Positions 1 through 64,000 of a stretch of DNA of 64,000 nucleotides are shown here, piece by piece. The stretch is from the NCBI GenBank assembly GCA_010015805.1, contig ML978123.1:1550001-1614000 (forward strand), written 5' to 3'. A program made the position numbers and the translations under genes. The number at the start of each line of letters is the position of its first letter. The first letter of the stretch is position 1. Source of the stretch: Rhizodiscina lignyota (Eukaryota). The notes under the pieces were generated by a model. It did not search any database. It saw only the letters and a list, made by a program, of their open reading frames with translations, and was not told the origin of the DNA.

Positions 1-689
1 TCCACTATCCTCCGGCTTCTATTCCGTTTCTATGATATCCAAGCCGGACGCATCACCATCGACGGACAAGACATTAGAGATGTGCAGCTTGATAGCTTAC
101 GGAAAGCAATTGGCGTCGTTCCCCAAGATACTCCGCTCTTCAACATGAACGTCGGCGAAAATATTCGATACGGCAATCTTGAGGCCACTGATGAAGATGT
201 AAGGAAGGCAGCTAGAAGGGCGCGAGTTGCGGAGATCATTGAGAGTTGGCCGGATCAGTACAACACGATGGTAGGAGAGAGGGGAATGATGATATCCGGT
301 ATGTTGGAGGTTCAGTTGTCATTGCAGTGTGTCCAATACTAACAACAGACCCAGGCGGAGAGAAACAGAGACTTGCAATCTCACGGCTCATCCTCAAAGA
401 TCCACCACTCCTCTTCTTCGACGAAGCGACTTCCGCACTCGATACCCACACGGAACAAGCGCTACTGCAGAACATTAACAGCATCTTGAAAGACAAACGT
501 CGCACTTCTGTCTTTGTCGCACACAGGCTGAGAACGATATACGACAGTGATCTCATCATTGTTCTGAGCGATGGCAAAGTGGCCGAAAGTGGGACGCATG
601 AGCAGTTGATCGATTCTGGAGGCATCTATTCAGAGCTGTGGAGTGCCCAAGAGACTCACTTTGTAGATACAGAGGGCACTGAAGACTGA
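1..689 (+). CDS. ATM1: Mitochondrial ABC transporter Atm1 (ABCB7 family), 3' end only
   Basis: NBD motifs: [16 protein letters not shown] (Q-loop), signature ISG/GEKQR split by GT..AG intron 299-354, Walker [14 protein letters not shown]-loop FVAHRL; stop at 687-689. The 5' part lies outside the window. Confidence 0.92.
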
Positions 690-819
690 TTCCCACTTGT
701 TGTCGAGCTTCAATCGTTCCCAATAGAATCGTCAAGCACTAAGTCGCATGGGACCCCCCGTTAACAGAACAGCTGCAGTAAGAACAAGTTTTGTTCTTCA
801 ACACGAATGAGGGCATCTC

Positions 820-1215
820 TGAAAGCTTGATTAGATATACACTAGATAGCGTTTATCTAAAACAGGCAGCTTAAGCGTAGATGATATGTATTAACTGGCG
901 AGTATATGTATCGCGGGTGTTGACATCCTCTTGCTCATTACTATGTATTAACGCCAGCGTCAGCGCTTTCGTCTTCATGGGTACATGTAATGGTCTTATC
1001 AACCTCGTTGAGGGAGGTCGGCATCGATGGACCACCATTATTGGCAGTGTTCTTAAGTAGTAGTGGCAGTACTCTTGCTTGGCGCTGTCCTTTAGCAGGA
1101 CCCTTTGCGAGGGCAGGTTTCGTGGTCGGCGCAGGCTTCGCCGCGACGGCCGGCATCGTGTACGCAATCGTAAACGGGTCAGTGTAGGCGTTGTCGTGAT
1201 GGCGTTGTCGTGATG
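820..1215 (-). pseudogene. Decayed paralogous fragment of exon 1 of the neighbouring PHD-finger gene
   Basis: Minus strand reads HDNAYTDPFTIAYTMPAVAAKPAPTTKPALAKGPA...LNEVDKTITCTHE...NEQED...SFQ. It is collinear with TDNGYTDPFTIAYLQPAPPKPAAPLKP...KGPA...LSEVDESLIRAHE...EEQEED...SFQ at about 5110-5440. It has stops, frameshifts and TpA-rich sequence. Confidence 0.8.
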
Positions 1216-1340
1216 GCGGTGTATATATACCAGAAGGAGCTTTCCGTCAGAGCCCTGTTGGGCAATATAGTTTTTGTTTTTAGTTCAAAGCGGCAGGCTT
1301 CGTGATGGTGAATGCACATCATCGCCTCTAAGTCCTACCG

Positions 1341-1650
1341 TCTAATCTTTGTTTATACCTATGTTTACAGCCTCAATTCTTCCAAGTTAGACGCGTCAAA
1401 CGCGCGTTTACACGTGTTATCCTAGCAATAATATACATACTTTCAGGGTCCGCCCGCACGCCGTGCACGGACTTAACAATATATCATCACTTCCAGATCG
1501 GGTTGACTGATGAATTTTCGCGAGTTTCGCCACGCACGTGATATCCACCAAGTCCCACGCTCCAATCTTTGTTTACACATGTGCTTACAGCTTCAATTGG
1601 TTCACGTCAGACGCGTCAAACACGCGTGTGCACGTGCTGTCCGAGCAACG
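1341..1650. repeat. Two diverged ~90-bp direct repeats (1341-1430 and 1561-1650, period 220) carrying ACGCGT and CACGTG motifs
   Basis: tctaatctttgtttatacctatgtttacagcctcaatt...gttagacgcgtcaaacgcgcgtttacacgtgttat versus tccaatctttgtttacacatgtgcttacagcttcaatt...gtcagacgcgtcaaacacgcgtgtgcacgtgctgt. Many differences are CA>TA or TG>TA. Confidence 0.9.
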
Positions 1651-1771
1651 ACGTAAAGAATCGCAGGACATAGTCGAACACGATACATGGGCTGGGCAAG
1701 TTTACATCATCTGCTCACGCACGTTCATTAGTTGGTCAATATATGTCTCGCTGAAAGTGATCATTTAAGGG

Positions 1772-1980
1772 GGAACAGCCCAATCCAAGAAGAGCGTCGC
1801 CACACCCAGACCGAAGTCGGGCGCTTCGACGACTCTCCTTGTACCAGACTGCCCTCCCCAGCCGCTATCTATGAAGTGAGGAAGGACAGCCTAGTCCAAG
1901 GAGAGCGTCGCATCACCCAGACCGAAGTCGGGCGCTTCAACGGCTCTCCTTGAACTCGACTGTCCCCCCAAACAACCGCC
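1772..1980. repeat. Tandem duplication, two copies of ~95 bp, period ~111 bp
   Basis: acagcccaatccaagaagagcgtcgccacacccagaccgaagtcgggcgcttcgacgactctccttg versus acagcctagtccaaggagagcgtcgcatcacccagaccgaagtcgggcgcttcaacggctctccttg. Confidence 0.92.
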
Positions 1981-2032
1981 CACTATCTACCCCCCGTCTC
2001 CATGTCGCCGGCCACCAACTCGTCGTTCCAGC

Positions 2033-5000
2033 CTACTTCTTGTCAGCGTTCGCCGACCTGCTGGCCACCCTGTTGGAACGCCGAGTTGGCGACCGAGCGA
2101 CACGAGACGCCCGCGACGGCGGACGGGTGTTGGGCGCAGACACCGCGCCACGACCGCCACGAGCACCCCCGTCCCCCCTCACCACCTCCTCCTCCCCACC
2201 CTCCGATCGCACCTCCACCGGCTTCGCCAAGCCCTCCACACCCAACACCCGCAACTGCGACACCGCTGTGCTCGACAGCACCGATTGCGCCTTCTCGGAA
2301 GGCTTGCGGACACGCGCTGATGCCCTCACGCCGCTGCCGGAGCCACCCTTGGTGCCGGCCTTCTTGCGAGGAGCAGATTTCTTGTCTGCTACCTCGAGTG
2401 ACAGGTCCGGCACCTCGGCGCTGGCCTCAGCAGACGCGCGAGCAGGAGCAACAGCCGCGACAGGATCGGTGGCAGCCTCGACGGGCTGCACGGTGGTCTC
2501 CACGGCGGGAGCAGCAAGCTCGACAGCAGGAGCAGCGGCAGCGGCCGCGAGATACTCGTCAATGAGCTTGCGAATGCTCACGAGCTTCTCTCGCTCAGCC
2601 TCTCCGATCTGGTCTGTGCCGAACGCGGCGGCAATAGCCTGCAGGGGCGTAACTTCTGTACGACCTGCCTCGGCAGCCAGGGTTCTGAGGAGATTGGTGC
2701 TGCCAGCACCGACGGTCGACACGTCCTGGGTCTCTTGGGAGAGCTGTGCGAGACCAAGAGCAGCCTGCTCTTCCTGCTGTGCGGTGGATGAGGACGCGGC
2801 CTCCACGATGGGCTGAGCTTGAGCTGGATAGCGGTAGCCAGCTTCTTGCAGACGACTCTGCTGGTCGGCGTGGTACTGCTGGAGCTTCTCGTTTTCGCGC
2901 TCCGCGCAGCGCACGCTCTTCTCCAACAGCTTCTCGTTCTTCTGCAAGACGGCCTCATCGATGCGGCGGTTGGCCTCCTTCATGCTGCGTCGGTACTTCT
3001 TGAGCTCCTGGAGGGCGTCCTTCGTCACGCTCCTCACCGTCTCGTACATCTCCCGGTCCTTCCTCACCTTCTCTTTCTCCTTCATCTCTCTCACCTGCTG
3101 GATGAAGTTCGTGAACATTGCCATGCGAGGCATCCGGACCAGTTGGCCGTCTTGAACTTCCTGTGAGAGCTGGAGATCCCCGTCATCGTCAATGACCTCG
3201 ATACGACCATGTGTGCGCATGCCAGCGCGCCAATCCACCTTAGTCGGGTTGCGAGGGATGCGCAGGCGATGGAAGTTGTTGCCTCTCGGAGGCTGCGTCT
3301 TCTTCTGAGTCGCCTTCTGGGCCGTGGTCTGAGCCTCATTGGTGCTCTCATTGTCGGCGGTCTCGTTGGCGCGTAGGTCGTCGCCTCTGTGAAAGAGGGG
3401 ATTCACAGCCTCGCGAATGTCATGCTCAACGTGGTGAGGGCACGCCCAGTCATTCTTGATCTTGGTGTGGCCCTTCTGACGGCCACGAATGGGCGGGTTA
3501 GCAAGAGGAGGGTCGAGGCAGTCGAGATGCCACCATAATCCGCAGCTGGCCTTTCCACACTGAATAATCATACGACGAGGCTCATTACCAATGCCGCCTG
3601 CGCCTTCCCCGCAGAAGTAGCAGAGGATGGGGTTCTCGTTGCTATCGGCCGTGGGATACAAGTCTGGCTGGGGATCGGTGGCCTCCTTGGCGCGTGCGAC
3701 ACGAGTGACAGTGATATTGCCTGGGAGATACTCCCCGTCAAGGCCGACATTGTTATCCTCGAAATGGTTCTGGATGTCGTCGGGTAGGCGAAAGCCTCGT
3801 GGCTGGGCGGACTCCACAATGGCGTCCATGTTGCCCCATACGGAGCTGAAGCGTGCCTTCCCATTTCGAGTCTTCGCCTTGCAGGCATGACAGAACCATT
3901 CTCCTTGGAAATCTTCGTCCACGGGTGGATCCGCACAGTTGTGGTGAGACACGCGTGGGCAGCTTTCGCAGCAGAGGAGCAGGCCTCCAGTTCCACAAGT
4001 CGCGCATTCATTGTCGTGATTGTCGGAAGCCTGCGAGATTGTAAGCGGTGGTGAGGGTTGTGCGTGGTTGAAAACAACGGAATCTAGTGGGAAAACGCGT
4101 ATTTCAAGGAGAGATTTGCGCCTCTTCATGGTATGGGGGAAGAAAAAAGAGTATGTTTGTTGAGCAAGGTTGGTACGCGCATGTGTGAGAACAGGGTTTT
4201 GGGCTGGACGCCAGGAACGCGTGACTTACCTGAGCCTCGTTATCATTGGCCAGCGGCGAGTTTCTGGTGCCTCCCGAGCGCGTTCCGCTCACAACGCCTG
4301 CAACTTGCTCATTGCGATTCTTGACGGGCCTAGAGAAAAAAGAATGCGTCAGTAAAGTCATCCATGGGCGTAGCGTTGCGCTGTGCTCAACGTGGCAGTC
4401 GATGCAGGGAAATGAGGTGGCGGGCTGGGGTGAACCGCCGCGCAATCTGCCCAACCGGGCTGCAAGCATCGCACAAAGGAGGCGAATGACTCGAAAGGGC
4501 ACAACGGCCACAATGGCCACAGAAAAAAGCGGCAGAGGATACTTGGATATAGAAAAACAAAAAAGAGATCGCGACTTACGAGATCTTGGTCTTGGCACGC
4601 GCGTCCGCTCCAACCTTCCGCTTCTTCACCGGCGGGCCTGGCGGAGCAAGCTCAGGTGTCGCTGGCCCAGACGAGAGTGCTGAGCTGGAGGAGGAGCCCT
4701 CACGCTCGGCCGTCGTACGCTTGCCTGTCGTACGCTTTCCGCCACGATTGGCCTGGGCAGCTGGAGGGTTGCTCGATGGTGCTGGCGCCTGCTGCGACGC
4801 CGTGGTTGTTCCAGAGGGACCTGTTGTGGGTACTGCCGGAGGGGGTGGAGGGGGTGGAGGGCGAGAGCGCAAGTTGCTCTCATTATCGGTGTATTGGAAG
4901 GTTGGATAGTTGGCCTCGTACTCCTTTCGCATCTCCGCACGCCTCCTCTCGTACTCCTTTTCAACCTCAGGATCCTTCGGTGGCTCCTTGGCCTTCTTCT

Positions 5001-6759
5001 CATCCCCCTCGTCCTTCTCTCGTCTTGCTCGCCTGGCTGCAGCTGAATCCTGCTTCGTGTCTCGTGGGGCCAGCTTGTAGCGCTGCTGATTGCCGCCTTT
5101 CTTGCCTCCGCTCTGGAAGGACTTGAACGCTTCTGACTGGAGGGCTTGGGCTTCGCTCGTGATCATTTCCTTTGCCAAGGCCTGGAGTTCTTCATCATCG
5201 TCATCATCGTCATCATCATCTTCTTCTTGCTCTTCACCGTTATCAACAGGGGTTTCATGTGCGCGGATGAGAGACTCATCCACCTCAGACAGCTCCAGGT
5301 CGGATGGACTGCTGGTGGCCGGACCCTTCCTAGAGGCCGGCTTTAGGGGGGCAGCAGGCTTTAGGGGGGCAGCAGGTTTTGGGGGGGCAGGCTGAAGGTA
5401 CGCGATCGTGAAAGGATCTGTGTACCCGTTGTCCGTGGCTCGCGTTGTCCGAGCTCTCTTCGGCGGCGGTGAAGCGTATAAGCTGTCATCCGAGGAGTAA
5501 TCCCTTGTTGTTTTGTTGCCAGCGCGGGGTTCAAGAACCGGCATAGTGTCAACTCTCACTATAAGGGGTGACAGTCCGCGAAAGAAACTCCGAGCCGGTG
5601 GTGGGGAAGCTTCCACGGGCTTAGTGTTAGGTGCCTCGGTCGTTGTTGTGGTAGGAGCCGCTTCGGGCGCGGGGAGAGTGAATGCGTTTTGAGGGACCGC
5701 GGATGTAGAAGCGGGAACAGCAGCGGCAGTGGACGCGAAGACAGGGAGATTGCTCGCCATCTCCTTCTTTGCCTTCTTCAGGCGCACCTTCTCGGCCTTG
5801 ACGCACTTCTCGAAGTAGGCAGCCTCTTCAGGAGTCGGGTTCTGGCGGCCAACACTTGCGAGTGTGTTCCAGAGTTTCTCATCCTTCTCGGCCAGGTGGA
5901 TGACGCTGACAACGGCGAGACCGTTGATGCCAGTCGGGTCATCCTTGAAGGACTTCACGGCCTTGATCACGTCGTCGGCGTGCTCCTGGTTCCAGGGGCA
6001 GTTCGACACCAAAACACGAAGCTCAGATTCAGAAGGAGTAACAGAAGTCATCTTTGCTTGTGTAGGAGTCTGATGTAAGGTTTGATGTGCAGAAGCGTTG
6101 GGTTGGAAAGTAGAAGCTTGAAGTTGTGGTGTAGGTGTTGGTGTGGAAGGTTGTAAAGAGTTTGTTGCTTGTGGAGTGAGAGAAGAAGGTTGCGTTGGGA
6201 GAGATATAGAGGCACGGGGGGGTGGTGTTGAACCAGCCGAAGTTGTGCCGTTTGTTATTTTGAGCCTGACAATGGGTTCTTTGTGCGTTGGCGCGGAGGC
6301 CGGAAGCAATTCGGAAGTTGAACACTCTTCATGAGGCGTCAGTGACGGAGATGGCGCTATCTCTCCTGTCGCGCGTGGTTCTGATGGCCCTTCTGCAGGC
6401 GTGTGCTCCATCGACCCTCGTGATTCTCTCTCTGATTCATCCACGACGAGCATGCTCAACGGCTCCCCCATAGTTGCTCGCCTGCCATGGCTATCCCTGA
6501 TCTTCGCCTTGAGTTTCGCTGATGGCACCGCACCGAGTGGTTGCATGTCAACGAAAAGGCCTCCGCGCTCAAAGCCTGCCTCTTCAAAACTTGGCCGCGG
6601 ATCTGCCAGCGGCGGTTCCACCCATCCTGTGAGTGTTGTCTGTCTCTTCTCTTTCGCCGGATCTGTTACGAAAGGTGCCGGTGAATTTCGCGCCGTAGTG
6701 ACAAAGGGGCTCGACATGCGACTCGATTGTCGCGTCGCCCTCGTGGACGTGGGAGGCAT
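2033..6759 (-). CDS. RCO1: Large double-PHD-finger chromatin protein, Rco1/Cph1-like (Rpd3S subunit family); 3 exons: 6759-4580, 4329-4230, 4030-2033
   Basis: The two long ORFs join through GTAAG..AG introns into KTKIS|PVK...NEAQ|ASDNHDNEC. PHD1 is CATC..LLCCESCPRVSHHNCADPP..WFCHAC; PHD2 is CYFC..CGKASC..WHLDCLDPP..WACPHH. The N-terminal LTGWVEPPL..RPSFEE..G motif is typical of filamentous-fungal members. Orthology is inferred, not tested. Confidence 0.8.
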
Positions 6760-7191
6760 GGCGCCGAAAGCGAGGGCGCGACCGCCGCGGGGTTCTGCAG
6801 GTACGTTAGCAGCTGATTATGGATATGATGATGGCTATCAATTACTCAACAGGTGAAATCCTCGCTGGGCGTCGTGGTGGTGGAGCGCGATGGGACGAAG
6901 GGGCGACGATGAATTGGAGATGGGACGAGACGTTGTTCAGATGCGGACCGCCGGAGAAGCCCCTTTGATCAGATGACTTGCGGCAAAAAAACGACTTTGG
7001 ATCCTTCCCGATTACTATTTTGATAAGATCCCAAATGCTCGTTGAGTCAAAATGGAGCGTTTCAACATTTGATCATCACTTTTGCTCTGCAGACGACTTG
7101 TTGTTGAGGTACTCTTGCATCTGCCGATTTGTCTCAGGGACAGGGGGCGCGTCGCCGAAAGGAGACGGCAAGACGACAAGGCCAAAAGAAA

Positions 7192-8360
7192 CTTCAACTT
7201 CTTTGGCGTGCAGAAGGTTGTAAGGGAGAGAAGGTCAAGTTGCATCAGACTCTCATATACCACTAATGGCCGAAGACCGGAAGTAGTAAAGAAATGTGGC
7301 TTCGGTCTGTGATATCCTCCTCAGGAGATGGATGGATCGATCCAAATTTTTCGGTATGCAGGAGGTTGTTAAGAGAGAAATTCGGTTGAAGTCAGGCGCT
7401 CATATCACCATTGGCTGAGGACGGGCTGGAGAAGAATGCACGTTCGATCTGTTGCTGTCCTCCTTTCAAGAGACGGATGAACCGATGCAACCTCTCTGGC
7501 AAGTAGAAGGTTGTAAGAGAGAAAGCAAATCCGGATCGGACCCTTATATATACCACTCGTGACCGAAGACAGGAGCGGTGAAGGAAGGCAGGTACGATTC
7601 GTGATACCTTCTGGGGAGACTAGACAGATGAATCTATGCAAACTCTCTGACTCGCAGAAGGTCGTAAGAGAGAGGAAGTAGATCTGGATCAAACTCTCGC
7701 ACATATACCACTAGTGGCCAAGGCCGGAGTGGTCGAAGAATGCAGATTCGATCCGTGATATTCCTCTTTCAGGAGACAAAGACTGAATGCAACTTTTCTA
7801 GCAACCAGAAGGTTGTAAGAGAGAGGAAGAAAATCGGAATCCGACTCGCATATACCGCCCGCGACCGAAGACCATATCAGTGAAGAAAGGCAGGTTCGAT
7901 CAGTGACATCCTCTTGGGAGACGGATGAAAAGAAGGTTGTAAGAGAGAGGAAGTAGACGTGGATCAGACTTGTATATATACTACTCGTGACCGAAATTCG
8001 GAGTGGTGAATAGAGGCAGGATCGATCCGTGCTATTCTCGAAGAAGACGGACATATCTATGCAACTTCTCTGGCGTGCTCAGAAAGATGAAAAAGACAGA
8101 AAGTTACATCTGGATGAGACTCTCATATATATCATTAGTGGCCGACGACCGGAAGTCCAGATGCTGTCAATCCTCTCTTTCAGAAGGAAGGTGCCTTGGT
8201 TCAACTCTTTGGCGTGCGGAAATGTAGAATACGAGCGGAAATCACATTCAGATCAAACTATCAAATATCTACGAATAGCCAACGATGGGCATCGTGGAAA
8301 GAATTCGGTTTGGATACCGTGACATCCTCCTTTTCAGGAGATGGATGCATTGATGCTAAG
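7192..8360. repeat. Intergenic degenerate tandem array of ~8 units, 125-151 bp each
   Basis: Anchor (c)agaaggttgtaagagagag recurs at about 7211, 7359, 7504, 7655, 7806, 7931, 8080 and 8217 (last two degenerate). Each unit continues ...gatc..actc.catata.accact.gtg(g/a)ccgaagac...gaagaa.gcaggttcgatccgtgatatcctc...ggagacggatg..atgcaact. Indels break any reading frame. Confidence 0.95.
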
Positions 8361-8540
8361 CTAGGTAGGTAATACATCTTCTTGCCTGTATCCCATCGTA
8401 AAATTGTGCTTGCGCACTTTTGTTTGAGCTAGCCAAGTGAGTAGCAAGCATGGTTGTCTGGTCGTGCTGCGAGACACTCTACCGGATGATTCTTCCGAGT
8501 CGTGCTACTCTGATTGCAGCGCAAATGGTGGAAGATAGCT

Positions 8541-10039
8541 TTACTCGTCCTCGCTGTCATCATCATCATCGTCATCATCGTCCTCGACCTTCTTGGCAGG
8601 CTTCTTCTTCTTCTTTTTGTTCTTCTTCGCCGTGGTGGCTTTGGCCAGGGGCTGCTCAAGTATCTTGAGGACTTCCTCATCCGTGATCTTCTTGTCGCTC
8701 TTGTACTTGGCTGGGTCGAAAGCAGGCGGAGTAGCCAACCTTGTCAAGCCATTCTTCGTGATTACTGGGTTCTCCATTAGTCTCTGGCAAGCAACAAGAG
8801 AGAAAGCTTTGGACTCACCGACGGTCGTGAACAGCCTGCTCACTGGCTCACCCTCCTTGTCCCCAACAACCTCGTACTGCCTCAGCACATTTCCCCTCAC
8901 ACACTCCATCACACCAATCTTCGCCGCCCGCTCATCCTCCAACTGGCGCATACTGAACGGGAACGTGCCAAACTTCTTCACAATCTCGCTCAGCGTCGCC
9001 CTGCTGCTCGCCCTCTTCAGGCCAAACGTCGTCGTCGTTCTGCGCAGCAGCGTCGCGCGATTGGGCAGCGTCTTCACCTTGCCACTGCCCAAGCTCACTC
9101 CCATTTCCACGCCCCAAACCTCCATGGGCTCAGGGTTGCCATCGCCCTTGACCCCCTCGCCCGGCGCGAGGATGATCTTCTTCTTGCCCTCAATCTCGTT
9201 ACGCTCGAACAGCCAGCACGTCGTGCTCTCCACGAGGTTGCAGTCATACGCCTTGACCACCTTCTCGAGCAGCTGGTTGATCTTCGTCTGGCTGGGCGGC
9301 TTCTGGCCCTCAGCCTTCTTCTTCTCTTCCTCCGTCGCGGCCACCAGGCCCGGCGGCACCATCAGCCTCAACAGCAGCTCGTTTGCATAGTGGGTCGCGA
9401 GCAGCAGGTCTGCCGTCCTGCCCTCGACCACGCCACCCACGACGATATTGTCGCAAACGATGGTACCAAAGCCATCAATCTGCACGCCGAGCTGTATCTT
9501 TACCACTTCACCCTTCTTCAGCGTCGTCGACGCCTCCTCGGCGTCCGACTTCAACGGCGTGTATGGCGTGACATACGACGAAGGCGAGATGGTGCACGGG
9601 TGCGCAATACCCTTGGAGATCTTCTTGCCCTTGTAGACTTTCGCAACTTCAGCGTCGAGGAGGGCGTCGCCGCGTTCGCAGAGCTCGATGATGTGCGCGC
9701 CTTCGGTGCACCAGCCTGATTACAAATTAGCGTTTATTCCACGAAGATATGGAAAACATTGCAAGGGCGCTGAACGTGGTCGTTGCAAGCTGAGACTGAG
9801 TGTGGGCCATACCTGAGACCGCCTCGAGCGCCTTGTTCGAGATCTGCGCGGCTTGCTTGTACTTCGTAAGGGTGTCCGGGTTGCTCAGCGAATAATCTGT
9901 GCACCATGTGGTCAGTCTTCGTCACTTCTCAAGCTCAATGGAATGTATGTGGAGAGCATCAGGCGCAGGCCCACAAATGGAATGTTCGAAGCTTTGTGGC
10001 TTCACTGGACTTACCGACTTGAGCTTCCTCGGCCGCCAT
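8541..10039 (-). CDS. cdb4: Curved DNA-binding protein Cdb4 / Ebp1 (PA2G4), inactive M24 peptidase fold; 4 exons
   Basis: MAAEEAQV|DYSLSNPDTLTKYKQAAQIS...KGIAHPCTISPSSYVTPYTP...VKIQLGVQIDGF...EIVKKFGTFPFS, ending in KKNKKKKKK and an acidic tail; canonical introns. Confidence 0.92.
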
Positions 10040-10718
10040 GTTGAGGAGGTGCTCTCGGGCACTTGCTTTGTGATTTTCAGTATCCAACAGCCAGAGCAGT
10101 CGAGAGAAGAGGGGATGCTGAATTTGAGTTTTCGAGCAAGTCGTGTGTGGGATGTTAGCAAGGTTGATGGTGGGGCTACTTGGTGGTACCACTGCCCAAC
10201 AACGTCACTGGAAGAGAGACGCAGGCACGACGAAGCTCAGGGGTTCATGTAAGATACCAAGCTCAGAGCAAATGAAGTTGGTTTGCAAGAGGTAGAAAGT
10301 GAAGTTGAGATGCTCAACGGCAATGCTGCTTTTTCTCTTAAGCAGGCTTGCGAAAGGAAGTCGCGAGAGTTCACGCGACATTCGATTGCTTGTTTGGGTA
10401 GACTTACTAGCCCAATCAGAGCAGGATCGAGCGATGAGCAAGCAGTAAGCTTACAGAGTGCACGGAAGAGGACAAAGAGTGATTGTATGAATGGATATGT
10501 ATATATAGGCGAGCCGATCTGCTAACTCGCCCGAGTCTCTGAATTGTCTCCAAGACTGAGCAGAGACCAGATGCCAATATCCACTGAACCAAACCAACAG
10601 TTTCCAAGCTGTTGATCATGCTGTTAACTCGTAACTCACTTCGTGACTTACTACTGCCTTTTCAATTCCAGTGGTCATATTTCTAATAAACCGCTACCAT
10701 CGAAAACATTCGCCTATC

Positions 10719-13330
10719 TTATGCGCCACCACCACCACCCCTTCGCCTTAACTCAACCCTCTCCTTATGTTGCCTATTGTTCAGATGCGTCTTGAAGTTG
10801 TCCACGCTCAACTCCGGACCAGCGGTGTAAAGCTTTCCGGGGCAGTCAATGCACCTGATCCTTGGGAGCCACATGAACTTGACGTTATCAGGCGGCCTAC
10901 CATCAGGCTTCATCATCTTGCCCTCTAATTTGACCTGCGCATTCGTGTCTCGGTCCATTGCCGAGTAACGCATTGTTGCCTCAAAGAGATCGGCGGGATA
11001 TTTGGTCTGGAGGTCGGCGAGGGCTTGAGTGAGCCAAGGAGGTGGAGGAGCCTGTTTTGCGAAAGAAATTAGCATGGTATATGGAGAAGGGTGGACGGCA
11101 CCGAGTTGATGGTTGATCCGAGTCATGTTGCTCGGGAGAAGGAAACGGTATCACTGACTGAAGTAGCAGGTTGCGGGTACGGTGCATCCGCTCGGCCATC
11201 CGGATAGTACTGCATGTTCTGACCATTCACCTCCGCAGTTCCTGCCGCAGTCGACATTGGCGTCTGACCTTGCGACGCGCTCTCGGTTTTCACATTATGA
11301 TGGCTCGGGGCAGGCGATGGCGTTGGGTTCGAGGTCGGCAGCGCGCTATTACTCTGGCGTGGAGTGTTCATCTGACTCTGCGACCCCGTTAGACCCGATG
11401 TTGGCGCCAGCCGACCAGGGCCTGGAGATTGTTGGTTGGGGAACTCGCCAGTAGGGCGCCGCTTGCCCATGTTTTGCAGGAACCGTCGGAACCTCTCCTT
11501 GCCGATGCGCAGCTTGACAATGAGCTTCTCGGGCGCCAGACTCTCTTCACGCCCAGGCGTCTCCATGACGCCGAATCTTCGCGCCGACGTACGCGTTTCG
11601 TGGTGGTGAAGAGATGAGATCTCTGGAGTCGCAGATCGGCCCAAATTGGCGCGCATTGCTTGTTGCGCCGCGTTCGCTGCACCTCGCATCGTTCGCTGTC
11701 GTGCGGTGCCACCCAGCTGCATCGTCGCTGGTGAATCTGGGCCTGACTCTTCGCTATCCGATTCATCGGAATCGTCACCATCCAAGCGACCAGTCGTGCG
11801 CCTGCTACGACCCGACGTTCTGGAGAGCTTGAACAATCTGCTGTTCTCGATCGAATCTGCTGCTCCAGGCAGAACGGAGGACACAACCATAGTGCGCACA
11901 GTTCTTGCTCGGTCTTTCAGATCCGGTAATGCTGGCCCACCACGTCGAGTTACTGATCGCTTCTGTCGCCGTTGTTCACGTAGGATTGAGAGCTCTTCAC
12001 GCTGAAGATCGGACTCGGTCAATTCATAGAGATACGGCGCGTACTCTTTCGCAGACTGCGCCGGCCTGAAAATACTCGGTAAAGGTGATGGAAGAAAGCC
12101 ATCACGCACATCTGCATCTTCGATTGGCCTCCCGTCGAATGGATGGCCTGTAATGTACAGGCTTCGGGTGAACATTTGGCATTGCTCCCGAATGGAGTGC
12201 GCGATGGCAGTCGTGAATTCACCAGACAGTGACATTTCCCATGCCATCTGTCTCGCAAACTCTTCCGGATTGTTGAGCGGGTTGTTGATCTCCCATTCAA
12301 ACTGGTCCACGAGCGTGTGCTGGCCGATTGTGATGTTGAGCTTGATCAGAATCCGCATTTCGTCGTTCTTGTATGCAGAGTATGGTAGATGTGGATCCAA
12401 CGGTTCCTCGTCGATGAAAACGTGAGGGTAGAAATCCTGAATCTGCTCTCTGATCTCGCCAGTGATTTGATGAACCAGTCCTGCGCTGATCTCTGGAGGT
12501 ACCTTGAAGTCCTCCACGAGAGCTTCTGCAAACAGTTCGGGAGCCACTACGCGGTCGTGGAGATTCCATGTAAAGGTATCTCGAAGCTTTAGCTTCTCCA
12601 TCTCAATGTCCAGTCGCACAGGAACGAGTTCTTCTAGCTGCTCGGCCTGCATTGCTGTCTCCTTGCGCGGGATTCGTAGTTCTCGTGCTCTTCGATGTCC
12701 AGCACGCCTTCGATCATGAGGATATACAACGCCTGGCTTGCCTTCTGTCTTGCCATTTCCGAAGCCATTGAAGCCTTTGCCATATATCTCCGACGCCATC
12801 ACGAAAGGATTCATCTTGCGCTGATCGAGAACAGCTTTGTAGTGGTTGAATTCCTGTTGCTTGGCTGTGAACATTCGCCGTGTCTCTTCTGCTTGGTCGT
12901 TCATGGCAACTGCATGGATCTGATCGCGAAAGATGTACTCCTGAAGCAAATACTCTTGTAAGTCGGGTTGAGGTTCTCTCGACGCGTCGTTCTGTGACGG
13001 AGTGGATGCGGGCTTTCGGGATCCCGAGCGAGATCGCTTTCGAGATAAGAGCACACCATTGACTGCGTTGCCGGCCGATGAGGGTCGCGACTGGTCGTCG
13101 TTTTCTTGGCCGAAAGCGACGCCGGCGGCAGCCATTACCGCCTTTGCCTTTTCCTTGCCCTCCGAGATCGCGTCTCTGGAGTCGGAGGTGCCATTCGGCC
13201 CACCGTCACCGTGTGTAACATCATGGCTATTGGCGACTTCTGAGCTGGCGACGCCGTTGCTGTTCTGGGACACTGGCGCGGACTGGGCTTGGAAGGCGGC
13301 GCTAGAAGAGGAGGACGATGGGGATTGCAT
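10719..13330 (-). CDS. SNF5: SWI/SNF complex subunit Snf5
   Basis: SNF5 repeats LVPVRLDIE..KLRDTFTWN and RILIKLNITIGQHTLVDQFEWEINN..PEEFA...LSGEFTTAIAHSIREQ. One intron at about 11158-11053 joins a C-terminal exon. ATG at 13330. Confidence 0.93.
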
Positions 13331-14507
13331 TGTATACGCGGGCACGCGCCGTGTGAGAGGTGATCACAGGTCGCGAGTAGAGCAGCGCGCGAATGCCCAA
13401 GGCCACAGCATGGAGGCTCTGCGAAAGTCAGCATGGTGGAAGAGCAAGTCGCGTCGGCGAAGCGCTCGGCTGAGGGTGCTGGGTAAGGAGGTGGGAGGGC
13501 GAAGGGCGCGCCATCAAAAACACAGCAAACAACGGAGAGTCCATCGCGCTTGAAATGAAGGATGGGATGAGGAGACGTACCGGGCAGTTTCGCACGCGCT
13601 TCCTCGTGAATGGAGCGTGTCTGAATCTGGGGCTGCCTTGGGACTTCTGGAACGCCAGGCGCCGGGCGCGGAGAAGCCGATGGGGAGAAGCAGTTCAGGC
13701 TCCGCTCCACCAAGCACCGTATCGGCAGTGTAGAGCACGATGAGAGCAGCGGAAGTGAGCCTATCGGAAGGGCGGAACAGAGAGGGAGGGCACGGAGGGG
13801 TTGTACAGCTGTATGAGTCGAGCGGCCAATATGTGTTGCGGATTGTCTGGGAGAAAGCGGCGGAAACGAAGAGCGGCTGGGCGCTTCGAAATCAAGTTTG
13901 CAGAGCTAACCCCATGCATCGTGGCGAGAGGGCAGCGCGGGCAGCGCGCAACGGACGCAGTAATTCACTTTCTACGCAGCATACATGCCATTTCTTCGTC
14001 TCGAGCACAAGCAAATATCGCGCCCTTCTCGGCGCTGCAAATTCCGGCAGCTTATTGCCTGAGACCTTTGTTCTCACCTGGCCGCACCACTGCGGCACGT
14101 GATGCGTCATTAAAAATAGACTAGCGTCGCATTCTTCCATTGCTCCTTTCGGGCAATAGCGCTTCTGCCGCCCACGGAGGACTAAGGAGATGCATCTCGC
14201 CTGCCGAATTAATTATCACTCCACGCGTCCGCATCTCTGATCTCGCTTCCTCAGTGTTGCGTAGCTAGCCCCCCAAGGACAGCTGTGGCAGGCCCTTCCA
14301 CCTCACTCATCCTCCCGGCTCGTCACTCAAATCGTCGGCGACCTCGGTGCGTCGGCGACCTCTCATAATTCCATCTCCCATCTTCGCCGAGTTGAGTATT
14401 TACCGTTCACTGTTTATTTAAGTCTGTAGTCTGTGCCGCCTCCTTCTCAGTCAGTCAGTCAATCAATCACTCTCCATACTCTAAAGCCACCCATTCATCG
14501 AGGCATC

Positions 14508-14851
14508 ATGTGCAAGCCGTCAACCTGCGACTCCTGCCGTAAGTAGTCTGGTTCAGCTAGGGTGTACACTTGACAGCCGTTGCTAACGATGCATTCTATT
14601 AGAGAAGAGGACATGGTGGGGATGTGGTAAACACGTCAGTATTCCGCGGGCCAGATAAACCTGTCTCTATTAAATTCTGACCTTCCTCTCTGCAGGTTCC
14701 CGGGGTCATGAACAAGGTGGACAAGACCGAATGGTGCACATGCACTCCAAAGGTCGAGAAGGAAGGCACCGAGTCTGTCCAAGAGGCCCAGACAAAGATA
14801 CAATAGCTGATGATTTGTAGATACCCGCCGATGGGAACGACGCCCGATTGA
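14508..14851 (+). CDS. 56-aa Cys/His-rich microprotein; 4 exons: 14508-14538, 14603-14634, 14696-14772, 14821-14851
   Basis: Splicing three GT..AG introns with branch-like sites (GCTAAC, CTGAC, GCTGAT) gives MCKPSTCDSCQKRTWWGCGKHVPGVMNKVDKTEWCTCTPKVEKEGTEYPPMGTTPD* in frame. Absent from the ORF track. Confidence 0.85.
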
Positions 14852-15759
14852 CTAGCGATGCTGAAGTGTTGGTAGCGTCCGTCGGCGTTATCAGTGGAGC
14901 TTGATAGGAATAGGGGAACGTCGAAGAGATGCGAAATCCAGGACCTGGCGGTTGCACCTTGATCAACCTGTAATGATAATAGCCTCTTTCTATGTTACTT
15001 TCAGTCTGCAACGACTTTCGAACAGATATTCCAATCCCCGTTTCATTCACTCCTTAGGCTTTCTTAGCTAGAGTGCACGGAAATTCTGGGAGCAGAGTTC
15101 TTGAGACGACAGTTGGATACACCATACGCTTCTACCAGTGACGTATGCATTTGCTTCATCTGCAGCACACGTACATATAAGCTAGAGTTCCCGGGCGCTT
15201 CCTCCGGCGCTGGACCGTTGCCGGCTAGATGAGCTGCGACGTAGTTCAAACATTCAGCCAGCCGTGTACAGTTCCTGCAGATGTTTCATGATCATGGCCG
15301 TTCGAAGCTCGGATGACTTCACTCCTACAGCTCCGACGAGGCTGGAAGGCAAGCAGGATGAATCCGAGCTTAGCCGGCAGAGGGGGCCACTATAAATGGT
15401 GAGCTATAGCACGAATTAACGTCGTGTGGCTGGTTTGATGGCTCTCATTCGGGGACACTTGAAACACGCGGACGTGGTTCAGCAGACGACGATTTGCGAG
15501 TCGAGTGCATGTCAGCGCCTGCAGGTACGTCTGGCCGTCTGATGGAGGGCCACAGGGCTGCACGCTTCACACTGGCCCTCGCACGGTGACGGGCGTACAA
15601 TCACATCGGTGCAATGTGAACCCTGTGCTGTTGGTGAGGTCCGAGTCCAGCCTATCACGATGATTGGCGCGAAGCGCGCATCGTCGGGCGGCTAGAAGAT
15701 GGGCCCTGGCGATAATAATAATGATGGAGTGACCGTTTCTGCGGCCACCTAGACAATGC

Positions 15760-16827
15760 GACGATCCACCGCACTGTACTTCAGACCGTCATCTTTTCTA
15801 CTTCTTTTTGTATCCTGAAAGCCACCGTCGCGAGAATAAAGACACTGAGCGAGAGCGAACGCCTTTGACCTGACTCGTCGCCCAAAGACCCCGCAGCTGC
15901 CCTCCCTCAGCTATCCTCATCCGTGAGCAACGAAGGTACTAAATCGCCCTCTCCCCTTTCATGCTGCGGTGCTCTGGATGATTCCTCTGACGATCATATG
16001 GAATGCTCATTTTCTGAAGATCCACCACTAACAGAGCCGTTCCTCGGCCAGTTCCAGAGCCTCAATCCTCCCGCTGGAAAGGGCAAGCTACAGGCCCAGA
16101 CCGCTACGCCATCCTCGACTCCTCCAATCCCACACACCCCATACCCCACCATACTCAGACTTTGTGTGCTGGTATCCGTATTCGAAGCATATTCACGCGT
16201 CCCTCAAGCTTTCCACCCGGATCCTTCCAGCCGAAGCCCCATCGTCTGCCAGCAGAGCGCCATCTACACAAGATATCAAGCACACGGACCAGCTATAAGA
16301 GAGCAAATAAGGTACGCTTAGCTCGGAGAGCCGATTCACGTTGTTCCTACTCCATAGTACACACAAAACCGCTTTCACACTTCACGGGGAACAAGGTGCC
16401 GCGTCACATTCTGCGTCTGAAGCCCCAGCGATACGACCGGGAACAGCGCTTTGTTTGGGTAATTGCTTTGCTCGTACAAGAGCGTTCTGAAGACCAGAGC
16501 CTGGCATCACACAATTGGCACGACCACGCCTATGTATTATAATCTTTTTACGCTTTATTCAGCGCGGAAGCCCGTTCTCGACTGCCTCGATTGTTATTAT
16601 TCGGACTTGGCTAACTCATGCAGCAATAGAACAATAGCACAAATAGCACAATAGCACACCTCGGGTTTTCGACTACAAAGCCTTCCACAACCCTTCAAAC
16701 AACTTAAAATTTCCCACTTCCCACCGACACCTCGAGCTTTGTCACACCACCGCCGAAATCATCCGCCAAAACAGACGGAGTTACAGCGGTTCACTCGGCC
16801 TGGTAACTATTCGCGTAAGGACTTGAG
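15760..16827 (+). other. Probable long 5' leader of the MAPK gene with two UTR introns (15936-16034, 16312-16623)
   Basis: AAG|GTACT...CTAACAG and AAG|GTACGC...GCTAACTCATGCAG. The remaining ~650 nt contain no ATG, while both introns do. Confidence 0.6.
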
Positions 16828-18155
<1,328 letters not shown>

Positions 18156-18700
18156 ATCAAAGGTGCGAGAGTGTCCTGCAAATGATCATCAAGGTTGCGA
18201 GGATTGTGAAGACATTGCCATGCACTATCACGAGGATGCAAGCACACCAAAAACGATACCACTTACCGGGTTTGCATGTTTGGAGCGTTAATGGATGAGC
18301 TGGATTTTTCACATTTGGACGGTCTCAATGGAGAGATTTGAAGCAATCGAAACACGTTGGAAAGGCGGAACACAAGAGCATGTTGTGGTCTCGAAAGGCG
18401 GATGGGTCACTGCACTGTAGCTCGGTTCGGAGCCACATTTCTTTTGTCCACCACCTCACGGAGCCATGTAGATGGTTGGTTCTTTTCTACCCCACTTCGA
18501 TTATGAATGACAAATCGTCTCTTTGCTTAATGATACTGGCTCGTTTTGCGTGGTTACATGTGCGTGCTAAGGGCCCAACTGAGGAGGCGTGCGGAGATGA
18601 AGCAGCGCACACAGCAGGTCTCGCTCATCTCCAATTTCTATTCTTCTTTTCATCAAATTGTCACAAAGATCTTCAATCCATGAAAACAGAGTCCATCTAA

Positions 18701-19665
18701 ATGGAGCTTATACGTCGTGATTCCACGAGAGAGGCTCAGGCCATGGTGTCACTCCCAAAGCTTCGAAGAGTAATCGGTGGTCCTCTACCAATTCGATCCG
18801 AGAGTAAAAAGAACAAGAAGTGCGCTGGCATAGCATTGTAAGTGGTTCAAACCGTTGGAGCGCGAGGAGACTGCTGATCCAAAGTAGCCGTGTCAATAAC
18901 CGCCTTTGCACTCTGTTCCGTCTCCCGCTCGAACTACGACAACTAATATGGAGAGGGGTGGTAGGCAATCGTATCATTAAAATCGACTGCGATCCGGAAA
19001 TATCATTCTTGCAGGGCTACGACATGCACCAACCAAAGTGTATACTTCGAATCGCGTACAACCGCTCTTTACTAGGCTCAAGCAGCTGCTCCCACAAATA
19101 CTTTTTCGGCATGTGCGAAGCACTGCATCCGTACGTTCATTACGGCCTGCTGTGCGAGCGATTGCGAAAGCTCCCGGCGCTCTTTTTCGTATGCAAGCGC
19201 ATCTTCATCGAGGCCGAAGAGGTCCTGTACAGGACCAACACATTCTCCTTCACCGGGCCGCTGGCGCTCGAACGATTCGGGTCATATCTCCAGCGCAGCG
19301 AACTCGGGACAATGCCGCGCAATCGTCTGTCGCGAATCAGAGAAATCCACATCACCGCAAGCCTCAATACGAACTGGGCGTCGCGGTGGTGGAGCTTCCG
19401 CCATTTTACGTGCGGATACGCCTTCAGGAACCTGAAATCCGTACATGTCACGTTTTGGACGAATTTCTTTCGAGATAGTAGTCGCAAGGCGATAGGGGAG
19501 TTGATTCTCGAGACCGAGCTTCTCGGAGCGTTCCCGATGAAGTTTAAAGAGGTGACGTGCACGATTTACGACTATGAGCGCCGGTCGAATATTGTCACGT
19601 TGTTGGAGGTTGCGCAGTGGGCCAGAAAGGTGTTGAAGAAGGAAGAGGAGAATATCCGGGTTTAA
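18701..19665 (+). CDS. Hypothetical protein with F-box-like LFRLPLELRQLIW motif (DUF7730-like)
   Basis: ATG at 18701; intron 18838-18887 restores the frame. Motifs LFRLPLELRQLIW and LFFVCKRIFIEAEEVLYRTNTFSF. Confidence 0.75.
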
Positions 19666-20005
19666 TGTTTACGGTCAGAAGTGCGAAGGGAAGAGCTTGA
19701 AGGATATCTTATGCCAGGATGTACTGTTGCATATCACACACTATGCTCCTAACACTGACAAACATATTTACAAAGAAGTGCATGTGGCTTGTAACGGTGA
19801 GTACCTCTCACTACCCAGGAATTTCATATGACTAAATAACGTGTCGTTATACGTTAGTCCTACCGTCTTTAGTGGTGCTCGGCTACCTAGGCAGCTACAA
19901 CGGCGGTCCACAGATATTATTTCATCTTCTTTCAGATCTCAGTCTCCTTCAATTCTTTTCCATCAAACATTTGACAATCGTAATTGCTATCAATTCTCAT
20001 CCACA

Positions 20006-20998
20006 ATGGCGTCGCTGAAGAATATCAAGTTTCTTGTCATCTCCGACACTCACGACCTCACATTATCATCCGATACTACACAAGCCTTCCGCACACCTGC
20101 TCCAAAAGCGGACGTTGTCCTACATTGCGGCGATATCACGGAGAATGGCTCTTCAGAAAGTTATTGCCGAGCAATAAATCTACTTAGTAATTTAGACGCA
20201 GAGCTTAAGCTTGTCATTGCAGGCAATCATGATATTGATTTAGATCCAACGTGCGTCAGCCAAGCTGAGCATGAGGCCGCTATAAAGGCTCTCACCGGCT
20301 CTACCGCCAAAGACAACGGCATCATCTACCTCACCGAAGGAATACACACCTTCACCCTCTCTAATTCCGCCACGTTCACAATCTACGCCTCTCCGTACAC
20401 CCCACAATACGGAGAATCAGCATTCCAATACCCGTCGTGCGAAGATCGGTACAATCCCTCACACTTGAAGCTGACTCCTGAATGGGCGCAGAATGTAGCA
20501 ACCGCGACGTCGACGATTCCCGACAACGTGCGCATCGACATCGTCATGACACACGGCCCTCCAAAGTACATCCTCGACGAGACGGCGAGCAGAAACTCTG
20601 GAGGCTGCGAGCATCTACGCCGCACGATATGCCGAGTGAAGCCGCTCCTGCACGCATTCGGACATGTGCATCAGGGCTACGGGGCACAGCGGGTTATTTG
20701 GAGACATCCGGTCAGCGAAGTGGCGGACGCGAAAGTTGGGAAGGGGATAGTCGCGGCCGATGATTTTGTAATCGACCCCCAGGCTGCAAACTTAGAAGAG
20801 GACGACATGATTGTTCTCCCTCGAGAGTTCGTGGGCAAGAACTCGGCAAAGAAGAAGAGATTCGCCGCTGTCAACCCCGAAATCACAACAGGTCTTGTCG
20901 AAGGAGAGGGAACATTAATGGTGAACGCGGCCATCAGGGGAGAAGGCGGAGCGTTAAATGCGCCGTGGCTTGTGGAGCTTGCGTTGCCGATAGCGTAG
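20006..20998 (+). CDS. Calcineurin-like metallophosphoesterase (MPPED/239FB-like)
   Basis: All five metal-binding motifs present: ISDTH, HCGDIT, IAGNHD, MTHGPP, FGHVH. Intronless. Confidence 0.9.
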   Translation: MASLKNIKFLVISDTHDLTLSSDTTQAFRTPAPKADVVLHCGDITENGSSESYCRAINLLSNLDAELKLVIAGNHDIDLDPTCVSQAEHEAAIKALTGSTAKDNGIIYLTEGIHTFTLSNSATFTIYASPYTPQYGESAFQYPSCEDRYNPSHLKLTPEWAQNVATATSTIPDNVRIDIVMTHGPPKYILDETASRNSGGCEHLRRTICRVKPLLHAFGHVHQGYGAQRVIWRHPVSEVADAKVGKGIVAADDFVIDPQAANLEEDDMIVLPREFVGKNSAKKKRFAAVNPEITTGLVEGEGTLMVNAAIRGEGGALNAPWLVELALPIA

Positions 20999-21206
20999 AT
21001 TAGGATGTTGGCATTTCCGAGATCTAAATACTCCGTTATCCTCGAAGCAAAGTTTCTGTATCTCGTATATTAAGGTCTCATCTAACAAGTGCTCTCAAGA
21101 TATATCAACTCGACCTTCCAGAGATACTCCTGTTTGTGTTGAATGGCAAAACTCGATTACGCTGTACTTGCTCAATTCATCGTGCGGTGGCGGATACACT
21201 ATTTCA

Positions 21207-23072
21207 TTACGAGGACTTGCCCACCGCAGTTCGCAAAACATCCGTAACCGCGTCTAGATCACCAGGCCAGCTATTCCCAGTTGGAACTCTCCATGCGACG
21301 AATCCATCGGGCCTCACCAGAACAACATCCCGTTCCCATACATCGCGACAGTGCTTTTCCTCTGGAATATGCACTTTTGAGATGGGTATGTCCAAGCTCT
21401 TGGCGGCAGCAAGAAATTGGTCGGCTGTCGAACCGGTTGGAGTGAAATCGACGATTGTGAAACCCGATCCGTACAGATCGAAAATGCTCGTCTTGCCGTC
21501 TTTGAGGAAGACGTGAGGAGCGCGGCTCCCCGGCCATGTCGTCGGTATCAATTCCGTTACACTCTCAGCGGGTTCAGGGACGGCTTGATCAGGCACGATT
21601 ATCGGCGAGCCGTTGTATCGATATCCAATGTAGATTCCGTTCTGTCCGTGGAGCCAGTGTCCTTCAGCAAATTGTGCCTTCAGCCCTTCCCGTATTTTCT
21701 GCGCTTCCTCATCCTCCGCCATTAATCGTTCAGCACCAATGGTGATCGCCGCGGTAAAGATGGGGAGGGCAACTTCATGGGTCGCCTTCTCTACCATCTT
21801 CCGATTCAGCTGCGCAGTCTTTCGTCGTTCAAAGCTGTAGGAGTCCAACAGTGCGTCTCCGCCATAGCCTCGCAAGACGGCAACGAGCTTCCAACTCAAG
21901 CCATAGACATCTTGGATACCCGAATTCATTCCATGGCCGCCGACTGGAGAGAGTTGGTGTGCTGTGGCAATGTGTTAGCACCATCAGCTTCTTGGAATAT
22001 GTGTTCACTGTACCGGCGTCCCCAGCAAGAAGTACGCGCCCCTTTGCTGAACGAAACGACTCTGCAATTGCAAGGTCAGACTTCCACTTGTACTGTGTCA
22101 ATATTTCATCAATGTGGAAATTAAAGGGCTGCCCAAGTCCGCCTAGGGATTGATATATAGCGGTTCGAGGTTCAAGCGCTTCCAATGCCGCGCTCAAATC
22201 AGCATCCGGCGGCACCGATTGCAGGAACGTCCAGGTTTCCCCTTCGTCTTGATTGATCAAAGCTGCTCCGTTCAGGAACATCATGTGCCAGTAGTGGCCT
22301 TGCTGTAAAAGTTTCGAGGCCTCTTTGGACTTGAAATGTACTGACACCGCTTGGAAAGGTCTGCGTCTTGTCAGATAGTGCAACACCTTGAAACAATGCG
22401 GCCGATTCTCTCACAGTGTATCTCTTGGGGATATTATTCCAGCGCTCTTCCGAACTCCGCTGCCACCTCCATCACAGCCAATGAGGTACTTGCTCTTGAT
22501 TTGTATTTCCTTCCCAGCTGGATCAATGACGGTGGCGATCACTGCTTCGTCCTCCTCTTTGAGAGATTTGAACGTGAAACCCCAGCGATCATCTATCAAT
22601 GGCTCGCTTTGTACCACAGACTTCATGAGCGCCTCGAATGTGATCTGGTTCTGTCGCATGTATGGCTCCAGTGGATATGCTCCGTTATTGATCTTGGCCC
22701 ATTTCTGGCGCAACGCTGCTGGAGATTCTCGAGTCTGCGGACTTTGGTCAGTCTCAACCTGGCTAATGCAAATGGAATGATATGAATCACCCATGTATGA
22801 ATCGCCTTGCCGTGTTCACCGTATCCCGTGCTGATTATCTCGTCCAAGTCGAACTGTTCCGGGACCGCCTTTGCCCTTACCCTCTCGAGCAAACCAATCT
22901 GGCGGTGTATTTCCATGGTCCTGTGATTCGACAGTTCCATCTTTGGATAGATCGTCGTCGTGGTGCTCTGCTCGATCAATGTACACCTTTGGCCGAGATG
23001 AGCAAACATGTATGCCGCCATCATGCCAACAGGGCCGCCGCCCACAATCAGAATGTCGATATCGGTATCCAT
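21207..23072 (-). CDS. FAD-dependent aromatic monooxygenase (group A flavoprotein, FAD_binding_3)
   Basis: IVGGGPVG Rossmann motif, IGCDGGGSGVR (DG motif), GRVLLAGDA|..GGHGMNSGIQD (GD motif), C-terminal PGSRAPH..LVRPDGFVAWR thioredoxin-like domain; about 3 introns. Confidence 0.92.
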
Positions 23073-24254
23073 AGCGAAATCTGAAGCTGAAGGAGAGCCT
23101 CGAATCCAAATGCTCTACCTGTATAGAATGAGCGGAGAGTTTTTCTTGAAGGGGAATTAAAAGAGTAGAGCTTAACAATACCCAATTGACTTGTCGTAGA
23201 TACCGGTCTGTCTTTGGTCCTTGATTACGCTTCCTTTATAGAAGAAAATTTCAGCTCTGAATTGAGGGTGAAGAAAATGGAGCCCTAGCGGCCCTAGTAT
23301 GAAGCGGCCGCAGCAGCATTATCATTGACGAAGAAGAGTATTGACCATTTTCCAGTCTTACATCATCTACTCCGTACATCGAGATATGTGGCGTTATGAA
23401 CATCTTCTGCATTGATACCGTATCCTCAATGGGGGCCTTGCACAATGTCTCCTTACAGCCGTAGTATGAATCGGGACCAGGCACCCCAACGATAGAGAGG
23501 TTAGTACTGAGAGCTAGGTAGATGAAGCCCCCAACACTCGGCTCCTACTCGGCTCCCCATTGGATATTAGGAAACAGTGTGCTTCGCCCTCCATACATCA
23601 CCCATTAAAACTACACTGATTACGATATTTTTGTTTGGTCCGATCACTAGTTCGTATTTTCACTAAGGATAACGTTCGCTGCAATTTCCACAGATTTCTT
23701 AGGTTCAGAGTAAACTGGCCGATATGTTGCTCGATTTCTGTCCGTTGATTAATATCTATCCAACAATTCGAGGAGCCGACTTAGCGGCCTCTTCATATCC
23801 CTTCCACTTACAGGACGACGAGAAATGCAGTATCATTTACAGCAGCTTCAATTAATTACAACAAGGGATCCTAAGCTTCTGAATACGGTACTCATTTGAT
23901 TCCAGATAGGGTTGCAAGTATCCCTGATGACATATATTATGTAAGCAGGTAAGCCACATCTCTACATCGTTGGATTCATTGCCGGAGACCGTTCGGAATT
24001 ATCCAATAGCCGCAGTCACAATTTGAACAGAATAATGGCCAACAATGGCTTTATGTCGTTAGTTTTGGCGAGGCTAAAAGCTATGTACCATGTCTCATTC
24101 GTCCAGGACTGGTCCGTATCAAGCTTCGAAGGGTTTTCGAACAGAGTGGTGCACAGTCGCTTGGTCGTTCTCAATTTATCTCTTTATGGTTAGCAGGGCA
24201 AGATAGGGGTTGGTAGCCCTAAGTAACAGTTTTGCGGAGTGAAGTGTTACCGAG

Positions 24255-24270
24255 TAGGGTTAGGGTTAGG
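24255..24270 (+). repeat. Short interstitial telomere-like tract TAGGGTTAGGGTTAGG
   Basis: About 2.7 copies of TTAGGG, ~400 bp upstream of the Pil1-family start. Confidence 0.6.
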
Positions 24271-24653
24271 ATATCACGAGGCTTGGCATTCCTGAGGTCT
24301 CCTATGACGTATGGGGAAAGCTGGAAGCTCGCGGGAACGCGTTCTCGTGCATTTGGTGGTGGTGTGCACGAAGGCACGAGTGACGCCCGACTGCCAGACC
24401 GTTCTGCTAGGCGCCGCCACTATGCTCCTCTCTATTAAATCTTGCTTCTGGCTGAATTGCGCCGCTTCGACTTACTTTCCTGTCTGAACTGTTTCCGGCA
24501 CGCTCTTCAATCCACAGACAATACATACCTCCATTCCCGTGAACGTTCTGCAAGGGGCAAATTCACCGCTGAGCAACTTCAGGCCGAAGACTGACAGAAG
24601 CTGACTGTATCATCCTCGGATCAAGAAAGGCTACCGGAGTGATATCAATCAAA

Positions 24654-25996
24654 ATGTAAGAAATCTTTTCGGTCATTTGTCAATTATGACTTTCCTTTGC
24701 TAGCTTGATTACCTCAATATTCACAGTCGACTCTCTGAGCTATCCCAGTACCAACGTCATCGCAATCGATACGCCTATTATCTTCTGTTCACATACTTGT
24801 TATCCCCTTTAACTAGACTCACTATGCCACTGCAAAGACGCGCGACATCCTCATACTTACAAACATCTCCCAGGAATATTAACCGCTCCCTCTCCATTCG
24901 CTCGAATAAAAACAGCGACTCCGTTACCTCTCCTACCTCCAGCGGCCGCCACCGTTTCATACCATCTCTTCGTGGATCGAATCCTGAGCTCAGTCGACGT
25001 CTCGCGAAGCTCGTAAAGTCGGAGAACCATGTCATTACAGCGTACGAGAATGCTGGCAAGGAGCAGCAGACGATTGCTAGACAACTGAGTGAGTGGGGCG
25101 AACAGACCGGCGACGATGCCGTTAGTGAGGTCGCGGATAAGTTAGGCGTGTTGCTGGCCGAAATGGCGGATCAGGAGGACTTCTATGCGCAGGGGCTCGA
25201 GGAGAGCAGGACTGTTCTAAAGCAAATAAGGAATACAGAGAGCAGCGTACAACCGAGTCGGGACCATAAAGCTAAGGTTTGTCCTCGACTGACAATGAGC
25301 ACATACGGTTTCTCCGCAGCTGATTCCAGGATGCTCCTAAAGTGAACATTGTTAACCCTCGTGTTGCCAGATACAAGACGAAATCCAGAAACTCAAGTAC
25401 AAGGAGCCTGCAAGCCCCAAAATCGTACAGCTAGAGCAAGAACTTGTCCGCGCTGAAGCACAAAGTCTTGTCGCTGAAGCTCAGCTCACCAACATTGTCC
25501 GTCTCCGAGGCTGGCCAATGCCAAAATGAATTAGAACAACGATGGCTGATAATTCATAATGTAGACGCGCCAGAAGCTTCGTCAAGCCTACGATCTCCAC
25601 TTGAAAGCTCTCCTGGAACGATCTGCGAAGCAGACTCTCCTTGCCACACAAGCTCGCCGCGTCCTTGCTCTTCTTGACGACACGCCAATCGTCCCTGGCG
25701 AAACTCGTCCTCCATTTGGCCAAGAGCACGAGCTGCGTCAGATACTATCCGATGCGGAGGAAGAGCTCAGAGGCTGGCAGCCAGGCTGGGAAGAGCTACC
25801 AGAGAGCAGTGCCGGGAGAGGCATGACTGACGCAGGCGTGCCGGCCGCGAATAATGGTGAGAAGGGTAGGGCGCTGGATGCGGGTCTGGAGAGGGAAGAG
25901 CGCGAACAGCAGGAGATTCTGACGACTGCAGGTACAGTTGATAGTGAAGGACTGGATGCCGGTGGATCAGCGCCTGGTTCGGCGGTCACTGGATGA
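24654..25996 (+). CDS. Eisosome Pil1/Lsp1-family BAR-domain protein (PilB-like)
   Basis: AT|G start split by intron 24656-24873, then MNINRSLSIR..PELSRRLAKLVKSENHVI..QLSEWGEQTGDDAVSEVADKLGVL..IRNTESSVQPSRDHK..KLKYKEP..LEQELVRAEAQSLVAEAQLTNI..TRQKL. Confidence 0.9.
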
Positions 25997-26508
25997 TGCT
26001 CAGAGCCAGCACTGTCCGGCGGTCGAACTTCGCTAGGCGTTGGATTTCATCTTGATTCCCTTGTGACGCATATGGATTATGGCTTTAGGACGGTTCATGA
26101 ATACTGGGACGCATGTCATGCCGAGAAATGGGCATACCTTGGATTAGTAACGAGCAATTGATATGAAATACATTCTCAAAATATTTTTAGGGCCATACCC
26201 AATGCAGTATTTGATGTCAAAGTATTACAAGACTCGACAAAGTGTACGGGCGTTCATAGCCTCAAAATGCTGCCGCCTCTTGTAGCCGTCAATAGCGTAG
26301 GGGCTCCAAGGAATAGTTCCGCGCTGACGAAAGCTCGCGTGCTCGCGTCATTGCGGTTGCCTTTGAGATCCGGCGGCGACAGCAATTGCAAAGTTGAAAC
26401 TCCAGAGAGTTTATGCGAGCCGTATAAAAGAGAATTGACCCACTAGATTTCATCCGGCACTAGATTTTCTTATCAGATTTGATATTCCGCCATTCCCGAA
26501 AAGTCACC

Positions 26509-27331
26509 ATGTCTGATCCGAGTCTTTACACTTATGAAGATCCATTGAAAGGCTACGAAAATCTCGAGCCGCTTTCTGAGTACGTCATTTTCTCTTAATC
26601 TATCTCTTTAATGCAGGAAAATACCAATTCGAAGAGATCCACATTTTCAAGCCCATTCTGACTCTTTTTTCCTCGTCTTTCAATTCACATCCCTACAATA
26701 GTCCTTCTCGAGCCTCTTGCCCTTCGTGCCATCATCTCTCAATCCATCTAGAATACTGTCTTGCTATTTCTCGTATACACAGCAGTCCTGATATATATAT
26801 GTCCCTAGCGAGATCTCCAAAGATGGCAAATCATTCGTCAACCCTCCCTCCACAGGCCGAAGCAAAGCATATTCGCAATTCGTAGCGCCCATCACTAACG
26901 ACGAGCGTGGCGGCTTCGACATCCACATCTACTTCCTGCAAACGGACGAGAAGCAGCTCACATTCGCAAAGAAGCTCTGGGAGCGCATCAGACGAGAATG
27001 TACGCTACGCTTTCAACTTTCCTCTGCTAGACCCTTCAAGCAAAGTCAGGATATGGAACTCTAATGTGCAACAGTTCCCGAACTCCGTGTCTACCGTGTC
27101 TGGGACAAGCCCGTCGGCCCACACATGGTCGGCATGTTTGAAGTGAACGTTTTCAATCCCGAGCAGTTTGGTGCCTTTATCGCCTGGCTGGTGATTAACC
27201 GCGGACCGCTCTCCGCACTTGTGCATCCAAATACCGGTGACGCTGTCAGAGATCACACGCAGAGAGCGACGTGGATGGGAGAGCCGTATCCATTGAACGT
27301 CGGACTGCTGAGGAAGTTTGTGAGTCGTTAG
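26509..27331 (+). CDS. DOPA 4,5-dioxygenase family protein; 3 exons
   Basis: MSDPSLYTYEDPLKGYENLEPL..GGFDIHIYF..LWERIRRE|FPELRVYRVWDKPVGPH..MFEVN..GPLSALVHPNTGD..RDHTQRATWMG. Confidence 0.9.
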
Positions 27332-27644
27332 CGGGAGATAGCTTGGAGAGACGAATGAGGGATTTCTCTTGAGACGTGCAGCGTCTCTTCTAATAGATTT
27401 AAACTTTATTTGGCTCGAACTAAAATTGAGTCGATTATCCCATTAATTCAATGCCAGCGCCGTGTGCTATGCTATGCGGTTACATGGTTAACCACATGAT
27501 ATATCGCTATGTCATCGTAAGTCGGGAGGGAATTCGGCAAAATCCCACCAACGCTAAAATCACCCATTCTGTAGAAAGCCTCATATGGTATCTTTCGAAT
27601 TTCAATTCCAACTCCGGGGCCCGGACCTGTTCCTGTTAAATATT

Positions 27645-29444
27645 TCAATCGTCATCCCACAGATCCTTGACCGGCATCTTGACTTTATTCGCCCCCAAAT
27701 CCAGCTCCAAGCATTCGCTCTTCTGCTCAATATATCTACGATCATGGTATCCGACCTCCTGCGCGTACGCCTTCTTACCATCTTCATCTACTGCACCCTT
27801 CACCTTCCTGCTGTTTCCAACAATACGCGGGGCAATGCCCTTCGCAAATATTACCAAATTCGGGCTATCGCGCCGGTCGTACGTCTTGTCACTCGTTCCA
27901 AACGCAATGATATTGAGGCGTGGGTTTGCTGTCAAGGACGTATCGAAGAGTCGGGTCGCGTGGACTTGGAGCAGTGCAATGTACGTGTCGCGCGAGACAG
28001 CCGCGGAGGAGGGTTTATTCGTAGGCCAGACGGTGAAGTGGAGGGTACGCAGGTTGGCTAGCTTGAGGTAGGGCTCCTGTTTGTGTGTTAGTATATATTA
28101 AGTACGGCCAGGGTGTCAGGAGCTCGCAGAGATGGACTTACACCCCATGTGTTGAACTGCTGAGGGTCGCAGTCCGTGATCGAGCGATCTGGAGTCGCGA
28201 TTGACAGCTCTTCGATAGCTGAGCACTGCTCGCAGATCTTCTTAAAGTCGTTTGCGTCATAAATAAGCTCATCTGTCGTCTCTGAGCCCCAATCTCCGTC
28301 CGCAGCGTGCACAATTAGAGTCTTCAGCGTCTTCGAATGTCGAACAATGCTGTCGACTTGTGGAAGGGTCTCCGAGTTGCTGAAATCGATCATCAGACTC
28401 TCAATACCGCTGACCAGGCACAAGAAGCCATCGAGAGCGCTCATGCCATCATCCTCATCATTGTCCTTGTGCTTGATGGAAAAGTCTAACAGCTTCACTG
28501 GGAGGTTGGAGCTCTTGCTTATCTCGGACAAGAATGTATCGACGCCTGGACAACGCTGAACGGAAAGGTCTCGCAATCCCCGGAAGTTGATGACGCGGGC
28601 ATACGTATTAGCGCAGAATCGGAGATTGACCTTCTGCAAATCGAGCTTCGTGATGTTAAGTGGCGTGCACGACTCGAATGGGAGCATGTGCGAGAAGACT
28701 GTTGATGTGATCAGACCGGGCTCTGTGGCCGTGTCATTAAGCTCGCGAGGATTGATGTAATGTTGGTGGTCAGAATCGTCGCAGAAAGACGTATGAATAT
28801 TCAACGACTCTATTCGCTTAGTTCGACGGAGGAGCTCTCCACAGAATGTCAATACGTCGCGGTTGTCAGGGAAGCAGTAGACCTTGCGGACATTGTTGAA
28901 GAGCTCATCCAGGTTTGGGATTTTATTCAGTTTGTCCCACGGATCCGCATCAAGAGAAATGCCCTCCAGATTCTTCAGCCGCCGCTGCTTCCGATATAAT
29001 AGCTCCAGATTCCCAGCACTGAAGTTCTGCCATGGGTGCCATGAGAAGCGCTCAAGAATGTTCTCCGGGAGGAACTCAAGTATCATGCGAGTGGCAAAGT
29101 GAGCTTGTTCGAGCTGGCCGCACTTGTCTGGGATGTCTGCTAGGTAGAGGTCGAGCTTGCGAATGTAAGGGAGGCCGATATTCCGCGAGTTTAGAAAGGC
29201 GGCCAGGCTGGAGTCGTGTGGACAGCCAATGTCGAGTGGTACATCCCGATAGAGAAAGCGCACTGCGATTTCATGTAGCTGTTTGGAGGTCAAGCATACT
29301 GCGACTAGGTCTGTTGGTCGAAGAATCTTCAATTTGTTGCGTCAGAGAATGCCAATTGGGGAAAGGGTAGCCAGTACGACTTACATGGCTGACGATCAAG
29401 GTCTTCAAGTCCGTAGACAACTCGCTAAACTTTAGAGCGGCCAT
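27645..29444 (-). CDS. Conserved fungal F-box-like / LRR-like hypothetical protein; 3 exons
   Basis: MAALKFSELSTDLKTLIVSH|ILRPTDLVAVCLTSKQLHEIAVRFLYR is F-box-like, followed by LRR-like segments; last exon ends DLWDDD*. Confidence 0.78.
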
Positions 29445-30531
29445 GGAGATGGCTCATTCTCTTGCGGAAATGCAGGTGCAAGGCTGAGAAGTGCGGTGCA
29501 ATGAGACAAGGAGATGGAGGAAGGCGAGGTGTGAAGTGTGGAGTTGGAGGTTGGAGGTTGTAGGTTGACAGTTGAAAGAGCTGAGGCTAATAAAGAGCTA
29601 GAAGAGGTGCAACACAGGGAAGGCCTGCCGCCGGTGTAAGCAGCTTGTGTCTAAGCCTTGTTGCTGGATTTGTGCGACGAGCAAACGCGCCGAGTCATTC
29701 GTCGTTGAAGTTGGGATGGAGAAGGCAACTGCAGAAGCAACGCACCGCACCTCCCGCCTGCAGCTGTGGAGTCACACGCCAACCGCTCAGCGCGAATTGC
29801 TCAGCCTGGCCACGGTAGTTGGATCCAAACTTCATCCAAGCTACGGGCGGGGGAAGGCAGGATGATGGATCCTTAGATACTGCTTCGACGCGGGTGGAGA
29901 AGTGAAATCATACGACGGGTCCCACAGTCGACGTTGAACCCCGCTTATAGTGTCGACGCCCACGCATGGGACTAGCACGAGTTAGGCAAAGCTAAGGGCT
30001 TAAGCGACAGGCAGCCATCGATCGTGCTGAGTCGGCGCCGACAGTTTACGATCGCGAAATGAAATGCAATGCTCCCACGGAGTACCAGAGCACCTGGCAA
30101 AAACATCCCCGCAGCGCCTCACTTTATCGACCGGTCAGCAAGGCACGCTGGGTACTGGAGCTGATGCTGGCCATGTGGCAGCACGAGCTTCTCCAGCAGC
30201 AACATCGGACATCGAGAATGGCAAATAGCTATGTAGCGTGGAGTGGTGGGTCTCGTTATTTCCGTACCTTGCACGGTACATACATGCTCGACGACGCCTT
30301 GCACAAAGTCCAATTGAGCTCTCATGAACTCAGATGCATTCCTTGGAACATGATGCCGCAAATGCCGAAAGCAGCGCAAGTCGTGACATAGCCCATCCCT
30401 ATCCCAAAGCCCATATCAAAAGCACATGGCACCACGCTATGCAGAGTGAAAATGATCAAAGGACACGAACCAGCCGCCCCCAGGTACGGTTGCCCGTCCA
30501 ATGTACAACCGCAAACCCAAGCCGAGAAGAA

Positions 30532-33300
30532 TCACGAACCTCCTCCACTATCTCCATCCTCTTCTGCCTCTTCCTTCGCAAATTCAGCTTCGAACTCCGC
30601 TTCCGCTTCTGATCCCCAATCTTCGTCCTCATCCTCGGCCTCACCTTCCCCTTCATCTTCTCCATTCCTCTGCGCTTCTTCCGGCCCGGTAGTATCTGGG
30701 CTTGGCAGACCGCCGTCCGTGGCAGTGGACATGTTTGTCAGGCTGGTTACCCTCTCCATCGCCTGCTTTTTCCTCCTCTGCAGCTTCGAGCCTTGTCCAC
30801 TCAAGGTGGCGCTCTCATCCGCCGATTCATTCTCCGAGTTCTCGGCACTTAAGTCTCCTCTCTTCCGCTTGCGGTTTGTTCTTGAAGCACGGCTTCTGCC
30901 ACTAGCATCACTCGCATGGCTGTCATCGCTCTGCTCGTCTTCCGAATCCGACCCCAAGAACTCCTTGAGTTCGTCGTCAACATCGCCCCAATCAACATTG
31001 TCTGTTGGTGAGACACCCTGGTCAAAGTCGGGCTCTTGGTTGGTGCCTTCCAAATCGGTGATAAGTGCCCCAGGCATCTCGGCGTCCCCATCAAAGTCAG
31101 TGTTCGTGGCGCCCGTCTCAAGCTCATCACCAGTGATGTCGTCTTCGCCACTAAGTATCTGGCCATTCTCGTCGTCGGCAAGCGCACCAAGAATAGAGCT
31201 ATCGGCTGCACCGTTCTCTTCAGGTTCTACTTCGATCTTATAAGGTTCCTCGTCGGGCTTTTGCCATGTCGAAAACGCCTCGAGGAGCCAGTCTACGGTG
31301 ACGATCTTAATCTTGGATCTGCGTGCCGCAATCTTGACTTTGTGTGTCTTGCGTTGCCGAGTTGCGACCACGTGAGTCGTCGAAGAGGTGAGGTCCCTTT
31401 GGACACGGGCGCCGAATGTCTTGGCCCATAGCGCAATGTCGGAACTCGACTGGAAGTTAGCAAGGTAAATATGCTCTACAAGCAGTGCAAATCTGCAAAC
31501 TCACATTTGTACGTCGATACTCAATGGGACCACTCCCGAGAAAACAATCACAGTGCCCTTCAGAACATCCTCTTTAATCTTGGGCATTATGTCCTTGATA
31601 TCCGGAACAGCGAAGAGGTCATCAGAAGGCTTTCGCTTAGCTCCTTTATCGCCTCTCAGTTCCGCAATCCGTCCGCCAGTCGAACCCAGGAGTTTTCTGT
31701 CATACTCGTCGTAGAAAGCGTGGTGCACTCTCGTTAAGTTTTCTTCCAGGTGGTCCAGCTCAACATCATCGTCATGCAGCAGATTGTGACGTGGCTTCTG
31801 CTGTTCGGGAGTCTCGTCTTCCGAGCTGTCGGTTCCATTTGTTTGTGTCCTTGAAAGCTGTTCGTCTACCTTGTCCAGGAGCTCCTGTTTCTTGAGAAGA
31901 GGTCGGTCTTTCTGCTGCGCAGCAATGGTCTGATCTGCTTGTGAGGTCTGTTCTTCCAGTAGCCTTGGGTTGTCACCTCCTGCCATGGCAACCAGTTGCT
32001 GTTCGAGAGCCGAAATGCCCTCGCTGTCATCGGCATTTGTGGCAGCTTCACCAGCTTTCTTTTCCGGTGCGCTCGCATTATCCGAAGCCTCCGCAATTGT
32101 TGTTGCTTCCTCTGCTTTCTCCTCTGCTTTCTTTTCTTGTATGGCCTTTGCGTCCCGCTGGAGCTTCTCAACTTTGGGCAGAAAACTCGAATTGATGTCT
32201 CCTATGCCGACGAAAAAGTCGTACTGTACAACTTTGATCAGGTTGTCGCTCCATTGCCATACATCACCTCTATCATCTATGATCACCACCATCTTTGTGT
32301 CGACGGGAAAGAGTCTATGCAAGCTCTTCGCATTCATATTGCCGTTCTCATCACGGCTAAGGATACGGTCAGCAAATATCTTGCGATCGGGGTCGACGAT
32401 CTTGGCAATATTTTGGGCATAGGCGCGTGTGCCCATGGTGTAAATGTGTAGTTCGTAGATCTTCGAGATGTCTTCGAGGAAGCGCAGGAGGCCCGGCCGC
32501 AGCTTGATGTAATACCAGCATCCTCTACCGCCTGGTCCTTCGTCAACGAGCTGGAATGCACGTACATCCTTGACAGCGTCGTGATTCGGATTCTCAGTGT
32601 CTTTCTGCCATTCCGCGACTGTAGGATCGACGGTTGCGTGGATGATGGTCTGATCAAGGTCAACGACCAGTGACAATTTGCGATTCGCGAGGAGGCGACG
32701 TCTTGACTCTTCATTTATGCGAGAGGCTTCTTGTTGGCTGACTTTGAGTTCCATGTGAGAGTGAGAGAGATTGATGTTCGCGCGGTCAGTCAGATTTCTC
32801 CCAGTGGTCAGGTCCACCAGTCTAGCAAGAGCAAATGTCAGTTTCTGGTGGCAGATGTAGAAAATAACAGTGGTGAAGAACTGGCGACTCACTCAGTCAT
32901 GTTCTTTCCGCAATTGGCGCACATGCCTCCGAACTGCACCTCGTGCAAGCATGGCTCTTCCATTTCAACCAAAGGGACTCTATTGCAACAGTCAGCTCCC
33001 TCGGAACTCTGAAATGTCCAGAACAACCTGCAGAGACATGTCTGCGACTTACCCATCAGTTTGTATCTCCTCTCCCACCCTCACCTTCCATCCCGTCACC
33101 TTGCCATCGACGGGCGCGCGGAATTCTTCATAGTAGTCCTTTACTACTATCTGCTTCTCGCCATATTTGTCGCCTTCTTCAACTTCGGACTTGTAGCTGT
33201 ACGTAAAGAGCTGCGCGGCCTTCTCAACGTCCGTCCCGGCGGTGGCGTGAATGCGCGTGATGGTTATGGGGTAACGGAGCTTGGACGAGCGGAGCAGCAT
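30532..33300 (-). CDS. FCP1: RNA polymerase II CTD phosphatase Fcp1
   Basis: N-terminal biotinyl-like domain, CxHxVQFGGMCANCG, catalytic LVVDLDQTIIHA, YIKLRPGL, IIDDRGDVW, BRCT (IVFSGVVP..THVVA..IVTVDWL), acidic tail; about 3 introns. Confidence 0.95.
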
Positions 33301-34906
33301 CAGGAAGCTTGTCGGCGCGTCTTCGAGTGAGTGTTGCTTTGCGAGAGTTACATGCTTCGAAGACTACCAAAGGCAAACTTGGAAGCTAGGGTATATATAG
33401 TTGTGTGGCGTGTTCGGGTGTAGTGCTTTGTCGACGTCGCGGAGCAGATGGGCCAGGCGGCGGCGCATTCGCGATTGTCACGGGAAACGGTAACGGGTGT
33501 CAATGGCGCCAGGTACACGCGGGGTAGCTTTAATAGCTTCGAGAACACAATAGCTTTGATCGCGTGAATGGGACAATGCGCATGCAATTGGCGACGCAAT
33601 AAGGGTCCTCGCGCAGGGAAAAGCAGAGGTATTTATATAGGCGGGAAAGGAAGGATCAAAGGCGTCTCGTGCAGTGCGCTTCTGCAAACGGAATGGCGCG
33701 AAATTAGCCGCAGGGAGCCGCGCGCCAAGCATTGACATCCGGCGTCAAAGCCACCTCGACGTGTACGTACCTTGACTTCCAACCCGTTGTGCACCCGCCC
33801 GTTTGAGGGACTCTGGAGTTATTTAAATATCTCTGGTCGCACCCAGGAGGACTGACTCCGCTCTTCTGCAGCATCTGGCTAGGCTCCAGCGTCTGGCCCG
33901 CCAACCATCGGATGACGCGAGCAGAGTTCTCTTTTCCACCTCTATCACTCTGACAGCTGACCGCCAGTTGTATGGATGCCTGGTGTCATTTCAAATTCTC
34001 CGACGAAACCCGCGAGGCTTGATATGCTGGGCAGAATTCTTCAAAAGTGGCCCTACGGCCGTGTGCTCGACCACGCGTTCAGCGCCCGCAGAATCAACCG
34101 TCATCTTTCTCCAGGAGTCATCTGAAAGCTGGTTGTAGTTGAGCCTGCGCCCAGTCACGATTTGCCATCTGCATTGGAGAATTCGAACTAATGGTGCGCT
34201 TTAGCTCATTACGCTTTGCGTGGAATACAGAAAACCGCTAGAGTCGGAGATCGCTGTCTCTTTCTGTTTCACAGGACTTGGATGTACATAAAATGGATCT
34301 GCTGACATTACCTCGACACCACTGCAGCTTTGCAATATTGTTAGAGGAGTCGCATGTTTGCCTAAACTAGTGGCCTCTTACATCGTGGCATGGACAGTGA
34401 AAAGTCGATGGTTCATGCATTGAGGCTATTCATTACCTCCTGTCAGGTGGTCGGATATTGATGAAACTCTCGATTATAGCCGGCTCATAGGAACCTGGCT
34501 TCTACCGGAGCAACTGACGGTTTTAGTCGGTGCCTCATCTTATAGAACTGCCTCACGCTTCAAAGCCTTTTCGTGGAGAGTGAAGCCTCTCCCCCACTCC
34601 ACGAAGTCGTTTGAAGCTCTGTTTCAACGCAGGAGAAAGCTCTTTTGCTTATTGAGCACTTTGGTGCAGACAAGACATAATTAGCAGCACTGATTTGCAC
34701 CAGTTTTGCCCATACCTCTACTACCATCTTTTCGAGGAGAAATAATATCCAGTCACTCCACTCTTGCTTTACAGACCACATATACTGAGAATGGAAAAGT
34801 TCGTTCACAGTTCTCCTGACTCTTTCCGACTTCTGACGTAATGAACAGAATGCTTTCCGGCACTCTTGCGATATCGTCTCGAACCGTTGTTTCGCTGCTT
34901 ATGCAT

Positions 34907-35875
34907 CTACTCGGGGGCTCGAATCCAGTACGCGAGGTCAACGCAAACAGGAATGAACATCTTCACCGTGACCACTTGACCGAAAGTCCACTGGGAATCC
35001 GAGTCATTGTTATTGTTCACTGCGGAGACCTGAAACTGGATTGTTTGCAGCCTTATATACGTCCACATTTGAGATATGCTGAGGATCGGCAAAATAACAA
35101 GCATGATCTCTCTGACGTTAGCGTACCACCACTTCTTCCGCTCGGCTGATCGATCGAGGAACCGAACAAGCGTGGAATCTGAGTGATGCTTCTGAACGCC
35201 GGAGAGGACGATTTGGCCTGTTGTCAACAGAGTAATGGTGATCCATGTCAGCATCCGAAAGGAAGTCATTGTCATGTCCTCGGAAGAACTTATTTGATGG
35301 ATACCTTTCCAGCAGACCGAATCAATGTTGTTGAAATCATCCGTTGATATAACGCTGGATGGCCCGGAGCCGATCTGACTCGGGCCAAACTTCGTAAGCA
35401 TGCCTGTAACGAATGGATATATCGAAACGACCCAGCATGCTAAAAACATAGCAAATCGAACAGGCGACCGGTCGCCCGCCTTCGGTTCTGTCATTCGTCG
35501 ACTTGGATTTCCAGCTGATTGCCGAGTCTCCGGGAGATCATCGAGCAACTCTGGAAACAGTATCACGTGTAGCAACGGTACGATTGAGAAGAGCGACACG
35601 GTCCAGGTAATCTCTTTGGTCAACGATCCCATCCCCGTGGCACTGAATCCGTAATCAACTCGAACAAGAGCTACAATGACCGCCACCTGGATCGAAAAGG
35701 CTAAGAATACGGCGCAAGACCAGAACGTTTCGTAAGTTCGAGTCAAAATTTTCATCGGCCTGTTGGAAATCTGAATTCCTTTTGCTCTTCCCCCGTAGAC
35801 CAACGCGAATGTAAGTACAAGGGCCACGATATTCTCCATGAAGTAGCCGACAGCCATCAGGTCTGCAGTTGCCAT
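34907..35875 (-). CDS. Multi-pass membrane protein of unknown function
   Basis: 322-aa ORF with about 6-7 hydrophobic segments and a C-terminal QWTFGQVV motif common in fungal membrane hypothetical proteins. Confidence 0.7.
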   Translation of the reverse strand: MATADLMAVGYFMENIVALVLTFALVYGGRAKGIQISNRPMKILTRTYETFWSCAVFLAFSIQVAVIVALVRVDYGFSATGMGSLTKEITWTVSLFSIVPLLHVILFPELLDDLPETRQSAGNPSRRMTEPKAGDRSPVRFAMFLACWVVSIYPFVTGMLTKFGPSQIGSGPSSVISTDDFNNIDSVCWKGIHQISSSEDMTMTSFRMLTWITITLLTTGQIVLSGVQKHHSDSTLVRFLDRSAERKKWWYANVREIMLVILPILSISQMWTYIRLQTIQFQVSAVNNNNDSDSQWTFGQVVTVKMFIPVCVDLAYWIRAPE

Positions 35876-36633
35876 GATTGTAATAGTGACTGTCTGATCT
35901 AGCTACATCCCTCGAATGTATTGTTGTGGAAGAGGAAAGACAAAGTCCGATATCGTAAACCCGGCGGCGCCAAAAGAAGGGAAAGAGAACGTACTTCCTC
36001 TATCCTGCAACGAGGTCAGCAGTGTCGCAGCCCCTAAATTTGGTAGAGCGAGAACATCTTGAACAGGGCTGAAGAGTTTCAATTTGTCGAAGAGCTGGAG
36101 AGGAAGTGTATTGGGTTTTCATGATCTCGGCTTCACCAGTATCGTCGGTCACTCCCTTAAATGCGCACCGAAACTGTACCAGAGTGTCCAATAACGCAAC
36201 CATATCCCCACGTCGGATTGGATTGACTGGGTCAATTGCTTTCTTAAATTCAACGGTCTAACGTTGGCATATATTACACACAGTATTTGTGTCATTGGCC
36301 ACTGGATGCGGGGGCGCTACAGACTGGTGGTGGTCGATAGGTAAAGCAGTCTGTATATATGCTAACCTTTTGCTACAGAAGGGCCCAGCATCGATATTCT
36401 AGTGGATTGAGAATGAAACTCGGATTGACTTGATTAACGCAAAGGATCCAGGGTCGGCTCGGTATTGAACCCTCTGAATTGTGAATCCGTCACTTCAACG
36501 GTTTTACACATGATACGCGCCGTTGAATCAACACTTAGCTTTTCGTGAATATTTAAGCTCGAAACCTTCAAACTCGAAGACTCTTTCTACAACCATTACT
36601 ATCGATCGATCAGAGACTTGGAATTCCTTCACG

Positions 36634-37946
36634 ATGTCAACTATTCATGACGCGGCGCTTGATGCTTGCCTCTCAGATCAATGCGGCTGCAGAAACGTAT
36701 TTGCACCCCTTCAGGCGCTTAAAGAGATGGACGAGTGCAGCGAAAGCGAAGCCGGCGAGGTTGTCTGCCACAACATGTTTGCACCTCTCCAAGGGCTTAA
36801 AGAGACGGATGAGTGTAGCGAAAGTGAAACCGCTGAGGTCGAGAGGGAGCCACCCACAGTTGGTAAGACCTCTTCTGCTGAGTCACTTACTTTCAGCCTC
36901 TACCTCTTCCCTTTAACTCTACCCGAGTGTCACAAAAGCCTTGATACAATCGAACGTAAACTTCACAATGACCCCAACTTCATGTTATGGTCCAGGGTTG
37001 CGAAAGCTACTGCGAGATGAGCTCTGCTAACAAGTATGTGACTGTAGAGTGGTACGGCAGTCCGTCGAAACTTGTGGAAGCTCAGAGACGAGCTTTAGCA
37101 CCGAAGCGATACTTGGAGAACCGGAACAGCCCACTGCTCTCCTTGCCTCGAGAACTGCGCGACGAAATTTGGCGGCATGTCTTGGGAGATCGAATCATCA
37201 CGCTCCGCGAAAAGTGGTCATGGAGTAACGAGGATGAGGAAGACGACTACTGCCATGCCGTCGTTGGTAGTATCTATCAGGGTCCTGGAATATACTTCGA
37301 CCGCAGCAAGCCCGCCATTGTTCGAGATCCTAATTCGCCGTCCGAGCCAGCCCCCTGCTTGTCTTCCTCGAAAAGCGACAAAGAGTTCTGGTCTACTCGA
37401 CGGGACCCCTTCTGGCCTAGCTCATTGGGATTATTTTCGGTTTCACGGCAGTTTCGCGAAGAGGTGGAAGACGTGTTCTACTGTAAGAACATCTTCGTCA
37501 TCATGGGACCTGGGGCTTTGATTCGCCTCAAACATGCAGCAAAATATAGTCGGCGGTATCCGTGGACTGGGGCTCCGATATATCGAATACAGCACATGCA
37601 CATTGTCTGGAGCAGAGAGCAACCACGTTGGACCAGAGCGCTTTCCATCAAAGACCCTTCTGAAAGGTATCGACTGGACCTGGAGCGGATGCCGAGGCTG
37701 CGAACACTACATTGTTCCGATATTTCATCCCGTCATATGCATCTTGTCCCTGGCGGTTACTTCACTTCCCCCCGCTATCCTCTCAATGGCCATCGCATTG
37801 ATACGGTGAAGTTCTTCCGCCGAGCAGAAGGCGAAGAAATGGTCCGCTCCAAGGTTGAGACTTTCTTCCGCCAATCTAGGAGGGCATCAGGACGGCACGA
37901 CTTTGACTTGTGGCTGGCTGAATGGATCCGGAGTCGAAGAGAGTAA
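36634..37946 (+). CDS. Hypothetical F-box-like (DUF7730-like) protein with an N-terminal 26-aa duplication
   Basis: SPLLSLPRELRDEIWRHVLG and LFSVSRQFREEVEDVFYCKNIF. Upstream exon MSTIHDAA with GTAAG donor at about 36862. The exon join is inferred. Confidence 0.68.
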
Positions 37947-38369
37947 TTTATCAAGCTCGGTGACTGAGGGGCGTTATTGAAATTTAAACCGGATAGGAAC
38001 TGGACATAATCTCTGCACGCATGCGAAGTCTGCTCTTGACTTAGATATTTAAACTTTATCGTGATTCTGTACATTGTGCACTCTGTTTTGAACATAGGCT
38101 TTGCGTAACGTGTATAAATATTCGCAAGTTCGCCCGGAACTTATGAATGGACTCCGGCCGTAACTGGATGTTAACTTCTAACACATGAAAAGTCCTAAAG
38201 TTTATTCTATTGAAACTCAAATGCTCTGATTTACAGTAGAGACAATTTTTTCACTGACAAAAAGCTCATTTACCTTCTAATAAAACAGTACCCTCAAACT
38301 CCGAACGCCGTAAGAGCGAAGATCAAGGAAAGGTGAGACGACGGAGCGTGCCATGTTATGCGATATGAC

Positions 38370-39788
38370 TCAAATCATATCGTCGCACAAATGCCCTTCG
38401 TGATAAAGTGTCTGAAGCACCTCAAGAGGAACCTGTTGGAGCGACGCCGTGAGAATCAGCCGTGACCACGTAGGGAAGTGAGCCGGAGGGAAAACATTGT
38501 CTACACTTTGCGCGTAGTAAAAGAATTTCCTGAGTCTACGGTACTCGCGGCGCACATGGCGCCCAACTCTTTGTTCCCACTTGCATATCTCTTCATTATT
38601 CCGACACTTGTGTGAGGCATCCCAAGCCTTGCGGCACGAGCGAGAAATCTTGTCCTGGGTGTAGGCTAGCAACTTTCGGGTCCTCGGGGATGCGATGGCG
38701 TAGTGTGAGACCAAGTCGCGCGAGACTAAAAACTCCAATTGGGTAAAGGAGCATAGTGGCTGTTCGACATAGACTTCAAGCAACCCGTCAGTCCGCCGGG
38801 GATATGCGTTCTCTGGCGCCACTCTAGCCGGAGGACGAGTGGCTAGAGCAATTGATGTCGGGGCAGTTGGAGTAGCCTGTCGAGAAGGAGATGGCGCGGC
38901 CGCGAGTGCAGCCCCAGGAGAGAATAGCAGACGGTAAACAGTGGGAACTGGAGAGGTCGGTCGGCCAAGAAGAGCGAAGAAGTGAAGAGGAGGGAGAGGA
39001 GGGAGATCAGGGCAAGGGATCCTAGTTTGCTGAAGATTTCGGTAATGGTTGCCTCCCCTTCGAATAAAATGCTCAAATGGGAGTACACACTTCTGTGGTA
39101 TCTGAATGTGCTGATCCTCCTCCACGTCCATGATGAAGTGGGTCAGGAAGTTGTAGAGCTCGGTCACGTCTTGTCCGATATAGAAATCCCTTAAGCTGAG
39201 AGGGAATGACGTTGCTTTAGATTTCTTGACTGCGTGAGCCCAAACCAGGATTTCCGAGGCACGATTCAGCAGGATTTGGTGCCGAAATACTGCCCAGGTC
39301 GGCCACTTAGCGTATTCTCGCGGTACATGGCGGGCAGCTCGCTCAAGTGCCTTGACAGTCTCAAGGGGCGTCATGATTCCAGGAGGCAGATTGTCTGTAT
39401 CGAACGGGTAGCGAATGCTTTTCGCACGGCGGTCAACGTCTAACAGATGCAGCTTGTCTTCGGTGAAGATCGCCCTTCGGCACACCGGGCACGTCACATC
39501 ACTCCTCATCTTGACCAGCATCCTGGCAAGGCATTCTCGGTGGTAGAAGTGACCACAAGGTATCTGCTTGACCATATCATTCTCCTCATACGGCTCAAGG
39601 CAGATCCCGCAAACATTGCCTTCCCACTTCTCAAGAGGGAGAACGGAGGAGAAACGCCCCAAAACTTTGGTGGGAAATTGTGCGATCTCTTGTGTTAGTG
39701 CGGGCCGATTTCTAAGTCCACGATGGAGTTGGGATGTGGCAGTAGCGGCATCGGTAGATATCGTGGCTCGTGTTGCCGTTTTAGGCAT
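38370..39788 (-). CDS. RING-H2 finger protein with unknown C-terminal region; intronless
   Basis: CGICLEPY..KQIPCGHFYHRECL..TCPVCR (C3H2C3) in a 472-aa ORF. Confidence 0.82.
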   Translation of the reverse strand: MPKTATRATISTDAATATSQLHRGLRNRPALTQEIAQFPTKVLGRFSSVLPLEKWEGNVCGICLEPYEENDMVKQIPCGHFYHRECLARMLVKMRSDVTCPVCRRAIFTEDKLHLLDVDRRAKSIRYPFDTDNLPPGIMTPLETVKALERAARHVPREYAKWPTWAVFRHQILLNRASEILVWAHAVKKSKATSFPLSLRDFYIGQDVTELYNFLTHFIMDVEEDQHIQIPQKCVLPFEHFIRRGGNHYRNLQQTRIPCPDLPPLPPLHFFALLGRPTSPVPTVYRLLFSPGAALAAAPSPSRQATPTAPTSIALATRPPARVAPENAYPRRTDGLLEVYVEQPLCSFTQLEFLVSRDLVSHYAIASPRTRKLLAYTQDKISRSCRKAWDASHKCRNNEEICKWEQRVGRHVRREYRRLRKFFYYAQSVDNVFPPAHFPTWSRLILTASLQQVPLEVLQTLYHEGHLCDDMI

Positions 39789-40819
39789 CGTGACAGTAGA
39801 GGCGGCCGTAGAACTTAAGAGGTGGGCGAAAGTCCAGAGCCTACGTTAATAAAAGAAGAAGAGAGCCTTTTAACACTAGAATTTTAGTACATTTCTCAAG
39901 TGTAGGTGGTGTTTGTGTTACTTTGGTGAGCCTCGACACACGACATGAGATTTTGCTGGAAACAATGGAATTGTGGGTAGAAAGAAAGAGCAGCAGAAAT
40001 GAATGTGTGAGGTGACCAAGAAATCAAACAACACTACCCTGTAGATCACAGTATAACGACAATATTCGCTAGGAGAGGCCCCCAAAGAGAGGTAGTGGTG
40101 ATGAATGTATATTGCAACACTTTCCGCGCGTCCGGTGCGATGCATCTAAGCGCCGCAACCACTCTGACATGGCATAAAGCTTCTGCTATTCGTAGACGTA
40201 TGACAGTTGCTCCCCGCTATAATCTACAACCCAAACGCGGCATTGATCTCAGTCGAAATATCATCGCATGTTCGAAGCCTGGGGTGGATCTCGGTGCTCG
40301 GCGCGTGGTAGGGAATAATTGGGCTACCTCTGTCATATCAATGGAATTGTATTCGCCATCAGCGTCGTGCAGACATTGAGTGAAACCCCTTCTGAGGTGA
40401 GCGCGCTCGATGATATCGCCATCGCAACGTTACCTATAACACACTTAGCAGATCTGAAGCAGGGTACAACTAATACGAAATAGGCTTAGGTATGGGTTTT
40501 GTGATAACTTGTGTTTTAGATTGGCTCTTTCTCTTACGAACAAGGGTGGTGAAATGGGTGAATAAAGAATGCCATACCGCGAGCCGGCTTGGCACGACCG
40601 ACAATGAATGCGTGAGAACTTAAAATTCGATCAAAAGAAAGATCCCGTAGACACTGCATCATTGGATATCATCTATTCAAGGGCTTTGGAATCGATCTAA
40701 AACGTGTAAAGAGGAAAGGAAGACCATCTACCCATCTGTATCGCAACGCCGTTGATCGTAGACGTACAAACTAAAGTCTGCGCTCTAGTGATACGTGTAC
40801 AAGCTAGTACAATTATCAT

Positions 40820-42629
40820 TTATGGTGTGCAGCGGCCCATGTACCTGGGGTACAAGCAGCAGTCTCTCACGGTATGCTGCTTGCAAAGCCAAGCAAGGAA
40901 ACGCTCAAGACCCAGGCCATAACCGCCGTGAGGAGATGAACCGTACCTAAGCAAACATTAGCGTATGAACATCCAGGTCATCGCTACTCCATCAGAGAGT
41001 AGGCGAAGGGTGCTGAGAGACTTACTTCCTCTGATCGGTGTACCAGTAATAAGGCTCCGGGTCAATGCCTTCCCTCTCGTACGCTCCCATCAACTCGTCG
41101 TAATCATCCATTCTCATACTACCGCCCACAATTTCACCCACACCAGGCATCAACATGTCGACACTCTCAGTCACCCTCGTATCATTGGGGTCCTTCTGCA
41201 TGTAAAACGCTTTGATTTCGACAGGGAAATGGGTCAAGAAGATCGGCCTGTTGATGATATCCGTCATTCTCCTCTCCGCCGCCTCGGCAATGTCATCGCC
41301 GAACTTGTGCGGTTCGCCCTCTTCGTTAGGGATGTTGTGTTCCTTGAGCCACTCGATGGCATCGGAGTACTTCATGCGCTTGAAGGGCATCTCGGGCATC
41401 TGGAACTCCGGGTTCATCTCCTTGATGTACGCGGCAATCACAGGGTCGGACATGGTAATCTCAAGCACGCGGACCACTGTCCGCTCGATATGGTCAAGCA
41501 GGTTGTCGAAGGTAATATAGTCGAGTTCGGCCTCAATGTGCGTGTACTCGGAGAGATGGCGTCGCGTAAGAGATTTCTCGGCACGGAAAGACTTTTCGAT
41601 GCAGTAGACATCGCCCATCGAGGGGAGGCAAGTTTCCAGATAGAGTTGAGACGATTGGGTGAGGAAGGCTTCTTCACCATAGTAGTCGAATTTGAAGAGC
41701 GTAGCACCACCCTCCACTTGCGTCTGTACAAGGGCAGGAGGAGAGACTTTTCGCAGTCGGTGTTCTTTGTATGTCTGATGGAACGCAAACTCCACTGCGT
41801 CGCGAACGAACATGACGGCCGATACCTTCTCTCCACGCAGGGTAAGGTGGCGCAAATCCAGCAATGTCTGGACGTCTCCCTTAGCCTGCACCTTGTTCGT
41901 AATCGCATCCTCGCCTCCAGCTGCCTTGCCTTTCCTTGTAATTATGTAGTAGTCGGCATGCAGCTCTCTGTTATCTGGAGCGTGTGCACCAGCAGGAACC
42001 TCCCACATCTCGCCGAAAATCTCCATGGATGTTTCGCGTGTGAGCGTTAGTGCGTCGTAGGTCCTCGCCAGGTCACCAGTAAGCACGCACTGCAAGAAGC
42101 CATAACCGTCCCTCAATGTGATGAAGAGCACATCTTTTTGCTTCCGCTCCCTGTGAACTCTGCCATGCACTCTGACTCTTGTCCCCTTATCTCCACTGCC
42201 ATCGGCTTTGCGCAGCTTGACCTTGACTGGATCTTTCTCATCCAGCTTGATCTTCTCGGACATTGGCAGGCTCATGTCCTCCTCGATAGTGATCTTCTTT
42301 GCATCTTCAAGAACCTGTTGTCTCCTCTTCTCATCCTCCGCTTGTTGCGCCGCGAGCTCCTTCTCTCGAGCCTGCTTCTTTTTCTGCTGCTCGTAGAAGT
42401 TGGCAGCCTTTTTCAGCGCAGACTTCGCCGCGGGCTTCCATTCCAAGCGCACAGAATCATCTGAGCCTTCTGGAACCGCACCTGTCTTGGACTTGCGCAT
42501 GAGGTAGGATGCGACACCGGGGTGTTGGAGATAGGCGAATTGGAGGGACTTGTACGGTGCGGACTCTGTGCCTTGTGCGGTGGTCTCGTCAACGCCGACA
42601 TCCTCGTCGATGTAGATTGTGTCGGCCAT
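40820..42629 (-). CDS. DED81: Cytosolic asparaginyl-tRNA synthetase
   Basis: OB fold ([21 protein letters not shown]), motif 1 [16 protein letters not shown], motif 2 [16 protein letters not shown], motif 3 after the intron [26 protein letters not shown]. Confidence 0.97.
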
Positions 42630-43368
42630 GTTGAACAGCTTTGAGCGTTGAAGCAACCGGTTGTGAGCAATTGAAGAAGTTGGGAGCTGTGCGTGGAAAT
42701 TTAATGTAAGCTCACGCGAAGGTTGGTAGTAGGCAAGCAAAGCCGAATGACTCAAGTGGCAGGATGCGTTTCACAAGCCACACTTTTCGAAGCAGACGTG
42801 AAGCAGTAACACCAACTGCAAATATTCCGTGTTTAAGTTGAACGTTGAGCAGAATGCGACAGAGCAGCTTTTTGAATTGATGCTCAGCTCCATCCCCCAG
42901 GGTTGGATGACTCCACGACGGTACAGTCAAAGAGCCTCACGCCAGCCAACCAATCTGACAGGGCAGCTATATTTACAGCTCTTACTCAGATGTGCAGCTT
43001 CCAATGAAGTCATCTCATGCATACTACTTGAGAAATTGCTTGGTTCGATAATCAAAGTTCCATCTCTGTGATATCAAAATTTCGAAGAGCCGGCTAGATT
43101 TCGTATGCTGTGTGCGGAGGGGAGGTTCATCCCTACCAATTCCGTCATCTTGCATGCTTCAGTACCACGCGCCTGGCCTGGCTATCCGGCTTTGGCACGT
43201 CGCGACGTCTTTAAAATGGCTGACATCTCCAGTTACTTGCGTGCAGTGTTCGGCTGAGCCATTGACTATCCGATAGCAATTGGAGCATCCCCTTACGCCA
43301 GCACAACTCAACGTTATTTTTCACGATAGCCTCAGTCTCTCGTCCGTCATTGTCACCTACTCCTCGTA

Positions 43369-43629
43369 ATGTGCTTCTTCAAGACCGAACCTGCCTATCG
43401 CCATGAACGCACATGGAACGATCCTCCGCGGCATCGCAGCTACTATACAGGTCATCCAGGCATAGGAGATGCTCGAGTCGCGACCCTCCCAGCCGACAGC
43501 TTCCGCCGTTCGTCACGCGTCAGTCGCGAAATCATCCTACGAGATCCTTCACCGCGAGCGAGTCGAGAGGTAGTCCTGCGAGAACCACGTATGAGCAGAG
43601 AAGTTGCCACATATAGACGAGAGTATTAG
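43369..43629 (+). CDS. Small Arg-rich hypothetical protein (86 aa)
   Basis: ATG ORF after a pyrimidine-rich leader, with internal peptide repeats SREIILRDP / SREVVLREP / SREV. No family recognised. Confidence 0.5.
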   Translation: MCFFKTEPAYRHERTWNDPPRHRSYYTGHPGIGDARVATLPADSFRRSSRVSREIILRDPSPRASREVVLREPRMSREVATYRREY

Positions 43630-44194
43630 CGGCTCAACCAATTGAGAGCGACAGGTTATTCTGGCGGAGGGACTGGAGAATATCGCTTTAGAGGCTACCC
43701 ATGGGGATAGTAGGCCGTCACACTCACTCCTAGTAACGACTACTCTCCTTGTACCGATCAACAACATAGTACACGCAGACCATAAAGAGCTGGAGTGTTG
43801 GAATCATGGATGGTGCGTTCAGTCAAGAACTGCACGGCCGATGGAGAACTTGATGGAATGGTTGGGTGCGGATGGACGGGATCCCTCATATAAATCTCAT
43901 GATACTCGACTCTCTCACGCAGGTCTTGTATTCAAGAGCTATTCGGGTCTCCCGAAAGGAAGCTTTGCTATAACGTTGGATGAGTTACTGAGTGCATTTC
44001 AGCGGTCGGTTGATTCCTTGCTAGGTTTGTCAAATTTGCTTAGAGCAAAATGATGATTTATTTTCCGCGAAATTATTCGTTTCACGCGATGTCCCCCTTG
44101 CACATGATAATAAAGAAACAATTTTCCAGATGAGATTTTCCGTTTCATGCATGGCAGCAAGATTTGTCTAGCTGCTATTAGTCCTTCTTGCTTT

Positions 44195-44645
44195 GCGGGG
44201 TCAAATTTCACAGGGATGCTGGTCGTTCGATATAAAGTAAATCTCCTCCAATTTCTCTTATACTGTTCAATCAGCTATCACAGATCTGCATTATCACGAC
44301 CATGCATCCCGCATGGGCTAATTGTCGTACGGCGCAACACCTGTATTCCTGGATTCTTCCATCTCGGGTCGAACTACATGAAATGACCATCGTCAATCTC
44401 AGACTGGTTGTTGTCTTTAACGCCTGTACAGAGAGCGGTATCGGTCTACAGCAGAGTAGGAGCTTCCAGCCGAGGACAATTAACTAGGTCTCGCGTGTGA
44501 TTCTGCATTCGAGTGCTTAACCAAGCCATGGCCAACTCTCCAAGCAACCCAGTAATGGGTTTTAGCCGGAAGGCCAACTTGCATCACGGGGCAGCATTAA
44601 TTGACCTTCTCATCTACTGCGATAGCGCTTCCGGCCTTATAAATT
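44195..44645 (+). promoter_or_regulatory. Cellulase promoter with candidate XlnR/Xyr1 sites, CreA site and TATA box
   Basis: GGCTAA at 44316-44321, GGCTAAA on the minus strand at 44561-44567, SYGGRG (GCGGGG) at 44195-44200, TATAAA at about 44638. Short motifs; function inferred from context. Confidence 0.5.
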
Positions 44646-44777
44646 AATCTCTCGGGCAAGAAAAATTTCCATGCCAGAGTACAAAAGACGAGGCATTTGC
44701 CTCGAAAGTACTCATCATCAGTTTCTATTCCTTCTAATTACCAGTCTCTCTTTTTATTCGATCAATTATTTACCACT

Positions 44778-46447
44778 ATGTATCGAGCTGCTGCTCTACT
44801 TTCCCTTATTGTCGCTGCCTGGGCACAGCAGGTTGGGACCAACCAAGCCGAGACACATCCGCAGATGAGCTGGTCCTCCTGCTCCAGCAGCGGTTGTACG
44901 AGCGAGCAGGGCGAAGTTGTCATTGACGCAAACTGGCGATGGGTGCACACCATCGATGGCTCGACAAATTGCTATACAGGCAATGAGTGGGACACGTCCA
45001 TCTGCACGACCGACGCGGACTGCGCTACGGAGTGCGCTGTGGACGGGGCGGACTACTCCGGTACATATGGAATTACATCAAGCGGCGACGCCCTGACTCT
45101 TCAGTTTGTAACGGGCTCCAATATTGGTTCACGCACCTACATGATGGCGGACGACAGCACATACCAGATCTATAAGCTTTTGGGCAAGGAGTTCTCCTTC
45201 GATGTCGACCTGTCAAACGTCCCGTGTGGGCTCAATGCTGCACTATATTTCGTCTCCATGGACGACGACGGTGGCATGTCGAAGTACCCGAACAACAAGG
45301 CCGGTGCCAAATATGGTACGGGCTATTGTGATTCGCAATGCCCCCGTGACCTCAAATTTATCAATGGCCAGGTGCAAGCTCATAGCTCTCGGTCAATGAG
45401 AAGGCATGGCTAATGTGAAACATATAGGCGAACATCGAAGGTTGGCAGCCATCAGCCAATGACAAGAACTCGGGAATTGGCAATCACGGAAGCTGCTGCG
45501 CTGAGATGGATGTTTTTGAGTCCAATATGATCTCCGCCGCCGTCACGCCTCACCCATGCACCAACACCAGCCAGACGATGTGTGATGGTGACGACTGTGG
45601 TGGAACATACAGCTCCGACCGCTATGCTGGAGTTTGTGATGCAGATGGATGCGACTTCAACTCAGTAAGCATACATACACCCTCGGTTCTGGCCTCCATC
45701 AACCTCGTAAGAGCTGACAATTCCAATCAGTACCGCATGGGTAACCACTCCTTCTACGGACCAGGCATGACCGTCGACACCAAGTCCCCATTCACCGTCA
45801 CAACTCAGTTCGTCGCTGGAAGCGACGGCACCCTTAGGGAGATCAAGCGCTTCTACGTGCAGAACGGCAACGTGATCCCCAACTCCAACTCCGACATCTC
45901 CGGCGTCACGGGTAACAGCATCACCCCCGACTTCTGCGACGCTCAAAAGAAGGCTTTCGGTGACCCTACCTCTTTCCAAGACAAAGGTGGCTTCGCAAAG
46001 ATGAGCCAGGCTTTGGAAACAGGCATGGTACTGGTCATGTCCCTTTGGGACGATCATGCAGCCAACATGCTCTGGCTCGACTCGACTTATCCTACCAACG
46101 CGACTGCTGATACACCTGGTGCTGCACGCGGTACTTGTACCACCGACTCGGGCGCTCCAGCGGATGTGGAGAGCCAAGATCCCAACTCCAGCGTTGTGTA
46201 TTCCAACATTCGCTTCGGTGACATTGGCACCACCACAAATGCTACGCTCTCAAGTGGCAGTTCCAGCGGATCGTCAGGTGCATCTACCTCTGCAGCCAGC
46301 AGTGCTGCTCCAGCCTCTTCTGTCGCTCCAGCCTCCTCCGCTGCGCCTGCAGAGTCTTCCATGTCTGCTTCAAGCTCCGGTGCGTCGTCTGATGATGTAT
46401 CCGCTTCTAGTTCTTCTGCTTGCAAGAGGAAAGCCAAGAAGTTTTAA
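44778..46447 (+). CDS. cbh1: Secreted GH7 cellobiohydrolase I (Cel7A-like) with no CBM1; 3 exons
   Basis: Signal peptide then [38 protein letters not shown], catalytic [25 protein letters not shown]. Introns at about 45372-45427 and 45665-45730. Ser/Ala-rich tail. Confidence 0.95.
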
Positions 46448-48383
46448 GACATCCGAGGCTTGACGACCGTTGTACGTGTCGATCACACTCTTTTTGATCC
46501 ACAATGGACTTCCTTCCATGTATATAGCTTTCGAGACTGGCATTTTACTGTACATACTGAATTATCTCGATTCGCCCAATCGTGGGCCTCACTTTCTTAA
46601 CATAAGTGTCTCCAAACGGTTAGCCTGATTCTTCGATGAAACCCGTCCTGTTCCTCTTCAAATCTCCCCACGTCCTCTCCCCGTATCATTTCCTTTCTCC
46701 AGCCCACGTTAATTTATTGATGTATTTCCCTCGCAATGGACCGCCACATTTGGAGAACACTGTCGATTTCGGAGGCTATCGGTTTTGTTCTCATGCACGT
46801 ATTTCATTGTTTGTATTCAACAATATCCCAATCTTCTTTAAATGTCTCGAATTCGTACATTTTCCTTTGTCATCTGCGTTACAAACATGATTCGTCTCTT
46901 ACGATATACAACGTTACAGTCCAGTGAAATTTGCAATATACAGGACCTCGGTCGACATCCGTGGGCAGATGGCAAGCCCTAGCGAGAGCATTACACGACT
47001 TTCCGTCAGCAAGCACGCCCATATGAGGCCTAGAGCTTTAGGAGTGCCGTATCTGATCAGATGGGCCTGCTACGGTCTCCTCCGATTGGACGGCACCAGC
47101 CAACAACGGCTGCTACGAAGGAGCTGGTTTCCAGCGAGGGAACGGTCTACGGAGCGGCTCTATCACAGTTGGCCCCCGGCACTTCTAAGAGCTTCCCCGT
47201 ACCAGTGAGCTTGTATTGGAGATGGCCAAGGAGTAGCTTGCCTAGCCTGACTTAGAGGATTTGCTTCTCGTTGTCATAGAAGAGCGATGCCGTTGCCTGC
47301 CTCATCCGCTCACGAGAAACTAGGCCTTTCGTTTGAAGCGCCCAGGCCTTCCCTCCGTGGTATGTTCGAGGAACGGGATTGGATGTTCTTTGGAAGAGAA
47401 GAGTCTCTTGAGAAACAATAACGTTCGCCATTTCTAGAGGAGTATTTATAGTTAACTAACGGCTAGAGACAGACTTTAGGAGGTCTAGACCGTGCTTTCT
47501 TCAATGCATCGTTAATATACCTAGCATCCCGAGATAGAATGTCCTGCTTCATCAATGAATTGCGCGTCTCGTCTTTCGACAGCGATGTATCAGAGACGTG
47601 TTTCAAGCTGATATTAAGATCGGCAGACGTCAGACAGAGTGCTCGATGCCGGCGATTGAAGATTTGAGACGCTTCTAAGGTTAGGCTTGAAGATACCGGA
47701 CTGTATGCGCAATACATCGCCCTCTTGCCTTGAATCGCTGTTGGAATTCGGTATCTTGCTGGACTTCTTCCTAACTTTCAATGAAATGCTTAATAGATTG
47801 ATAGTCTCATGGAGTAGCTCGTGAAGGAAGCGCAATGAACAAATAGTCGGTCAGTCAAAGTCCCATATCACGCAAATTGGAATCACTTGAAAGCAGTGTC
47901 AAGGAGAAAAAAGCTTACAGTCTATGCACCTATTTCAACAAGCAAGGAAAGAACCAAGAAAAAAGGCTGGAAAGAAGTGGCAGAGGGGAAAAGCCAGGGT
48001 CGGCCGGGGAAAAAAAGGAAGTTAGTGGAGAGGGCATAGAGCAACAGGCTAAAAGAACGATGCAAACTTCAAATAAACCCCCGAAAGGTTGTTCGCAAAG
48101 AAAAAGGAAGAAGGTACAGTTACAAGACGTCGTCGTGAACCTTGCGCAAGCAACCAGATATGTGTCCCCCTTCCAATTTTTTTGGCCCACCCCTGCCCCC
48201 TGAAGAAGATTGACATTGCTCTATTTCCAGTCCCACGCTTCTTTTTCATCACCAGATGCCCTTCCCCTTGCCGCACCTCAGCATCGCTCACACCAGCCAC
48301 TCTATGCACTCCGCTACGATGGTATTACAAGATCCTCCCCGGGATTCGCACTTCTCCCTTCATAAGCTCCATGATTTGGTCGT

Positions 48384-49908
48384 TTAACCAGATCCACCCT
48401 TGAACTGCTTGCCGAACATGAGCAGCTGGGCTTGGTCGTAGATGGAGAGCACACCAGCACCAGCGACACCACGGAGAATGTTAGCGCCAGCACCCTTGAA
48501 GAGCGAGCGGACACCCTCAGCGGCGACGATTTGGCGGAAAGCATCGAGGGAAGACTTGTACTTGACGGCCTATAGAATTTATTAGTCGATGCCCCTAACC
48601 AAAGGTAAGAAGCAATTGATATACATACCTCACCAGACGTCATCATCATACGACGACGGACAGTGTCGAGCGGGTAGGAAGCGATACCAGCACCAGTGGT
48701 GACAGTCCAGCCGAGCAAGAAGGAGGCAAGGAAGTTACCCTCGAGAGCGCCGACCAGGACAACAGGCTTGATGGAGTCGTACATGCCGAAGTAGAGACCA
48801 CGGTAGACGATGATACCAGCGACTGAAGGACCGAAACCACGGTACAGACCAGCAACACCATCGGAAGCAAGAGTCTTCTTGTAGACATCGACGAGACCGT
48901 TGAACTGGCGCTCACCACCCTTCTTAGCGGACTTGGCATCGTTGGCGAGACGGGTACGGGCGTAGTCGAGGGAGTAGACGAAGAGCAGCGAGGTGGCACC
49001 AGCAGCCTGGGACAAAGTTAGTTGAAACATTCAATGGAGGGTCCAGAGTGTCACATACACCACCAGAGGCCAAGTTACCGGCCATCCACTTCCAGTATCC
49101 ATCACGCTCCTTCTTGAACGCGAACATGGACTTGTAGGTATCACGGAAGGCGAAGTTAAGCGCCTGGGTGGGGAAGTAACGGATGACGTTGGCGGTGTTA
49201 CCTCTCCACAAGGAGAGGGTACCCTCCTGGCCGATGGTACGGCTGAAGCAGTCGATGATACCGTTGTACTTACGGTCCAAACGACCAGCCTTGATCATCT
49301 CATCCTAAACAGCAGTGCCAAGACATTAGCGATCGGCTCCGAAACGCGCGTGCGACAAGCAAGAAGAGATGCGGAGAGCAATTGAGATAACTTACTTGGT
49401 TCTGGATGAGCAGCTTGACACGCTCGATGGGCGCGGCGGCGGTCTTCGAGATGGCAGCGGAAACACCACCCACTGTAGATAAGCTGTCAGCTTGAGCTCC
49501 ATCCAACGCAACCTCGGAGAAATGTCTCGAATGTGTAGCGCGAGGCTTGATGATGTTGATTGGCGTTGATTGAGGTGTGTAACGTACTCAAGAAGTCGAC
49601 CACGAAGCCCTGTCATGGAAAAGAGACCGTTAGCCGCTGCATCACGCAAAACCGATATCGCGGGAACTTTTCCCTCCACGTAAACACCGATGAGCGCAAC
49701 AGCTCACGCACGCCGCCGGGAGCTGCGAACAAAACCGACGCAGAGCATCGAGAGCATGCAGCGACTCGATTGCGCAGTGCAGCTCGACGACTTCGATGGC
49801 TGCCGGCGGGCGCGGATGGGTGGAAGGAGAAGGGGAATAGGGACAGATTCGACTTACGGGCATGCCCATGAAGGACTTCTCCGCCTGATTGACCTCGCCT
49901 TTTGCCAT
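48384..49908 (-). CDS. AAC: Mitochondrial ADP/ATP carrier; multi-exon with a 22-nt microexon (49609-49588)
   Basis: [47 protein letters not shown], signature RRRMMM, C-terminus [10 protein letters not shown]. Confidence 0.97.
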
Positions 49909-50611
49909 TGTGAAGGATGACAGTCGCCTGCTGGTAAGAGGAGAAGGAGGGACGAAGGATTGAGAGGAGAGTGGGAGTGATGTTTGGGTTGGAGTTGAAG
50001 CTTGAAGCGGAAGAAAAGTTCTTCTTGAAGGAAAGAGCTTTTCTTTTTGCCGCAGCCCGGCGCACGGGCCACGCGCTTTCGCCGGACAATCTCGGAGAAC
50101 GTGTGGCAGCGCACAGCAGCAACTCTGCTCCTGATCGTCCCAACCCTCCTGAATTTTCATTCTAGATGCTGTGCGCTCTCTGCGCCATTTCCCTCAGAGC
50201 GTGCAGGGCCATCACGCGCTCACCACCGGTGTGGAGAGGTGCAATAGCTTCATTGCAGCTGTCTCAGGGGTCGTGAATTTGCCGGAACAAAGGCGCTGCT
50301 AAGGCAACGCGGTGACGCTTCCGGTACCTTTGTACCGCTCCTCACGACCGATGGCCTTTGATAGGACTCTACACGCTTCACGTTGCCTGCTCTATGACTC
50401 AATTGAGGGTAGCCGCTTCGTTTCTCTGCAATTGGATATATCTCTTTGATGCCTCGTTGACTGCGAATTCGGCATCCTGCCCCGGCCAGCGGCACCGAAT
50501 CTAGGAGAGGCCGTCGAGAAGCAGCCTATCTAATATCTAACACTATCATACACGCTCGGAATATTCTGTCAAGTGAAGCAAGACAGCAATGACTTCAACC
50601 TCCTCGTGCCA

Positions 50612-52160
50612 CTAGTATACGTACGGGATGATACGCCACGGAACGATCTTGCAATACTCGTCCCAGTCCTTTCCATATTTCCGTCGGCACTTCTCTTCAT
50701 CCCTCCTCTCACGGTGGACTAGCAAAATAGCAAAGTACAGCATGTAGAAGTATGTGAACACCATGCCCCAGCCTCTAGCTTCTCCTTGGATGACCTCTGC
50801 TGTCGACGATGTGATGCCGGGGACTATCGCGTTTTTTACGATCATATAGCCTGCGATGCCGGTTGGCAGACAGTACGACCAGCTCATGAACCAGTCGCCC
50901 AAGTAATTGATGTGCCGTGCGGTTCCCCACCATCCGCTGGTCAACAGCTTGCTGCCAGTCTTGGTCTCTATGTACTTGAGGTGCGCGATCTTTGGGTCCT
51001 TTGGGTTCGTGCGGAAGCGATTCTTCTCATTATTGGTGGCGCGGAAAATGTAGTATCCGGTGCCTTGGACTGCAAAGATCATGAGGCAGCCAAGTGGTCC
51101 AAGCGATACCGGGTGAACTGCAAGATATTTGGCTTGAACGCTGTAAGTGAATGGCAACCATGCCACGTCCCCGAATGAGAGCATAAAGCCAAACCCGTCC
51201 GTGATAATATCGATGGTGGTGAGGATTGCCGGTTCCATGTACAGCGCATCAAAGACGTAAAGCGCTTGCGTGAAAGTGACAATGAGCATGCTATCCGTGA
51301 CGTAGCCATATGTCCGGTATTGCTTCGCCATGAACGCACAGTCCAGAAGAATCCAGCCTAGCAATCCCGGTCTCAGCTCCATGAAGGACTTGATGTCGAC
51401 CTCGCCGAACACTGGGAGCGTGATGCGAGGGTTCAGCTCGCGGCCAATGAACCAGTCATAGAACATGTTGCCAGTCGTGCCACCGGCCGCAAGCTCGCGC
51501 TTGTCCCGATTTCCATTTTTCACAGAAAAACTGCAGACATAGACGTAAACCGACAGAGCATTGGCAACGATGACGTTACTTGTCAGGATCTGCACGTAAT
51601 TGTCGGAAATGAATGTCCAGACCGGAAACTCTGCCCCTTGGACAATGGTGCCGGCAGCAGCAATGACCATAGTGAAGACTGCAGAGCTGAATGCTGGGTA
51701 GAGTCAGTCATGATTTCTCCCAAGCAGTCAAAAAGGTACGCACCGTTAAAGCGATATGTCAACCTTCCGCCAGACTTCAACTCTACCCCTTGCACCGTCG
51801 TGGCAGGGAGTGCAGCATATAGCACGAGACTCAGAAAGTACCAGCCGAGAGTCCCAAGGAAGGCATTCGTGTTCAATAAGCCCGAAACCCCCTGCCATCC
51901 CGTCTCGGCTTTCAGCTTCTCCAAAGACAGAGACGTTGGATGCAGCAAGCTTGGTGCAGGACAACCAGATATGTCGTTGCACAAGAACGCTAATGCATAT
52001 GGCACTGCGTGCACAGCGAACGTGATGAATGCCACCCCAACTCTATGGCAAGTTAGCGAATTAATGCGTAAATAAAGAGAAGTGAAGTCATCTACCGTCC
52101 ACCAAACTCGTATCTATGTTCTGACGCGGATTCCGCGACGTCTGCTGCGCGTTTTGACAT
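50612..52160 (-). CDS. ERG24: Delta14-sterol reductase; 3 exons
   Basis: YEFGG, GGRLTYRFN, YDWFIGRELNPR, DIKSFMELRPGLLGW, DIITDGFGFMLSFGD, LLTSGWWGTARHINYLGD, CRRKYGKDWDEYCKIVPWRIIPYVY*. Confidence 0.93.
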
Positions 52161-52902
52161 TGTTTCGTGATGAAGGTGAGATGGAGGTTAAGGAGATGCG
52201 TGCGACTGTCTGCCCTTATATCTCCTTCGATCAAGAGTACCACAGCCTCAAAGGAAACGATTTTTACGAGAATGCGAACATCAAGAACGAGCGTGAAGGC
52301 AAAAGTCCTGGGGAGACGTCAACTTGCGCGTATGGTACGGTTTTTCATATGCCGGAATCGGGTCAATCCGATGGGATGCGAGAGTGTTGACGCGCATTGT
52401 CGCGGCGCGGACGGCGCTAGGCCACATACGGACATGTTGCGTGTGGGCCATCTTGAGTGGAGCGACTCCTGAAACGCTTTACATGTCTATGTCATGTCTC
52501 TCACTGACAATGATATAAAGCTGGACAACTGCCTGCTATGATGGCGAGAATACTCGAAATGTTGAAATGTCTCCATGCAGCGCGGGAGCTTTCCGACTCG
52601 GCAGGGGAAAAGCACCAATCACTCGTGGTGAAGAGTTTGCGCTGCTGCAGCTTCTCGCACAAGTCTGGGTCCTGCCGGCAACTGGGTAAAAAGGTCAACG
52701 TGTACTTGTCATATAGACCTATCTTTGCAGCCATGCCGAGTAGACCTCGAGATTTTGCTGTCCATCTGCACCACAGAAAGCCTCTCCACCTGTCCCCATA
52801 CAAACCTGCGCCGTAAATAGATTCTCGTCGACCGTCGCCTCGCATTGCGATCGAACCATAGACCTTTCGGGCGAGACGCGACTATAATTCGACGCTCGCA
52901 AG

Positions 52903-53438
52903 ATGACAATCACACACATCGCCATGTTCCAATTCAAAACTGAGGCGTCTTCCGAGGCCATCGAACAGGTACATATATGACCTAAGCTGATCACTCCCTA
53001 TCGCATACTGCGTTCCTGACACACAGCCTCACAAGTTCACCCACCAAATGATGTCGCTCAAAGAGACCTGCATTCACCCGGAAACGAAGCAGCCATATGT
53101 CCTGAGTGTCAAAGGCGGATATGATGGTAATCCGACCAAACACCAGGTAAGCACTGCCTCTCCGAGTCCTCTTCCGTTTTGGCGTTTGCTGTTCGGCGGA
53201 GGCTTTGCCCGTCTGAGGTTGTCTCGGTCTGTGACATATCTGCTTATCCTGTGTCTCACAATAGTATGGGATCACACATGCATTCATCTTTGAATTCGCG
53301 AATAAGGAAGACTGGAAGTATTACATCGACTCGGAACCTGCACACTGGGATATTGCGAAGAGCATCAAGGATGTTCTGGAGAAAGTGCAGACGGTTGACT
53401 TTGAAGACGGACTATTTTCAGGAAAACTGCGAGACTGA
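52903..53438 (+). CDS. Stress-responsive A/B barrel (Dabb) protein; 3 exons
   Basis: MTITHIAMFQFK..|..LKETCIHPETKQPYVLSVKGG..|YGITHAFIFEFANKEDWKYYIDSEPAH..VQTVDFEDGLF. Confidence 0.88.
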
Positions 53439-55390
53439 TTGACATTTCCGCAGTGCCAGGGCTTAGAAGGCATTCAAGATATACAAGGCCCGCAAAATAG
53501 ACGTCAATCCACCTCGTTATCGTATGAGGCGAGGCGATAGGTTTCTCACAGCTGTACCCCGTAGAGCGTCGTATGTTGGATGGTGCTATTGCAAACTGCT
53601 TGCGGCCACGTTTCGGCACCTGGACAGCTATCTCGAGGTGCGAAGATGTTAACGGATAATACCGATCTTCCCAACACGGCCTTTCATTACCTTTGTTGGT
53701 GTCGTCCGGAGATCGCTATTGTTAGCCGGCTGAGCGCTGTCAAAGAAGCTGTTTGCCAAGAATGTGGCTGCGCTGGAGGATGGCTCCCTTTATGTGCTGC
53801 AACCCTCTTTTGGAAGATCTTTGAACGTCACGCTCGCCCCTGGCGGTCTGTGCGATCGCCGCATTCTCCCATGTGCGGCTACTGGCGTCGTTGAAGGAGC
53901 AATAGACGAGCAAGACGACTGCCTAATTAGAATATTACCCTTCCTCCACCCAAGGGCCAAGTAGGTATCGTGGGATATGCGAGCGGATAGCCGCACTGAT
54001 CGCCGCACAAGCCCCAGTCCCCTACTCTTTCGAATAGGTACTTGATCCTTCGCGAGCTATCACTGTACATCGGGGGTAAATGGGATGCTCCGGAATGGAA
54101 GATGAAAGAGCGGTTAGCGGCCGCTGCTCAGAGTTAGCGTGTAATAGATGTTGCCCTCTGCCTCAAAATACCAGTTCCTCGGGATGCCCCTGTACTTCGG
54201 CCAGAACTTTATTAGGATGTCGGACATTCGATAATTCATGGTCAGAGCTCCTCGGTATAGCGCTCAGTTCATAAGCCAGCACTGGAGCCAAGGCAAATCA
54301 TCAATTCATCTCGTGGGGTTGGTCTTACCGTCCGTAAGGAGATCTATTCCGTCATGCGAGCAGCGAATCCCTAAGAGTTGATAGTTTGTAAGAAACAGTG
54401 ACCAAGGAGAGCAATCAGATGCGCAATCGGTGAAAGCTGACTGGAGGCTGAACTCGGGCATGCCGTAGCGTCTCATTCTTGGTAGGTCTAACGGCAAGCA
54501 TTACGAATTGGTGTCTTGTGCGGCTTGCGCTGGGAGGCAGCGGATCTCTTCCGTGCGCGTGCAAACGCAGACCATGACACAACGCAATGGCAGGAGAACA
54601 GATTGTGCTGGATGAGAAACTGCGAGCGAGTGTGAGGCGGCACGCAGCACGGCGATTGAGGCTGCAACGGGAAAGGCTCGAAGGGGTGGTCGTTGCTCGA
54701 GCTGTCGAAATGAGAGCGGTCCCTGAAAGTGCGCCTAAATATAGCTGCGTGGCTGTACCATGATCCACGATTCCCGTAACCGGGCCCCGTGTAATCACTC
54801 CAAAGCTCAAGGTTCGTCTAGCATGCGGGGATCTTCATGGACCCGCCTCTATCACTGCGCTCCGGCAGAGTCGACGTGAATAATGATGCGGCGGACTTTC
54901 GCACGAGCGCACCGCATCCCGCTGGGCGGCCAGCGTTACGAGCAGTGGCGCCGCGACGAGAGCAATTCGCCTACCCGAGGGCTGTCTCAAAGGATGATAC
55001 GACACCACCTCGTTCCAATGGCAGGTGGCGAGCAGCTCCAGCGTCGTCGAGGCCGCAATAGCCTAAGGGCTGTCGAGAGGGTTTCCGCATAAGCAGAAGC
55101 ATTTCTCACTTGGACCCGCGATAAACTTGGCTGCGCTGGGCTGCGTACCTAGCAGCAACGCCGCCGTTTGCGTGGGAACATCGCCGCCGCCCAGATCATC
55201 CTGACTCTGTCAAAATAGTACACTATTCCTATTCTTCGCCGTTCCCACCCCCCGTCCTCCGCTTTGCGCCTTGTCGTCACATCTCACCTGCCCCCTCGCA
55301 CCGCACTCCGCCCGCTGCAGCAGTGCTCACCACCACGTCCTTAATATCCGGCCGATCGCCTCGTATGCGTTCCACTCAGATCGCGAGAGC

Positions 55391-56942
55391 ATGAATCTTT
55401 CTTCTAGAAACCCGGTTGGTCCTGCTCTTTCCTAGTCTCCACCTTCTAGCTCCCGCTGCACACGCGCGCCTCAGCATCCCCGTCAACACTGCCTCCACCA
55501 CTATCCTCGATCACTCGCGTGGCATTCATAATACTCATGCCATCCCGGTAACTGCATCTCGACCCTTACCTCGTCCTCGTTCCGTTCTTTCGGTCTTTTC
55601 CAATATCATTTTAATCATGCTTCTGACTGTAAATACTTCTTGTTGCTTCAAACCTTCTAATATAATCCTCCTGTCCGAACAGACGACATCATGGGGCCAG
55701 GACTGGCGACCGTCTCGAGGAAGAGGTGGTTCCTTTGAAGGCAGATACTCACCACCCTCAAATCACCCTCGGCAAGGGCCAAGCCCTGATATGGAGGAGC
55801 GACCACCGCCGGTGCCTCCAAAGGACCATCGAAGGTCCAGTCAGTCATCAACTAGTCGCAGACGGGTCCCGGCCCCATTACGCTCTAGTGATTATCAGAG
55901 ACAGCCGAACCAGCAATCGAGCAACCGTCAGAGTGGACAGACCACATCAACATATACATCGTATACGTACCCACCAAGCAACTACGCGAGTACGAGCCCA
56001 ACCGAACCTTCTTCTGCTCCATCAACCACGACCGAATTCGCAGAAGTCGATGCAACGATAGCTGCGTGGCAAAGATCCTCTGAACTCTTCATACCAGGTG
56101 AAGGGGTTACCCCCCGAGCTGCTACATTCGCCAGCACTGCTGGGCCTTCCTCAGAACATCACCCACCATCGAGTTCTGGAACATTACGGCGGACCGTCTC
56201 ATCCTACTCAGCTGCGGATTATTCGCCATCGGTTTATAGCCCATCACCATCACCGCAATCTGTGTCAGCTATCTCAAGATCTGAAACCTTCCGCTCTCAG
56301 AGCACTTGGGTACCGAGTCCAATGAGTCCAGAACTTCCTCGACTCCCTCGTGAGCATTGGGCTACCAATTCTTATCCACCGCCACAGCCAGACAACCGCA
56401 GAGGTAGTGCATGGAGTCCTACCGAAGAACCATTCGATGATGCCTCGCAATTCCACCTCTTCGTCGAAGCGACTTCCGGCCTAGGGCCGCTTGATAACAA
56501 TGGCAACAACAATGGCTCGTCACACACGCGCGGCAGCGTCTTTAGTCCCCAAGGCAACCGCGGTGATGGAAACGGTGGTAATAACGATCGATATCTCCAT
56601 TACCAGCACCAGTACGGAACGGCACCTCGTGCAACATCTGTTCCACCACAAGTACCACAAGAATTTTATGCACCTCGGCCAGCGGGCCATAGCGGTGTCC
56701 ATCGGCGACAGACATATCAGCATAGACCACGTGAAGCACAGGAATCAACGCATGCATTTGCAGCTGCGCTCGCCGGTGTTGTTATGGATCAAGAACCGAG
56801 CGACGATGACGACGAACTGCCAGATTACGCGCAAAGTCAGCGCGAAGCTCAGGCACGGCAGAGAAGAGCGGCGGCTCAGAGGGCACAAGAGTTGGAAGAG
56901 AGATGGGCGAGGGCAAAGGCAGCCGCTGGAAGACACCAGTGA
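55391..56942 (+). CDS. Low-complexity Ser/Pro-rich hypothetical protein; exons 55391-55414 and 55683-56942
   Basis: MNLSSRNP|TTSWGQDW splices in frame. PPPVPPK (SH3-ligand-like), ELPDY (PY-like) and a C-terminal helix. Confidence 0.72.
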
Positions 56943-57699
56943 CGCCATATTAATTTTCTTCGCTCCTTGGAGCAGTTGGCGGCTTGAGGACGACGAAAAA
57001 TAGTCCTCCTTATTTAGAGCCCCAGACACGAATTTCTTTGGATCACGATAGCTCTAAACGCATTTCTTGGCGAGCCATTTTGAAGATATAACTGGATTTT
57101 CTTGTATGTGATACCATATTAGAAGCTACTTATCGATTTTTCCATGTCTATCATATTTTCATCTGATAAAAAAAGGGGAGATGGCTTTCGTCGGCGCTGC
57201 GCTCTTGCAAGACCCTCACAAACCACCTGCCATTATAGGTAGTAATTCGCTGTGACAAAGTGCAAGCTCTCGCGACATGTCAACAGCTAATTTCATAATT
57301 CTCTTGCACACGTCATACTGTATACGAGCATCGGCAATTAATGCTCTTGTCACAATTATCCTGAGTTTCCAGTGTTCAGATCCATGGCCATGGATGCACA
57401 AGTCGTACCGTCTCCGCGTCGACTGCCACATTTCTCGAGCGCATAACTAATTTGACAAATGCGTCGCGGAGTATTATCACAATATCTTCCCGATGCAGTA
57501 ATTGTTGATGTGGGAGCTTGCCTTGATCTGTATGTTGCAAAAATAGACATGCATCAGGATGGAGCCCTTCGTATCAGAGTACTCAGCCACACCCTAAAGA
57601 CCACCCCGAAAAGCACGCTCACGGTGCTGACGTCCGAGCACCTGTTCTCGGCTTTCTTAAGCAGAAGCTTGTTTTCACTGCACAATGCACATCCCATAC

Positions 57700-59010
57700 C
57701 TGAAGCTCGTGCTCGAATACTTCGAGCCATTCGGCCCCTGCTCGTGTTGGTTGTCCACTGTGTGAAATGGCGATTATCGTGGTGCGTCTTCCACTGGAAC
57801 AACACTGCCAGGCTAATGCAGCCCACGGCTTCGAAAAGCTCGGTGCCCGAGCTCCTTCGCAATAAGTCTGAGCCCGGTTGATCGGCTTTGGACGAGAAAT
57901 TGTCTTGTCGAAGCGAGATCACGGGTCTTCCGAAGGCGGCCGACATCCTTAGACAGCATTGCCTCGATCTATGCAAAGGAACTCCTGCGGCTCTTCATTG
58001 CGTCCGCATGTCTCTGGCATCTTTCAGTATCTCTGTTGTCCTCTCTTTTCTCACTTGGGGCATGCTGATCTTCTGCGCAAGTCTTTGGACAAAGCTCAGG
58101 AACCGCCAGGCAGTGCCTCCTTCGGATCAGAACAGAATGTAAAGAGCTAGGAGCAACATGACCTGAAGTTGGTAAAGCTTCTCATCTCCGCATTCATGCC
58201 GCTGGCCATCGCTGGCGCCGTACTTGCTGATGATAGCCCCAGAGAGACAATGTGAAGCTGAGAAACAGCCTTGTAGAACACCCCATCGGGAACACCGGTA
58301 GCATCTGCTCTTCGCTCAAAAGAACTCCCATGCTCTTGCAATCAAATCATGGTGGCGAACAGGAGCTGAAGTCTGACTGTCGGCCTTTCATCCACGACAC
58401 CTGGTGGCCATAGTGCCTACGCGTACACGAATCCTCAGGGATACGCCCATCCTCACAGAGACAAAATGCGGCTAGGAATTTGAGACAAAGGAAAGAGGCA
58501 TTTCATAACATCTGAGAAACTTGTATGAACGATGGAGCGTCTCAAAGTAACAAGAGGTCGTCAAAGGGCCGCCCCATGGGGCCGCTCAGCCTCAGTTACG
58601 ACACGCTCAGGTTGAGCTCAGCAGCGACAAAGCGTAGATGCCCAGCCACTCGAATGACCTCATCCGACGACATCAGCTGTTGAAATCAATCTGTCATTGC
58701 GCTTCGTTCCGTCACCAGTGTTCTCAAGGATCTCGTAGATGCTGCAACCGAGAATACAGCTGCTGCAAGTACGGACAGCTGTTCCGCTCATCGGCCGCAT
58801 GTCGCTCGGAGTACAGCCTGTAAATGGAGAAGCTCACTCCCCGAGCCTTGGTTTTGAGGCACATGATTCCATCGTTCATGGATCGCACTCTCAGCAACGG
58901 CGAGGGTGCGGCGGGTGGCAAGCTGCCTACATGCAATGTCGCCAGCTCCTCTGCGCTCTCCACGGCGCACGCACGAGAGACTAGATTTAAACGTCTGCTC
59001 AACCGACGCT
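57700..59010 (-). pseudogene. Degenerate Zn2Cys6 / fungal-specific transcription factor
   Basis: Collinear remnants on the minus strand: VSRAC (~58975), YLQQLYSRLQHL (~58770), LQVMLLLALYILF*SEGGTAWRFLSFVQRLAQKISM (58170-58060), RRSSFA*IEAMLSKDVGR (~57990-57935). Several stops and frameshifts. Confidence 0.6.
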
Positions 59011-59460
59011 GCCCCAGTTCCACAAAGACAAATCAACTGTAATACGGTTCTTCACCTTATGTCAAATCTTTGACTATTTCTGGTGTTCAATGGAGCTTTG
59101 ATATCGCTGATAACAATTACTGAGTTACTTACTCAGAGAGCAGTCACAGAACCTGGCCATTATTAAGACGACTCATGACAATGTCGTTCACCCTGGTGGA
59201 TGTGAAATAATCGCTCTGAAACGAGTGTTACTCTTTAGATTCGTCGAGACCATGACTGGAAACTTAGTGCGATATGCTTTCAGACTTCCTCGGCTTCCAC
59301 GACGCCGCCAGTGAATTGTGCCTATGGTGCTGATGCTAGAGTCTCTCCTGCTCTACAGATGTCAAACAGATCTTGTATGCATTGATTCTTCGCCTATCAA
59401 TTCGGGCTCAGTGGGATACATCACACCCTCCCTGGCTCGAATCTCTCCATCTTTCCCTCA

Positions 59461-60664
59461 TTAGAATGACAAAACCAGATTTCCCTCGGGTGCAGTTGGT
59501 CTGCCCAGCGTGACGTACGCTTTCTTCTCGACAAGATCGGTCACAATGTTGAAGAGCGTTGCTGCTGTGCTCTCTCCCTCCTGCATCCGACAAATCGCGC
59601 CCGGCAGGCCGGTTTCATCTTTGAAAAGCTCCTGAATTGCAGGCACGGTCAAGTCCTTGACATCACACTTCTCGCTGATGTCACAAATTCTCTTCGCACG
59701 TGGCGTGCTGTCTGTCAGCCAATTGGTGTCGGTGACTCCTGGATGGTCCAACAGATAGTGGTTGGAGTGGCAGACTCGGCCCTTAGAATCTGCATACAGC
59801 TTCTGGAAGTCGATTGATGACCATTCAATGCCGACTGCGCCGGTTGGATCTGCGATCAGAGTGTGGCAGGATGATGCTAGTCCATACTTCTCCAGCTTCG
59901 CAACAGCCTCGTCTTTGCTGCTGCACTCGAGCACCATACGCCATGCGATATGGATGGGCAGCCTTGTCGGATCCATGCCATAAGCGCGGATGGCATTCAC
60001 GCAAAGACCGACACCAGCAGAATTCAGTCCGATCTTCCCGAGTTGCCCGCTCTCAGTGAGAAGCTTTATAGTCGGCTTCCCTTCCTGTTTAATATGCAGC
60101 AGTACAACGTTTGGCTTTTGCTCCTCCATCCACTGTACGGGTCAGCTCTCCTGTGCTGAGAAATACGGATATTAGGAGACAGTTCACTCACGTCCCAGTT
60201 TTGACACACATATGCTTTGCCGTCTGAATGCCATGAAAGAGATGTGCAACCGTCACTGAATAGCCCAAAAGCTATTTCGCTCCTCACATTGAGCGCGATA
60301 ATATCTCCGACGTCCAGACCCGCACCGTCGGCAATGCCTAAAAATACGAAGTGAGTCCAGAGTAGATCTGTGGTTGATTTCAATGAAACAAACCTTGCAT
60401 CTCCTGCATATATGCTGGCCATTTCCTTTGAATGACGCCTTGGAAATCCTCAAGGGCTAATCGGCGTACCGCAGCCCAGTCCATCTTCGAGGTCTTCTGA
60501 AACATGCCATTATAGAACTCTATACTGCTACGGATCTGCTCCTTAGCATTCGAGCCATGGGCATGTCCGATCTAGCACAAGCCGTCTCAGTATGGAAATG
60601 CAGCCAAATCAGGGCAAGGTCTTACCTGATACGGGTTTCCTTCACAGAGAATCTCCAAAACCAT
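59461..60664 (-). CDS. Peptidase C45 / acyl-CoA:6-APA acyltransferase-like Ntn-hydrolase; 4 exons
   Basis: MVLEILCEGNPYQ|IGHAHG..IIALNVRSEI..DGCT (Gly-Cys autocleavage site)..QNWD|W..TESGQLGKIGLNSAGVG..HSNHYL..TLFNIV. Confidence 0.9.
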
Positions 60665-61281
60665 TTTGAATTAGCTTTGTAAAGACGAAGGTCTTAATTG
60701 ACTTGTTTCAGAGAAGTTTGGGTTCGAGATTAGGTGTATTATCTGTCAATGTTCGGAATACGCTAGTTAATAGCGATAAAGCGGCTTCCTTTCAAGGCAA
60801 CTAAGTCCGCAATATGCTCAGTCAGATATCTGCAGACAAGCTCCGCAACAAAACGCTTTCGATATGTTCAATCAATCGTCTAAAGGCAAGATTCGTTGTC
60901 TATTCGATAGGTTTCGGTGCACATAAATGCGCGGAGATGCGCTCTTCTCCTAAAGTATCCATCAACCGAGGGCTCGTTGTCAAAGCGCGCAACTCCGTCG
61001 TAGCAAGCGCGCAACCACGACATATTTGTCAGCAAAGCATTATTGAATCGGTGCGTAGATTCTTGAACGTAAAGCACAGACGTCCATATGGGAATGTATT
61101 TAGATACGTCTGCAGCTCACTCTCATGAACGGCCGTAAAGTGGTCTATTCGTAAGATCATGGGATAACCCCAGGGTATCATCGGAACGACTAGCAATATA
61201 CTAGAAGGTTGGTTGTATGCCAACATTCATGCTAATCTGTCGTCCTAGTTCTTGTTTATCTGTTCAAACCCGAATGGAACG

Positions 61282-63002
61282 CTACACGTCAATCTTGCCA
61301 TGCTCAATGTTCTCAACAAGCGTTATGAGTCGATCATCTTCTTGCTGTAACTTCCGACGCCATGCAGGTCGGCCTGAGGCAAATATTTCGTCGATGTCTG
61401 TTGCAATTAGAATTACTACCTTGAAATGTGGTTGTGAAGGTGCTTCGTTACCTTCGAGAGTTTTCCGTTTGGTCTCCGGGAAGAAAAAGAAGGCCTGCAA
61501 TCCAGCGACAACATTAAAGACTCCAAAAATGATAAATGTCTTCCACTGAATCTGCTGAAATGCCGGCGGAGTAAAGTAATTAAGCGCAAATCCAAGGATC
61601 CAGTTTGCTGAGGTCGCGATAGACACCGCTTTACCCCGGAGACGCGTTGGAAAAATCTCGGGGGGGTACACCCAGCTTATTGGCGCCCAGGTACAGCTGT
61701 ATGTTGCAGTGAGCAAGTACGTGCAAGCGATAACTGCTTTGGAGGCCGGACCGTGGACAACCCATTTAACAACCGCCTGGCCATCTACGCCGTCGGGAAC
61801 ATAATGGCCGTAAACTTTGAGCAGCCCGGCTGTTGCGAAGAGCCATGCCATCATCATTACGCTCCCGAAGAGTAACGCTGGGCGACGTCCGACTTTATCA
61901 AGAAACAGGATAGCCGGAAGGGTCATGGCACAGTTGATGACATATTGGATAGAGGCAGAGACTAGTTTAATGTTTCCAGTGAGTCCCGCCATAGTGAATA
62001 TGTAGACGACGTAATACAATATAGCATTGTTTCCACTCAGTTGGGTCCATACGTGCACCGAGATACCGCAGGAGACGCGGAGGATATTGTCTTTCTGGAT
62101 TAGTTCCGACCAGCTCACATGCCCTCGTGAGTTGTCGATAGAGATAGCTTCTCGGATCTCGATATACTCAGCCCGAACAAGAGGAGATTCTGCGTTGCCA
62201 TTGCCATGAAGATCGGCGAGCACTTGGAGCGTCTCCTCCCAGCGGTCCTTGGAAGCGAGCCAGCGAGGAGATAGAGGGACGAAGAAGAGGCCAAAGAACA
62301 TTAACAGCGCTGGCGCGATCTGTACGGCCCAGGGAATGATAAATGTGCTGTTGTTTTTGGTAAAGCTTGCGCCGTAGGAGATGTAGTACATTATTAAGGC
62401 CTGTGACGTGCTCGGCAGTCAGTAAAGTGGTTGAAACAGGTTGAACTGACGTACTCCCCACGTAATTGCCCACTGCTGCAGTGAAACAATTCTCCCACGA
62501 ATCTCTCTCTTAGTGAGCTCTGCTAAGAGAGTCGGACCCGTGCTGGTAAATATTCCTAGAATCCTTTAGTGCCTCTGCCATGAAGATGTTCTGAATCGAG
62601 CTACTGACCCACGCCGAAGCCGCAGAGGAACCTGAAAGATTAGCATTGGATGTATCATTAATCCATGCATAATTCTACTAACCGGCCTACAATAAGCATT
62701 GCAATGTCTACGCTAGCAGCGCATAGGATGGCTCCAATGATGAAGATCACGTCTCCAATCTGAAGTAGAAGTCTTCGACCAAGATAGTCCATGAGCGCAA
62801 ATGCTGCCAGACAGCCTATAAAGGAGCCTCCAGATATACTAGCTGTGATTCCCCCTTGGGTCGTGGAGTCTGGACTTCCATAGTGAGTCTTGAACGGCTT
62901 GGTACTGATGATAGCAGACAGTGAGGAGATATCGAATCCCTGTAGTAGCCCGCCGATGACAACAATGGAAGTAATAGCGTAGATGTTCGACAATTTACGC
63001 AT
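61282..63002 (-). CDS. MFS sugar porter (Hgt1-like)
   Basis: GGLLQGFDISS, DYLGRR, IRGRIVSLQQWAITWG, SPRWL, WTQLSGNNAILYY, DKVGRR, WVYPPEIFPTRLRGKA, PETKRKTLE. Several introns and a ~23-nt microexon near 62620. Confidence 0.93.
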
Positions 63003-63537
63003 TGTGAAGGTCTCTCCAGTGTTTAGCTTTTAGGTGAATGGTTAAGGAGGTCCTTCAGTTATGAGAGACGATACCGAAGGTTATGATTCGCGACGCTGAC
63101 AGAAAAGCCAAGAGCTCGAATTCGGATGCAGACTTCGTGGCCTTGAAAACAAGCCATATTAGGTTCTCTTTTAGATGCATTATTATCATAGTTCTATTCA
63201 TCGTTAGTCTCCAACCGCGCACGTCTTACAGAATGCGAATCGCGCAATTGATCAATGATCTGCAAGCCCCACCGGGGAGATCATTTTCTCTGCAATTCTG
63301 CCAGGAACAGCAACTTTGCACTGTGCAACAAGACGCGCAACTCACACAATGTTACCCCGAGGCGGGATTTCGAGCTTATTTGCCTGCCAAGTATCTCCAT
63401 GAATGAGAACTCTGGAAACAGGCGCTTCGACACTACACTAATGTCATGACTCGAGCCGGATACACACATCCAGACGACGTGGACCCAGCTTAGACGAAGC
63501 GAAGGAGAATTCTTTCCATCTACACACTTTTCTGGCT

Positions 63538-64000
63538 TTAGAGAGGGATGTCTACCTGCGTGTATGGCCGCAGAACGACTGGTTCTGTGAGTCCATAAGG
63601 CTGAGGCCCATAAGTCGCCGCGTATTGCGCTTGCTCCCAAGATTGAGTGACATTCACTTGAAGCAGCCGATTACGCATCGTTGTCGAGACCTCTATCTTT
63701 ACGTCGTTCACGCCTTTGATCAGATAGTCGCCGACATCAATGACCGGATTCTCCACATCAATTGGGCCTGTCCACCGGCCATTGACCCACAGTCGCGCAG
63801 TCATGAACACATCGCCGAAGTCCAGATAGGCACCGTTAATACCGCTCAGCGGACTCCACGAAAATTTAGTCGTGTATGTGCCAATGCCGGAAGAGTTTTC
63901 AAGCCCAGTGATGTTCGGCCACGGTATCAGCTCGTCGAGGGTGTAATTATGATAAGCGAAGACCGACGTATAGTTGTTCCATTTGTTGGGGTTTGGCAGC
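63538..64000 (-). CDS. C-terminal beta-sandwich of a probable GH106 (alpha-L-rhamnosidase-like) glycosidase; partial
   Basis: LIPWPNITGLENSSGIGTYTTKF..AYLDFGDVFMTARLWVNG..GVNDVKIEVSTTMRNRL..YGLTEPVVLRPY. The catalytic domain is outside the window. Confidence 0.7.
   Translation of the reverse strand, partial: LPNPNKWNNYTSVFAYHNYTLDELIPWPNITGLENSSGIGTYTTKFSWSPLSGINGAYLDFGDVFMTARLWVNGRWTGPIDVENPVIDVGDYLIKGVNDVKIEVSTTMRNRLLQVNVTQSWEQAQYAATYGPQPYGLTEPVVLRPYTQVDIPL

Follow-up and report, generated by a model that had tools for sequence, protein, structure and literature searches.

The promoter repeat of PdCYP51A may be regarded as the closest functional analogue of the locus described here, and its copies are reportedly young and near-identical. 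According to a review, this Penicillium digitatum promoter carries five copies of a 126-bp enhancer with a measured effect on expression (PMC8471628); our array resembles it in unit size, in copy number and in lying upstream of a gene of a filamentous ascomycete, but is old and heavily diverged. The array also recalls long-unit minisatellites and single-locus satellites, which, in one account (PMC8122249), share with it head-to-tail, non-coding units of ~150 bp, a single euchromatic locus and lineage specificity. It differs from satellites, however, in having only eight copies that are 53–78% identical in pairs (eight-unit alignment), no longer homogenised and too diverged for Tandem Repeats Finder (TRF), and in being wedged between two conserved genes rather than pericentromeric or telomeric. 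A further point of reference is fungal repeats degraded by RIP, a process that favours CpA (PMC12543289) and that in Neurospora requires close repeats to share ~155 bp of perfect homology (PMC4858203). Literature searches by subject showed no report of an array at cdb4–Rco1 among the titles and opening abstract lines that they listed.

The window analysed is a 64,000-nucleotide stretch of contig ML978123.1 from the 33.4-Mb genome of Rhizodiscina lignyota (Dothideomycetes, Aulographales). Direct-repeat search and self-BLAST (period ~150 bp) reveal in it a strand-less tandem array of eight diverged head-to-tail units at 7192–8352 (Table 1), and a leave-one-out profile, built each time from the other seven units, recovers all eight (E = 4e-8 to 4e-29, scaled to a 33.4-Mb search). 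The initial annotation had described about eight diverged tandem units filling most of the gap between the start of a PHD gene and the stop of cdb4, and both statements hold: the array occupies 1,161 of the 1,781 bases that separate the PHD-gene ATG from the cdb4 stop. The anchor spacings (148, 145, 151, 151, 124, 150 and 138 bp) match those given in that annotation to within 1 bp. Its unit length of ~147 bp is a loose figure, given a mean spacing of 143.9 bp (SD 9.9), a mode of 151 bp and a unit consensus that is 148–152 bp depending on the alignment method. TRF, which it had recommended as a check, leaves the array unreported even at a score of 30. With head-to-tail copies beyond chance, a non-coding state and confinement to one locus, the array belongs among tandem repeats or minisatellites. 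Among the sequencing runs listed, one DNA run and no RNA run carries the stretch. A single contig of that DNA run, which is probably the assembly's own source, covers the array without differing letters, which argues against assembly error only.

Table 1. Features of the cdb4–Rco1 interval and its flanks (window positions)
Feature	Position	Strand	Basis or remark
Two-PHD-finger gene, Rco1/Cph2-like (Rpd3S subunit)	2033..6759	-	ATG 6759; Pfam PHD
Predicted 51-nt 5'-UTR intron, Rco1-like gene	6795..6845	-	Motif scan: donor weak, branch point and acceptor good
Putative 5'-UTR and core promoter, Rco1-like gene, non-repeated	6846..7191	-	Inferred
u1, array unit	7192-7339		
u2, array unit	7340-7484		
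u3, array unit	7485-7635		
u4, array unit	7636-7786		
u5, array unit	7787-about 7925		
u6, array unit	about 7926-8058		First ~20 bases absent
u7, array unit	8059-8199		
u8, array unit	8200-8352		
18-bp better-kept core, u1-u6	span 7212..7948	+	Starts 7212, 7360, 7505, 7656, 7807, 7931
18-bp core counterpart, decayed	u7 8081, u8 8219		5/18 and 9/18 differences
cdb4 3' flank, non-repeated, 188 bp	8353..8540	-	Position/ORFs
cdb4 (curved DNA-binding protein, peptidase M24 fold)	8541..9921	-	Stop at 8541

Both flanking genes lie on the minus strand, and the array separates the stop of cdb4, whose exon is 100% identical to P0002 (a sequence labelled R. lignyota at its source), from the promoter region of the Rco1/Cph2-like gene, which appears from its open reading frames to consist of two large exons. 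The best solved match of the PHD region is S. pombe Cph2 (E = 8e-18), and because Cph2 and Rco1 both match over both PHD fingers, the RCO1 label originally given to this gene is reasonable. Given that the minus strand has no ATG upstream of the Rco1-like gene below 7068 and 16 ATGs inside the array, the array is most likely situated upstream of the predicted Rco1 transcription start site; it starts 430 bp upstream of the Rco1-like ATG, directly above the promoter predicted from that putative start site. A branch point and acceptor are found within 150 nt of the Rco1-like start in nine of the 14 syntenic loci (L009, L011, L012, L013, L021, L027, L031, L032 and L033), and the position of a short predicted intron just upstream of the ATG appears to be kept across distant ascomycetes. 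The gene block of SNF5, a small ORF (10719–11150), cdb4 and the Rco1-like gene (window 2033–13363), which joins two chromatin-complex subunits, is likewise kept across Pezizomycotina loci (L009, L013, L021, L022, L025, L026 and L032). The closest Rco1 N-terminal exon (37%, P0001) and the closest Cdb4 (85%, P0003) each lie on a Logan contig 27,930 bp long, in all probability one and the same, from the nearest relative encountered.

Searches of the 33.4-Mb genome by BLAST (with the whole array and with u4), by four patterns and by two X-read translations found the array nowhere else beyond chance, a lack of matches that in a DNA search does not prove rarity; off-array pattern matches either equalled the control level or failed the unit profile, which was run on the window and the fetched stretches. 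Pattern scans of metagenome and of viral contigs gave no match in either. Across a base-rate sample of ~0.76 Mb (60 chosen, spread 10-kb stretches, 30 further loci amounting to 94 kb, and the window), this array is the sole non-coding one with at least three copies, and the three other multi-copy arrays, from the 600-kb sample, all lie within open frames. Coding tandem repeats were noted at L109:2528–3042 (a 171-bp unit of 57 codons, present three times), L103:5369–7521 and L112:8067–9032. Two-copy duplications in the genome sample have several periods (including 78, 107, 111 and 220 bp), which indicates that tandem duplication in this genome is not tied to 147 bp. The window itself holds two-copy degenerate duplications, 77–86% identical, at 1314–1648 (220 bp), 1775–1969 (111 bp) and 36694–36839 (78 bp, in an open frame).

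Relatives were represented by 28 loci from a metagenome Cdb4 search, with Cdb4 62–79% identical. The order SNF5, small ORF, cdb4, PHD gene is conserved wherever their contigs are long enough. In the syntenic check of the RCO1–cdb4 interval that had been proposed, the array is absent, as is any other, from all 14 intervals obtained (from 15 loci; three near-duplicates and two without a called ATG), all of which belong to distant relatives. No array was found in any of the 18 relatives with at least 800 bp downstream of cdb4, and the unit profile matched none of the 28 loci (best E = 0.82). As these relatives are distant, the absence says little about constraint. Their intervals measure 717–2,457 bp, a range that includes the 1,781 bp found here; less seven units, the present interval would be ~770 bp, near the shortest of theirs (717–860 bp). 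A search for motifs common to the array interval and those of the relatives gave only a 22-nt match (E = 0.011) and an opposite-strand 15-nt match (E = 0.039), both treated as chance. Two relatives (L018 and L027) share a 44-bp non-coding element 58–132 bases past the cdb4 stop (84% identical, E = 8e-7) in flanks that are otherwise unalignable; this element is absent from the R. lignyota interval.

The array is not saturated with TpA, just as the initial annotation had remarked. Its RIP composite index is −0.59 against a window average of −0.62, the TA/AT ratio of the consensus is 0.55, and C>T changes affect 11 of 103 CpA sites against 62 of 323 sites elsewhere (odds ratio 0.5, P = 0.05), so that neither the CpA-biased C>T change nor the raised TpA of RIP-mutated repeats is seen and the trend runs opposite to that of RIP-degraded fungal repeats. 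As a neutral control for array decay we used the copies of a MITE-like 230-bp dispersed family of the same genome, in which C>T changes do favour CpA (131/614 versus 138/1,600 elsewhere; odds ratio 2.9, the copies not being independent); the missing mark is therefore not due to a lineage that lacks RIP-like mutation. This family is bounded by terminal inverted repeats that are short and imperfect. Genome-wide it numbers 103 candidates, with 40 scored matches; its copies differ from the consensus by 7–36%, and the window contains a truncated copy (752–942) and a fragment (21087–21155). A 151-bp unit, just under 155 bp, could have spared early duplications, yet eight identical copies give more than 1 kb of homology. 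Amplification in an asexual phase, or preceding active RIP, would fit the missing mark too, and the missing mark does not by itself imply selection.

The unit tree is near-star, with internal branches making up 10.7% of a total length of 2.0 and one supported clade (u3, u5 and u6; 94/90). Allowing rates to vary among sites gains nothing (gamma shape 37) and column dispersion is 1.09; divergence along the units is thus close to uniform, a result that had been named beforehand as evidence against a maintained array. We suggest, at a probability of about 0.6, that the array is a lineage-specific, single-locus degenerate minisatellite produced by one old local amplification and then left to neutral decay. 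An ordinary segment of ~151 bp, from the intergenic DNA that separates the 3' end of cdb4 from the Rco1 promoter, would have been amplified head-to-tail to eight copies, presumably by slippage or unequal crossing-over. Most of this would have happened in a single old burst, and one later round would have produced u3, u5 and u6. Homogenisation would then have ceased and the copies drifted by ~0.25 substitutions per site each, with indels accumulating freely, so that at present the chief role of the array may be that of a spacer ahead of the Rco1 promoter. This reading is favoured by the near-star tree, the near-uniform rates, dN/dS values of 0.88–1.21 (whole-unit values for six frames and three alignments), the single locus, a length more variable than in simulation and more indels per substitution than in the MITE family. 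It is also favoured by the relatives without an array, the ~770 bp that remain after removal of seven units and the duplications of other periods in the genome. The neutral reading is weakened by a short core that is better kept in the promoter-side units than neutral models allow, by the long life of the array without collapse, by its rarity in the sample and by the missing RIP mark despite the more than 1 kb of homology that an eight-copy burst would create.

Several other explanations can be set against neutral decay of a local repeat. The array is non-coding, and the earlier statement that indels destroy any frame is borne out, given that every frame is broken and the length of most indels is indivisible by three (21 of 28 are of 1, 2, 4, 5 or 10 bases, as are a few more of other such lengths; four of 28 are of three). 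A dead gene with near-identical internal repeats (50–51 codons per unit), since decayed, is improbable but retains a small weight because a gene dying with identical repeats would also leave dN/dS near 1; the location in open frames of each of the three other multi-copy arrays from the 600-kb sample, and the single stop in some consensus frames, point the same way. Yet every consensus frame is stopped, the modal length is 151 bp, mismatches lack a three-base period (P = 0.59), the best Pfam match over six X-read frames has E = 0.049, one plus-strand translation (one of six frames) matches none of 1.84 billion representative proteins, the genome searches found no paralogue, the locus has no room for a non-repeat part of such a gene and the syntenic order has no gene at that place. 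A reading as repeated exons and introns, or micro-exons, was rejected, as splice words are not kept and the entire array has one branch motif. We consider it very unlikely that a transposon once entered the interval and decayed, leaving the array as its internal or subterminal repeat. An inverted repeat (28 nt, 71%) does lie on either side (6888–6915 and 8371–8398), but its arms lack a target-site duplication, for which reason they were rejected as transposon ends, the 3.5 kb searched contains 25 inverted pairs, and the left arm is near the 5'-UTR. The genome searches found no second copy, the array is unrelated to the genome's MITE and it bears no RIP mark. Very little probability likewise attaches to a cluster of small-RNA or hairpin-RNA units in one transcribed precursor, one of the roles first envisaged, to which structure lends no support. 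The plus-strand folds of u3, u4 and u6 (z = −2.97, −2.17 and −1.96) and the minus-strand consensus fold (z = −2.26) would suit it; however, of the 16 unit folds only four go below z = −1.9 and the other 12 are weaker, the plus-strand consensus has z = −0.46 with a dyad score at chance, and RNAalifold finds 0 pairs on the plus strand and six weak pairs on the minus strand. For two plus-strand structures, covariation does not stand out from that of shuffles (112 and 167 of 500 score as high), on which ground a hairpin reading was rejected, so that the shared fold with compensatory changes expected of a structured small-RNA cluster is not seen. Rfam has no match at gathering score (two chance-level matches, E = 1.9 and 2.4), ARAGORN predicts no gene on the array, and a tRNA-like A/B-box reading was rejected because the words are no better conserved than the rest; the array is thus, as far as its sequence indicates, not a structured RNA array. 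The link first drawn between unit length and the nucleosome concerned 147 bp, which is the length of the nucleosome core and not of the nucleosome repeat, and short repeat lengths near 154 bp are found in some fungi. This last point, the modal spacing of 151 bp and the mostly nucleosomal unit length of satellites (PMC8122249) speak for a phasing or boundary array in which length is selected, each unit holds one nucleosome and the Rco1 promoter is shielded from cdb4 read-through. We nonetheless regard such an array as very improbable: spacings run from 124 to 151 bp with an SD that exceeds the 5.2 (5–95%, 2.7–8.4) of neutral simulation on the array tree (indel rate from the array itself, without a long-deletion tail), and the mean of 144 bp is below the core length and below the repeat lengths of 161–172 bp measured in four other filamentous fungi, two of them Leptosphaeria (bioRxiv 10.1101/2021.04.16.439968). 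MITE copies, at lower divergence, are at least as constant in length (SD 5.1 versus 4.7 over the same 122 columns), and indels per substitution number 0.126 in the array against 0.064–0.075 in those copies. The 10–11-bp dinucleotide periodicity is average (1.09 versus 1.06 ± 0.23 in 80 genome tiles, 46% of which score as high), there are only two A5/T5 tracts and B-box-like words within the unit are kept no better than the rest. With length looser than under neutrality and below 161–172 bp, nucleosome phasing is unsupported.

The main alternative to neutral decay is a homotypic cis-element array, in which a candidate site was amplified and kept by selection near the Rco1 promoter while the spacers and the two distal units decayed, such that Rco1 would be tuned in the way of cyp51 promoter repeats; we consider this possible but rather unlikely. 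An 18-bp core differs at four of 107 positions in u1–u6, the units on the promoter side, compared with 16–33% elsewhere (P = 0.0013 corrected for choosing six units; base-stratified permutation P = 0.0012; neutral simulation with realignment P = 0.007, 0.005 and 0.046 at widths of 18, 24 and 12), and the 27-bp deletion at u5/u6 ends just short of it. The position of the array above the Rco1-like ATG and its missing RIP mark would also agree with such a role, and its minus-strand C and T skews (+0.15 and +0.14) are nearer those of the relatives' upstream regions (+0.10 to +0.12 and +0.05 to +0.08) than those of their cdb4 3' flanks (−0.09 and +0.02). A 4-mer classifier of promoters versus terminators, trained on 21 and 86 regions, set their means 0.6 SD apart and was rejected as too weak. 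Over all eight units, however, no conserved window is significant (P = 0.054–0.71, the core itself at 0.054), in a test with a power of 0.95–1.0 for an 18-bp motif that evolves at 0.3 times the rate or less and is present in all eight. When eight MITE copies are drawn at a time, 10 of 40 sets attain the ratio of the core and five of 40 give P ≤ 0.01, the draws being overlapping, taken from 18 of 30 copies and less diverged than the array. Elsewhere in the genome the core shows no enrichment (five off-array matches at two mismatches versus five in the control), it is absent from the relatives' intervals, and short-tract gene conversion could yield the same pattern (run test not significant, best P = 0.015 among 28 unit pairs). 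Conservation of the core in u1–u6 is accordingly suggestive only. Of the initial proposal of a factor-binding platform, maintained rather than neutral, what stands are the missing RIP mark and, weakened by the MITE control, the core kept in six units (P ~ 0.005–0.007); the all-eight test and the near-uniform divergence of the eight units tell against it. More doubtful again is the fuller scenario of an ancient species-specific array that was spared by RIP, retains a predicted site in its six promoter-proximal units and sets the expression of the Rpd3S reader Rco1; if true, the array would document in nature how a promoter repeat matures to become a cluster of binding sites.

If the decay of this minisatellite has been neutral, as we favour, the locus would provide a small and clean case in which an old tandem array has escaped RIP and goes unseen by TRF, and would be of use mainly as a control for array decay. 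If instead the core is functional, the array may show how, next to the gene of a chromatin regulator, a promoter duplication of the cyp51 type turns with age into a cluster of sites, and would name an 18-bp candidate element.
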